From: Candidatus Heimdallarchaeota archaeon
GTDB lineage: Archaea > Asgardarchaeota > Heimdallarchaeia > Heimdallarchaeales > Heimdallarchaeaceae
NCBI GenBank assembly: GCA_030668825.1
Contig: DAOVET010000010.1
Span: forward strand, 1-46,982
Length of the DNA: 46,982 bases
Direction of reading: 5' to 3'
In this document: positions 1-46,982 of the stretch, one piece after another
How positions within the stretch are numbered: position 1 is the stretch's first letter
Layout of the letters: every line of letters starts with the position of its first letter
Notes under the pieces: model-generated
Databases searched by the model: none
Seen by the model: only the letters and a program-made list of their open reading frames with translations
What the model was told of the DNA's origin: nothing
Position numbers and translations under genes: made by a program

Positions 1-93
1 AAAATTCAAGTTATCATTGGAGAAGCTAATAAAAGACATGATTTTAAAAATCAAGATTCTTCTGTTTCTAACAAAACTATATATATTCTTTAA
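1..93 (+). CDS. possible 3' end of a gene entering from the left edge
   Basis: Frame 1 is open from base 1 to TAA at 91-93 (KIQVIIGEANKRHDF...), 17 nt before the next ATG. Confidence 0.35.
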   Translation, partial: KIQVIIGEANKRHDFKNQDSSVSNKTIYIL

Positions 94-110
94 GACACTC
101 AAGGTTTGTA

Positions 111-911
111 ATGAATGATTTCGTCTCTAACAAAGTGAAAAAAGCAAAACTAATCTCTTTCTTTATTTACAAATATCATTCAAATTTATTCAGAAAAAAT
201 ATCATAAATAATAGTTCTATAAAAAATGTTTTTAGTAACAAAAGTGAACAGTTAAGTTACTTAAATGAATCTGAAGTAATAAATCTTGTAAAGGATTTAA
301 GTGAAAAGAGAAAAAAATTTCGTAAGAATCCAAAGGAAAGAACTAATATATGGAATTCTTATCGTTGGGGTGCCATTAATCTTAACATTGGTAAAGGAGT
401 ATACAGCCTGATTAGGAAATTTAAACCTGAAGTTCTTGTGGAAACTGGTGTTTGTAATGGAATCAGCTCTGCGTTTATTCTGCTTGCTTTGCACAAAAAC
501 AAAAAAGGTAGACTTTATTCTATAGATTATCCAAAAATCAAAGGTGTAAGTTATAAAAATGGTACGTTTTGGCAAGATAAAGGAGGAGCAGAGATTCCTA
601 AAGGCAAAAAACCAGGTTGGGTAATTCCCAAGAATTTGCGTGATAGATGGACACTAATTCAGGGGAAGAGTCAGGAAGAATTACCTCCCTTGATTTCGGA
701 ATTAAAGGAAATAGATTTCTTCTTACATGATAGTGATCATTCTTATGATTGTATGATGTTTGAATATGAAGAAGTATTTAATGTTTTGAAAACAAAAGGA
801 ATTCTTATTTCAGATGATATAGTTTGGAATAACTCGTTTGATGATTTCTGTAAAAAAACAAACAAAAAACCATATTACATTAGTCCTAATGTAGGTTTTC
901 TAATTAAATAA
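111..911 (+). CDS. class I SAM-dependent methyltransferase (Methyltransf_24-like)
   Basis: LVETGVCNGISS motif I, LYSID, DFFLHDSDHSY, GILISDD. Confidence 0.85.
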   Translation: MNDFVSNKVKKAKLISFFIYKYHSNLFRKNIINNSSIKNVFSNKSEQLSYLNESEVINLVKDLSEKRKKFRKNPKERTNIWNSYRWGAINLNIGKGVYSLIRKFKPEVLVETGVCNGISSAFILLALHKNKKGRLYSIDYPKIKGVSYKNGTFWQDKGGAEIPKGKKPGWVIPKNLRDRWTLIQGKSQEELPPLISELKEIDFFLHDSDHSYDCMMFEYEEVFNVLKTKGILISDDIVWNNSFDDFCKKTNKKPYYISPNVGFLIK

Positions 912-1132
912 TTGTCCTCTCTTTCATTAACTGAAATATTCCAATGTTCTTCTGGGATATCTAATTACATAAACATGCAATGGAGCTAATTATACATCAA
1001 ATATATGAAAATTATTTGAGGTAAATTTTTTTCAAACTGGTTCTTTTTTTTTATTTATTTTAACACTTTTAGGGGTGGTAATGGAATTTTTTTCAGAAAA
1101 ACTTAAACATCTCAAAGGTTAAAGTACTTGCT

Positions 1133-1807
1133 ATGTTCAAGCTTCGAGAATATGAACCTCCTTTAAGAATACAGATTACTATTAAGAATTTATTTATTTT
1201 CATGGCTTATTTCTTGACTTTGACTTTCTTCTTAGCAATAGCCTATTATCCTGAAAAATATCATTTTTTTAGTGAGCATATCAGCAATCTTGGAAGAATA
1301 GAGAGTTTTTTGGGTTCCTCTAATACAACATCAATGATAATCATAATGGTTGGTTTCAGTCTTTGTGCAGCACTTTTTCTAACTGTTACTATACTATATT
1401 TTCTTAATAGAAAACTGTACATGTGGCATGTAAAAGGAGTGCTGTCACTCATAACTACTTTTGGGATTGCATGTGATGCTATTCCTTCAGATCATCCTAA
1501 GCTTAAAGTACTTCATATAATTGGAGCATCATCATTCATTGGTGGTTTTGCAGCTTTCAATGCTTTTGTTCAAATATCTAGTTTAGTAAAGAAGAAGAAA
1601 GACAAACAGAAAGAAATTAGTAAAGTAGATACTATTTGGGATATATTCTTTTCAATAATTGTGATAGTCTTACTTATTGGATATTTCGTCATATTTGCAT
1701 TAGATACTAGTAATATTGACATCAGCTTAATTGATCCAATTTTCCAGAAAATAATTATCTTTGCTGAAATCTTAGCGCTTTATTTAATAGATAATGTGGA
1801 TATTTAG
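1133..1807 (+). CDS. DUF998/Frag1-like multi-pass membrane protein
   Basis: About 6 hydrophobic segments; ISNLG after TM1, HIIGA, late FQK. Confidence 0.6.
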   Translation: MFKLREYEPPLRIQITIKNLFIFMAYFLTLTFFLAIAYYPEKYHFFSEHISNLGRIESFLGSSNTTSMIIIMVGFSLCAALFLTVTILYFLNRKLYMWHVKGVLSLITTFGIACDAIPSDHPKLKVLHIIGASSFIGGFAAFNAFVQISSLVKKKKDKQKEISKVDTIWDIFFSIIVIVLLIGYFVIFALDTSNIDISLIDPIFQKIIIFAEILALYLIDNVDI

Positions 1808-1933
1808 GTTCTAGGATAACTCAGAGAATTCTCTCTACTAATTTATTATGTAAACTAGCTATACTCAGAAGGCTGTTCGTGTAAAATTTTCCAAAGTGAG
1901 CATTTACTTATTTATTACTAAAGAGATTTCACA

Positions 1934-1978
1934 AAACCTTTTTAATTCTAGAATAGTACATTCATTTTGGTGCACTCA
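1934..1978 (+). promoter_or_regulatory. archaeal BRE/TATA-type promoter and leader, duplicated at 2571-2615
   Basis: AAACCTTTTTAA starts 45 nt before the ATG and TTTTGGTGCACT lies just before the ATG in both copies, with identical spacing. Confidence 0.6.
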
Positions 1979-2530
1979 ATGAAAAAAAAATATTTGAGTA
2001 TATTATTTGCATTAATAATACTCATCTTCTTACCTACTCAAATTTTAGCAGATTCTACTACATTAACCGAAACAGAGACTGATGGGACTGAATATACTAT
2101 GTCTGCTAGTTTTCCAAATGTTTACACTATTAGTACTTTGTTTGAATTTGATTTAAAATTGACAGCTGATGTGTTTGGAACATTAGATGTTGTTATTGTG
2201 GCTTTCTATGATATAAAAATAGATGTTTCACTCTCAGGGGATATATACTTTGCTGAACAAAATACAACTCTCCCAGATATAAATACTGAAGGTGGGAGTA
2301 GCTCTACAACCTTTACATTTAATCTATCAGATATAACAGATGATTATTTTTATATTATGACACAATGGACATTCAAAGGAAATAATACACAAGGTGAAGA
2401 TCCAGATGGTTATGGAGCGATTTGGGGAATTGGTAGAGTAAGAGTAAAAGAAGCAAATGCTAGCATTATTGTTCCAATTCTAGCGGTTCTAAGCATAGCG
2501 ATAATTGTACTCAAGAAAAAGAAAAACTAA
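1979..2530 (+). CDS. secreted, C-terminally anchored beta-rich surface protein, paralog A
   Basis: Signal peptide MKKKYLSILF..., C-terminal TM plus KKKKN; ATG 1979 chosen by alignment with paralog B. Confidence 0.75.
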   Translation: MKKKYLSILFALIILIFLPTQILADSTTLTETETDGTEYTMSASFPNVYTISTLFEFDLKLTADVFGTLDVVIVAFYDIKIDVSLSGDIYFAEQNTTLPDINTEGGSSSTTFTFNLSDITDDYFYIMTQWTFKGNNTQGEDPDGYGAIWGIGRVRVKEANASIIVPILAVLSIAIIVLKKKKN

Positions 2531-2615
2531 ATTCATTTTCCTTTTTTTTCTAATTACTAACTTGTCCTCCAAACCTTTTTAACTTCAGAAGAAAACTTCT
2601 CTTTTGGTGCACTAA

Positions 2616-3170
2616 ATGAAGAAAAAATATTTGCATTTAATATATGCAACATTACTATTAATATTCTTGCCTACTCAGATTCTAGCTTTGCCTAAACTAT
2701 GGACAGTAGGACACGCAAATGGAACAGAATATACATTTGAAGCTGATGTTGCTTTGAAAACTTACAAAAAAGGAGATTTATTTGAAATAGGTGTAACAAT
2801 GACAGCTGATGCTTTTGGAACAACTGGTGATAATATAGTAGCTTTCTATGCTATACATATAGACGTCGAAATTAGAGGATACCCATACTTAGCATACCAA
2901 AATCTTACTCTCCCAGATATAAATACTGAAGGTGGGAGTGAATCTTGCGACTTTGCCTTAAATCTAACAGATATCGAAGACGAATATTTTGATGTTTATG
3001 TTCTCTATAATTTCATGGCAAATAATACTTCAGGCGAAGATAATTATCATTCTGGTGGTTTTAAAGCTGCTAATCAAGTAAAAGTTAAAGAAGCAAGCAT
3101 AAGCATTGTTATTCCAATTCTAGCAGTTTTAAGCGTAGTATATATTGTACATAAAAAACAGAAAAAATAA
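2616..3170 (+). CDS. secreted, C-terminally anchored surface protein, paralog B
   Basis: Colinear with paralog A (FLPTQILA, GTEYT, TADxFGT, TLPDINTEGGS, VKEA..SI..PILAVLS). Confidence 0.75.
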   Translation: MKKKYLHLIYATLLLIFLPTQILALPKLWTVGHANGTEYTFEADVALKTYKKGDLFEIGVTMTADAFGTTGDNIVAFYAIHIDVEIRGYPYLAYQNLTLPDINTEGGSESCDFALNLTDIEDEYFDVYVLYNFMANNTSGEDNYHSGGFKAANQVKVKEASISIVIPILAVLSVVYIVHKKQKK

Positions 3171-3205
3171 TCTCTTTTTTCTTTTCTTCCCTTTTCCTTA
3201 TTTTT
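3171..3205 (+). terminator. archaeal oligo-T/pyrimidine terminator tract
   Basis: TCTCTTTTTTCTTTTCTTCCCTTTTCCTTATTTTT directly after the stop; similar tracts follow 2530, 5958 and 27334. Confidence 0.5.
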
Positions 3206-3290
3206 GCAATCTGTTCAAACAAGTTACATTTTATTACAAATAAAATAAGAATCAATGAAAAAAACAGTTTTTTTGATTTTTATTCTTAAT

Positions 3291-3524
3291 TCATCTTGAG
3301 TATTTCACTTGTCTTCTTGATAAAAACCATATAATGGTTGATATTAACCAAACCAAACCAAAAATAAATGCGGCAAATACTGGAAGTAAACCCCCTAAAT
3401 CTAGATACCATACATTAAAGGCTAGAGCTGCGATAATACTAAGAATTATAAAACTTAAGCCAGAAAAAACTATTATTATTTTATTTATGGTTTTTCCACG
3501 CTTTGAATGATTTATCTCAGAAAT
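3291..3524 (-). CDS. small two-TM membrane protein (77 aa), probable ATT start; missing from the ORF track
   Basis: (M)SEINHSKRGKTINKIIIVFSGLSFIILSIIAALAFNVWYLDLGGLLPVFAAFIFGLVWLISTIIWFLSRRQVKYSR*; begins 1 nt after the upstream TGA. Confidence 0.55.
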   Translation of the reverse strand: MSEINHSKRGKTINKIIIVFSGLSFIILSIIAALAFNVWYLDLGGLLPVFAAFIFGLVWLISTIIWFLSRRQVKYSR

Positions 3525-3525
3525 T

Positions 3526-3924
3526 TCACCAACTCCCTGACAATGCTTTCATTAACCACCACATAAAAATTCCACCGCCTATGAGAACAACTACTGTGAT
3601 AACGATCATTATTGTCCAATTCCTTGTGGATCCAGGTAATTCTGCTTTTATTACATCTTTAACAACCCCAGTTCGACTCTTTGTTGTTTCAGAAAAACTT
3701 GCTCTTATCCTATATTTACTGAAGTCTTCACCACAATCACTGCAATTGTAATTATCAACGAAATTTTCTTGATTGCAATTTGGGCAGAAAAACGTATCTT
3801 GTTTTATTTGGGGAGCTTGAAAATCTGTTTTAGTTCCTCCCCTAAGATCGCTTCCACAGGCTACACAAAATTTGTACTCAGCTTGTGAAACTGTTCCACA
3901 GTTAGAACAAATAATGCGTGACAT
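3526..3924 (-). CDS. tail-anchored multi-zinc-ribbon protein
   Basis: Four CxxC motifs (CSNC, CVAC, CPNC, CSDC) and a single C-terminal TM. Confidence 0.8.
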   Translation of the reverse strand: MSRIICSNCGTVSQAEYKFCVACGSDLRGGTKTDFQAPQIKQDTFFCPNCNQENFVDNYNCSDCGEDFSKYRIRASFSETTKSRTGVVKDVIKAELPGSTRNWTIMIVITVVVLIGGGIFMWWLMKALSGSW

Positions 3925-3981
3925 ATCAAAAAGTACGAGTGAGGCTATAAATAAAAGGTTTTTGCAGATAAATGTGAAAGA

Positions 3982-4281
3982 CTAGCTATAACAACACAAA
4001 CTAAATATCATATCCAAAATACCACCTTTTTGCCCAAGAAGTTCAGTGTCTTTTCCTGCGCTTCTAGGTTCAGGTAAGGGACTTCCTGAAGGATATTTTT
4101 TCACCTTTTCTTGTGGTTCTTCTTCATTTTCTTGGACTGAATTAGTTAGCATTACTGGTAATCTTTTATCTTTATATTGAAGAATTGTATCAGCTAAATT
4201 CTCACCACAAAACGAGCAGAATTTGCCTGATGTACTATGCTGTTCTCCACATTTTGGACAGAATACATGATTTTCTGACAT
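3982..4281 (-). CDS. zinc-ribbon protein with hydrophobic CC-terminated tail (paralog of 11016-11318)
   Basis: FCPKCG...KFCSFCG, ILQYK...LPV, tail GGILDMIFSLCCYS. Confidence 0.8.
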   Translation of the reverse strand: MSENHVFCPKCGEQHSTSGKFCSFCGENLADTILQYKDKRLPVMLTNSVQENEEEPQEKVKKYPSGSPLPEPRSAGKDTELLGQKGGILDMIFSLCCYS

Positions 4282-4569
4282 AATAGTAAAACTATGTTCT
4301 TCTAGATAGAAAAACCTTGTCCTCCAAAAAGAATAGTTACATTGTCAATTAAAAGCAATAAATCTTAGATTGATTTTTTCATTTTTCATTCTAAATATAG
4401 ATTCTTCCAGGATAAAATTTCTTACTTTTCTTTTTCTTGTTTTCATTGTGATTAATATATAGCATTCATACAAAATACATAAATAGCCTTTTACTACCAT
4501 TTGATTTGAGAATTATAATTCTCTGTTAATAGAAAATAAAAAAAATTAAATTCTTTCAAGTGATAGCAA

Positions 4570-5958
4570 ATGAATAAAAATTTAATTATCATGATAAGTG
4601 GAGCTACATTAATTGTTCTAGCAACTTCAATCCCACTTGCAGTCATATTTACTGGTGAAACTATACCTCCCAAAATAAATGAATATACGCCAGAGTTTTT
4701 TGCAATAGTTTCAGGAGTAACTGAAATCTCAATTAATGCTACAGATCTTGGTGAAAATCCTTCGGGAATGGGTTCATATAAAATCTACATTGATGACGTT
4801 CTTGTCTCAAAAGAAAGCACATATGATTGGGATACTACTCAATATGAAGATGGAACAAAACATACAATTCTTATTAAAGCATTTGATAAAAAAAGAAATT
4901 TCGCAGAGATAAAATTTTGGGTTACGGTAGATAATACTGTTGATCCTCCTCCAACGGATGTTTTCAAGGTTTTGAATTATAATATCTGGGAAAGCGGGAA
5001 AGAGGATGAATACCTGGACGTTATTATGGAAGAAAATCCTGACATAGCTGTTTTGGTTGAAACTGGGGGTTTAGATGATGATAATAACTCTGTTCTGAAA
5101 TATATTTGCAATACTGTTGGTGGGTATTACTATGAACAAGCACCTTTTGAAGGTAGAGCAGATCAACTTGGCCCTACAAGTTTTTCTACGACTAATGGTG
5201 AAGCAATCATAAGTCGGTATCCAATTATAGATTTCTTCCAGATAGACACATGGAGATCAGATGCTGGCCCCGATGTAACACTTTATCGTGATTTCTTTGA
5301 TGCTGTTATAGATATCAATGGCGTGGTAACTCATATCCTTGGTTATCATGGAAAATGTTGCAGTCCAACACCTGCTACTAATACCACAGAAATGAGAGAA
5401 ACTGAAGCAGAGATTATGATTAATTATCTAGATGATTTAGGTGACGTTCCAGCAATGGTCATAGGTGATTTTAACTCACATTCACCTGAAGATGTAGGAG
5501 ATTTAGCACCTTTAGGATGGCTTGGAGACGGACCTTTGAGGATGTTCCTTTATCCAGAGGATCCAATTTATGGAATTCATTCTTCTCAGATACATAATTT
5601 TACTGATGTATTCAGAGAATTGTATCCTAACGACCCAGGATTTTCTTTTGGTTATTGGGAGCCACAATACTGGGGTAGAATTGATTACATTTTAGTTAAT
5701 GAGTTTTGGGCTGATAGGATGATCAATGCAACTGTTGGAGACACTCCTTCTGCAAACCTTGGTTCTGATCATTATTCCGTTGATGCCTTTTTCTCCTTAG
5801 ACGAAGAATATTCCTACTTCAACTGTTCAACTATAGTTGCAGAAAAGAATCCTGTTCAAGATTTGAGAAACAATGTAGTTGATTGGAAAATCAATGAACA
5901 AGTAGAACGCGTAATTGCTTTTAACAAAGAAATGATAGTTTTTTGTGAAAGAAAATAA
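4570..5958 (+). CDS. membrane-anchored EEP (endonuclease/exonuclease/phosphatase) protein with N-terminal Ig-like domain
   Basis: N-terminal TM; Ig-like YDWDTTQYEDG..HTILIKAFD; EEP motifs NYNI, LVE, GDFN, RIDYI, SDH. Confidence 0.85.
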   Translation: MNKNLIIMISGATLIVLATSIPLAVIFTGETIPPKINEYTPEFFAIVSGVTEISINATDLGENPSGMGSYKIYIDDVLVSKESTYDWDTTQYEDGTKHTILIKAFDKKRNFAEIKFWVTVDNTVDPPPTDVFKVLNYNIWESGKEDEYLDVIMEENPDIAVLVETGGLDDDNNSVLKYICNTVGGYYYEQAPFEGRADQLGPTSFSTTNGEAIISRYPIIDFFQIDTWRSDAGPDVTLYRDFFDAVIDINGVVTHILGYHGKCCSPTPATNTTEMRETEAEIMINYLDDLGDVPAMVIGDFNSHSPEDVGDLAPLGWLGDGPLRMFLYPEDPIYGIHSSQIHNFTDVFRELYPNDPGFSFGYWEPQYWGRIDYILVNEFWADRMINATVGDTPSANLGSDHYSVDAFFSLDEEYSYFNCSTIVAEKNPVQDLRNNVVDWKINEQVERVIAFNKEMIVFCERK

Positions 5959-6074
5959 ACTCATTTTCTTTTTCATTTTTTCCTTTTATTTCAATCAGTC
6001 AGAGATAAAAAGTTTCTTCACGTAGATACTAATGTTTTTAATTTTTCTTAACTGATGTTTTTTTGTTGAGTATC

Positions 6075-7103
6075 ATGAAAATAGGTCTATTAACAGGTGG
6101 AGGAGATTGCCCTGGTTTAAATGCTGTTATCAGAGCTGTAGGTAGGAAAGGGGTAGACTATTACAGTTATGAATTCATCGGAATAAAAAATGGATGGGCT
6201 GGTCTCATGGCTCTAGATTACATAGAGATGGAAAGAAAAGATTTTTCAGGCATCTTACACCTTGGAGGAACTATTCTTGGATCATCTAGAACTAATCCTG
6301 AGAAAGAAGAAGGGGGATATGACTTAGCTGTAAGAAATTTCAAGGAATTAAATCTTGATGCACTTGTAGTAATTGGAGGAGATGATACATTAAGTGTTGC
6401 TCAAAAATTACACGAGAGAGGTATACCCATAGTAGGGGTTCCTAAGACTATTGATAATGATATTTGTGCAACTGACATGACTTTTGGATTCGATACAGCT
6501 GTATCTATAGCTACAGAAGCAATCGATAGATTACATACGACAGCTGAGTCACATCATAGATGTATGGTCGTAGAAGTAATGGGTCGACACACAGGATGGA
6601 TTGCAACATATGCGGGAATAGCTGGAGGAGCTGATATAGTACTCATTCCTGAAGAAGCGTTTGATATGAATGATGTAATTGACAAAATACAAAAAAGAAT
6701 GAACAGAGGAAAATTCTTCTCCATTGTAGTAGTAGCTGAAGGATATCAACTCAAAGAAGAGGGATGGGAAATACAAACTAAAGAGAAAGATAATTTTGGA
6801 AATATTCGTCTAGGGGGTATAGGGGATCTCGTCGCAAGAGAGATAGAAAAACGTCTAGGAATTGAATCAAGAGCTGTAGTTCTAGGACATGTTCAACGTG
6901 GAGGAACTCCCACTGCATATGACAGAATCTTAGGAACTAAGTATGGTATAGCAGCTGTTGACTTGGTTCATGAAGGAAAGTTTGGTATGATGACCTCTCT
7001 TCAAGGTACTAAGATAAGAGCTGTAACAATTGAAGAGGGAGTCAAAGAATCTAAAACTGTTGATAAAGAAACCTACGAAATTGCCAAAGTGTTTTTTGGA
7101 TAA
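6075..7103 (+). CDS. pfkA: PfkA-family 6-phosphofructokinase, probably PPi-dependent
   Basis: TGGGDCPGLN, GGTILGSSR, GGDDT, PKTIDND, VMGR, GHVQRGG; ATG 6075 preferred to TTG 6063. Confidence 0.92.
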   Translation: MKIGLLTGGGDCPGLNAVIRAVGRKGVDYYSYEFIGIKNGWAGLMALDYIEMERKDFSGILHLGGTILGSSRTNPEKEEGGYDLAVRNFKELNLDALVVIGGDDTLSVAQKLHERGIPIVGVPKTIDNDICATDMTFGFDTAVSIATEAIDRLHTTAESHHRCMVVEVMGRHTGWIATYAGIAGGADIVLIPEEAFDMNDVIDKIQKRMNRGKFFSIVVVAEGYQLKEEGWEIQTKEKDNFGNIRLGGIGDLVAREIEKRLGIESRAVVLGHVQRGGTPTAYDRILGTKYGIAAVDLVHEGKFGMMTSLQGTKIRAVTIEEGVKESKTVDKETYEIAKVFFG

Positions 7104-7164
7104 TTAATCTGGTACAAATAAACTATCTATCTATAATAATAAAAAAAAGAAGCAAAGATTATGA

Positions 7165-7320
7165 CTAATCTTTTTGTAAAAATGCATATAATGCAAAACT
7201 TTCTTGATCACAGTTAATAACTTTCCAACCAGAGTCGAGAGATGATTGTACCTCATTTTCAAATGCTTACATAAATTCTGCTATTGTAATATAACCTGTT
7301 TTTGTATATTTTTTTGGTAT
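7165..7320 (-). pseudogene. possible remnant of a small protein
   Basis: IPKKYTKTGYITIAEFM*AFENEVQSSLDSGWKVINCDQESFALYAFLQKD*; protein-like, with an internal stop and no start. Confidence 0.25.
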
Positions 7321-7349
7321 TTAAATAGGGTAGTGTAATTTATACCTTG

Positions 7350-7550
7350 AAGGATTATAGCTATGCACCAGTACTATGGTGGTCCTTGGGGCTATATCCA
7401 ACGAACTTCCAAAAGCGAACCGTAAGCATCTTAGTAAGAAGATGTGGGCGGTGTAGGAGGGGATGTGGCGTCCCCATGATGTGCTTCAGGCACTTCTAAA
7501 GAATTTGTAAAAAATTCATGTCATATCTTGTTGGTCTTTGGTTAACCATT
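7350..7550 (+). ncRNA. stand-alone TnpB omegaRNA-like structured RNA, no tnpB ORF
   Basis: GC-rich island; 7411-7475 aligns ungapped with the 3' ends of both tnpB loci (41/65 and 42/65 identical by hand count) with compensatory changes in three stems; TTTAAATA at 7320-7327; ends approximate. Confidence 0.8.
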
Positions 7551-7731
7551 CTAATTACTTTAAATTTAGTCATGACAGTAAGAATTTTGAAGTTCTATAA
7601 ATCTTTATGCAAATCTCAAAAGGGATCCAAGATGAACATGATTTGTGTTTATTGAAAAAAAATACCAAGTAAATTTTGGTATAGTAAAATTGTTTGGATA
7701 GATAAATAAAGTACAAATGTAAGAAGGGTTT

Positions 7732-8352
7732 ATGGAAGAACTCTTATCTAGTTTAGTTTCAGTGAGAAAAGTGGATATTGGAAAAGCAGCAGAAACGCTT
7801 ACTTTAGCTTTCATGGATGATCCATTAAGTAATACTGTTTTCCAAGAAGAAGCTACCAGGTTTCAAAATCTACTAACCTATTTTCAATTTCGGATTAAGT
7901 ATGGTTTAAAGTATGGAGAAGTATATTCCACATCTAACGATTTTGAGGGAGTTGCTATTTGGTTACCTGGTAAGAAAGCTCATGTAAGCAATTGGAGAGG
8001 GATGCTCTCAGGTGGAATGAAACTTTATCGTGAAATAGGTAGAGAGATTATAACTAAATTTAATGAAATAAACCATTATACAACTGATTTTAGAAATTCT
8101 ATCATACAACCACCATATCATCAATTATCCCCTATAGGAGTAATTCCAGAAATGCAAGGTAAAGGATTCGGAAGCAAATTACTTAAACCAATGTTTGAAC
8201 GATTTGATGATAAAAAAATTATCTGTTTTCTTGAAACCCAAACTAAAACGAACATACCAATGTATCAGAAATATGGGTTTGAAGTTGTAAAAGAAGGAAA
8301 AATTACTAATACAAACCTACAACATTGGGGAATGAAACGAGAACCAAAATAG
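7732..8352 (+). CDS. GNAT family N-acetyltransferase
   Basis: AFMDDP, GVAIW, IGVIPEMQGKGFGSKLL, LETQ..NIPMYQKYGF. Confidence 0.9.
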   Translation: MEELLSSLVSVRKVDIGKAAETLTLAFMDDPLSNTVFQEEATRFQNLLTYFQFRIKYGLKYGEVYSTSNDFEGVAIWLPGKKAHVSNWRGMLSGGMKLYREIGREIITKFNEINHYTTDFRNSIIQPPYHQLSPIGVIPEMQGKGFGSKLLKPMFERFDDKKIICFLETQTKTNIPMYQKYGFEVVKEGKITNTNLQHWGMKREPK

Positions 8353-8359
8353 GAAGAGA

Positions 8360-8692
8360 TTAAAGAAAATCTCTGGAAAGTCCCTCTAAATCATTAAGTT
8401 TTGTTTTAGTTAGTTTGAAATTCATAACTTGACAACTTTGTTCTGCTTGTTTAGGTTTAGTTGATCCAGGAATAGCTACAACAGTTTCTCCATGAAAATT
8501 AATTAATCAATTAAGAGCTATTTGAGCTATAGTAACTTCAAGAGAATCAGCTATATGACCCATTGTTTCTATAAGCGATTGGCTTTTCTTGAGATTACTT
8601 CTACTCATCATTTTTCTAGCAAAAGGTAATTTCTTGGATTGTTCATTCCTCTTATGGAATCTCTCTGTAAGTATTACACTTTGCAAAGGAGG
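8360..8692 (-). pseudogene. aldo/keto reductase C-terminal remnant
   Basis: PPLQSVILTERFH...VTIAQIALN*LINFHGETVVAIPGSTKPKQAEQ...; in-frame TGA (8507-8509) at the conserved Trp; 5' part absent. Confidence 0.75.
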
Positions 8693-8932
8693 TGGGTTTT
8701 CTGGTATAAATAGTGGTTAGTTTTGTCGAAAGTTCTGTTAAGTTATTTAATTACAAAGGAAAGAAAAGAGGAAAATCAATACTAGAGGAAGAAAAAGCCA
8801 TGTTTTTATTAGAAAATAACAGTCGAAAAGAAGAATCGACTGTGAAAGCTTGTCTTTAAAAGCAAAATACTAGAACTGAAATTTCAGCTGTCTAAACTCG
8901 TTTTTGTATTAAAAAAAAGGAAAGAATGAAGC

Positions 8933-10609
8933 TTATTTTATCTTTATTTCCTCAGGTAAAATCAGCCATATATGAGTATTCTTAAAAGGTTTTAGCCACT
9001 CCTCTAAAGTTAGATCAATTTCCCCATCTTTATACCAAATAGGTGCTTCATTATTAGATTTGTAAATGTCTACTATTCTATATTTTTCTGGCTTTAGATG
9101 TGCTAATTCTGCTGCTTTTTCTATTGCTTTAGTAATACTTCCTAGTTCGTCTACTAATCCTAGGTCTTTGGCATCTTCTCCAGTCCAAACTCTTCCTCCA
9201 CAATGTTGTTCAAACTCTTTTCTTTCCATCTTTCTAAATTCAGCAACATGTTCTAGAAACAAGTCATAGAAACTAGTAATTTGCTTAACAACAATTCTTC
9301 GCTCTTCTTCTGTAAAAGATTTTTCAGAACTAAAAATTCCTGCTCTTTCTCCTTTTTTAAGGAAGACTCTGTTGATTCCCTGTTTTTTTAATGCTTCTTG
9401 AGTTATCATTTTTCCTGATAAAACACCTATAGAACCTGTTAAAGTCATAGGTTGAGCAACAATCCAACTAGCTCCAGTTGAGATGAAATATCCTCCAGAA
9501 GCAGCTACATCGTTGAAGTAAACAACTAAAGGTTTGTTTTTTACTATTTCAATTGAAGCAGAACGCATAGCTTCAGAGGAAGCACCAGATCCTCCTCCTG
9601 AATTAACATGTAAAACAACAGCTTTGACTTTCTTATCTCTAGTAACTTTTCTCATTTGCTCGACAACAGTTTGATCTCCTGTTTGAATATCACCAAAGAT
9701 AGGGATAGGTAACTTCACAGGTGGTTTCTTACTTTTACCATCAACTATTGTTCCTTCAACACTAATTATCGCTATTTTTTTTCGTGATGAGGGAGGATGA
9801 GGAATAGTAAGCATTTTAAGTGATTTTTTCCAAGTAACAAGTTTAAATTTACGGTATTTTGAATACTTATTCGTAATTATATCAATCAATTTTTCTTCAT
9901 TTGTCAATTCTTTTACAAGACCTTTTTCAATAGCTTCTTCAGAAGTATATGGAGCATTGTTGATAATGTCAATAATTTCTTCTTGAGATTTGTTAAGTGA
10001 AAGACTCATATCAGAAACTAATGATTCAAACGAAGAATCGATAATAAGCTGATATTGTTCTCTATCTTCATCAGAAATATCTGTTCTAATAAACATGTCA
10101 AAGGCAGATTTATACGGAGAAATAGAGATAGCATCGAAATAAAAACCATACTTCTTTAAGACATCTCTCATATGTAGTCTTGACAATTGAAAACCAATAA
10201 TTGAAATACTACCACCGTTTTGTAGGAAAATTGTGTCTGCAGCTGTTGCTACATAATAACTTAGGGTATCGTAATAGTTTGCATAAACAATTATTTTTTT
10301 CCCCTTTTCTCTAAATCTTAAAATAAGATCTCTAAGTGATTGTAATCTAGCATTTCCATCAGGAATTGTACGTAAATGAAGAACTACTCCTTCTAGAGTT
10401 CTGACCTTTGCTAAGCGATTGAAGTAATTATCAAGAAAAGCAAGGTTAAGTATCTTTGTAGGAAAAAGTCTTTTAGTAATAAAGTTCTTGGGTGGTTCTG
10501 GACGTTCATTAAGAGAAATATCTAAATCTAGATATATCCAACGTAATTTAATAGATTTAATCTTTCTTCCAATATTTCGGAATCCTCTTATAAATATCTT
10601 GAAAACCAT
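8933..10609 (-). CDS. sppA: signal peptide peptidase SppA, long two-domain type
   Basis: Duplicated S49 domains; YKSA, VNSGGGS, AASGGY, GSIGV, GRVWTG..A..LGLVDELG. Confidence 0.92.
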   Translation of the reverse strand: MVFKIFIRGFRNIGRKIKSIKLRWIYLDLDISLNERPEPPKNFITKRLFPTKILNLAFLDNYFNRLAKVRTLEGVVLHLRTIPDGNARLQSLRDLILRFREKGKKIIVYANYYDTLSYYVATAADTIFLQNGGSISIIGFQLSRLHMRDVLKKYGFYFDAISISPYKSAFDMFIRTDISDEDREQYQLIIDSSFESLVSDMSLSLNKSQEEIIDIINNAPYTSEEAIEKGLVKELTNEEKLIDIITNKYSKYRKFKLVTWKKSLKMLTIPHPPSSRKKIAIISVEGTIVDGKSKKPPVKLPIPIFGDIQTGDQTVVEQMRKVTRDKKVKAVVLHVNSGGGSGASSEAMRSASIEIVKNKPLVVYFNDVAASGGYFISTGASWIVAQPMTLTGSIGVLSGKMITQEALKKQGINRVFLKKGERAGIFSSEKSFTEEERRIVVKQITSFYDLFLEHVAEFRKMERKEFEQHCGGRVWTGEDAKDLGLVDELGSITKAIEKAAELAHLKPEKYRIVDIYKSNNEAPIWYKDGEIDLTLEEWLKPFKNTHIWLILPEEIKIK

Positions 10610-10723
10610 ACTGATTAATTGAACTAATAAGATTATTTTAATATTTGCTAGAGAATTTCATATTTAAGTTTAATAAAGCACAAAATAAGTTCAAATTGGA
10701 AACTCATGCTTTGTCTCTGATAA

Positions 10724-10942
10724 TTTCTTCTAGATGATTACAATCCATTTTCAAACGATACAGATGGTGATTCTCATATTGATAGCTGGGAGGTTGCTCA
10801 TGGAACGAATCCTAATGATTCAAGTGATTATCCTGATGAAATTCTTGAAACAGTTCCTGAAGAAAGTCCATTCAATTTCGTTTATGTAGTTTTATCGCTA
10901 ATTGCTCTTTCAGGCTTATTTATCTTCAAAAGAAGAAGATAA
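10724..10942 (+). pseudogene. C-terminal remnant of a surface protein (Ca-binding-type repeat plus membrane anchor)
   Basis: DTDGDSHIDSWEVAHGTNPND then EESPFNFVYVVLSLIALSGLFIFKRRR*; in-frame TGA TAA just upstream, no usable start. Confidence 0.65.
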
Positions 10943-11015
10943 TCTCTTTTTCTTTTTTTTTCTACCAACAAGTATTTCAAATAATTTGACAATAAAAAGG
11001 AAAATTTCGTTCTGC

Positions 11016-11318
11016 TTAATCACATCTGGGACCGCAACACATCCAGAAGAAGAGTATACTGAATAGTACATCAAAGAATCCTCTATCACTATGTCTATGT
11101 CTTCGGTCGTCATAGTAGTCTCTTTGTTGAGATTGTTGCCGATATTGGGGGATTTGTTGAATTGGTCCACTTTGTTGAACAGGAGCTTGGTAACGAACAG
11201 GGAGTTTCTCATTCTTATATTGAAGAATCACATCTTCTAAATCATGACCACAATATTCACAAAATTTACCTTTCGCTGTATGCTTACTACCACAATTAGG
11301 ACAAAATATTTCACTCAT
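11016..11318 (-). CDS. zinc-ribbon protein with Q/P-rich linker and Cys-rich hydrophobic tail
   Basis: FCPNCG..KFCEYCG, ILQYK..LPV, tail GFFDVLFSILFFWMCCGPRCD. Confidence 0.8.
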   Translation of the reverse strand: MSEIFCPNCGSKHTAKGKFCEYCGHDLEDVILQYKNEKLPVRYQAPVQQSGPIQQIPQYRQQSQQRDYYDDRRHRHSDRGFFDVLFSILFFWMCCGPRCD

Positions 11319-11494
11319 ACAAGCTTAAATTGAACATTCTCATATATAAATTTAGAGAAATGGTGAAGAGAAAAAGGGAAAGAGATTATTTTCTCTTTCA
11401 AATTACAGGAACTAACGGCATTGCACATATTTTTCTCAAGCGCTTCAAAGGAAAAGATTTTACTAGTATATTGCTATATATTACTCGATATAAA

Positions 11495-12154
11495 ATGGAT
11501 AAAATTGAATTCTTTCGAAGACTTAATCGGAAGATATCCAGAATTCATGTTATTCTAAGTGATGATATGGAAGACGAGCGATTGAAAGAAAATCCTTTGA
11601 TCGTTCATATTCAGAACCATCCAAAATTAAAGTGGAGAGACATTTACAAGTTTCTTATGCAGGGCACTTGTGGTTGGGTACATTTGAAACACCTTGGAAG
11701 TGAGAATAGAATCATGGAATATTTGTTCCAAGAGTTTGCTAGTTCAGGGGAACCATTAGATAATGAAGATTTGTATGAATTGCTGGATTTACAAACAAAA
11801 TATGTAAGACTCAACCTAAGAGTCTGGAAAAAAATAATAGGAGATGATCCTGCAGCTATCTGGTCATTAATGCTAAAAGTTTCAAAAGAAATACCAACAA
11901 ATACTGAACTATTTCTACAAAGATGGCTTGAATTGATAGAATTATATGAAAGGGGTATTATTAAGATAAAATACGGAAGAAAACGAAAATATGGAAGATT
12001 ATTTCAATGGTTAAATTTTGTCCTTGAACTGATTTCAAAAGCTGAAAAAATTTCAGAGATACCACTTGTACGTCATTCAGCTGTTTTCAGGAGAAATTAT
12101 AAACCAAATTACAGAATAGTAAAAGAAGAAGATGTTTTGAAACATATTGCTTGA
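11495..12154 (+). CDS. conserved hypothetical protein
   Basis: DIYKFLMQG..G..HL, VRLNLR, HS..FR..YKP.YRIV; ATG 11495 preferred because TTG 11330 leaves no room for divergent promoters. Confidence 0.6.
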   Translation: MDKIEFFRRLNRKISRIHVILSDDMEDERLKENPLIVHIQNHPKLKWRDIYKFLMQGTCGWVHLKHLGSENRIMEYLFQEFASSGEPLDNEDLYELLDLQTKYVRLNLRVWKKIIGDDPAAIWSLMLKVSKEIPTNTELFLQRWLELIELYERGIIKIKYGRKRKYGRLFQWLNFVLELISKAEKISEIPLVRHSAVFRRNYKPNYRIVKEEDVLKHIA

Positions 12155-12158
12155 AAAA

Positions 12159-12926
12159 TCAGTAAATGAAAGGTATTAGTGCTTTTCTTTCTTCTGGATA
12201 ATCTGGAAAAGTTTCTTTATACCATATGTGGTGAGATCTTGCTCGAGGTAGAAGATTAGCTAATGTCCAGAAAACAAATAATAATCCAGCCCAGTTCCAA
12301 ACAGCTAAACCCCAGCCAATCCACATGATGATTTCTCCAAGATAATTAGGACTCGATATGTATTTGTACATTCCTCCAAAGGGAATTTTGTATCCCTTTT
12401 CTCCTGGTTTTCGTAATGCACGTAAAACTAAATCTGCATGTCTATTGATAATATATCCAAAGATAAAGAATACTGCACCTATTATGAATCTTGGATCTGT
12501 TAACCATGAAATTGTATATGATGATGAATCAGCAAAATGAAATATCCATCTGGCTTGAATGTAGGTATTTGATGATTGAAAAATTAAGCCAAACAATAGG
12601 ATAAGTAATGGCATTCTTTTATTGGTTCTCAGAAAGAAGGGAAAAATCAAATCCCTTTGAATATAATGAAGCATCCACATAACTAAAAGAACTATTGGAA
12701 CCAATTCAGTTCTTCTGTCACTTATAACATATAAAATGATGAAGATAATTATCGCTGGTGATTCCATGATTATCCAAGCCCATTTGGAGCTTATCGAAGG
12801 CCCCCATCCTTCGCGTATATGACGACCATAAGGAGCAGATACGAAAAATAATAAGACTAGCATTGAAACTGCTATAATGGCAGAAGCTATGTATAAGCCC
12901 CAAAAAACATGTATTTCATTCATCAC
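12159..12926 (-). CDS. 3-oxo-5-alpha-steroid 4-dehydrogenase family (SRD5A1/DET2-like)
   Basis: APYGRH, AWIIMESPA, HYIQR, D..LR.LRKPGEKGYKIP.GG, PNYLGEI, NL.PRA..HH.WY, RKALIPF. Confidence 0.9.
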   Translation of the reverse strand: MMNEIHVFWGLYIASAIIAVSMLVLLFFVSAPYGRHIREGWGPSISSKWAWIIMESPAIIIFIILYVISDRRTELVPIVLLVMWMLHYIQRDLIFPFFLRTNKRMPLLILLFGLIFQSSNTYIQARWIFHFADSSSYTISWLTDPRFIIGAVFFIFGYIINRHADLVLRALRKPGEKGYKIPFGGMYKYISSPNYLGEIIMWIGWGLAVWNWAGLLFVFWTLANLLPRARSHHIWYKETFPDYPEERKALIPFIY

Positions 12927-13046
12927 ACAGAGGAATATTTAGGTTTATTTAAAATCTTTCCCCTTCTAAGGAGGGTGAGCAAAATTAAAAAGTAACTATA
13001 CTAATGTCACAAGAGAAGAATAATAGATTGGGATGACTGGAATCGA

Positions 13047-14258
13047 ATGGACAAGCTAGCAAATGAGAGAAATCTTGAATTATTTTGGAATGTTCAGTTT
13101 ATCTATGAATTAGGTTTAGCTATGATGGAACTAGAATCTTTTGGTGTAGAATACTCTACTCAAAATAGTCTTCGAACTTTCACTGCCTCAGAGATTCCTG
13201 ATGAAGAGAAATTTAACAGAAGTACAGCATATTTCCAGAAAATTGATGATCAAATTACTCTTTATTCTAAGTTGGTATCAAACAATATAACTAGATCAAT
13301 TAATCAATATCTAACTCACTGGATTTACCCTTATAAAGGAAAATTCCATCCTCAGATGATAAGAGCTCTATTGAATTGTATGCAAATCAATTCAGGCGAT
13401 ACAATTCTCGATCCTTTTATTGGAAGTGGAACTACAGCCCTTGAAGCTCAGTTACTTGGAATAAATTGTATTGGAATTGATATATCAGAAGTGTGTTTTC
13501 TCGTCTCGAAAGTAAAGACGAATTCCCATAAATATGTTTCACAACTAAAATTGGAATTGGAAGATTTCATCCAAAATATCCTAGATTACAAGAACGAAAA
13601 TGTTGAAGAAAACATCTCTGATAAAATCTCACAAATAGAAAAATCTGAAATTAGGGATTTTTTTAAGGTTGCAGAATTAATAGCTCATAGTGATAAAGGT
13701 AGAAGAAGAAAAAAAGATTTTTCAAATTCATTTCTAGTTAATGCAAATAAAATGCTAACCTCAGTTACAGATTATGATAATTGCATTATTGAAAATAATC
13801 TCACTTTAGGTGAAGTTTCAATATATAATAATGATGTTAGAAGGCTGAAGCTTCCAGCTAATCATTTTGATGGAATTATTACTTCTCCCCCCTATTCTAT
13901 TGCTTTAGATTATGTGGATAACGATAAGCATGCTCTAAAATCTTTGGGACTCAATCTAGACACCATAAAAGAAGATTTTATTGGTGTTAGAGGTAAAGGT
14001 TCAAAGAAAATAGAATTATATAATGAAGATATGAAAAAAGCATATCAGGTGATGGATCGAGTCCTCAAATCTGGAAAATATTGTACAATTATAATTGGTA
14101 ATGCTAGAGTTGATAAAGAAGAGATTAAAACAGTAGAGAATACAATCGAAATTTTCAAAGAGATGAATTATGAATTAGAGAAAAATATAGATAAAATCAT
14201 ATTTGGACTTTACAATATAATGCAGAAAGAAAATATTCTAATTTTTAAGAAGGAGTGA
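13047..14258 (+). CDS. orphan amino (probably N4-cytosine) DNA methyltransferase
   Basis: HWIYPYKGKFHP, motif I LDPFIGSGTT before motif IV ITSPPY; no adjacent nuclease. Confidence 0.8.
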   Translation: MDKLANERNLELFWNVQFIYELGLAMMELESFGVEYSTQNSLRTFTASEIPDEEKFNRSTAYFQKIDDQITLYSKLVSNNITRSINQYLTHWIYPYKGKFHPQMIRALLNCMQINSGDTILDPFIGSGTTALEAQLLGINCIGIDISEVCFLVSKVKTNSHKYVSQLKLELEDFIQNILDYKNENVEENISDKISQIEKSEIRDFFKVAELIAHSDKGRRRKKDFSNSFLVNANKMLTSVTDYDNCIIENNLTLGEVSIYNNDVRRLKLPANHFDGIITSPPYSIALDYVDNDKHALKSLGLNLDTIKEDFIGVRGKGSKKIELYNEDMKKAYQVMDRVLKSGKYCTIIIGNARVDKEEIKTVENTIEIFKEMNYELEKNIDKIIFGLYNIMQKENILIFKKE

Positions 14259-14260
14259 TT

Positions 14261-15352
14261 TTATTGCTTGATTTTTTTATACGTATCAATTATCAGTTTT
14301 ACTAATTCTTCAAAGGAGATGCCTGGTAGGTCTACTTTTTTGTCTCTAAAAAACAGCTTAATTTTCTCTATTAAAATAGTACTTTCTACTTCTTGACCTA
14401 TAAGATGATTCTGCAACTCTGAAAGAATTAAAGGCGGAGAGATGGTGAAATCTCCAGAGATTACCAAATCTGATATTTGGTTATTTTCAAAATGAATAAA
14501 AAGCTGGACTAATCCTCCATGAAACTTCCTCTCTGAAAAAGTAAAATAAGTACCACCCATGATTTTTTGTTGAATCATAGTTCTTTTCTCATGTTCTACA
14601 TAATCTAGCCATTCATTTTGTTTATACAAATTTCTTATCTCTACAATCTTTTCTTTCTCAATTTTTGAAAGCGTGCCAATTTCCAAGTTTACATCTATTT
14701 TTTCTTGAAAGAGTTCTATATACTTTTGAATTACTTCTTCCTTAGATGGTGGATTTTCTAGAAAATAAGAAAAACTCCCCATACGCTCCTCTAATGACTT
14801 AGCAATTTTGTCTCTGAATTTTTCATCAGGAACCTTAAGTATTTTAGACATCTCTTTTGATGGAAAATTGAAAATAAAATTACCAACTAAGATTCTTGAA
14901 TTACCATATGTCACTGCCCCATTACCACTGATTTTCTTCTCTTGAGCCACAATATCATTAATTGGCGAATACTCAGCAGGTACATTGAAATATCGATATG
15001 TTTCTACAACTGGTCTCAAAAAAAACTCATAAAAATTTCTTAAATCAAAGTTATACTCTTCTTTTCTACATATTATTTGATAAAAAACTTGATTGGAATC
15101 AAGAAATACAGACCCTCCTCCACATCCTCTTCTAACTACTGGTAGATTTTGTGATTTAATATACTCTTTTTCAATCGAATTATCTATAATTTGATGAAGA
15201 CCAACACATACAAATGGTTTATTCGACCAATTAATCAGTAATGTATTGGGAGTATCAAATTGATCTTGAACCAGAGCTAGAGCATGATAAATAGCTTGAG
15301 TGTCAATCCACTCAATCTCACCTAAATTGATGAGTCTCCATTTGGATGTCAT
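14261..15352 (-). CDS. lplA: lipoate-protein ligase A family
   Basis: VCVGLHQ, VVRRGCGGGSVFLD, NDI..KKISGNG, C-terminal ISGDF; start MTSKWR avoids overlap with the upstream gene. Confidence 0.85.
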   Translation of the reverse strand: MTSKWRLINLGEIEWIDTQAIYHALALVQDQFDTPNTLLINWSNKPFVCVGLHQIIDNSIEKEYIKSQNLPVVRRGCGGGSVFLDSNQVFYQIICRKEEYNFDLRNFYEFFLRPVVETYRYFNVPAEYSPINDIVAQEKKISGNGAVTYGNSRILVGNFIFNFPSKEMSKILKVPDEKFRDKIAKSLEERMGSFSYFLENPPSKEEVIQKYIELFQEKIDVNLEIGTLSKIEKEKIVEIRNLYKQNEWLDYVEHEKRTMIQQKIMGGTYFTFSERKFHGGLVQLFIHFENNQISDLVISGDFTISPPLILSELQNHLIGQEVESTILIEKIKLFFRDKKVDLPGISFEELVKLIIDTYKKIKQ

Positions 15353-15381
15353 AGTAACGTTCTCTTCTAAAGAAAGACAGC

Positions 15382-16074
15382 CTATGCAGATGCCCAATTA
15401 GTTTCGTTTGTAAGAAAGAAAAGCACATCTCCTGAAGTGTTTAAGTAAATCAAACGTACAAACTCCAACATATATTGAGTTCCATTAATATCTACATTAG
15501 CATAGAAATTGACTGTAATCTCATATTCTAAACTGATACCATAGTTCAAATAAACTGCATCAATTGTATTGTTAATATCTGGGTAATTAGGTTCAGTATA
15601 ATAGGAGGAATTCCATTCATCAGGTGCGCACATCCAAGAAATGAATGTGCCGTTATCTGATCCAAATAAATCAGCATAATTTTCTCTGGCAACTCCGCTT
15701 GTAGGAGCATTAACTATAGTCATTTCAAGGATAAAAACATGAACCAACTTGCTGAATCCACTGTAATCTTCGATGGTTACATTTTCCATAAAACTTTGTT
15801 CGTTTAGAATTAGCTGAGTGATATTATAAATATTTGATAATTCAGGAAGACCAGATATATCATCCCAAATATTAATTGTACTTCCATTAATAATTGCAGT
15901 ATTATTAAGATAAATTGCGCTTTGAGAATCACTTGGTACAGAATTTATTGTGATTGTGCTTTGAAACTCATTCAAACCAGGTGGAGCTGTGCTTAGAGAT
16001 ATAAAGATAATAGGCATTCCTAATAAACTAAAGCCCAAAATGATTACAAACATATTGAATGCATTGTTAGGCAT
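15382..16074 (-). CDS. membrane-anchored extracellular hypothetical protein
   Basis: N-terminal TM, many N-x-S/T sequons. Confidence 0.6.
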   Translation of the reverse strand: MPNNAFNMFVIILGFSLLGMPIIFISLSTAPPGLNEFQSTITINSVPSDSQSAIYLNNTAIINGSTINIWDDISGLPELSNIYNITQLILNEQSFMENVTIEDYSGFSKLVHVFILEMTIVNAPTSGVARENYADLFGSDNGTFISWMCAPDEWNSSYYTEPNYPDINNTIDAVYLNYGISLEYEITVNFYANVDINGTQYMLEFVRLIYLNTSGDVLFFLTNETNWASA

Positions 16075-16144
16075 AATTAAACTGTACCTTGAGGATTTAA
16101 AAAACTTATCAAATAAAAACTAAAAAATTAGTGTAAGATGGAAA

Positions 16145-17374
16145 TTACTTTCCTTTCTTATACTTGTTATAAAAGAAGACAAATGGAACTACTAGGGCAA
16201 AACAACCAATGGTAGCAACAACAAAGTATGCACCAGGATTTAGAAGAGCACTGATTTTACCGATAAAATCGTTTGTCCATGTTTGAGAATCAGCTGAAAA
16301 AGCAAAAGTGACATCAGGAGTACCAGCACTACCAAATCTACTTCCTTCACCATATTGATAAGAGAGAAAGATTCTGCCTTCATAAACTTCTAAACTTGGA
16401 TCTTTTCTGAAATAACCATCTGCTGTATCTCTAACAACTGTATGATATTCAATAGAATTTGGTTCATCAACATCTTTAAACCATGCTCCCCACAGATAAT
16501 ATTCATCAAAAGTAATATCCTGTGCAAGATTAAACACATAAGTAAGTTTATCATGAGCTGCCATGAAGAAACCATCATTCCAACGAACCATAGTTGGATT
16601 GAACTCATCAGTTAGGAGCTGAGGAGCATCGAAGAGTAAAGTTGGTCCTTCAAAAGCATATCCAATTATTGTATAGGTTATTCTCACTTGTTGTTTTAGA
16701 AAAGGTTCGGTGGATAAAATGTAAACTCTACCATCATATGGATATAATTTGAAATCTACACCAAAATAACTGCCAGCTTGAGTTTCTGATAAAACTGTGT
16801 AATCTTCAGGATCTATATGGAAAACATTGGTTTTAGCAATAGTTTGGTTATAACTATAAGCAAAATACAAATTCTCTCCTATATAAGCAACATCAAAATT
16901 ATAAAAATAATCAAAAGCTAATGTTGTATTAAGAAAATAGAACAAATCTGACCATGTTCTGCCATTGTCTGTTGTATCTGTAGCCAAAAATATTAGATTA
17001 TCACTAATTATTTCATGTGCTGCCATAAACAAGTAAGTTATGTCATTAAATGTTATAATTGCTGTTTTGTTAATATGTACTGTTATGTCATCAAGTACAA
17101 AACGCAAAGGGGTTACTAAAGTATCATTATTTTCTATAGTTTGAAATTCTGTTGGAGTCTTTCTAATATTTCTTGAGAAAATATTTCGAGCGTATATAAC
17201 TTCTCTTGAAATACTACTTCTTATATAAACCATCAAGTATTCCCCCTGATTTCCTGCAGTTAGTTGAGGAAGATCATCTGCAAATGTTTCTACTGCAAGT
17301 GTATAATTAGGAATTGAAGAAATCACTAGAACAGATATAAATGTGATGTAGAACAATTTTTTGTTAATTTTCAT
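16145..17374 (-). CDS. secreted Asp-box (BNR/sialidase-like propeller) protein with C-terminal anchor
   Basis: Signal peptide; TTDNGRTWS and SADSQTWT; C-terminal TM plus NKYKKGK. Confidence 0.6.
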   Translation of the reverse strand: MKINKKLFYITFISVLVISSIPNYTLAVETFADDLPQLTAGNQGEYLMVYIRSSISREVIYARNIFSRNIRKTPTEFQTIENNDTLVTPLRFVLDDITVHINKTAIITFNDITYLFMAAHEIISDNLIFLATDTTDNGRTWSDLFYFLNTTLAFDYFYNFDVAYIGENLYFAYSYNQTIAKTNVFHIDPEDYTVLSETQAGSYFGVDFKLYPYDGRVYILSTEPFLKQQVRITYTIIGYAFEGPTLLFDAPQLLTDEFNPTMVRWNDGFFMAAHDKLTYVFNLAQDITFDEYYLWGAWFKDVDEPNSIEYHTVVRDTADGYFRKDPSLEVYEGRIFLSYQYGEGSRFGSAGTPDVTFAFSADSQTWTNDFIGKISALLNPGAYFVVATIGCFALVVPFVFFYNKYKKGK

Positions 17375-17460
17375 TTAGGAGACTCCCGATATTATTCTCT
17401 TGCAAAACATTGTTGAAGAATATATAAATGTTGCCAAGAATAGATAAAAAATCAACATAA

Positions 17461-17982
17461 TCACTTACCATCCATTTCAAATGTTAATCTGATGTTTCGA
17501 AGTTCTTGCATAGCTTTTCCATCAGGATTTTTGTCTACTGTTGAGATATCAAATAAAATCAGAAAGTCATTGTGTTTGAATGCAAATGTTTCAAAAATAC
17601 CTTTTAGCCTATCTCCTTGATTTTCCCACGTACCAGAGAACAAATAACCTTCCTTATCTTTGAAATCATCTATTCGGAAATCAATCACTTTCATAGTATC
17701 TCCAATATAATATTTATTAACTAGTCTGGACCTTAAATCAGAGAGATATTCAAGTGAGAACGAATTTTCTCTGAATGGTTGCCAATAGATAAAAAACAAT
17801 CTACTTGGTTTGAGCATAATAAATGGGAGAAAGGATGTATAATCAAGCCCTTTCAGAAGATGTAGAACATAACCAGAAGGAAAAGTAACAGATCCAATAA
17901 AATCTATACTGGTTTTCTTCTGTTTGTTTGATAAATCAAGAGCTATGCTTATCATCAAAACACTTAGTGTTAAAACACTCAT
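17461..17982 (-). CDS. hypothetical protein with N-terminal hydrophobic segment
   Basis: 173-aa ORF, co-directional with neighbours, no recognisable motif. Confidence 0.5.
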   Translation of the reverse strand: MSVLTLSVLMISIALDLSNKQKKTSIDFIGSVTFPSGYVLHLLKGLDYTSFLPFIMLKPSRLFFIYWQPFRENSFSLEYLSDLRSRLVNKYYIGDTMKVIDFRIDDFKDKEGYLFSGTWENQGDRLKGIFETFAFKHNDFLILFDISTVDKNPDGKAMQELRNIRLTFEMDGK

Positions 17983-18071
17983 ATATATTCCGAAGAATAA
18001 GTTAAATCGTAGTTTAGACCTTCAAGAAGATTAATAAATGCTTAAATCAATATAATGAACTACTAATTAAG

Positions 18072-20420
18072 CTAAAGGTTTTTTGATTGTTTCTTTCTCA
18101 CAAAAGGGTTCTTGTATCTTTTGAGTAAGAGTGAGTTTGTCACAACTGATACTGATGAAAGAGCCATAGCTAAGCCAGCCAATTCAGCTGGTAAAAGAAA
18201 ACCTATGGGAACTAAAATTCCCGCAGCTATTGGAATACCCAAAGTATTGTATATCAATGCCCAAAATAGACCCATTTTCACTTTTCTAATAGTTTTCTTA
18301 CTTAGGTCAATGGCAGTTACAACATCTCTCAAATCATCCTTAACAAGAACAATTTCACCAGTTTCGATGGCTACATCTGTTCCAGATCCAATAGCAATAC
18401 CTACATCAGCTTTAGCTAACGCTGGAGCATCATTAATCCCGTCCCCAACAAATAACACTTTCTGGTTTTTGCTCTGATAATTGGAAACTACATTTACTTT
18501 CTCTTCTGGCAAAACATCTGCGTGTATCTCATCTATACCAACTTCTGCAGCAATTGCTTTAGCAGCTCTAATGTTATCTCCGCTAACCATCACAACTTTC
18601 AAACCCATTTCTTGAAGCTTCAATATGGCTTCTTTTGAATTTGGTTTTATTGTGTCAGATATGGCAATTAAGCCAACTACATTCTTCTCACTGATTAGAA
18701 CCATAACTGTTTTGCCTTGATTTTCCAACTCGACCATTTTTTGTTCAATCACATCTTCAATAGAAGTTTCTAGAATATTACATAGTTTTCTATTTCCAAA
18801 AGAATAATGCTCGTTGTTTATTTCAGCTTCAATTCCCTTTCCAGGATGAGCTTTAAAGTTATCTATGTTACTAATTTTTATTTTCTCTTCTTCAGCTTCG
18901 TGCAATATGGCCTTAGCTATTGAGTGTTCAGATCCTTGTTCTAAAGATGCAGCAATTCTGAGGATATTTTTCTCACTTTGATCACTAGTTGTAGAAATTA
19001 CTTCAGTAACTTTAGGTGACCCTTCAGTGATTGTTCCTGTTTTATCAAAAAGAACAACATGAACATTCCGGGCTATTTCTAGAGCCTCCCCACTTCGAAT
19101 AAGAATTCCATTCTGTGCCCCTAGACCAGTACCTACCATAATGGCTGTTGGAGTTGCTAGCCCTAGAGCACAGGGGCAAGAAATCACCAATACTGTGATA
19201 GCTAATAGAAAAGAATAGAGAAATGTTGAACTTATTCCCGCAGAAACTCCACCAGTAATTGTGTTTATGTTGATAACTCCGAATTGAAATAACAAGAACC
19301 AGATTGTAAAGGTGATTAAAGAAATAACTACTACAGAAGGAACAAACCAAGCGGAAATTCTATCGGCTAATTTTTGAATTGGGATTTTTGATGTTTGAGC
19401 TTCGTCAACCATTTTGATTATCTGATTGAGTGTTGTATCAGCACCCACTCTCTTGGCAGCCATTTTAACAAAACCATTTTCATTAATTGTTCCGCCTATG
19501 AGAGAATCTTCAGGTTCTTTAAATACTGAAACGCTTTCTCCTGTGATCATACTTTCGTTAATATAGGATTGCCCTTCAATAATCATTCCATCAACAGGAA
19601 TACTATCTCCAGGTTTGATAATACAGATGTCACCTAAAACAACATCGTCTATTGGTATCTCAACTTCTTCACCATTACGAACAACTAAAGCAGTATCAGG
19701 ACGTAATTCTATTAATTTCTTAATAGCTTCAGAAGTTCTTCCTTTGGCTATTTCTTCCAAATATTTTCCTAGAAAAATGAAAGTTAAAAGTATCGCAGAA
19801 GTTTCAAAGAACACTGAACCATGGTATTCTGTATTACTGATTGCATAAAATATAGAAAATAGACTATAGAAATATGCTGCACTTGTTCCGAGCACAACAA
19901 GAACATCCATAGATGCACTTTTGTTTATTAGACTCTTCCAAGCTGCTTTGTAAAATGGATAGGCAATAATGAATTGAATAGGAGTTGTAAGAATTAGTTG
20001 TAAGAAATTGGATAGAAGCATATTAGGAAAGATGGTAGTATTCATAAGCCAATCAGCAAAAACTGGAAACCAAAGGTTAAAGGGTGGCATATGACCCATT
20101 GCAAAGATGAAAATAGGTAAAGCTAGAACTAAACTTGCTAGGAATCTCCAGCGCATGTCAATTAACTGTTTATTCTTCATGAATGATAGCTGATCAACAT
20201 CAAAAGAGGCTTTATAGCCAGCTTTTTCAACTGCTTTAATGATTTGTTTCTCTTTTGCAATTGCTGGATCATAGATGAGTTGAGCATTGTGGCTTATCAG
20301 ATTAACAGCTGCAGAATCGACACCTTTTACAGAGGATATAGCCTTCTCTATTCTAGTTACACATGCAGCACAGTGCATTCCTTCCAAAGCGATAGTCTTT
20401 TTTTCTACATTTTCTTCCAA
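18072..20420 (-). CDS. copA: Cu(I)-translocating P1B-type ATPase
   Basis: HMA GMHCAAC, TGES, CPCALGLATP, DKTGT, SEH, GDGINDAPAL, YN and MALSS. Confidence 0.95.
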   Translation of the reverse strand: MEENVEKKTIALEGMHCAACVTRIEKAISSVKGVDSAAVNLISHNAQLIYDPAIAKEKQIIKAVEKAGYKASFDVDQLSFMKNKQLIDMRWRFLASLVLALPIFIFAMGHMPPFNLWFPVFADWLMNTTIFPNMLLSNFLQLILTTPIQFIIAYPFYKAAWKSLINKSASMDVLVVLGTSAAYFYSLFSIFYAISNTEYHGSVFFETSAILLTFIFLGKYLEEIAKGRTSEAIKKLIELRPDTALVVRNGEEVEIPIDDVVLGDICIIKPGDSIPVDGMIIEGQSYINESMITGESVSVFKEPEDSLIGGTINENGFVKMAAKRVGADTTLNQIIKMVDEAQTSKIPIQKLADRISAWFVPSVVVISLITFTIWFLLFQFGVININTITGGVSAGISSTFLYSFLLAITVLVISCPCALGLATPTAIMVGTGLGAQNGILIRSGEALEIARNVHVVLFDKTGTITEGSPKVTEVISTTSDQSEKNILRIAASLEQGSEHSIAKAILHEAEEEKIKISNIDNFKAHPGKGIEAEINNEHYSFGNRKLCNILETSIEDVIEQKMVELENQGKTVMVLISEKNVVGLIAISDTIKPNSKEAILKLQEMGLKVVMVSGDNIRAAKAIAAEVGIDEIHADVLPEEKVNVVSNYQSKNQKVLFVGDGINDAPALAKADVGIAIGSGTDVAIETGEIVLVKDDLRDVVTAIDLSKKTIRKVKMGLFWALIYNTLGIPIAAGILVPIGFLLPAELAGLAMALSSVSVVTNSLLLKRYKNPFVRKKQSKNL

Positions 20421-20483
20421 AAGTGGGTCCCTTCTTACTTATAATTATTGAGGATTTATAACAATATTACCTACTAAAACCTG

Positions 20484-20705
20484 TTAAGCAACTGAAGCTT
20501 TGTAACCAGCTTCCTCAATAACTTTTATCATCTCTTCAGTAGTAGTTTTTCCTGATTTATACTCAACAACAGCTGTACTTGTTTCTAGATTTACTTCTGC
20601 AGATTTTACACCAGAAATATCTTTCAGAGCCTTTGCTACTGACATTTGACAATGACCACAAGTCATTCCAGTTACATTTAGGGTTAGTTTATCCATATTC
20701 ATCAA
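20484..20705 (-). CDS. copZ: copper chaperone
   Basis: GMTCGHC HMA domain directly upstream of copA. Confidence 0.9.
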   Translation of the reverse strand: MMNMDKLTLNVTGMTCGHCQMSVAKALKDISGVKSAEVNLETSTAVVEYKSGKTTTEEMIKVIEEAGYKASVA

Positions 20706-20858
20706 TTTAACCTACCATTTCACTTTATAATAGCTATTGGTTTTACAAAAATTTAGATTTCTTTAGATATTATATATTCAAATTTGCTGTAAATCGTAAT
20801 CCATATAAGAACCTAGAAATTTTAGATTGAGATATACAATCTTACAAGTTCAAAAGGA

Positions 20859-21083
20859 TTAGATAATCATTGCTGAAAAACCTAGAGCGATTATTATAGT
20901 TTTGATTTTTTTACTTGTTATCCGTTCTGGATCAATAGAAACTGAAGCATTTCTCTCTTCAAAGTTTATTTCAATAGCTTCCACTCCTGCTGTAAAATCA
21001 AGTGCTTGTTTGATAATGTTTGCACATCTCTTACAGTGTATATCAGGAATATCAAGTACTAAATCTTGAGTCATTGTTCTCAT
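20859..21083 (-). CDS. second stand-alone HMA-domain protein
   Basis: DIHCKRC variant metal-binding motif, C-terminal LGF. Confidence 0.8.
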   Translation of the reverse strand: MRTMTQDLVLDIPDIHCKRCANIIKQALDFTAGVEAIEINFEERNASVSIDPERITSKKIKTIIIALGFSAMII

Positions 21084-21180
21084 TTTAACTAATGAAGTTT
21101 AACTTATTAAACTAACTGATGAACAAAAATCAGCATTCTTCTGCATAAAAGTTTTATAACTTCTTAAAATCCTAAATTCC

Positions 21181-22473
21181 ATGAGAAAAAGGCTTACAGC
21201 AAGAACTACAATTTCAATTGTATTATTAACTTTTGCAGGAGAAATGGCTTGGAGCGTTGAAAATCAATATTTCAATGTTTTTATGTATAATGAGATAGCA
21301 GCAAATCCTACATATATCTCATGGATGGTTGCGATGAGTGCAATAACTGCGACTCTCACAGCAGTTTTTCTTGGTGCCCTCTCAGATAAAATAGGAAAAA
21401 GAAAAGTTTTCTTTGTGATTGGTTTACCTCTTTGGGCAATTACTACAGCAATTTTTCCATTAGCTGGATTGTTGAAACCCGTTTTACTTGCTGTATCTAT
21501 AGCTATTCTTTTTGACTGTGTAATGACTTTCTTTGGTTCTATGTCGAATGATGCTGCTCTGAAAGCATATTCTACTGATGTAACAACTTTAGATAACAGA
21601 GGAAAAATAAACGCAGCAATGGAAGTAGCATTACTTGTTGCAGTACTAGTTGTTTATGGTGGTTCAGGATTAATTATTGAGAAACTAGGATATTATGCGT
21701 TATTCTACATTATAGGAGGTGTTGTAGGGGTTCTAGGAACCCTTGGAGCTTTTCTAGCAAAAGATCCTGAGATACAACCTAGTGAAAAGAGTTATTGGCA
21801 AAATCTCAAATCAACTTTCAGTCTAACAGAACTTAAGCAGAATAAGAACGCACTTTTAGTCTTCATTGGAGTAATGATCAGAGGAATAGCATTCAATATT
21901 TTCTTCCCCTATATTATCATCTATTTACAATACCACCTAGAATTTTCAATAACTCAATCATCGATGATTATCTTCATTTCTTTACTTGTAGCCATTTTAG
22001 CTGCAATTCCCGTTGGTTATTTGATTGATAAAATAGGAAGAAAGCTGATTGCGTTTATTTCAATAGGGTTGGAAGCTGTAGCTCTTATATTATTTGCAAT
22101 TCCAAAAGGTAACGAAAATTTCATTTTACTAGCAATCATCGGAGTTTTCATGATGATAGCAATGATGTTGTGGGATGTTGCTGTACTTACTTGGACAAAA
22201 GATTTGTATCCTGAAGAAAAGAGAGGTCAATTCGCAGGTTTGTTCATGATATTTTTTGTTTTAATCCCTATGACCATTGGACCTTTCATTGGTGGTATAA
22301 TAGCAAAAACAACTGGTGAAACCTTTCCTGATCCACTTACAGGACAATTGGGCTTCATACCACCACCGTTATTATTTATTATTGCAGGCATTCTGATGAT
22401 TCCTGCAGTTATTCCATTAATATGGGCTAAAGACTTGAAGAAGGATAAAAGAAAACCTGAGGAGATTATTTAA
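21181..22473 (+). CDS. MFS transporter, possibly sugar/glycoside
   Basis: About 12 TM; GALSDKIGKRK and GYLIDKIGRK; convergent with the GH2 gene. Confidence 0.9.
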   Translation: MRKRLTARTTISIVLLTFAGEMAWSVENQYFNVFMYNEIAANPTYISWMVAMSAITATLTAVFLGALSDKIGKRKVFFVIGLPLWAITTAIFPLAGLLKPVLLAVSIAILFDCVMTFFGSMSNDAALKAYSTDVTTLDNRGKINAAMEVALLVAVLVVYGGSGLIIEKLGYYALFYIIGGVVGVLGTLGAFLAKDPEIQPSEKSYWQNLKSTFSLTELKQNKNALLVFIGVMIRGIAFNIFFPYIIIYLQYHLEFSITQSSMIIFISLLVAILAAIPVGYLIDKIGRKLIAFISIGLEAVALILFAIPKGNENFILLAIIGVFMMIAMMLWDVAVLTWTKDLYPEEKRGQFAGLFMIFFVLIPMTIGPFIGGIIAKTTGETFPDPLTGQLGFIPPPLLFIIAGILMIPAVIPLIWAKDLKKDKRKPEEII

Positions 22474-22481
22474 TCTCTTTC

Positions 22482-24263
22482 TCAATCTTCTTGATAGAGC
22501 TGATCATTGCAAGCTTTCACGCGAGAAAAATCTAGTTTTGGAATTTTTCTATCATAGGTTATTAATCCGTTTACTTCCTGCTCTACATCAGTAAGCTGAG
22601 TATAGATAGCAGCTCCTAAACCTGCATATTTCAAAACCAATGTTTCAACTAAAATTTCTGCATACTTGTCGGATAGTTCTTCACGTGTCTTCAGTGTCTT
22701 GTAAGTCCAAGTTTTTTTAGGATTCCAAATATGTCCCTCTTCTTTATAACCTAATCCTCCAAACTCTCCTAGAACTGCTACTCTGTAGTATTCTCTTTCA
22801 GGCATTGCAGGACCAATATATTTGTGAGCATCAATAATATCACCAGTTTTTTTATCAACCCACCCGCTAACACTATCAATCAAGCGAGAATTATCTAGAA
22901 TACGGACATAATCAGTAACTTGCTTTGTTTCGAATTGTCCCCATCCTTCATTGAAAGGAACCCAAACTAAGATAGAAGGATGATTATAAAGAGAATCGAT
23001 CATCTCTTTCAGCTCTGCATAAAATTGCGTTCTCACTGATTTCCTATATCTTCCGTATCTGAAACTTAGTTTTCCGCCAAAAAAGAATCCTAAGAAACCT
23101 GCAAAAAAACTACCTCCATTTGGCATATCTTGCCAAACTAACATACCCATTTTATCACAATGATAATACCATCTTGATGACTCAGTTTTAACATGTTTTC
23201 TTATCATATTGAAGCCGTATTTTTGGGCTAGTTCAATGTCAAATTTTAGAGCTTCATCTGTGGGAGCTGTGTAAAGACCATCAGGCCAGTATCCTTGATC
23301 TAATACTCCATAGTGAAACAAAATCTCATTGTTTAAAGCTAATCTAGGAAAACCAAAATCATCATGCATGATGCTTATTTTTCTCATTCCAAAATAGCTA
23401 TCAACCTTATCAATAACTTCTCCCTTTCTAAGTATTTCAATACTCAAATCATACAAAAATGGATTTTCTGGAGACCAGAGGATTTGATTTGGTACACTTA
23501 AAATATAGGATTTCTTTTCAGTGAATAGTTCCTTGTTTATAATACTCCCTTGTGATTTGATACTAATTCGGATTTCATCATCGTTCTTTAAATTCTCAAA
23601 AATGGGAGAAATCTTAATTTGTGCATTATCAATATCTGGAACTAGAAAGAGTTTTTCTATTCTAGTTTTTGGTACAGGTTCTAACCATACTGTTCCCCAA
23701 ATACCTGAAACAGCTGTATAAAAAATCAGCCAAGATTTTAACCTCTGCTTTCCTCTTTCTTGTCTACCCTTATTTGTTGGATCCCAGACTGAAACGACTA
23801 TTTCATTTGATTCTGCGAATTTTACAAACTTGGAAATCTCAAAACTGAATGGAACATAACCTCCTTTATGTTCTCCAACAAAATCCCCATTTAACCAAAT
23901 TTGAGCTTTCCAGTCAACTGCACCAAAATGAAGAAGAAGATTTTGTCCTTTCCAAGCTTCAGGGATGTCAAAATGCCTTCTATACCACAAAAGTTGATTA
24001 GGTCGGAGAGGTTTTTTCGCTCCAGAAAGAGCAGATTCTACTGCAAAAGGAACAAGGATTTGACCATCATAGGAAGTTACTTCTTGTGCATTCTTAGAGG
24101 TTATTGCATAATCCCACAACCCATTGAGATTTAACCATCCTACTCTTTTGAGCTGTGGTCTAGGATACTCAGGTAAAGGATTATCAGGATCTACTTTGGA
24201 TGCCCAATCTGTAACTAAACCATCCTTAACTACAGCCCATTCTTTCTGAGAATTTTCAGTCAT
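22482..24263 (-). CDS. glycoside hydrolase family 2
   Basis: EYPRPQ..NLNGLW, LHFGAVDW, H.GGY, LWSPE.P.LY, GFNMIRKH, WVPFNEGWGQ, GEFGG. Confidence 0.9.
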   Translation of the reverse strand: MTENSQKEWAVVKDGLVTDWASKVDPDNPLPEYPRPQLKRVGWLNLNGLWDYAITSKNAQEVTSYDGQILVPFAVESALSGAKKPLRPNQLLWYRRHFDIPEAWKGQNLLLHFGAVDWKAQIWLNGDFVGEHKGGYVPFSFEISKFVKFAESNEIVVSVWDPTNKGRQERGKQRLKSWLIFYTAVSGIWGTVWLEPVPKTRIEKLFLVPDIDNAQIKISPIFENLKNDDEIRISIKSQGSIINKELFTEKKSYILSVPNQILWSPENPFLYDLSIEILRKGEVIDKVDSYFGMRKISIMHDDFGFPRLALNNEILFHYGVLDQGYWPDGLYTAPTDEALKFDIELAQKYGFNMIRKHVKTESSRWYYHCDKMGMLVWQDMPNGGSFFAGFLGFFFGGKLSFRYGRYRKSVRTQFYAELKEMIDSLYNHPSILVWVPFNEGWGQFETKQVTDYVRILDNSRLIDSVSGWVDKKTGDIIDAHKYIGPAMPEREYYRVAVLGEFGGLGYKEEGHIWNPKKTWTYKTLKTREELSDKYAEILVETLVLKYAGLGAAIYTQLTDVEQEVNGLITYDRKIPKLDFSRVKACNDQLYQED

Positions 24264-24312
24264 ATTCCAGAAAAAACAGATTTACTATAAAATTGTTCTG
24301 TAGAAAAGATAA

Positions 24313-24492
24313 ATTCTTGCATCAGGACTCATGTTCATAATAGTAACCAAAGTGAAGAAGATGGATCAAACAGCTCTAGTTCGAGAAGAAGAAATGAAAT
24401 TATTCAAAGAGAGTCAAGAAAGAGCAAAAGAAAAACAAACTTTTGCTTTTGTAACAGCTGATGTTGAAGAAGTTTATGTACTTCTATCTTAA
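24313..24492 (+). pseudogene. last TM and tail remnant of an MFS paralog of 25880-27334
   Basis: ILASGLMFIIVTKVKKMDQTALVREEEM resembles IALAGTVGLIVIKYMNLEKIAQLREEEM of the intact MFS. Confidence 0.55.
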
Positions 24493-24551
24493 CTTTAAGA
24501 TTCTCCCAAAATAGTTTTATAATTCTAAAATGTCTCATAAATTGTGGTTTT

Positions 24552-25406
24552 ATGGCAAAAAAAATCAAATATGGGATAGTCACCCCCAATATTGGAGAAT
24601 TTTATGGGTCAATTGATAACTTAGTTAATATATCACAAAAAATAGAAACAGCTGGATGGAATGGACATTTCATATGGGATTGGATACTTGGGAGTAAAGA
24701 TCCAATTCATCAAATAGCAGATCCATGGATAGCATTAACTGCGATGGCATCTAGAACTAAAAAAATAAAATTAGGAACAACTATTACTCCAATTCCTAGA
24801 CGTCGACCTTGGAAATTAGCTCGAGAAACTGTATCTTTAGATCGTTTTTCAAATGGGAGATTAATATTGGGAGTAGGTTTAGGCTTTCCTCCTGAAGAAG
24901 AATTTGCAGCATTTGGTGAAGAGTCAGATATTAAAATAAGAGCTAAAAAGATGGATGAAGGACTGGACGTTTTATTAGGTCTGTGGAGTGGAAAAAAATT
25001 CAGCTACAATGGTAAGTATTATAAAATTGACAATGTAACTTTCTTACCTAAAGCCTTACAAACTCCGCGAATACCTATCTGGGGGGCTGGAACGTGGCCT
25101 CGTAGGAAACCTTTCATTAGGAGTGCGAAGCTGGATGGAGTTGTACCACTGGATAATGATGATTTCATTCCAACACCTAAAACACTACTAGAGATTATCT
25201 CATTTATCAAAGAACATCGTCCTAACATGAGGGATTTTGATATTGTAGCTAGTGTTCGTACTATAGGAATTGATTCTCAAAAACGAGAAGAATTGTTATC
25301 AGAGTATATTGATGTTGGAGCTACTTGGTTAGTAGAATCATTAGATGAATCCACAGATAAAACAGAATGTTTTGACTTTATAGAACAAGGACCTCCTGAA
25401 ATTTGA
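24552..25406 (+). CDS. LLM-class flavin/F420-dependent oxidoreductase
   Basis: DPWIALTAMA.RT..IKLGT, RRRPWKLARET.SLD.FS.GRLILGVG.G, PRIPIW. Confidence 0.9.
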   Translation: MAKKIKYGIVTPNIGEFYGSIDNLVNISQKIETAGWNGHFIWDWILGSKDPIHQIADPWIALTAMASRTKKIKLGTTITPIPRRRPWKLARETVSLDRFSNGRLILGVGLGFPPEEEFAAFGEESDIKIRAKKMDEGLDVLLGLWSGKKFSYNGKYYKIDNVTFLPKALQTPRIPIWGAGTWPRRKPFIRSAKLDGVVPLDNDDFIPTPKTLLEIISFIKEHRPNMRDFDIVASVRTIGIDSQKREELLSEYIDVGATWLVESLDESTDKTECFDFIEQGPPEI

Positions 25407-25743
25407 AAACAAATTATTATGAGTGTTCAAAAGTAGAAACTGAAGATAAAAAAGAAAAATAACACGTCTCTTTGGTTTTTTTTATTTAATTTTAGCTAAT
25501 TTTCTTACTATCCAGTTTTTTAACTGAGAATAGAGCAGTTTAGCTTATTCTATCTCAGCTTTAACCTTTCAGCTTAAGCTATTCACTTTTGCTTTGAAAC
25601 CATTCACTATAAAATTAGCTGATTCAATAGAACCATTTCTCTAATAAACTTAAGTATCAGCCCCTTAAACTTATGATTTTTAAAACTCCTTAATAAACAA
25701 GAATTTTATCGTAAATTATCAAACAAAAAGGAATGCATGAAAA

Positions 25744-25869
25744 ATGAAAGTGTATCAAAAAGCAAAACGAACTCACAAAACATCTAAAATTGAATATTGG
25801 TCATTTGGTGGTCACTTCTTCTCAACACTCTCTAATAGACTGACCACTGATAGTTCAATTAGAAGATAA
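25744..25869 (+). other. possible 41-codon upstream ORF and hairpin in the MFS leader
   Basis: MKVYQKAKRTHKTSKIEYWSFGGHFFSTLSNRLTTDSSIRR*, ending 10 nt before the MFS ATG; contains GTGGTCA/TGACCAC. Confidence 0.25.
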
Positions 25870-25879
25870 AGGTGTAGCT

Positions 25880-27334
25880 ATGAAGAATGTTCAGCCTGCA
25901 AATGAACTTACTGATGATATTACAGCTGAGGAAAAGAAACCCAACCCCCTTGCTTTGCTAAGAAGTTGGGATTTCTCAGCATTATTTCTTGGAGGATTTA
26001 TTAGTAATGTAGGCTCTTATTTGACAAGTGTAGCAATAATATTCATGGGGTTAGTATTTACAAGTAGTTTAACTGAAAATGAAGCAACACGAGCAATAGC
26101 TTTAATGACTACTTTCACTTTAATTCCAATGTTAATATTAGGACCTATTGCTGGAGTCCTTGTAGATAAATTTGACCGTAAAAAGGTAATGATAATCGCT
26201 GATTTTCTAGGAGCTTTAGCTGCTTTTGGTCTGATAATGGCAACACAGATGTGGCATTTGTATATATTCGCTCTTTTCAACTCATCTGTTAGACAATTCT
26301 TCTATCCTGCTAAAACAGCCAGTATTCCTATGTTAGTTAAACAAGATCAGCTTTTATCCGCTAATGGTTTTATTCAAACAACCAGCCAGCTTTCCAGATT
26401 GATTGGACCTTTGCTTGCAGGATTTCTTATAGCTGCTTTTGGATTTGATATATCCTTCATAATAGATGGTTGTTCATACTTCGTATCTGCAGCTTTATTA
26501 TTTACTATAAGGAAAAATCTAAAGCCTGAGAAAACAGAAGATAAAGTCACTTTACGAAGCGTAGGGACTGGATTAAAAGATGGATTCAGGTTAGCATTTA
26601 CTGACAAAATAATTACCTTTGTTATAGTTCTGTTTTCATTTACAATACTCATGATAGGAATGATAGACCCACTGATCGTTCCTTACATGAATTTCGAATT
26701 TGGCGTAGGCGAAAAAGAATTTGGAATGATGATGAGCTTTGCAGCTATAAGTGGTCTAATACTTGCAATTATTCTATCTGTGAAAGGACAACTCAAGCGA
26801 AAGTTAACTTTCTTGTCTGTTACTATTTTAATAGCAAGTCTCTGTTTAACTTTCTTAGCCATCGCACCATTTGCACCAGGAGGTGTAGTGTGGATATGGA
26901 TGGGAATGATACTAGTGGGGTGTATCAATGTTGGTTTTAACCTTCCATTCGCTACCCTCATTCAAAGAATCGTTCCAAACAAGGATTTAGGTAAGATTTC
27001 AGGAGTTATAGATACAGTGATTACTGCTGCATCTGTAACCGCTTCTGTAATAGCAGCAACTTTAGCAGGTGTTATTCCCACAAGTTGGATATTTATCATC
27101 ATAACTATCTGTATTGCACTAGCTGGAACTGTAGGATTAATTGTAATAAAGTATATGAATTTGGAAAAGATTGCTCAACTCCGCGAAGAAGAAATGATAG
27201 CAATCTTAGAACAGAAAGAGAAAGAAAGTATAGAAGTTGAGAAAATAGCTGATTTCGACGAACAAGCAAAGCTCACCTTTGATGAGATATTGGGCGAGGA
27301 AGGAACTCCTTCCCCCAAACCATCTCTAGATTGA
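25880..27334 (+). CDS. MFS transporter (DHA3/MefA/EntS-like efflux)
   Basis: ISNVG, GPIAGVLVDKFDRKKVM, FFYPA..A.IP.LV, L..ANG, IGPLLAG; acidic tail. Confidence 0.88.
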   Translation: MKNVQPANELTDDITAEEKKPNPLALLRSWDFSALFLGGFISNVGSYLTSVAIIFMGLVFTSSLTENEATRAIALMTTFTLIPMLILGPIAGVLVDKFDRKKVMIIADFLGALAAFGLIMATQMWHLYIFALFNSSVRQFFYPAKTASIPMLVKQDQLLSANGFIQTTSQLSRLIGPLLAGFLIAAFGFDISFIIDGCSYFVSAALLFTIRKNLKPEKTEDKVTLRSVGTGLKDGFRLAFTDKIITFVIVLFSFTILMIGMIDPLIVPYMNFEFGVGEKEFGMMMSFAAISGLILAIILSVKGQLKRKLTFLSVTILIASLCLTFLAIAPFAPGGVVWIWMGMILVGCINVGFNLPFATLIQRIVPNKDLGKISGVIDTVITAASVTASVIAATLAGVIPTSWIFIIITICIALAGTVGLIVIKYMNLEKIAQLREEEMIAILEQKEKESIEVEKIADFDEQAKLTFDEILGEEGTPSPKPSLD

Positions 27335-27416
27335 AATCGAATATTTTTCTCACTTTCTCTTTTCTTTTTTAAATTATCAAAAAATAGAAAAAAATAGTAT
27401 AGAGGAGATTTTAGTT

Positions 27417-28742
27417 TTATGCTCTCTCTGGTTGTTTTTTCAGTCCAAGCTTTTCTGCATATCCATCCATATCTAGAAAACCATGCCCACTTACGTTGAA
27501 TAAGATAGTTTTCTTCTCGTTATTTTCTTTACATTTGATTGCTTCATCTATTGCACAGGCAACACTATAGGCTGATTCAGGTGCAGGTAAGAATCCTTCA
27601 GCTTGAACAAATTCTTTAGCCCTTTGGAAGATGTAATTTTCATCAACAGGATACGCAATTGTGTCAATATATCCAAGGTGTCTCAAAAGACTCACAATCG
27701 GGGAACTTCCGTGATACCTAAGGCCATCTCCCAATATTGGGACCATAGTTACTTGATGACCAAGAGTACACATTTTCAGCATTGGTGTCATCTCTGCATG
27801 ATCAGCAAAGTCATACCTGTATTCTCCTTGTAAGTTAGGAGCTGCTTCACTTTGTGCAGCAATAAACTGAATATCTGCTTTCTTTTTCAGTACATCCTGC
27901 ATCCAGGGTAAGGCAATTCCACCAAAGTTACTTCCTCCACCTAGGCATGAAATAACTACATCAGGGTATTCTCCAGCTATTTCCATTTGTTTTTTAGTCT
28001 CTAAACCTATAATTGATTGATGTAACATTACATGATTCAAAACAGATCCAAGACAATAAACAGCCTTGGGATCTTTTTTAGCATCTTCTAATCCTTCAGA
28101 AATAGCTATGCCTAATGATCCATTATGGTCAGGATTTTCAGCATATAATTTCTTACCGAACTCAGTTTGCTGGCTTGGAGATGCATATACATCAGCGCCA
28201 AACATTTGCATGAAGTTCAATCTATGAGGTTTCCATCTATAAACAGCTCTAACCCAAAAAATAGTACATTCGAGCCCAACTAAACTAGATGCATAAGCGA
28301 GGGCATTACCCCATTGACCAGCTCCTGTTTCAGTTGTAAGGCGCTCAAATCCTTGTTCTTTTGCATAATAAGCTTGTGCAAGAGCAGTATTTACTTTGTG
28401 ACTACCTGTCGGGCTGTAAAATTCTGATTTATAAAATAGTTTTGCGGGAGTACCTAGTTTCTTTTCTAGATTCTTGGCTCTGAAAAGTGCTCGAGGTCTT
28501 CCTGCGGCTAAGTATAACTCCTGAATTCCTTCAGGAATAGGGATCCATCGCTCTCCAGACATCTCTTGTTTTAGACATTCACCAACCAGGAGATTGGGAA
28601 GATCATTAACTCGAGAATACCCTTCAGGTGGATCCATCGGGGGTGGCAGAGGTTCAGGTAAATCAGGAATGATGTTATACCATTTATCAGGTAGTTCATC
28701 GGCTTTTAGAATTATAGATCTATCATCTGTCATTTTCTTCAC
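27417..28742 (-). CDS. trpB2: tryptophan synthase beta chain type 2
   Basis: WYNI.PDLP, SPTGSHKVNTA, TTETGAGQWG, GGGSNFGG, GLRYHG, APES, SGHG; no trpA nearby. Confidence 0.92.
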   Translation of the reverse strand: MKKMTDDRSIILKADELPDKWYNIIPDLPEPLPPPMDPPEGYSRVNDLPNLLVGECLKQEMSGERWIPIPEGIQELYLAAGRPRALFRAKNLEKKLGTPAKLFYKSEFYSPTGSHKVNTALAQAYYAKEQGFERLTTETGAGQWGNALAYASSLVGLECTIFWVRAVYRWKPHRLNFMQMFGADVYASPSQQTEFGKKLYAENPDHNGSLGIAISEGLEDAKKDPKAVYCLGSVLNHVMLHQSIIGLETKKQMEIAGEYPDVVISCLGGGSNFGGIALPWMQDVLKKKADIQFIAAQSEAAPNLQGEYRYDFADHAEMTPMLKMCTLGHQVTMVPILGDGLRYHGSSPIVSLLRHLGYIDTIAYPVDENYIFQRAKEFVQAEGFLPAPESAYSVACAIDEAIKCKENNEKKTILFNVSGHGFLDMDGYAEKLGLKKQPERA

Positions 28743-28890
28743 CTAGTTTTTTAACAAATTAGTTCTGATAACTGAAATTATAAATCTTTTGTGTATCTTT
28801 GCCACCTTAGATGAAGAGAAAATATCTTAAAATGACCTATTATAGCTGATATTACTGTAGTTTTTATAGTCAACTCTAGAGAAAATATGG

Positions 28891-30141
28891 ATGACAAAAG
28901 TTCTTCGAGTGGAGTGTATAGAACTAAACTATCATTCTGCTTTGAGTAAACTGTGTCATCAAGTGAAAAATCTCTATAATCGAGCAAACTTTCTTGTTAA
29001 AACATCGTTACAAAAAAACAAAAAACTTCTTTTCTATTACGAACTTAATAATCTCCTCAAACAAGAAGAATGTTATAAGAATCTCCCTGTTCACACTGCT
29101 CAACACAGCATAAAACTGCTTTGCAGAAATTGGAAAGGATTTTTTAGAGCAATCAAAGAGTGGGAAACAAATCCAGAGACATTCTTCACTAAACCACAAC
29201 CACCTAATTATAAAGCTAAGAATGGTGAGTTAGTAGCAATTTTTACAAACCAACAAGCTAGGATAGTAAATGGCTGGTTAGTCCTTCCCAAAAAGGTGGG
29301 TTTCTATTACAAAACAAGACTATCTCCACTTACTAAATTGAGAGAAGTAAGAATTGTTCCAAGAAGAGTAGGATATACGATTGAACTAGTATATCAGAAG
29401 ATCTTACCCAAAATGAGTAAACAGTCAAAAAGAAAAGGAGCAATAGATTTGGGGATGACAAACCTCGTAACCTTTGTGGATAACCTCGGAAACCAACCGA
29501 TTGTTATCAAGGATACAGGGAAAGGTATCAAAAGCATTACACAATATTATCTGAAAAAACAGAAATAATTACAAGAACAATACGTACAACAACAAAAAAA
29601 ACTGCTAAAAGAGAAGAGCAAAGTTAGTTATGGACCTGCATATTATAAGCTTCGAGAGAAGTGGAGAAGAAAACTTAAGGATACTCTTCATAAGCTAACT
29701 ATTTATTTAGTAAACTTATGGGTTAAAAGAGAATTACATGAAGTGATTATAGGGTACAATGAAATGTGGAAACAAGAGGTTCATTTTTGGAAAAAGACTA
29801 CCCAGATATTTGTTTCAATTCCATATAGGAGAATCATCACCATGTTGAAGTATAAGGCTGCAGAGAATGAGATAAACGTTGTTCTCATTCCTGAAGAATA
29901 CACATCTAAATGTAGTTTTCTAGATAATGAATTCCCAGAAAAACAACAGACATATGTTGGACGAAGAGTAACTCGAGGATTGTTCAAATCTGCCAATGGA
30001 CATATTATTAACGCGGATGTTAACGCAGCATTTAACATTTTAATTAAAAGCGATCCGAAAGCACTTCCTCCACGGAGTGTGAACGGGGTAGGAGGATACG
30101 TGATGTATCCACATAGAGTGAGTATAGAACAGCTACAATGA
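28891..30141 (+). pseudogene. tnpB: IS200/IS605-family tnpB with one in-frame TAA (29566-29568); IS1341-like, no tnpA
   Basis: ORFs 28891-29568 and 29743-30141 share a frame; read-through is colinear with the 43102-44349 protein; AIDLG, IIGYN..WKQ, EEYTSKCSFLD, NADVNAA. Confidence 0.9.
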
Positions 30142-30182
30142 CATCTATGAAAGATATTCAACAACCTAATATTTTAGGTAGC
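30046..30182 (+). ncRNA. omegaRNA scaffold overlapping the tnpB 3' end, plus putative guide
   Basis: Stems GCACTTC/GGAGTGT, GGATAC/GTATCC, CATAGA/TCTATG; candidate end TTCAAC at 30157-30162; 5' end unknown. Confidence 0.75.
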
Positions 30183-30256
30183 AAAATTATACCAACTCAT
30201 CATAAATCTTCCGCAGATATTTAAAAAAGGAAAAATGGGAGGATTTTAGATAAAAA

Positions 30257-31096
30257 TCATTTTTTGTAAGAGCTAAACGAGTAGGTAATCGCACCTTTTG
30301 GACAAACATCAACACAATTACCACAAAGGATACATTCTCTGTGTTCAATCTTGCCTTTGAGAACCATTGATTCAACTTCCAAACTCATAGGACATTCTCT
30401 AGTACATCTATGACATTCAATACAAGCTTCAGAATTGGGTTTTAACCTTAATGAAGGAATTCGTAAAAAATTACTAATCCATCTACCAACGATCATGAAT
30501 GGAGCTATCCAACAAACATGATGACAGAAAGATCTCTTCCCAACTAATATAGCCAATATAAGAATAATCCCTACAACTGCGAAATAAACGAAGTAAGATG
30601 GATCCATTTCACCAGTACTAATATAAGCAGACAAAGATATATACATTTTTTCTTCTGTTAAATAGAAGAAATTAACTTCACTTATCCTCCCACTACCTCG
30701 TACAAAAGGATTAATGATAAGGAATGTTAACCATGGAATCCAAATTACCCATTTAGTAAAGAAGGATTTAGCTTTAATTCTTCGATTGTTCTTCTTTGCA
30801 CTTATTACTACTTCTTGCATACCACCAACTGGACATACCCAACCACAATAAGCTCTTCCCAGAAAGAGAGATAATACAAACAATCCTGCAAAAACGATAA
30901 GACTTCCAGATATTACTCCTCCAGTAGGTTCAGCTCCTCCTTGAAGAGGAACCATGGGAGAGAGATAATAGAATACTACAGGGAAAAGGAGAGCGGAAAT
31001 AAACACAAGTGTTCTTCTAAGACCTTGACGTTTTGGGTGTTTCTTTATCTCTTTCATTTTAAGAGATTTATCTGAGATTGTTACCAATTTTTTCAC
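30257..31096 (-). CDS. membrane 4Fe-4S binding protein (NapH/YccM-like)
   Basis: GRAYCGWVCPVG, RSFCHHVC, CIECHRCTRECP, CILCGNCVDVCP, several TMs. Confidence 0.88.
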   Translation of the reverse strand: MKKLVTISDKSLKMKEIKKHPKRQGLRRTLVFISALLFPVVFYYLSPMVPLQGGAEPTGGVISGSLIVFAGLFVLSLFLGRAYCGWVCPVGGMQEVVISAKKNNRRIKAKSFFTKWVIWIPWLTFLIINPFVRGSGRISEVNFFYLTEEKMYISLSAYISTGEMDPSYFVYFAVVGIILILAILVGKRSFCHHVCWIAPFMIVGRWISNFLRIPSLRLKPNSEACIECHRCTRECPMSLEVESMVLKGKIEHRECILCGNCVDVCPKGAITYSFSSYKK

Positions 31097-31141
31097 CTTT
31101 AATCTAGTTTTACTTTACACTAGTACTCATTTTTAAAATAT

Positions 31142-31312
31142 TTGCAAGGGAGCAAACAAACTCTTGAAGGATTTGTAAAAGAATTAGAACCAATTATTGA
31201 TCAAGATATAGATCACAAGTATGTCTTACAGACAATTAAAATTGGTATTGAAGTTTCAAAAGCTGTTATGAAATGGTCAAATAATGCGATTAATGAACTT
31301 GAAGAAAAGTGA
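31142..31312 (+). pseudogene. C-terminal remnant of a PadR-family regulator
   Basis: HKYVLQTIKIGIEVSKAVMKWSNNAINEL fits the PadR C-terminal helix pattern; wHTH missing. Confidence 0.5.
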
Positions 31313-31317
31313 AGAAT

Positions 31318-31746
31318 TTATTTTAACTTTTTAATTATCCCACAATATCCACAGTTTGGACAAAATTGGTATGTTTTTCCAAAGCTATTCTTACACATAG
31401 GACAGTAAGCGGCAGCTGTTTCGTCAACTTTAACACCAGCTTTTTGTTGTCTATTTAAATTAGAAGCAGAAGCTGTTGTTGGAGTATTTTCTTGTTCTTG
31501 CAAGACTGCATGTATTTCAGCTAGTTTCTTCTTTTTGATGTATAGACTAATTGAAAGATAAAGAATGATAAGTAAACCGACAATGGAATAAAAAAGAAAA
31601 TCCAGCCAATCAATCTTTTCATATAGAGGAACAAGTATTCCAAGGATGATTCCACCAATGAGAATTATGGAAATAAAAAGGATGATTTTGAAGAGTTCGG
31701 ATCTCAAAGGATTATTCTGAAAAGATTTAAGCATTAAGAACTTCAA
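31318..31746 (-). CDS. two-TM membrane protein with C-terminal zinc ribbon
   Basis: Two TMs, then YCPMC...FCPNCG. Confidence 0.75.
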   Translation of the reverse strand: MKFLMLKSFQNNPLRSELFKIILFISIILIGGIILGILVPLYEKIDWLDFLFYSIVGLLIILYLSISLYIKKKKLAEIHAVLQEQENTPTTASASNLNRQQKAGVKVDETAAAYCPMCKNSFGKTYQFCPNCGYCGIIKKLK

Positions 31747-31817
31747 ATTTGAGACACTTAAGAACTTTTTTCCACGTCAACCAAAAAGATATAAGTTTTC
31801 TAATCAATATATTTTAG

Positions 31818-33632
31818 TTGAAGGAAATGAAGAGAGCGGGATTAGTTTTTTTCTTAAGTTTAATGCTATTGAATTCTTCTTCATGTGCTATAGGTGCAGG
31901 AGAACCACAATATGAGCCATTATTTTTGATTAATCTTTTATCTCCTAATATAAGTGCTGCTCAAAATCAATGGACTCTTCTTGTAGAGAATCAATTACAT
32001 AGAATAGGTATAGAGACATTTACAGAATCGACAGGATATGGATATCCACCTGCAAGTCAATTATGGGCATATCCTCTTATTGATTATGATTACATTCCTA
32101 CTTACGATGAAGGAGGATATGATGTGTATTTCTGTGAATGGACATGGAGTTTTGATTGGGATCCTTTTGGTTTATATGACATACCAAGTTTGCCACCATT
32201 TGGTTATAACTTCTATCAATACCAGAATCCTAATTATGATGACAAATTATGGCAGTATCTTTCTACTCATAATCAAACATTACAAAATGAGATGTCACAC
32301 AAAATGCAAAACATTCTCTATGAAGATTTACCTTCAATAACATTGGTATATCCAAAATTTTTGTATGGTTTTAAAGACACTATTGTAGGTGTGGATACTA
32401 ACTTATCTTTTGAATCAAGTTTACACTCAGAAATTTGGGATGATCCTGAAGATCATGTGATTAGATATGCAATGGCTGGGGACCTAAAAGAATGGAATTC
32501 ATTCGTTTTGGAATCATACTATGATAACCTATGGATGCAGACGATTTATGGTTCGCTCTTTCGAAGAAATTTGAATACTCATCAATGGGAAACATATTTG
32601 GCAGTTGACTATGAGATAAGTTCTGATGGTTTGAATTTTACAGTAAACTTAGATCCTAATGCTAAGTTCAGTGATGGAAGTCCTTTACTAGCAGAAGATA
32701 TAGATTACACATATGAATTGCACACTACCCCTGCTGTTGGATCAAGTAGATATTCTCAAGTTTCAACTTGGTTTTACGATAATAATTCTATACAAGCAGT
32801 TGATTCTCATACTATCAACTTTAATTTTACAACAATAAATCCATTTGCACCTAGTATAATGTCATTTGAAATTATTGACAAAAGTGAAGTTGAGCCATTA
32901 ATTTCCTCTTTTGGTTATAGCATTTTCATTGATATCCCACTTACAGGAAATGCTCAAGATTATTTGGTTAAGTCTTGTGGTCCTTTTATGTTAGACACTT
33001 TTGGAGCAGCTAATAATACTGCAAAAATGGTTCCAAATCCTTTTTGGGATGATTCTATTGTATCAGGTGGCAATCAACCGCTTCTAGATGAGTTATACTT
33101 CAAGTTTGTGAGTGGTGCATCAACTGCTAAAACAGGCTTGATTTCAGGAAATATAGATATAGTCGATTCACAGTATTATCTCTCTTTTGGGGATTTTGAT
33201 TCAGAAGGTGTAGAAGCTAGAACAGCAGATGATCCATCAAACCATGAGATTGCGATTAACATGAGACATCCAATAATAGGAACAGGAGAATTAACACCAA
33301 ATGGAAATGCTGAAGCTGCAAAATATATCAGAAAAGCTATCAGTCATGCAATACCAAGACAAGTTATAGTTGATGATATATTGAATGGTTTGGGTAGTTC
33401 AGGAATTACACCAATGCCACCAGTTTGTGTTGGATTCAATGATGCAATGCAGCCGTATGAATATAATTTGACATTAGCAAGAGAGTATATTGAAATGGCA
33501 GGCTATGAGTTGACAGAAATAGTGGAAACAACGGAAACTCCAACTGGCACAACAGCGACGAATTTCATCATTTTACTCTTAATGATAATTGGGTTAACAA
33601 CTATTATAAGGATAAGAAAAAGAAAAAGATAA
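31818..33632 (+). CDS. family-5 (peptide/nickel) ABC solute-binding protein, circularly permuted, C-terminally anchored
   Basis: SSDGLNFTVNL...KFSDGSPL.AEDI, GPF, IRKAISHAI.R, YN...A.EY.EMAGY; Thr-rich linker, TM, RIRKRKR. Confidence 0.85.
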   Translation: MKEMKRAGLVFFLSLMLLNSSSCAIGAGEPQYEPLFLINLLSPNISAAQNQWTLLVENQLHRIGIETFTESTGYGYPPASQLWAYPLIDYDYIPTYDEGGYDVYFCEWTWSFDWDPFGLYDIPSLPPFGYNFYQYQNPNYDDKLWQYLSTHNQTLQNEMSHKMQNILYEDLPSITLVYPKFLYGFKDTIVGVDTNLSFESSLHSEIWDDPEDHVIRYAMAGDLKEWNSFVLESYYDNLWMQTIYGSLFRRNLNTHQWETYLAVDYEISSDGLNFTVNLDPNAKFSDGSPLLAEDIDYTYELHTTPAVGSSRYSQVSTWFYDNNSIQAVDSHTINFNFTTINPFAPSIMSFEIIDKSEVEPLISSFGYSIFIDIPLTGNAQDYLVKSCGPFMLDTFGAANNTAKMVPNPFWDDSIVSGGNQPLLDELYFKFVSGASTAKTGLISGNIDIVDSQYYLSFGDFDSEGVEARTADDPSNHEIAINMRHPIIGTGELTPNGNAEAAKYIRKAISHAIPRQVIVDDILNGLGSSGITPMPPVCVGFNDAMQPYEYNLTLAREYIEMAGYELTEIVETTETPTGTTATNFIILLLMIIGLTTIIRIRKRKR

Positions 33633-33660
33633 AATAAATACAAAGGAAGGGAGGAAGTTT

Positions 33661-33828
33661 TTAATCCTCATAAAGCTCAAAATCAGATTTGTCAGCACCA
33701 CATTCAGGGCAGACCCAATCATCTGGTACATCTTCCCATTTTGTTCCTGGATTGATTCCTGCATCAGGGTCTCCCAGATCTGGATCATAAACATAACCAC
33801 AAAGTGTGCATATCCATTTGTCACTCAT
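33661..33828 (-). CDS. rubredoxin (55 aa); missing from the ORF track
   Basis: [55 protein letters not shown]. Confidence 0.95.
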
Positions 33829-33936
33829 TTTTTTATTCCTCTTTATAGATTTTAGCTAGTTTTCGAAGTTAGGTATATATGTTTTACTCCTCACGCTTGA
33901 TTGTTTTGCAACTTCTGCTTTCACTAACTTAAAACC

Positions 33937-34275
33937 TTAAGTAATTCCATTTGCTAGTATTTTTTCTATCTGTTCTAAGGAAATCTGAGTCTTGTCCCAA
34001 ACCAGCTCTTCATTGTCAAAAAACAGTTCGAAAAGATTTCTAATACTTACAATACTTTGATTATTATCTTCTAGAATCAGCTGATAACTTGTCCAGAAAC
34101 CACAAGCACGACAAAAGAACTCAGGATTTTTATTGAAATCCTTTTTTATGTTAAGCAAGAAATCTGCTAATTCTTCGATGGAATTCATCTCAAAGCTTTC
34201 TACTGCTTCAGCTTTACTTTTCCCAGTATTTGGATCTATAAAGTTGTCATACTCTACTATAGAAAGTTTCCACAT
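33937..34275 (-). CDS. hypothetical protein
   Basis: 112-aa ORF with one FCRACG motif. Confidence 0.55.
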   Translation of the reverse strand: MWKLSIVEYDNFIDPNTGKSKAEAVESFEMNSIEELADFLLNIKKDFNKNPEFFCRACGFWTSYQLILEDNNQSIVSIRNLFELFFDNEELVWDKTQISLEQIEKILANGIT

Positions 34276-34373
34276 AGATGAATTTCCTGCTAAATGTTAC
34301 TAGCAAACTATTATAATCAAAATTGTTTAAAAACTCGAGAAAAATTTAGACGTTTTTGTTGATTCTTCTCAAA

Positions 34374-37370
34374 TCAATTATCATCATCTGATTCCTCAGA
34401 TTCTTCATTTGTTTCTTCAGATTCATCTGCTGATTCTTCATCGCTTTCTTTGACAATCTCCTCAGCTTCAAACCCGAAAGTAACTTCTTCTGCTTCCAAA
34501 ATAACTTCTTCTGCATCTAGTTCTATTTCGTCAACTTCAGCATCTTCCATTTCATCAACATCTAGTGTTTCAGCTGGTTCTAACTCTATAATTTCCTCTT
34601 TCGGAGTTGATTCATCAATTGCTAGTAGTTCACTAGATTCTTCTACTTCTTTTATTTTAATTTTGCTTGCTTTATCAGATGGTTGTTCTTCCTCTGTAAT
34701 TTCATCTGGTTCAGGAATCTCGTCAAAATCATCTTTTGCAATAATTTCTTCTAGTGGTTCTTCTTCTATTTCCTCTTCATCTTTTTTAGGAGGTTTAGGA
34801 ATGCCAAATGATTCTGCTTTCACATCTAAATCTAAAGTTTCTATGATGACTTCTTCTGCTTCTAACACAACTTCTCTTGGGGGGTCTATTTTCCCTTCTT
34901 CTATATCTTCTAAATCATCCTCAATTTCCCTGAGTTCTTTATCTAGATCACTCCCGTGGTCTAAATCTTCGAGAGGAATGCCAATATCAGCCAAATCTTC
35001 TTGTTTTAGAGAAAATTCATGCTCGAATCCGTCCATTGCAACTTCTTTTGCATCTAGCTGTACTTCTTCAGCTTCTAAATCCACAGTTTCTGTTTCAAAG
35101 AGGTCTAGTGTATCATCAAAATCTCTTGCTATTGGAATGCCGTATGTTTCCATATATGCTAAGAGCTTTGGATCTCTTGCTCGAATCAGGTTGTCTATTC
35201 GTTTCAATTCTTTATCTACTTGTTCAATTATTTCCAATTCTGTAACAATATCATCACGTTCTAGAAGAGCCCTCAGGTCTGTTTCTACTTGTGCAATAAC
35301 ATCTCCGAGTTCTTTCAAACTAGATTCTAGATCTACTTTTTGTTCTTTAGTTCTTTCTTGAAGAATACCTTCTTGAAGGAAATAAACATTTGTTATTCGA
35401 TCTAAAACTTCTTGATGAGAAGCTTTTGAACCAAGAGGTTCTATTTTAGGAATAAATTGTTTTAATGTACCAACATATTTCTCAAACTGATTTTTAAGAT
35501 TGAAAGTGATTTTTTCTGTTATTGCTATTATAATATATTCGCCAATCATATCGATAAGGAGGTCTCGACCTTGTTGGGTGACTTCACTTAAAACAAGATC
35601 TTCCTCAAGAACACTTTGGGAGAAAATATTAATTGCTGCAACTAGCATCGGAACTAAAGATGCTTCAGTCTGGTATTCATGTTTAGTTGTAAAACGATAT
35701 TTCATAACAGCTGAATCTGCATCTACAAGAGCAATTCCATAAAGTTTTGAACCTACAACTTTAGGAGCTTTAACAAATTTAAATCCTTGATATTTCTTTA
35801 GGGTTGCAGACATTCTATCAGATTGTTGAAAGCCCTTATCCTCTAAAATTGAAGCAAATTTTTCTATTTTCTTATCTTTATCAATTTCTTTTAATAAGGT
35901 TTGAGCATCTCTCTGAACTTTAGGGTAATTAAACTTCTTAGCTAAATCATTTGCTTCAGTAATAGCTTCTATTGCTTTATCCGGTTTGTTACCATGTATC
36001 AGTAATAACCCTTTCAAAAGTTGGATATCACACAGTAATCGTGGAATAAATTGCTCTTCTGATAGATATGTGAGATTGTTGAGATAACTAAGAACTGATG
36101 AATAATCATTTAGTTCATTGTTGTCGTTAAATCTATCAAGATGTAGTTCTGCTAACTCAAACTGAGCCTTAATAAGAAATTCAATGTTATCTAGATCAGA
36201 TGCTGCTTTGTTTGAGATCTCAAATGATTGTATTGCTTCATCTATCATTCCTTTTTTCTTGAATAGAAGACCTTCAAAATAGTAAATATTCGGTTTTACA
36301 CGTATTTCTCCGACCTCTTCAAGCTTCTGTTTACATAATTCTAAAGATTTTTCGGCTAGGTCAAAATTATCTCTTTCAATTGCAATCCAAGCAGTTAATA
36401 GATAGGGTTGAATAAGATTTAATTCCATTTCTTCTTCAAGTTTTAAAGCAACATCAAGCATTTCTTTTGCTTCTTCATATCTCTCTAAAAGCAGACATAA
36501 TTCAGCGATATTTGTTGCGCTTACAGCTTTTGCTCGGGGATTCTTGGAAACAAGTTTGTGAATTTGCCTGAGTAATCGAATGGATCTTTCAAAATCTCCT
36601 CTTGCTAACTCTAATTTTGCGGAATTATTCAACAAACTTGCTCTATCAGCTGCCAAACCTGTTTCTTCAGTAGGAATGATTGCAGCATTTAGCATTTTTT
36701 GAGCCTTTTTAAATTCACCTTTGTTGATGAAAACAGTTGTAATCAAGTTTAATGCAACAGATTGGAAATAAGGATCTCTCTGTTTTACAGCACTCTGAAG
36801 AATTCTTCTGGCTAAGTCTTCTACTCTGTCAAAATCACTCACTAGTAGAAAACCTTGAGCTGCTAATGTGAATATTAGAAATGTAGCAAGTTTTCCTTCA
36901 AATTCATCAGCATAAGTAGCAATGTGATGATCTATTTCATCAACAGTTGTTAAAGCCATTGGATAATTTTGTTCACCATAAAGAAGTAGAAATTCCAAAC
37001 TAGCTGTAATAAATGAATTTCTGGGAGTTTCTAAAGAATCACCATACTTCTGTTGAAACTGTAATTTCAGACTAACAATTTTATTTGTCATATGGAGTCT
37101 TGAATAAGCATAAGCTCTATAGAGATAATATTCTGGTCTAGTTAAAGCTTCTGTGAGTTTCAGTAGAGACCTAAAATCACGTGTACAGATTGCTGCGTCG
37201 ATAGACAAATCTTGCAAATCAGCATTTACAAAGTTTGCAGTAGAATGATCAATACATGCTTTGACAAAACTATTTAACGCTTTTTTATCATTTTCAAGAG
37301 TACCGATAAGATTTACAATAAAGGGGTCTTCGAACGTTTTTTCATGTCGTATGTTAAATGGTGCAAACAT
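34374..37370 (-). CDS. TPR-repeat protein with longin-like domain and long acidic tail
   Basis: TPR helices over about aa 60-500; longin-like LYGIALVD..SAVMKY...LVPMLVAAINIFSQSV...YIIIAI; about 300 aa D/E-rich tail. Confidence 0.75.
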   Translation of the reverse strand: MFAPFNIRHEKTFEDPFIVNLIGTLENDKKALNSFVKACIDHSTANFVNADLQDLSIDAAICTRDFRSLLKLTEALTRPEYYLYRAYAYSRLHMTNKIVSLKLQFQQKYGDSLETPRNSFITASLEFLLLYGEQNYPMALTTVDEIDHHIATYADEFEGKLATFLIFTLAAQGFLLVSDFDRVEDLARRILQSAVKQRDPYFQSVALNLITTVFINKGEFKKAQKMLNAAIIPTEETGLAADRASLLNNSAKLELARGDFERSIRLLRQIHKLVSKNPRAKAVSATNIAELCLLLERYEEAKEMLDVALKLEEEMELNLIQPYLLTAWIAIERDNFDLAEKSLELCKQKLEEVGEIRVKPNIYYFEGLLFKKKGMIDEAIQSFEISNKAASDLDNIEFLIKAQFELAELHLDRFNDNNELNDYSSVLSYLNNLTYLSEEQFIPRLLCDIQLLKGLLLIHGNKPDKAIEAITEANDLAKKFNYPKVQRDAQTLLKEIDKDKKIEKFASILEDKGFQQSDRMSATLKKYQGFKFVKAPKVVGSKLYGIALVDADSAVMKYRFTTKHEYQTEASLVPMLVAAINIFSQSVLEEDLVLSEVTQQGRDLLIDMIGEYIIIAITEKITFNLKNQFEKYVGTLKQFIPKIEPLGSKASHQEVLDRITNVYFLQEGILQERTKEQKVDLESSLKELGDVIAQVETDLRALLERDDIVTELEIIEQVDKELKRIDNLIRARDPKLLAYMETYGIPIARDFDDTLDLFETETVDLEAEEVQLDAKEVAMDGFEHEFSLKQEDLADIGIPLEDLDHGSDLDKELREIEDDLEDIEEGKIDPPREVVLEAEEVIIETLDLDVKAESFGIPKPPKKDEEEIEEEPLEEIIAKDDFDEIPEPDEITEEEQPSDKASKIKIKEVEESSELLAIDESTPKEEIIELEPAETLDVDEMEDAEVDEIELDAEEVILEAEEVTFGFEAEEIVKESDEESADESEETNEESEESDDDN

Positions 37371-37598
37371 TAACTAGTCTCCTTATCTCATCTATTCTCA
37401 AGTGGTCTCTAAATATATATTATAGTAACACTCTGAAATGCTAATATTTCATTACTCAAAGTATATATTTAAACATTCATTTATAAACCAGTATACCCCC
37501 AACTTAGAACCTCAATGAATCATTATCTAATCAAACTGCTTTTTCTTCGTTCCTCTTACTTCACAGAAATCTTCCTGTAGTAATTAAAAAAGCCCAAA

Positions 37599-38423
37599 CT
37601 ATTGTTTCTCAAGTTTTCTAATCAACTCTACTAAAGGAAAACTATGAGCAGCGATATTTGTTTCTAAATCATAATATTCAGAATCTTTTACAGCTTTGTG
37701 AATATTTAGAGTAATTTCTGAAGCATGAGCTTTGTCTTTTTCTGCAGCTACGAATATACACTTGTTTTTAACTTTAGCTAGTTGTTCATCTGTTATTCTG
37801 AACTTTCTTTGTGTTAGCATGGTTTTACGAACTCTACTAGCATTGTAGCTGTCAAAATACCCCCAATATTTCTTAGCTTGATCCTTCTGACTTCTATCGA
37901 GATAAATATATCTAATAATAAATTTTGCTACAGGTTTGATAAAGAAATTCCAAACAAAAGGAAATGTGATGTAGACAAAAGGCCAGGTATAACCTGGAAC
38001 TTCTATACGCAGAACTGGTCCAACCATATAGATAGTTCTAGGAGAAAGAATACCCATACTCATTGCAATTAATGTAAAACCAGCTCCATAACTTGAAGCA
38101 ATCATAAGATAATCTTTTAGCATCAAATAATCAATGACTTCAGCTATGTCTCGAGCAAAACGCTCTGCTCCAAAATCAGGTTTCTTTCTTAATTGAGCAG
38201 TATGTTTTTCTCTAGTTTCTATGACATAGACTCTGTGATCTTTCATCATCTCGAGTAAAACATCATCCCAAGCACTTGGTAGGCTACCAAACCCAGGTAA
38301 TAAGACTAATGTATCTTTTATTTCGTCTTCTGGTTCATAATAAAGAACACGGAGAATATCTAAGCCTTTTTCTCCAACCTGAACATTTAAAACAGTAGCA
38401 AATTCTTCAAATTTTGAACTCAT
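37599..38423 (-). CDS. alpha/beta hydrolase
   Basis: LVLLPGFGS..AW, nucleophile elbow ASSYGA, late D.AH. Confidence 0.8.
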   Translation of the reverse strand: MSSKFEEFATVLNVQVGEKGLDILRVLYYEPEDEIKDTLVLLPGFGSLPSAWDDVLLEMMKDHRVYVIETREKHTAQLRKKPDFGAERFARDIAEVIDYLMLKDYLMIASSYGAGFTLIAMSMGILSPRTIYMVGPVLRIEVPGYTWPFVYITFPFVWNFFIKPVAKFIIRYIYLDRSQKDQAKKYWGYFDSYNASRVRKTMLTQRKFRITDEQLAKVKNKCIFVAAEKDKAHASEITLNIHKAVKDSEYYDLETNIAAHSFPLVELIRKLEKQ

Positions 38424-38496
38424 TAAGAGTTTTGAATATTACTCTTTTTTAAACTTATTTCCAAAACCAACCAATTTAGATAAAGAACAAAGTTGT

Positions 38497-39378
38497 CTAG
38501 AAATCAAAAATAGTAGTAACTACTTTAGTCTTAGCTGGAAAATCTTGTTTGATTGAGAAAGTTAGTCCATCTTGAATATTTTCTACTTCAGATACAGTAA
38601 AAACGAACTTAGCTGTATAAGATTCCTCAGTCATGGAAGCAGGAATGAAACGGATGTAGATTATACCATTGGCAACTTCGATTAAATCTCCTGAAGCAGA
38701 GATGACATGCATGGAATCATCCTTTTCATCATAAATTCTTATTTCAAGATTTTGTAAAGGATAGCTTGTATTATTTTCTATATTAAAACTAATTTTCCAG
38801 GTATCTTTAAGAGATTTTTTATCAACAATTACTACATTCATTTCAGGTTTTTCAGCAATAATTTTTGGTTTGGGTTTTATTTTTGGTTTTGAAACAATTT
38901 TAATCTCAGATTGATTTTCAGATTTAGGATTAGCATCTTTCATCTTAATTTCTGTATCCTTTTCTACCTTTGTTCGTGGTTGATATGTAGATTTAATTTT
39001 TAGAGCTGAAGGGTTATTTATCCAATTGACAATTGTTTTTATAAAAGAATATTTCACAGGATTTAGCAAATATCGTGTAACTCCTAGATCCTGTTGTTTG
39101 GTTCTAAGACCTAGAATAACTAATTCCCTCACTTGTGTTTTAGTGCCTGGGAAACTATTTTTGAGTTCATCAGTCACATCTTCTACAGCTTTGATAGTTC
39201 TTTTATAAACGCCATAGAACGCTTTGTAACTTGCTACATATTTCTCCCTTGTTTCTTCTTCTCTAGTATTAATAGATCTCAATCCCTTACATGATGAAGC
39301 AACTTCTTTGATTTCTTCATCTGTTAGCACTCTTTTGATATTCTTGATAGCAAGGGAAATTTCACTTGTAGAAGCCAT
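38497..39378 (-). CDS. hypothetical protein: helical N-domain, K/P-rich linker, beta-sandwich-like C-domain
   Basis: KPKIKPKPK linker; WKISFNIENNTSYPLQNLEIRI strand pattern. Confidence 0.6.
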   Translation of the reverse strand: MASTSEISLAIKNIKRVLTDEEIKEVASSCKGLRSINTREEETREKYVASYKAFYGVYKRTIKAVEDVTDELKNSFPGTKTQVRELVILGLRTKQQDLGVTRYLLNPVKYSFIKTIVNWINNPSALKIKSTYQPRTKVEKDTEIKMKDANPKSENQSEIKIVSKPKIKPKPKIIAEKPEMNVVIVDKKSLKDTWKISFNIENNTSYPLQNLEIRIYDEKDDSMHVISASGDLIEVANGIIYIRFIPASMTEESYTAKFVFTVSEVENIQDGLTFSIKQDFPAKTKVVTTIFDF

Positions 39379-39430
39379 TAACTCATCTTAAATAAATAGA
39401 GAATTCAATATAAAAGCCCAAAAAAACAAC

Positions 39431-40162
39431 TCAGAGGATTGATTTCTTATGATCCCACCATTCTTGAAAAGTTAAACTTTTAGGAGTTTTATTTACTTTT
39501 TTTAAATCACGTGCATAATTCAATAATAATGTACCTTTAGCACGGATATAACCTCCAATAGGAGGCTTGAAAATCTGTTGATCATGTTTTCTTCCAACAA
39601 TCAGATTCTGATCTATTGAAAGGATGTTTTTAGTATCTGTTTCTAGTTGTGTATTGAAATGTACAACCAATCCAGAGCTGGCTGAAAAAATATTTATATC
39701 CCCAACAGCTGTAAGATACTCCTTCCCTAAAGCAAGATAAACTAGTTCATAATTTTCTTCAGCAATTCTCTTAACCTCATCTGGTATAGATAAATTTCTA
39801 GCCATGATTTGAATTTCTTTCTTTGTTTTATTTGTAAAAGAACAATCATAAGGCGGAAGCAGTTCTTTTTCATTAACCAATCCAAAACCAGCAGACAAGA
39901 TTAGATGTTCGACTGAGCAAAAATGTCTTAAAACTTCAATTGACTTATTAACAAACTTTGCTTGTTCTCCAGTATATAGATTTCCTGCTTCTAAACTCAT
40001 TTTCTGAAAATTCTTTTTAGCTTTTTCCCTTTGTTGTTTATTACTCAATTTAGCACAAGTTGGTTGATCAGGATGAGAAACAGCTTTAAGCTTTCCACAA
40101 GAACTAATCACAAGAATTGATGATCTAGTTTTACTCATTCTAACCTTTCTCTCTTGTTCCAA
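39431..40162 (-). CDS. DUF6884/YaaA-like protein
   Basis: ISSCGKLK, A.NLYTG, ILSAGFGL, PYD.SF, LGKEY. Confidence 0.6.
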   Translation of the reverse strand: MEQERKVRMSKTRSSILVISSCGKLKAVSHPDQPTCAKLSNKQQREKAKKNFQKMSLEAGNLYTGEQAKFVNKSIEVLRHFCSVEHLILSAGFGLVNEKELLPPYDCSFTNKTKKEIQIMARNLSIPDEVKRIAEENYELVYLALGKEYLTAVGDINIFSASSGLVVHFNTQLETDTKNILSIDQNLIVGRKHDQQIFKPPIGGYIRAKGTLLLNYARDLKKVNKTPKSLTFQEWWDHKKSIL

Positions 40163-40230
40163 GTAATATTACGCATAGCCTGAATACCCACGTGTAAAGT
40201 TCACTAAGATTGTCCTTTTTAGTCCTTCTT

Positions 40231-41520
40231 TTAGTCCTCATGCTTTTCACTTGTTTCAGCTTTTAGTTTTTCTTCTACTATCGTAGCCATTTCCTGCTCT
40301 TCCTTCTTATCGCGAAAAACAAGTTTGAGAAGTAGAGGTGCCATAATGACTGTCACAAAAACAAGCATGATTGCCATAGTGTAAATATTTGAATCAAATA
40401 TACCATGTTGAACACCGATTCCTGCTATTACAAGCACAATTTCAGCTCTTGGAGAAGTTCCTACAGCAATTTTTACTGCAGAACTATTGCTGAAACCCAC
40501 GATTCTTGAACCTGCAAAAGTCCCAATACCTTTAGAAAGTATAGCTATAAGAATAACTAGAACCATAATAAAGGAGATTCCTCCAGAAGTAAAATCAAAA
40601 TTGCTTCCTACTGAAAAGAAGAACAACGGAATGAAAATCCCTTCTCCGAATTTGACGATGGGTTCTTTGATTTCTCCTATAATTAACTTGTTTTGCTGCA
40701 GAGATAAGCCCAAAAGAAACGCCATAACAACTCCAGAGAAATGTAGCTCTTCTGCAAAATAATTGATCAAAACTAACAGACCAAAAATTATTCCTAGGGC
40801 AAAATAAGGCGTTTTCGCAGAAGAGAAAATATTGTAATTGCTTTCCAGAAATTTTAGAATTCTCGGTAAGAGGAACATAATAGAAATTATAAACAGTAAT
40901 AAATATCCCAGATCTTTTAATATTGTAAAAATCCAGTTTCCTCCTTCCGGTGCAAAAAGAGCACTAGAAAGAACTAATACAAGGATAAGGGCAATAAAAT
41001 CATCAAACACAGCAACAGAAAGCGTAGTCTGCCCTTCTTTTGACCCTAATTTACCTAAGGAACCTAAAGTTCTAACTGTTATACCTATACTAGTAGCTGT
41101 GAAAAGAGTACCGAAGAAAATTGCAAAAAGAATATCTTTCTTAAAGATGAAATAACCTGTTAATATTCCACCAACCAATGCAACAGAAACCTCTATAAGT
41201 GAAATGAACAGACTATTTTTTCCAATTTTCCTTAGATCTCCGATGTTTATCTCCAAACCAACAATAAATAATAAAAGAAGAATGCCAATTTGTGAAAACT
41301 GCTCTAAAATCTCAGCGTCCATGAATTTGGCTAATACTTCACTTCCCTTATCGCCGAATAATCTGAATATTGGGCCACCAATGAGTACTCCAGCAAGTAG
41401 TTCTCCCAGAATGGATGAAAGTTTTAACCTTTCAAATATTTCTCCTAAAATTCGTGCACTAAGAAGTCCGATTCCTATAAACAACAGTATGCGTAGAACT
41501 TGCTCACTCATCTTCCTCAC
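40231..41520 (-). CDS. cation:proton antiporter (CPA2, NapA/KefB-like)
   Basis: GELLAGVLIG, LLFIVGLE, ATSIGIT, AVFDD, IPLFF, K..G, PRAE. Confidence 0.9.
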   Translation of the reverse strand: MRKMSEQVLRILLFIGIGLLSARILGEIFERLKLSSILGELLAGVLIGGPIFRLFGDKGSEVLAKFMDAEILEQFSQIGILLLLFIVGLEINIGDLRKIGKNSLFISLIEVSVALVGGILTGYFIFKKDILFAIFFGTLFTATSIGITVRTLGSLGKLGSKEGQTTLSVAVFDDFIALILVLVLSSALFAPEGGNWIFTILKDLGYLLLFIISIMFLLPRILKFLESNYNIFSSAKTPYFALGIIFGLLVLINYFAEELHFSGVVMAFLLGLSLQQNKLIIGEIKEPIVKFGEGIFIPLFFFSVGSNFDFTSGGISFIMVLVILIAILSKGIGTFAGSRIVGFSNSSAVKIAVGTSPRAEIVLVIAGIGVQHGIFDSNIYTMAIMLVFVTVIMAPLLLKLVFRDKKEEQEMATIVEEKLKAETSEKHED

Positions 41521-42022
41521 GCTCGAGGTCTAGAACGAGCAGTTTAGAATCAGCAGTAGTTTCCTTCCAGATGTTTCGTATAGCAAGAATTATTTCATTT
41601 ATTGAGATTAAACCTTCAACAGGATCATCTTTCGTCTTAGCTCTTGGCAAAACAGTAGATTCATATTTTATCATACATTCAGTAACACGGGAAATTTTAT
41701 CATCATTTACGATAATAGGCAAGTTTTGATTAGCCAAATCTCTAGCTGTAGTACATGAAAATACCTTTGCTTTTGAAAGAACATTAGTAATATCTGTATG
41801 TAATGGCGCAAATAGGACTATAAGGTCTTTTGGAGTTATTAATCCATAATATTTGTCTTCTTCATCTACAACTATTAGAGTTTTTGAATTCTGGTTTAAA
41901 GATTCATCCAGAATAGAAAAACAAGGAGTTGTTTCAATAATAGTTGGAACTTGGAGTGTTGAAAAGTCTTCAGCTTTCATTTCTTTAACTTTGGAGATAA
42001 AGACATCAAACAAGTTTTCCAT
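41504..42022 (-). CDS. CBS-domain protein coupled to the antiporter
   Basis: IVVDEEDKYYGLITPKDL and VEGLISINEI; overlaps the antiporter start. Confidence 0.75.
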   Translation of the reverse strand: MENLFDVFISKVKEMKAEDFSTLQVPTIIETTPCFSILDESLNQNSKTLIVVDEEDKYYGLITPKDLIVLFAPLHTDITNVLSKAKVFSCTTARDLANQNLPIIVNDDKISRVTECMIKYESTVLPRAKTKDDPVEGLISINEIILAIRNIWKETTADSKLLVLDLEREEDE

Positions 42023-42272
42023 ATAGTAGATTAGTTAGTGATGAATAAATAAAGCTTACTAAACTTTAATCTAGAATATAAAAGGAGAAATCACACTCCT
42101 TATAGCTGTAATAGGGTTAACAGCAGCACAATCGGCTTTGAATAATGTGTTTCAATTTAGGAGATTTCTATTCAATTGTAATTTTACTTGTTTTAGGAAC
42201 TGTTTTCTTAACACCTTTATTATTAAAACTATTATTTGGAAAAACAATAAAGAAGTAGACAAGATTCTTTTT

Positions 42273-42695
42273 CTAAATTTCCTCTTCTCTTTTTAAGAGA
42301 TATCGGTCAGAATAATGTTTAATCATCTCTTTAGCAGAATCATAATCTAAACTTAACTTAGGACCCCAGATGGATTTGGCTTTTTCCAATTTTTTCATTA
42401 GCATCCCTAGTTTTAAACCTGTTAAAGTATTTCGTGTATAAAGTTCATTCGCTTCAAAATGAATTACTCCATACTCTTGTCTTAATTTCCCATATATCTG
42501 ACTTATCTGGTTGAATTCTTTGTTTACCTCTTCTAATTCTTTCTCTAAATTATCTTTCTTCTTAAGTTCTTCAAGATCAACTTTGAAGATGTAAGGGAAG
42601 TAGTAAAGAAGTTGTTCTACTAAATCCACTAAATCAGGTATTGATTCAGCTGTTGAATCTGGAATCCAAATATTGAATTTTCTTTTTTCGCTCAT
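42273..42695 (-). CDS. hypothetical coiled-coil protein
   Basis: 140 aa; central heptad-rich region; 10 nt from the upstream gene. Confidence 0.6.
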   Translation of the reverse strand: MSEKRKFNIWIPDSTAESIPDLVDLVEQLLYYFPYIFKVDLEELKKKDNLEKELEEVNKEFNQISQIYGKLRQEYGVIHFEANELYTRNTLTGLKLGMLMKKLEKAKSIWGPKLSLDYDSAKEMIKHYSDRYLLKREEEI

Positions 42696-42705
42696 GATTC
42701 ATCAC

Positions 42706-43056
42706 CTATACTTTATTTAGAGATTCTAAAGCTCTATTTAGTTCAACAATTGTCAAATAATCGTCTTCATATTCAATCAAGAACTTCTTCTCTTGGTTGA
42801 TTTTTTTCTTTGTTTCAATTATATCATCTGATCTTTGTTTGGTTTTGTCTTCGAGCATTTTGAGATGAAGAAACGAAAGTAATTTTTCCCAAAGATCATT
42901 CTTGTCGTATTCAGAAAAACTATCCAAGAATTCCTCTATTTGATTGACTATCTTATCTGGGTTAGTATTGTTCTGTTGAGCTATTTTAAACAACTTCTGT
43001 TTTTGTTTGTAACTCAGCTGATACTTCACATATTTTTTCTTCTTTGAAAAACTCAT
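42706..43056 (-). CDS. hypothetical protein, possible ribbon-helix-helix N-terminus
   Basis: KKKYVKYQLSYKQKQKLFKIAQQNNTNPDKIV strand-helix-helix pattern. Confidence 0.55.
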   Translation of the reverse strand: MSFSKKKKYVKYQLSYKQKQKLFKIAQQNNTNPDKIVNQIEEFLDSFSEYDKNDLWEKLLSFLHLKMLEDKTKQRSDDIIETKKKINQEKKFLIEYEDDYLTIVELNRALESLNKV

Positions 43057-43058
43057 GA

Positions 43059-43191
43059 TTAGATTTTACCTTAATCCCGTTAAAACCTTTTTCTTAGATA
43101 ATCATTGCTCGAAGCTCCATCTAAGCGGATAAATCACATATCCTCCTACCCCGCCCACACTACGTTTGGGTAGTGCTTGCGGATCGCCTTT
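43059..43191 (-). ncRNA. omegaRNA scaffold overlapping the intact tnpB 3' end, plus putative guide
   Basis: Minus-strand stems GCACTAC/GTAGTGT, GGATA/TATCC, CTTAGAT/ATCTAAG; candidate end TTTAAC at 43079; 5' end unknown. Confidence 0.75.
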
Positions 43192-44349
43192 CAGTAAAAT
43201 ATTATATGCACCATTTACATCAGCATTAATCTTTATTCCTTGAGTAGATTGGAACAGTCCTCGAGTAACTCTTTCTCCTTTATACTGTGTTCTTTTTTGC
43301 GGATATTCATTATCCAAAAAACTACATTTGGAAGTATAATCCTCTTCAATTGTGTCAACAACGATTCCTTGCTCTTCAGCCTTATATTTTAGAGTGTGGA
43401 TGATTTTGTCAAAGGGGATGATAACAAACATCTGAGTAGTCTTCTTACCCAAACGCACCTGTTGTTTCCATCTAGGATTGTACCCAATAATCACTCGTTG
43501 TATTCCTTTTTCCACCCAGTAATCAACGAACTGCTTACCCATTTGATGAATCCAGTTTCTAACTTTCTTTCGCTTAGTTTCACGTATCTTATGAAATCGA
43601 GAACCATATACTAGATTATTTTGTTGTTTGAGTTGTTTTCCTTGCTGTTGTGCATACTTTTGCTGTATTTTTTTTCCTTCTTTCAGATAGAACTGGATGA
43701 TGGACTTAATCCCTTTCCCCTCATCCTTGACAACAATAGGTCGTGAGTTGATGTTGTCCACATAAGTAATGAGGTTGGTTATTCCTAGATCTATCGCTCC
43801 TATGTTTTTTCCACTTACCTCTGCATTAGGAACAAGTTTAGTATAAACAATTTCAATTGTATATCCCAGAGCTCGAGGGATAATTCGTACCTCTTTCACT
43901 TTAGTAGTTTCTATTAATCTGGTTTTTATGGAAAAGAGTACTTTTCTTGGGAAAATAAGCTTTCTTCCCTCTATTCTCACTTGTTGATTCGTAAAAATAG
44001 CTATTTGCTGACCATTCTTTGCTTTATATTTTGGGGGACGAGGTTTTGCTAGAAACACTTGAGGATGAACTTTGTATTCCTTTCTTGCTTGCCTAAAACT
44101 TTTCCAATTGCGCGTAAGTAGTTTGAGGGTGTGTTGAGCTGTGTGTGCGGGAAGAATCTTATAGCACTCTTCCTTTTTCAACTTTCGGTCTAATTGTTGA
44201 TAAGATAGATATTTCTTCGTTTGGTAATAGTATTGCTTGAACAGGAACATTGCTCTATTGTAGAGGTTTTTGGTTTGAAAACACAATTGGTGTAAAGGAG
44301 GATGCGCTTTGGTTTCCATCACTTCCGTTCTCCACACTTCATGTGCCAT
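43102..44349 (-). mobile_element. tnpB: IS200/IS605-family RNA-guided endonuclease TnpB, intact ORF; IS1341-like, no tnpA
   Basis: KNLYN, RuvC-I AIDLG, IIGYN..WKQ, EEDYTSKCSFLD, RGLF, RuvC-III NADVNGAYNI. Confidence 0.92.
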
Positions 44350-44447
44350 CTTGTTCTCTAGTTTATACTTTTATTCTTATATAAACTCAGAAAATATCTG
44401 TAAGATAAAAGAAGTAAAGAAAAATAGTTAACCATATAATCACTATT

Positions 44448-44954
44448 CTATTTCTCTAGTTTTCTTTTGATAACGTAAGTGTCAACAGCTGTTAAAGACA
44501 TGACTTCTAAAGTTTTTGCTAAGGTAATCTCATCATTAAAATCTGGGTCTAAACCTGTAACACCACTAGCTTGAACAACTTCAAAGATGGCAAGAAATTC
44601 CTCTTCATCAACGTTTAGAACTTGAACCAATTTTGCTCCAAATGATATGACTGAATGAATATAAAGAGGTGTTTCAAAATTTGAACTCTTCTTCAGATTT
44701 TCTACTTTAAGTGACTGATTTGCGAGTGCTGCAAGAATCTTAGAATCTTCACCTTTCCTTAAAACATTCAAAGTAATCTCTTTAGGTATTTCCCGCTTTG
44801 AAAAAGATATAACCAATCTATTGTTGTTAATAGGAAAATAGTTTGTAAGAACGTATAACTTGTGATTCTCAATGTTTCCACTTATTCCTAGTAAAGGAGT
44901 GAAAGACACCATTAACTTTGATAATTCAGCAGGTAGCTTCAGCTGTTCAAACAT
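44448..44954 (-). CDS. hypothetical protein, possibly a degenerate flavin-reductase-like split barrel
   Basis: LVISFS, ITLNVL, TPLY...SFGAKL...LAIFEV loosely follow that fold. Confidence 0.45.
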   Translation of the reverse strand: MFEQLKLPAELSKLMVSFTPLLGISGNIENHKLYVLTNYFPINNNRLVISFSKREIPKEITLNVLRKGEDSKILAALANQSLKVENLKKSSNFETPLYIHSVISFGAKLVQVLNVDEEEFLAIFEVVQASGVTGLDPDFNDEITLAKTLEVMSLTAVDTYVIKRKLEK

Positions 44955-45064
44955 ATTGTTCGATAAACTTATCCCTTTAAGAAATTTACCTATTTAGTAT
45001 CATTGTGGTGTCAAAATGAGCTATTTTGCGAACAAGTTATATGTTAGGATTCATTCTATGACAT

Positions 45065-45496
45065 ATGGAAGAGATTTCTTTTAAGCAATACTTGCAAAAA
45101 TGTGGTCAAATGCTAGACAAATATCGCTCAAACATTGCTCATCTCTCTAATTTAAGATACAAAGTAGAAAAACAGTTTTTCGATCCTGAAGAAATGGTTG
45201 ATCATTTTTATACAAACAAGAGTGAATATTATCCTTGGCAAGAGATGCAAGATGCAATAATAAATCTAGAAGAAGCTTATAATGAGTTGGTAAGTAGTAT
45301 GATGGATGCTATGGTACAGCCAGAAGCCTTTGAATATTATCTAAAAGATCAACGTATTCCTGTATTAATTATGCCTGAATCAGAGGAAGAAGAGGCTGAA
45401 GGCGAAGAAATACTTGATGAAGAACTGGCTGATGAACTAGCAAAAACCATTGCTGATGAAATAATAGATGAAATGGAAAAACAAGATAAAAAATGA
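45065..45496 (+). CDS. acidic hypothetical protein
   Basis: 143-aa helical ORF with E-rich C-terminus. Confidence 0.6.
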   Translation: MEEISFKQYLQKCGQMLDKYRSNIAHLSNLRYKVEKQFFDPEEMVDHFYTNKSEYYPWQEMQDAIINLEEAYNELVSSMMDAMVQPEAFEYYLKDQRIPVLIMPESEEEEAEGEEILDEELADELAKTIADEIIDEMEKQDKK

Positions 45497-45498
45497 TA

Positions 45499-46050
45499 CT
45501 ATTTCTTCAATCTAGTAAGTAAATCAGTAAGTATAAGATGAGTTAAACCCCAAATTTTATATTTTCCAACATTATAGTACATATATTCTTGATTATTGAA
45601 CATTCCAGAAAGATTATTTTCAGTAAGTAATAATTGTTGAATATCTGCAAAGAAAGTTTCTTGCACTTCTTTAGGATTAATTATTAGTTCTACATCTTCA
45701 TCAATGAAAGCCACCAAGGGATAAACATAATGCATACTTGTTGATAATAGTGGATTAAGGCTACCTAAAACATGAATAGATTCTCTCTTTATTCCAACTT
45801 CTTCTTCAGTTTCTCTGAGAGCGGTCTCTACCAAATTCCCATCTGAATCATCATATCTTCCTCCAGGAAAAGATATTTGCCCTTGATGATGAGTCAGGTT
45901 TTCTGTTCTTTTAGTTAAAAGTAATTTCTGATCTTTTGTAAAAATTGGTACCAAAACCGCAGCTAATCTGAAATTCAGAGGAGATTCTAAAGATAAATCT
46001 ATAGATTCCAAATTCTTTCCCAAATTAGCTAAAACATCCATGATAATCAT
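45499..46050 (-). CDS. Nudix CoA pyrophosphatase (NudL/PCD1-like)
   Basis: AAVL, LLTKR...HQGQISFPGG, ALRETEEEVG, EV..TF, IWGLT. Confidence 0.9.
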   Translation of the reverse strand: MIIMDVLANLGKNLESIDLSLESPLNFRLAAVLVPIFTKDQKLLLTKRTENLTHHQGQISFPGGRYDDSDGNLVETALRETEEEVGIKRESIHVLGSLNPLLSTSMHYVYPLVAFIDEDVELIINPKEVQETFFADIQQLLLTENNLSGMFNNQEYMYYNVGKYKIWGLTHLILTDLLTRLKK

Positions 46051-46094
46051 TCAATTAGAAATGCATATTTTAAATCATCGAAACAGATGTAAAT

Positions 46095-46655
46095 CTAGTT
46101 CTCTTCTTTGTTCTGTTTACGAGAAAAGGTGTCTTTTATCCAATTTTTCACATCTTTGTCTTTCATAGTTTTAGGTCTAGCACCTTCGGCAGAAGGCTTA
46201 TTTCGTCTATTTTCCATTTGTTCTGACAAATCATTCACTGAAAGAAGTACACCATTATTGAAATCCAATTCAACTACTTTGCGAAAGGTAATAGGTCTCT
46301 GAAAACCCATATGTACGTACATCTCATCAATGAAATCACGAGCAATCAACAACTTACCAGAATAATCTAGGTTTAGGTTCAAGTCTTGGTAGTGAAATGT
46401 GAACATATCTTTAGTTTTTTTAGGTTTAACTCCATTAATTTTCTTAGCTTCTTTGGTATTAAGCTGCATATCTTGAAGAATTAGGTACTTGTCATCTAAT
46501 GTGTAATATAAAACAAATCCTCTCCAACAAGCTGTTGATGCTATTTCTGGTGTGATATCATAATCTAAAGGAGAAAAAGGTTCTTCTTCTTCGATGCCAA
46601 TAAGGGAATAAACCTCACCTTCATAAAGAAAAGAATCAGGTATCTGACCAGTCAT
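46095..46655 (-). CDS. conserved hypothetical protein
   Basis: MTGQIPD.F.YEG, STACWRG, YSGKLLI, YVHMGF, EL.F.NG.L. Confidence 0.65.
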   Translation of the reverse strand: MTGQIPDSFLYEGEVYSLIGIEEEEPFSPLDYDITPEIASTACWRGFVLYYTLDDKYLILQDMQLNTKEAKKINGVKPKKTKDMFTFHYQDLNLNLDYSGKLLIARDFIDEMYVHMGFQRPITFRKVVELDFNNGVLLSVNDLSEQMENRRNKPSAEGARPKTMKDKDVKNWIKDTFSRKQNKEEN

Positions 46656-46694
46656 TTCAAAAATATATTTGACTTTTGGATATATAAGATTTAG

Positions 46695-46982
46695 TTACAC
46701 AGGTGGTTCAGATAAAGGATAAAGATCAGAAGCACCAGCACTTCCAGGAATATTGTAAGAACCAATTCCGTTCCAAGTGTCCCAAAAATTACCTGCGAGC
46801 AAGTAAGAATCATACCACACACTATTTACTGAATAATCTGCTGCATGATTCTGATTTGAGAAGAAACTATTATGATGTATTATACTATTGCTTGTTACCA
46901 AATATATTCCTGTTTGTTGAGACAATGTTATGTTGTTATAACTTATATAGAAATTATTTCCATTTGGCTTATTTGGTTTAAC
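46695..46982 (-). CDS. 3' end of a NosD/parallel beta-helix surface protein (partial)
   Basis: Frame open to the window edge; IHHNSF..N, GNFWD.WNG.GSY.IPG.AGASDLYPL. Confidence 0.7.
   Translation of the reverse strand, partial: VKPNKPNGNNFYISYNNITLSQQTGIYLVTSNSIIHHNSFFSNQNHAADYSVNSVWYDSYLLAGNFWDTWNGIGSYNIPGSAGASDLYPLSEPPV

What the first reader, a model, noticed from the sequence alone, without database searches (positions are those of the whole stretch)
7411..7550. Orphan omegaRNA: a TnpB guide scaffold kept as RNA with no protein gene
Seen: 7411-7475 (AAAAGCGAACCGTAAGCATCTTAGTAAGAAGATGTGGGCGGTGTAGGAGGGGATGTGGCGTCCCC) aligns without gaps to 30046-30110 and 43191-43127, the 3' ends of the two tnpB genes (41/65 and 42/65 identical). 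Stem differences are compensatory: GCATCTT/AAGATGT vs GCACTTC/GGAGTGT vs GCACTAC/GTAGTGT; GGGGAT/GTCCCC vs GGATAC/GTATCC; ACCG/CGGT vs TCCG/CGGG. The GTAGGAGG segment is invariant. A fourth helix follows in all three (ATGATGTG/CATGTCAT here). The tnpB-equivalent frame has TAA, TAG and TAA stops and no tnpB sequence is recognisable upstream. Established: TnpB omegaRNAs overlap the tnpB 3' end and the guide lies 3' of the scaffold. Inference: a structure-selected, trans-acting guide RNA gene with its guide starting near 7535-7547.
Basis: partly seen in the sequence, partly recalled or inferred. Interest (0 to 1): 0.92.

Follow-up and report, generated by a model that had tools for sequence, protein, structure and literature searches.

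The report
Mobile mini-transposon carrying orphan guide RNA
The flagged stretch is one of six copies of a 232-base protein-less jumping element in an Asgard archaeon that carries a TnpB-type guide-RNA scaffold, a kind of element already described elsewhere, so it is a well-defined new example rather than a new principle.

Summary
But it is not a lone retained RNA gene. It is the core of a 232-bp non-autonomous IS200/IS605-type element (7293-7524). That element has six copies in this genome and occurs in 14 of 24 congeners.

- **Insertion:** it sits 3' of xTAT with no target duplication. Intact empty sites in three congeners fix both ends.
- **Organism:** related records are all titled Candidatus Heimdallarchaeota, so this is an archaeon.
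- **Layout:** left end, a conserved TATA-like box (7320-7327), a variable spacer, then a 176-nt structured RNA (7349-7524). The guide would start at 7525, not 7535-7547.
- **Structure:** across 40 copies, 97.4% of pair cells are paired. Sixteen of 46 pairs carry changes on both sides, against 5.1 in shuffles.
- **Missing partners:** no tnpB with this scaffold type turned up anywhere searched. No Y1 TnpA turned up in 25 genomes.
- **Untested:** expression and TnpB loading.

Standalone omegaRNAs and omegaRNA-bearing PATEs are already in print, so this is a new member of a known kind.

The parts
7289..7292 (.). Target (TAM-like) tetranucleotide, ATAT here, immediately 5' of the insertion.
   Evidence: The four bases left of the element are TTAT in 33 of 46 aligned copies and ATAT in 4. 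At this locus the empty sites read ..GCAT|ATCTTG (G009, G018) and ..TTAT|ATCTTG (G024).
7293..7524 (+). Whole 232-bp non-autonomous IS200/IS605-type mini-element (PATE/MITE-like), running AACCTG...CATGTCAT.
   Evidence: Six copies in the genome at 81-100% identity with unrelated flanks. The ends are fixed by uninterrupted empty sites in three congeners, and there is no target duplication.
7293..7319 (+). Left end: a variable 6-nt tip followed by a conserved T-rich/GTAYA block.
   Evidence: A2 columns 1-7 have mean conservation 0.58 and columns 8-29 have 0.90. By eye it resembles the left ends of full-length tnpB elements (TTAT | about 10 nt | TTTGTCA).
7320..7327 (+). TATA-like octamer TTTAAATA, read as an archaeal promoter. 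This is inference.
   Evidence: TTTAAATA in 28 of 40 copies and TTTATATA in 6 of 40. It consists of A/T only in 35 of 40, with column conservation 0.95. It lies a fixed 28 nt before the conserved block in 39 of 40 copies.
7328..7348 (+). Poorly conserved spacer between the TATA-like box and the predicted RNA start.
   Evidence: Its conservation of 0.74 is lower than any other internal segment; only the 6-nt 5' tip (0.58) is lower.
7349..7524 (+). Predicted omegaRNA scaffold of 176 nt with eight helices.
- H1: 7352-7362 with 7390-7399
- H2: 7366-7369 with 7378-7381
- H3: 7420-7423 with 7448-7451
- H4: 7427-7432 with 7439-7444
- H5: 7459-7465 with 7469-7475
- H6: 7476-7480 with 7520-7524
- H7: 7481-7484 with 7490-7493
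- H8: 7501-7506 with 7512-7517
   Evidence: RNAalifold and pair counts on 40 copies. The single-sequence fold has z -2.45, and its centroid shows H1-H5, H7 and H8.
7411..7475 (+). Core (H3, H4, GTAGGAGG, H5) homologous to the tnpB-linked omegaRNAs.
7525..7544 (+). Predicted guide: flanking DNA read through from the scaffold. The 16-20 nt length is assumed.
   Evidence: It begins right after the right-end boundary set by the empty sites. The 20-mer is identical at the empty sites of G009 and G018. It has no second TAM-flanked match in this genome.
43102..44349 (-). Intact tnpB (415 aa), a candidate partner acting in trans.
   Evidence: Pfam Cas12f1-like_TNB E 7e-11 and OrfB_IS605 E 2e-6. There is an open frame.
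43055..43217 (-). omegaRNA region linked to that tnpB. Its right end closes ...AATCAT at 43055.
   Evidence: Model R1 hit of 41.4 bits, E 4e-11. Sequence read.
28891..30203 (+). Second tnpB element. The ORF 28891-30141 has one in-frame stop, the omegaRNA core is at 30046-30110, and the right end closes ...CATCAT at 30203.

Best explanation
Window 7293-7524 is a copy of a 232-bp protein-less derivative of an IS200/IS605-family (IS1341-type, tnpB-only) transposon in a Heimdallarchaeota genome. It is a palindrome-associated/miniature element that has kept only three things: a left end, a promoter-like TATA box, and a complete TnpB guide-RNA (omegaRNA) scaffold ending at the right end.

Shown here:
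- the exact ends;
- insertion 3' of xTAT without duplication;
- six copies in the genome and many in relatives;
- presence/absence polymorphism between species;
- homology of the core to tnpB-linked omegaRNAs;
- eight helices kept by compensatory change on the + strand.

Inferred:
- Transcription starts near 7349, about 26 nt after the centre of the TATA-like box.
- It runs through the scaffold into the flank, so 7525 onwards becomes a 16-20-nt guide.
- A TnpB encoded elsewhere loads this RNA in trans. The genome has about 19 tnpB loci, and those nearest in scaffold are the ones with the GGGTAC..TACCC stem.
- The complex would cut the empty allele (TTAT followed by ATCTTGTTGG...). Recombination with an occupied copy would then restore the element. 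This is the retention/homing model shown for TnpB elements.
- The element therefore parasitises the nucleases of the full-length elements.
For: - Copies and ends.
- Empty sites at two loci.
- Target motif: TTAT in 33 of 46 copies, and the base after the right end is A in 41 of 45.
- Spread: 14 of 24 other congeners by BLAST. Model hits above 150 bits are listed in 13 of 47 genomes of the order, including both genomes of a second genus.
- Structure: 46 pairs, 97.4% of 1791 cells paired. Sixteen pairs have changes on both sides, against 5.1 +/- 1.6 in shuffles (0 of 500 reach it) and 2-5 in slid controls.
- Strand: 181 G.U cells against 10 A.C cells, and 97.4% paired on this strand against 87.8% on the other.
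- Homology to tnpB-linked omegaRNAs in both directions.
- Promoter-spacer-RNA pattern of conservation.
- Guides match only their own flank.
- Organism: all 30 loci from the GTDB pattern scan are titled Candidatus Heimdallarchaeota.
- Published precedent, passages read: PATEs 'often encode omegaRNAs' that need TnpB in trans (PMC10055086). Standalone omegaRNAs are mobilised and work in trans (PMC10691335).
Against: - No transcript evidence. No run on record as RNA holds the stretch.
- No tnpB gene with this scaffold type was found in any collection searched.
- The 5' module (7349-7410) and the guide-proximal 3' module (7476-7524) differ from those of all 19 resident tnpB-linked RNAs. Loading by a resident TnpB is therefore not assured.
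- Resident scaffolds score only 41-52 bits on the mini model, against 150-213 bits for mini copies.
- No Y1 TnpA was found in 25 of 25 genomes of the genus with PF01797, nor in this genome with NF033573. The excision that the homing model answers is thus undemonstrated. These are draft genomes 72-92% complete, so absence is not proven.
- This copy has ATAT, not TTAT, at its left flank.
- The TATA reading rests on recalled archaeal promoter geometry.
Confidence: 0.68

Rival explanations
1. The RNA is functional, but its nuclease is a cognate TnpB of its own scaffold type that is not among the resident ones. That TnpB could sit on an unbinned contig, a virus or a plasmid, or it could have been lost recently. 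The resident TnpBs would not load this RNA.
For: The scaffold forms a lineage of its own. Mini copies score 150-213 bits on model R1, while tnpB-linked RNAs score 41-52 bits. The 5' and 3' modules differ. The genomes are incomplete drafts of 72-92%.
Against: No such tnpB was found beside the scaffold in any of the following:
- the own genome;
- 24 congeners;
- 47 genomes of the order, with nine intermediate hits checked;
- 30 GTDB loci;
- 7 metagenome loci.
The core and the invariant GTAGGAGG segment are shared with the resident RNAs.
Confidence: 0.12
2. It is a selfish but RNA-inert miniature element. The conserved pairing reflects shared ancestry, or single-strand DNA structure needed for transposition, and no guide RNA is made or used.
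For: - IS200/IS605 elements move as single-stranded DNA and need sub-terminal hairpins. H8 (GAATTT/AAATTC, 7 nt from the end) fits that role.
- There is no RNA evidence.
- Copies are related to one another, so shuffle controls overstate significance, a caveat stated.
Against: - Six helices lie far from the ends (H1-H5 and H7), and five of them (all but H3) carry compensatory changes. A transposase that reads terminal hairpins does not need them.
- Slid controls that keep relatedness give 2-5 pairs changed on both sides, against 16 observed.
- H4 occurs in at least five fully different complementary versions across copies.
- A conserved A/T-only box sits at a fixed distance before the structured block.
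Confidence: 0.13
3. It is an exapted host regulator: a guide RNA or small RNA kept at this locus to control neighbouring genes or to defend against invaders.
For: It lies between pfkA and an acetyltransferase gene, in the same orientation as both. It carries its own promoter-like box.
Against: - The locus is empty in at least three congeners.
- Each copy has a different guide that equals its own flank. No second TAM-flanked target exists in the genome at up to 3 mismatches in 20 nt.
- Copies sit at unrelated intergenic sites.
- There is no adjacent nuclease-dead tnpB-like gene.
Confidence: 0.05

Closest known systems
Standalone (orphan) omegaRNAs of OMEGA systems. First reported by Altae-Tran et al. 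2021; that paper was not read, and is cited here through the passage in PMC10691335.
   Same: A mobilised omegaRNA locus with no adjacent effector or transposase, in a genome that also holds effector-containing loci. The guide lies just outside the transposon end.
   Different: - The host here is an Asgard archaeon.
- The scaffold is not a near-copy of any resident tnpB-linked one.
- The element carries a TATA-like box placed to start the RNA at the first helix.
- Function in trans is untested here.
Palindrome-associated transposable elements (PATEs). Sources: Dyall-Smith et al. 2011, PMC3119063 (passages), and Meers et al. 2023 preprint, PMC10055086 (passages).
   Same: - Too short to encode a transposase.
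- No terminal inverted repeats and no target duplication.
- Insertion next to a 4-5-nt targeting sequence.
- A near-terminal palindrome at the 3' end.
- Related to IS605-type, tnpB-only elements.
- Strain- or species-specific insertions.
- Meers et al. state that PATEs often encode omegaRNAs needing TnpB in trans.
   Different: No clear palindrome was found at the left end. Most of the element is RNA scaffold rather than fused termini. The lineage is Heimdallarchaeota, not haloarchaea or Geobacillus.
The tnpB-linked omegaRNAs of the same genome, especially those with the GGGCGGGGTAGGAGGGTACGTGGTTTACCC core (contigs C43, C113, C135, C8).
   Same: H3, H4, the GTAGGAGG segment and H5 with its TGR triloop. 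The right end closes in TCAT. The left flank is TTAT in at least 9 of 19 by eye.
   Different: - They overlap a tnpB ORF.
- They have a UAGAG/CUCUA helix and a CUUGUC/GACAAG hairpin, where the mini element has H7 and H8.
- They have no counterpart of H1/H2 detectable by sequence.
Guide RNAs of TldR, the nuclease-dead TnpB-like repressors (PMC10705468; only the search listing and the start of the abstract were seen).
   Different: Here the element is mobile, multi-copy and polymorphic. Its guides are simply the flanks, and there is no adjacent tnpB-like gene.

Membership tests
TnpB omegaRNA | The scaffold lies at the right end of an IS200/IS605-family element and stops at the element boundary, so the guide is flanking DNA. 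| tested here: met
   The right-end boundary at 7524 is fixed by empty sites. Similarity among the six copies stops there.
TnpB omegaRNA | Homology to scaffolds that overlap the 3' end of tnpB genes. | tested here: met
   An HMM built from the 19 tnpB-linked cores finds 6 of 6 mini copies at E<=3.3e-4 and nothing in a shuffled genome. A model built from mini copies hits the tnpB-linked ends at 41-52 bits. The homology is limited to about 65 nt.
TnpB omegaRNA | Conserved secondary structure supported by covariation. | tested here: met
TnpB omegaRNA | Transcribed as RNA that includes the guide. | not testable with these tools
   No holder on record as RNA. The contigs laid cannot show transcripts.
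TnpB omegaRNA | Bound by TnpB, directing TAM-dependent DNA cleavage. | not testable with these tools
   This needs biochemistry or an interference assay.
PATE / non-autonomous IS200/IS605 derivative | Too short to encode a transposase. | tested here: met
   The element is 232 bp. The tnpB-equivalent frame has three stops in the core (TAA, TAG, TAA) and a fourth further on. No ORF of 80 aa or more lies in 7104-7731.
PATE / non-autonomous IS200/IS605 derivative | No target duplication, and insertion beside a short targeting oligonucleotide. | tested here: met
   Empty sites at two loci. TTAT in 33 of 46 copies.
PATE / non-autonomous IS200/IS605 derivative | Near-terminal palindromes at both ends and no terminal inverted repeats. 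| tested here: inconclusive
   The right end has GAATTT-GTAMA-AAATTC 7 nt from the terminus (H8). No convincing palindrome was seen at the left end. The apparent pairing of the 5' tip with bases after the TATA-like box was not consistent among copies (by eye).
PATE / non-autonomous IS200/IS605 derivative | Dispersed copies with species-specific insertions. | tested here: met
PATE / non-autonomous IS200/IS605 derivative | A Y1 (HUH) TnpA available in trans to move it. | tested here: not met
   PF01797 found in 0 of 25 genomes of the genus. NF033573 found 0 in the own genome. The controls ring. The drafts are 72-92% complete, so absence is not proven.
Domesticated guide RNA (TldR-like) | A fixed locus, a conserved guide aimed at a host promoter, and an adjacent nuclease-dead TnpB-like gene. 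| tested here: not met
Any Rfam 15 family | A match at the gathering score. | tested here: not met
   0 matches in the whole window. In 7250-7580 the only match is a chance-level one, RgsA at E 4.6.

The most novel reading that the evidence does not exclude
The element belongs to a long-lived lineage of protein-less, self-promoted guide-RNA transposons in Heimdallarchaeota. It has evolved its own omegaRNA architecture, free of any overlapping ORF. It persists and spreads across at least two genera in genomes where no TnpA transposase is detectable. Its spread would then depend on hijacking TnpB nucleases of unrelated sub-families, that is RNA-guided homing as the main driver, or on an unrecognised mobilising enzyme.
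Probability: 0.12. Interest if true: 0.7.

Novelty: new member of a known kind. Interest (0 to 1): 0.36.

Why it matters
It documents, with base-exact ends and covariation, a family of guide-RNA-only transposon derivatives in Asgard archaea. It thereby extends published observations on PATEs and standalone omegaRNAs to this group.

Three points are of practical use:
- It is a natural promoter-scaffold-guide cassette. It shows what a TnpB guide RNA looks like once freed from the overlapping tnpB reading frame.
- Multi-copy tnpB and mini elements coexist here with no detectable TnpA in 25 draft genomes. That sharpens the old question of how tnpB-only elements and their miniatures move.
- For annotation, such loci should be labelled as IS200/IS605 miniature elements with an omegaRNA, not as novel small-RNA genes.

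Tried and rejected
- **Rfam:** no family at gathering score in the window. Only a chance-level match appears in 7250-7580.
- **tRNA scan:** none.
- **Sigma-70 promoter and intrinsic-terminator scan of 7200-7740:** 0 and 0. This is of little weight because the host is an archaeon.
- **RNA evidence:** no RNA holder is listed among 24 runs. X20 is labelled 'RNA? (probably DNA)'. Its three short contigs lie only inside the multi-copy element, at 7299-7500. That says nothing on expression.
- **Empty-site joints:** no contig with the empty site was seen in the four runs laid.
- **My idea that 7349-7410 is decayed tnpB 3' coding sequence:** it rested on a by-eye resemblance (GDPRGYIQRTSKSEP against ADVNGAYNILLKGDP). 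I rejected it as unsupported, because the HMM of that tnpB region finds no match on the six copies.
- **A left-end hairpin pairing the 5' tip with bases after the TATA-like box:** it looked complementary in some copies (L039, L038) but not in others (L024, L030), so I dropped it.
- **A long-range helix TTGTAC/GTAGGA proposed by RNAalifold:** there is no covariation, and its 5' arm lies upstream of the predicted RNA start. I left it out of the counted structure.
- **Search for a full-length parent:**
  - Partial BLAST hits in G012, G023 and G024 turned out to be copies cut by contig ends.
  - L014, L062, L063 and L068 have no TnpB upstream.
  - 30 GTDB loci and 7 metagenome loci have none.
  - The nine intermediate hits to model R1 are either tnpB-linked RNAs of the resident type or further orphans.
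  - 186 weaker model matches were not listed and were not examined.
- **PDB sequence search with the 415-aa TnpB:** no match at E<=0.01, so catalytic residues were not aligned to a solved structure.
- **Alignment rows:**
  - One search listed 90 matches, six of them in this genome. I fetched 40 of those in relatives: the 39 near-full-length ones plus L060.
  - Of the resulting 46 copies, 40 complete ones entered A2.
  - Dropped were L044 and L047 (right end replaced), L056, L058 and L059 (cut by contig ends) and L060 (5'-truncated).
  - A3 additionally omits L029, which is identical to L030.
- **Supplements:** supplementary files of the papers were not opened. Extended Data of Meers et al. and Tables S8-S9 of Dyall-Smith et al. 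may show comparable elements.

Full report
**Observation.**
- The 65 bases 7411-7475 align without gaps to 30046-30110 and to the reverse complement of 43127-43191.
- The gene at 43102-44349 (-) is an intact 415-aa TnpB (Pfam Cas12f1-like_TNB and OrfB_IS605). The one at 28891-30141 (+) is full length but has one in-frame stop.
- In the tnpB-equivalent frame the segment reads KSEP*AS**EDVGGVGGDV.
- The likeness is not chance. An HMM built only from the 19 tnpB-linked cores of the genome finds all six mini copies at E 5.6e-5 to 3.3e-4. It finds nothing in a shuffled genome.

**What surrounds it.**
- BLAST of the region against the whole genome (2.76 Mb, 138 contigs, 33% G+C) shows that the segment is not unique. 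The unit 7293-7524 recurs on contigs C123, C26, C38, C53 and C92 at 96.7, 94.5, 94.5, 90.4 and 81.3% identity, with unrelated flanks.
- About 19 tnpB loci are present in the genome. None has a right end more than 81% identical to the unit over 53-69 nt.
- The unit was found in 14 of 24 other genomes of the genus, with up to 13 matches per genome. It was found in 0 of 16 genomes of other genera of the order by BLAST.

**Exact ends.**
- Searching the locus (6850-7950) in the genus gave split alignments that abut in five congeners.
- I read three of them at base level. G009 and G018 have ...GTAGCAT|ATCTTGTTGGTCTTTGG..., and G024 has ...AGAATTAT|ATCTTGTTGG.... The window has ...GTAATAT|[232 bp]|ATCTTGTTGG....
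- The insertion is therefore 7293-7524, with no target duplication.
- A second copy, on C123, also has an uninterrupted empty site, in G024.
- Over 46 aligned copies the four bases to the left are TTAT in 33 and ATAT in 4. The base after the right end is A in 41 of 45.
- Insertion 3' of a tetranucleotide without duplication, and an end in TCAT, are the marks of IS200/IS605-type elements. The full-length tnpB elements here show TTAT on the left in at least 9 of 19 and ...TCAT on the right, by eye.

**Organism.** An exact 31-nt pattern from the scaffold matched 30 loci in one-genome-per-species GTDB contigs. All are titled 'MAG: Candidatus Heimdallarchaeota archaeon'. It also matched 7 metagenome contigs. 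DNA holders are marine-sediment and cold-seep metagenomes. The host is thus an Asgard archaeon, and bacterial promoter rules do not apply.

**Anatomy.** I aligned 40 complete copies (A2). Of the 46 fetched, six truncated or rearranged ones were dropped.
- Conservation by segment: a variable 6-nt tip (0.58), a T-rich/GTAYA block (0.90), an octamer (0.95), a 19-nt spacer (0.74), and then a conserved block to the end (0.82-0.94).
- The octamer is TTTAAATA in 28 of 40 copies and TTTATATA in 6, and consists of A/T only in 35.
- It lies a fixed 28 nt before the conserved block in 39 of 40 copies.
- From what I recall of archaeal promoters (TATA box centred near -26), transcription would start at about 7349-7351. 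That is the first bases of the conserved block. This step is inference.

**Structure.**
- RNAalifold on A2 and pair counting give 46 pairs in eight helices (window coordinates).
- 97.4% of 1791 cells are paired. Sixteen pairs have changes on both sides, against 5.1 +/- 1.6 in 500 shuffles (none reaches 16) and 2-5 when partners are slid by 1-3 columns.
- H4 alone occurs as CATCTT/AAGATG, CTTTGC/GCAAAG, CCTTAC/GTAAGG, CTTTGT/ACAAGG and CGCTTC/GAAGTG in different copies.
- G.U cells number 181 against 10 A.C cells. Pairing is 97.4% on this strand and 87.8% on the other. That points to an RNA, or at least a top-strand molecule.
- The single sequence 7349-7544 folds with z -2.45, and its centroid shows seven of the eight helices.
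- The relatedness of the copies inflates shuffle statistics; the slid controls speak to that.

**Relation to the tnpB-linked RNAs.**
- The 19 full-length elements share H3, H4, the GTAGGAGG segment and H5.
- They then have a UAGAG/CUCUA helix around the stop codon and a CUUGUC/GACAAG hairpin before ...TCAT.
- The mini element has H6-H8 instead. It also has a 5' module (H1, H2) with no detectable similarity to the tnpB coding sequence that occupies that place in full-length elements.
- A covariance model built from 39 mini copies (R1) scores mini copies at 150-213 bits and tnpB-linked ends at 41-52 bits. It finds the mini type in a second genus of the family (23 and 17 matches). It gives no match in 20 genomes of 11 other genera.
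- Nine intermediate hits were fetched. Six lie behind tnpB genes and carry the resident GGGTAC..TACCC type, and three are further orphans.
- Hence no tnpB gene ending in the mini-type scaffold was seen in any collection searched.

**Guide.**
- The 20 bases after each of the six right ends match only their own locus. No second site preceded by a TTAT-like motif exists at up to 3 mismatches in 20, or 2 in 16.
- The window's 20-mer is identical at the empty sites of G009 and G018.
- This fits the published retention model, in which the guide targets the vacated site. It does not fit a regulator with a host target.
- All six copies are intergenic or touch gene ends.

**Open points.**
- Expression could not be tested.
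- No Y1 transposase was detected in 25 of 25 genomes of the genus with PF01797, or in this genome with NF033573. The controls were positive. These are drafts 72-92% complete. How the elements move is therefore unresolved, yet insertions differ between sister species.
- Which TnpB, if any, loads the RNA is unknown.

**Literature.**
- Meers et al. (preprint PMC10055086, passages) state that PATEs 'often encode omegaRNAs' that need TnpB in trans.
- The PNAS 2023 survey (PMC10691335, passages) states that mobilised standalone omegaRNAs exist and work in trans with compatible effectors, citing Altae-Tran et al. 2021, which I did not read.
- Dyall-Smith et al. 2011 (PMC3119063, passages) define PATEs and their origin from IS605-type elements by core deletion. 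They also note mobility where tnpA genes are all broken.
- A 2026 survey (PMC13343696, passages) reports IS200/IS605 in more than 65% of Asgard genomes.
- My three full-text searches turned up no description of omegaRNA-bearing miniature elements in Asgard archaea. That is a statement about those searches only.

**Verdict.** The locus is a new, well-delimited member of a known kind: a non-autonomous IS200/IS605 element carrying a standalone omegaRNA.

Noticed in passing
Own genome, contigs C105:7773-8099 (+) and C133:16378-16699 (+): A second, unrelated-looking family of protein-less elements of about 330 bp with an omegaRNA core. The two copies are 73% alike. Each runs TTAT | left end | TATA-like box (GTTTATATAG or GTTTAAATAT) | about 24 nt | GGGAA... 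RNA | ...GAAATCAT. The C105 copy sits directly after the 3' end of a tRNA-like sequence.
   Followed up: partly
Own genome, contig C127:11396-11456 (-): Another orphan omegaRNA core of the resident type, with only a 21-aa TnpB-like remnant and no tnpB gene in the 240 nt before the contig end.
   Followed up: partly
window 7104-7292 and 7525-7549, minus strand: The insertion splits a 50-codon ORF (MVNQRPTRYATIADFMQAFENEV...) after codon 8. The ORF is intact in G009 and G018. The window's downstream part also has a stop, and G024 has a stop at codon 4. Whether it is a real gene is unknown.
   Followed up: partly
window 28891-30141 (+): This tnpB is full length (417 codons read through) but has a single in-frame stop after ...YYLKKQK.
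   Followed up: no
L042, L044, L047 (genome G011): Three copies are broken exactly at GTAC, either in the right-end hairpin loop or in the left-end GTACA. The same foreign sequence interrupts them, and its two ends (CAGTACTYGAAC... and ...GTTCAAGTACTG) are inverted repeats. This recalls the small repeats that target PATE palindromes in Haloquadratum.
   Followed up: no
25 genomes of the genus (G000-G024): No Y1 TnpA (PF01797) was found in any of them, although tnpB elements and miniatures are multi-copy and differ in position between species.
   Followed up: partly
window 43102-44349 (-) and 28891-30141 (+), proteins: By eye, where the RuvC-II glutamate motif is expected, both TnpBs read VIIGYN, and both have EE(D/E)YTSKCS further on. 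The PNAS 2023 survey describes TnpB branches with that glutamate replaced by glycine and compensated elsewhere. This was not aligned formally, and there was no PDB sequence match.
   Followed up: no
L051 (G023), L058 (G010), L101/L102, L087/L097: These mini copies have an H4 and neighbouring bases of the tnpB-linked type (GATCCGAAA...GTGAACGGGG) or other fully compensated versions. That suggests recombination or intermediate forms between families.
   Followed up: no
L012 (G024:C128): A mini copy starts 4 nt after a 35-aa C-terminal TnpB fragment (94% identical to the window's TnpB) that lies on the opposite strand.
   Followed up: no
L014 (G013:C81:24300-24837): A mini copy is interrupted near unit position 130 by about 316 nt of other sequence.
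   Followed up: no
G000:C92:1177-1399, L033 (G009), L041 (G012): The most divergent own copy (81%) lies at the same site, with the same flanks, in three species. It is therefore an older, inherited insertion.
   Followed up: partly
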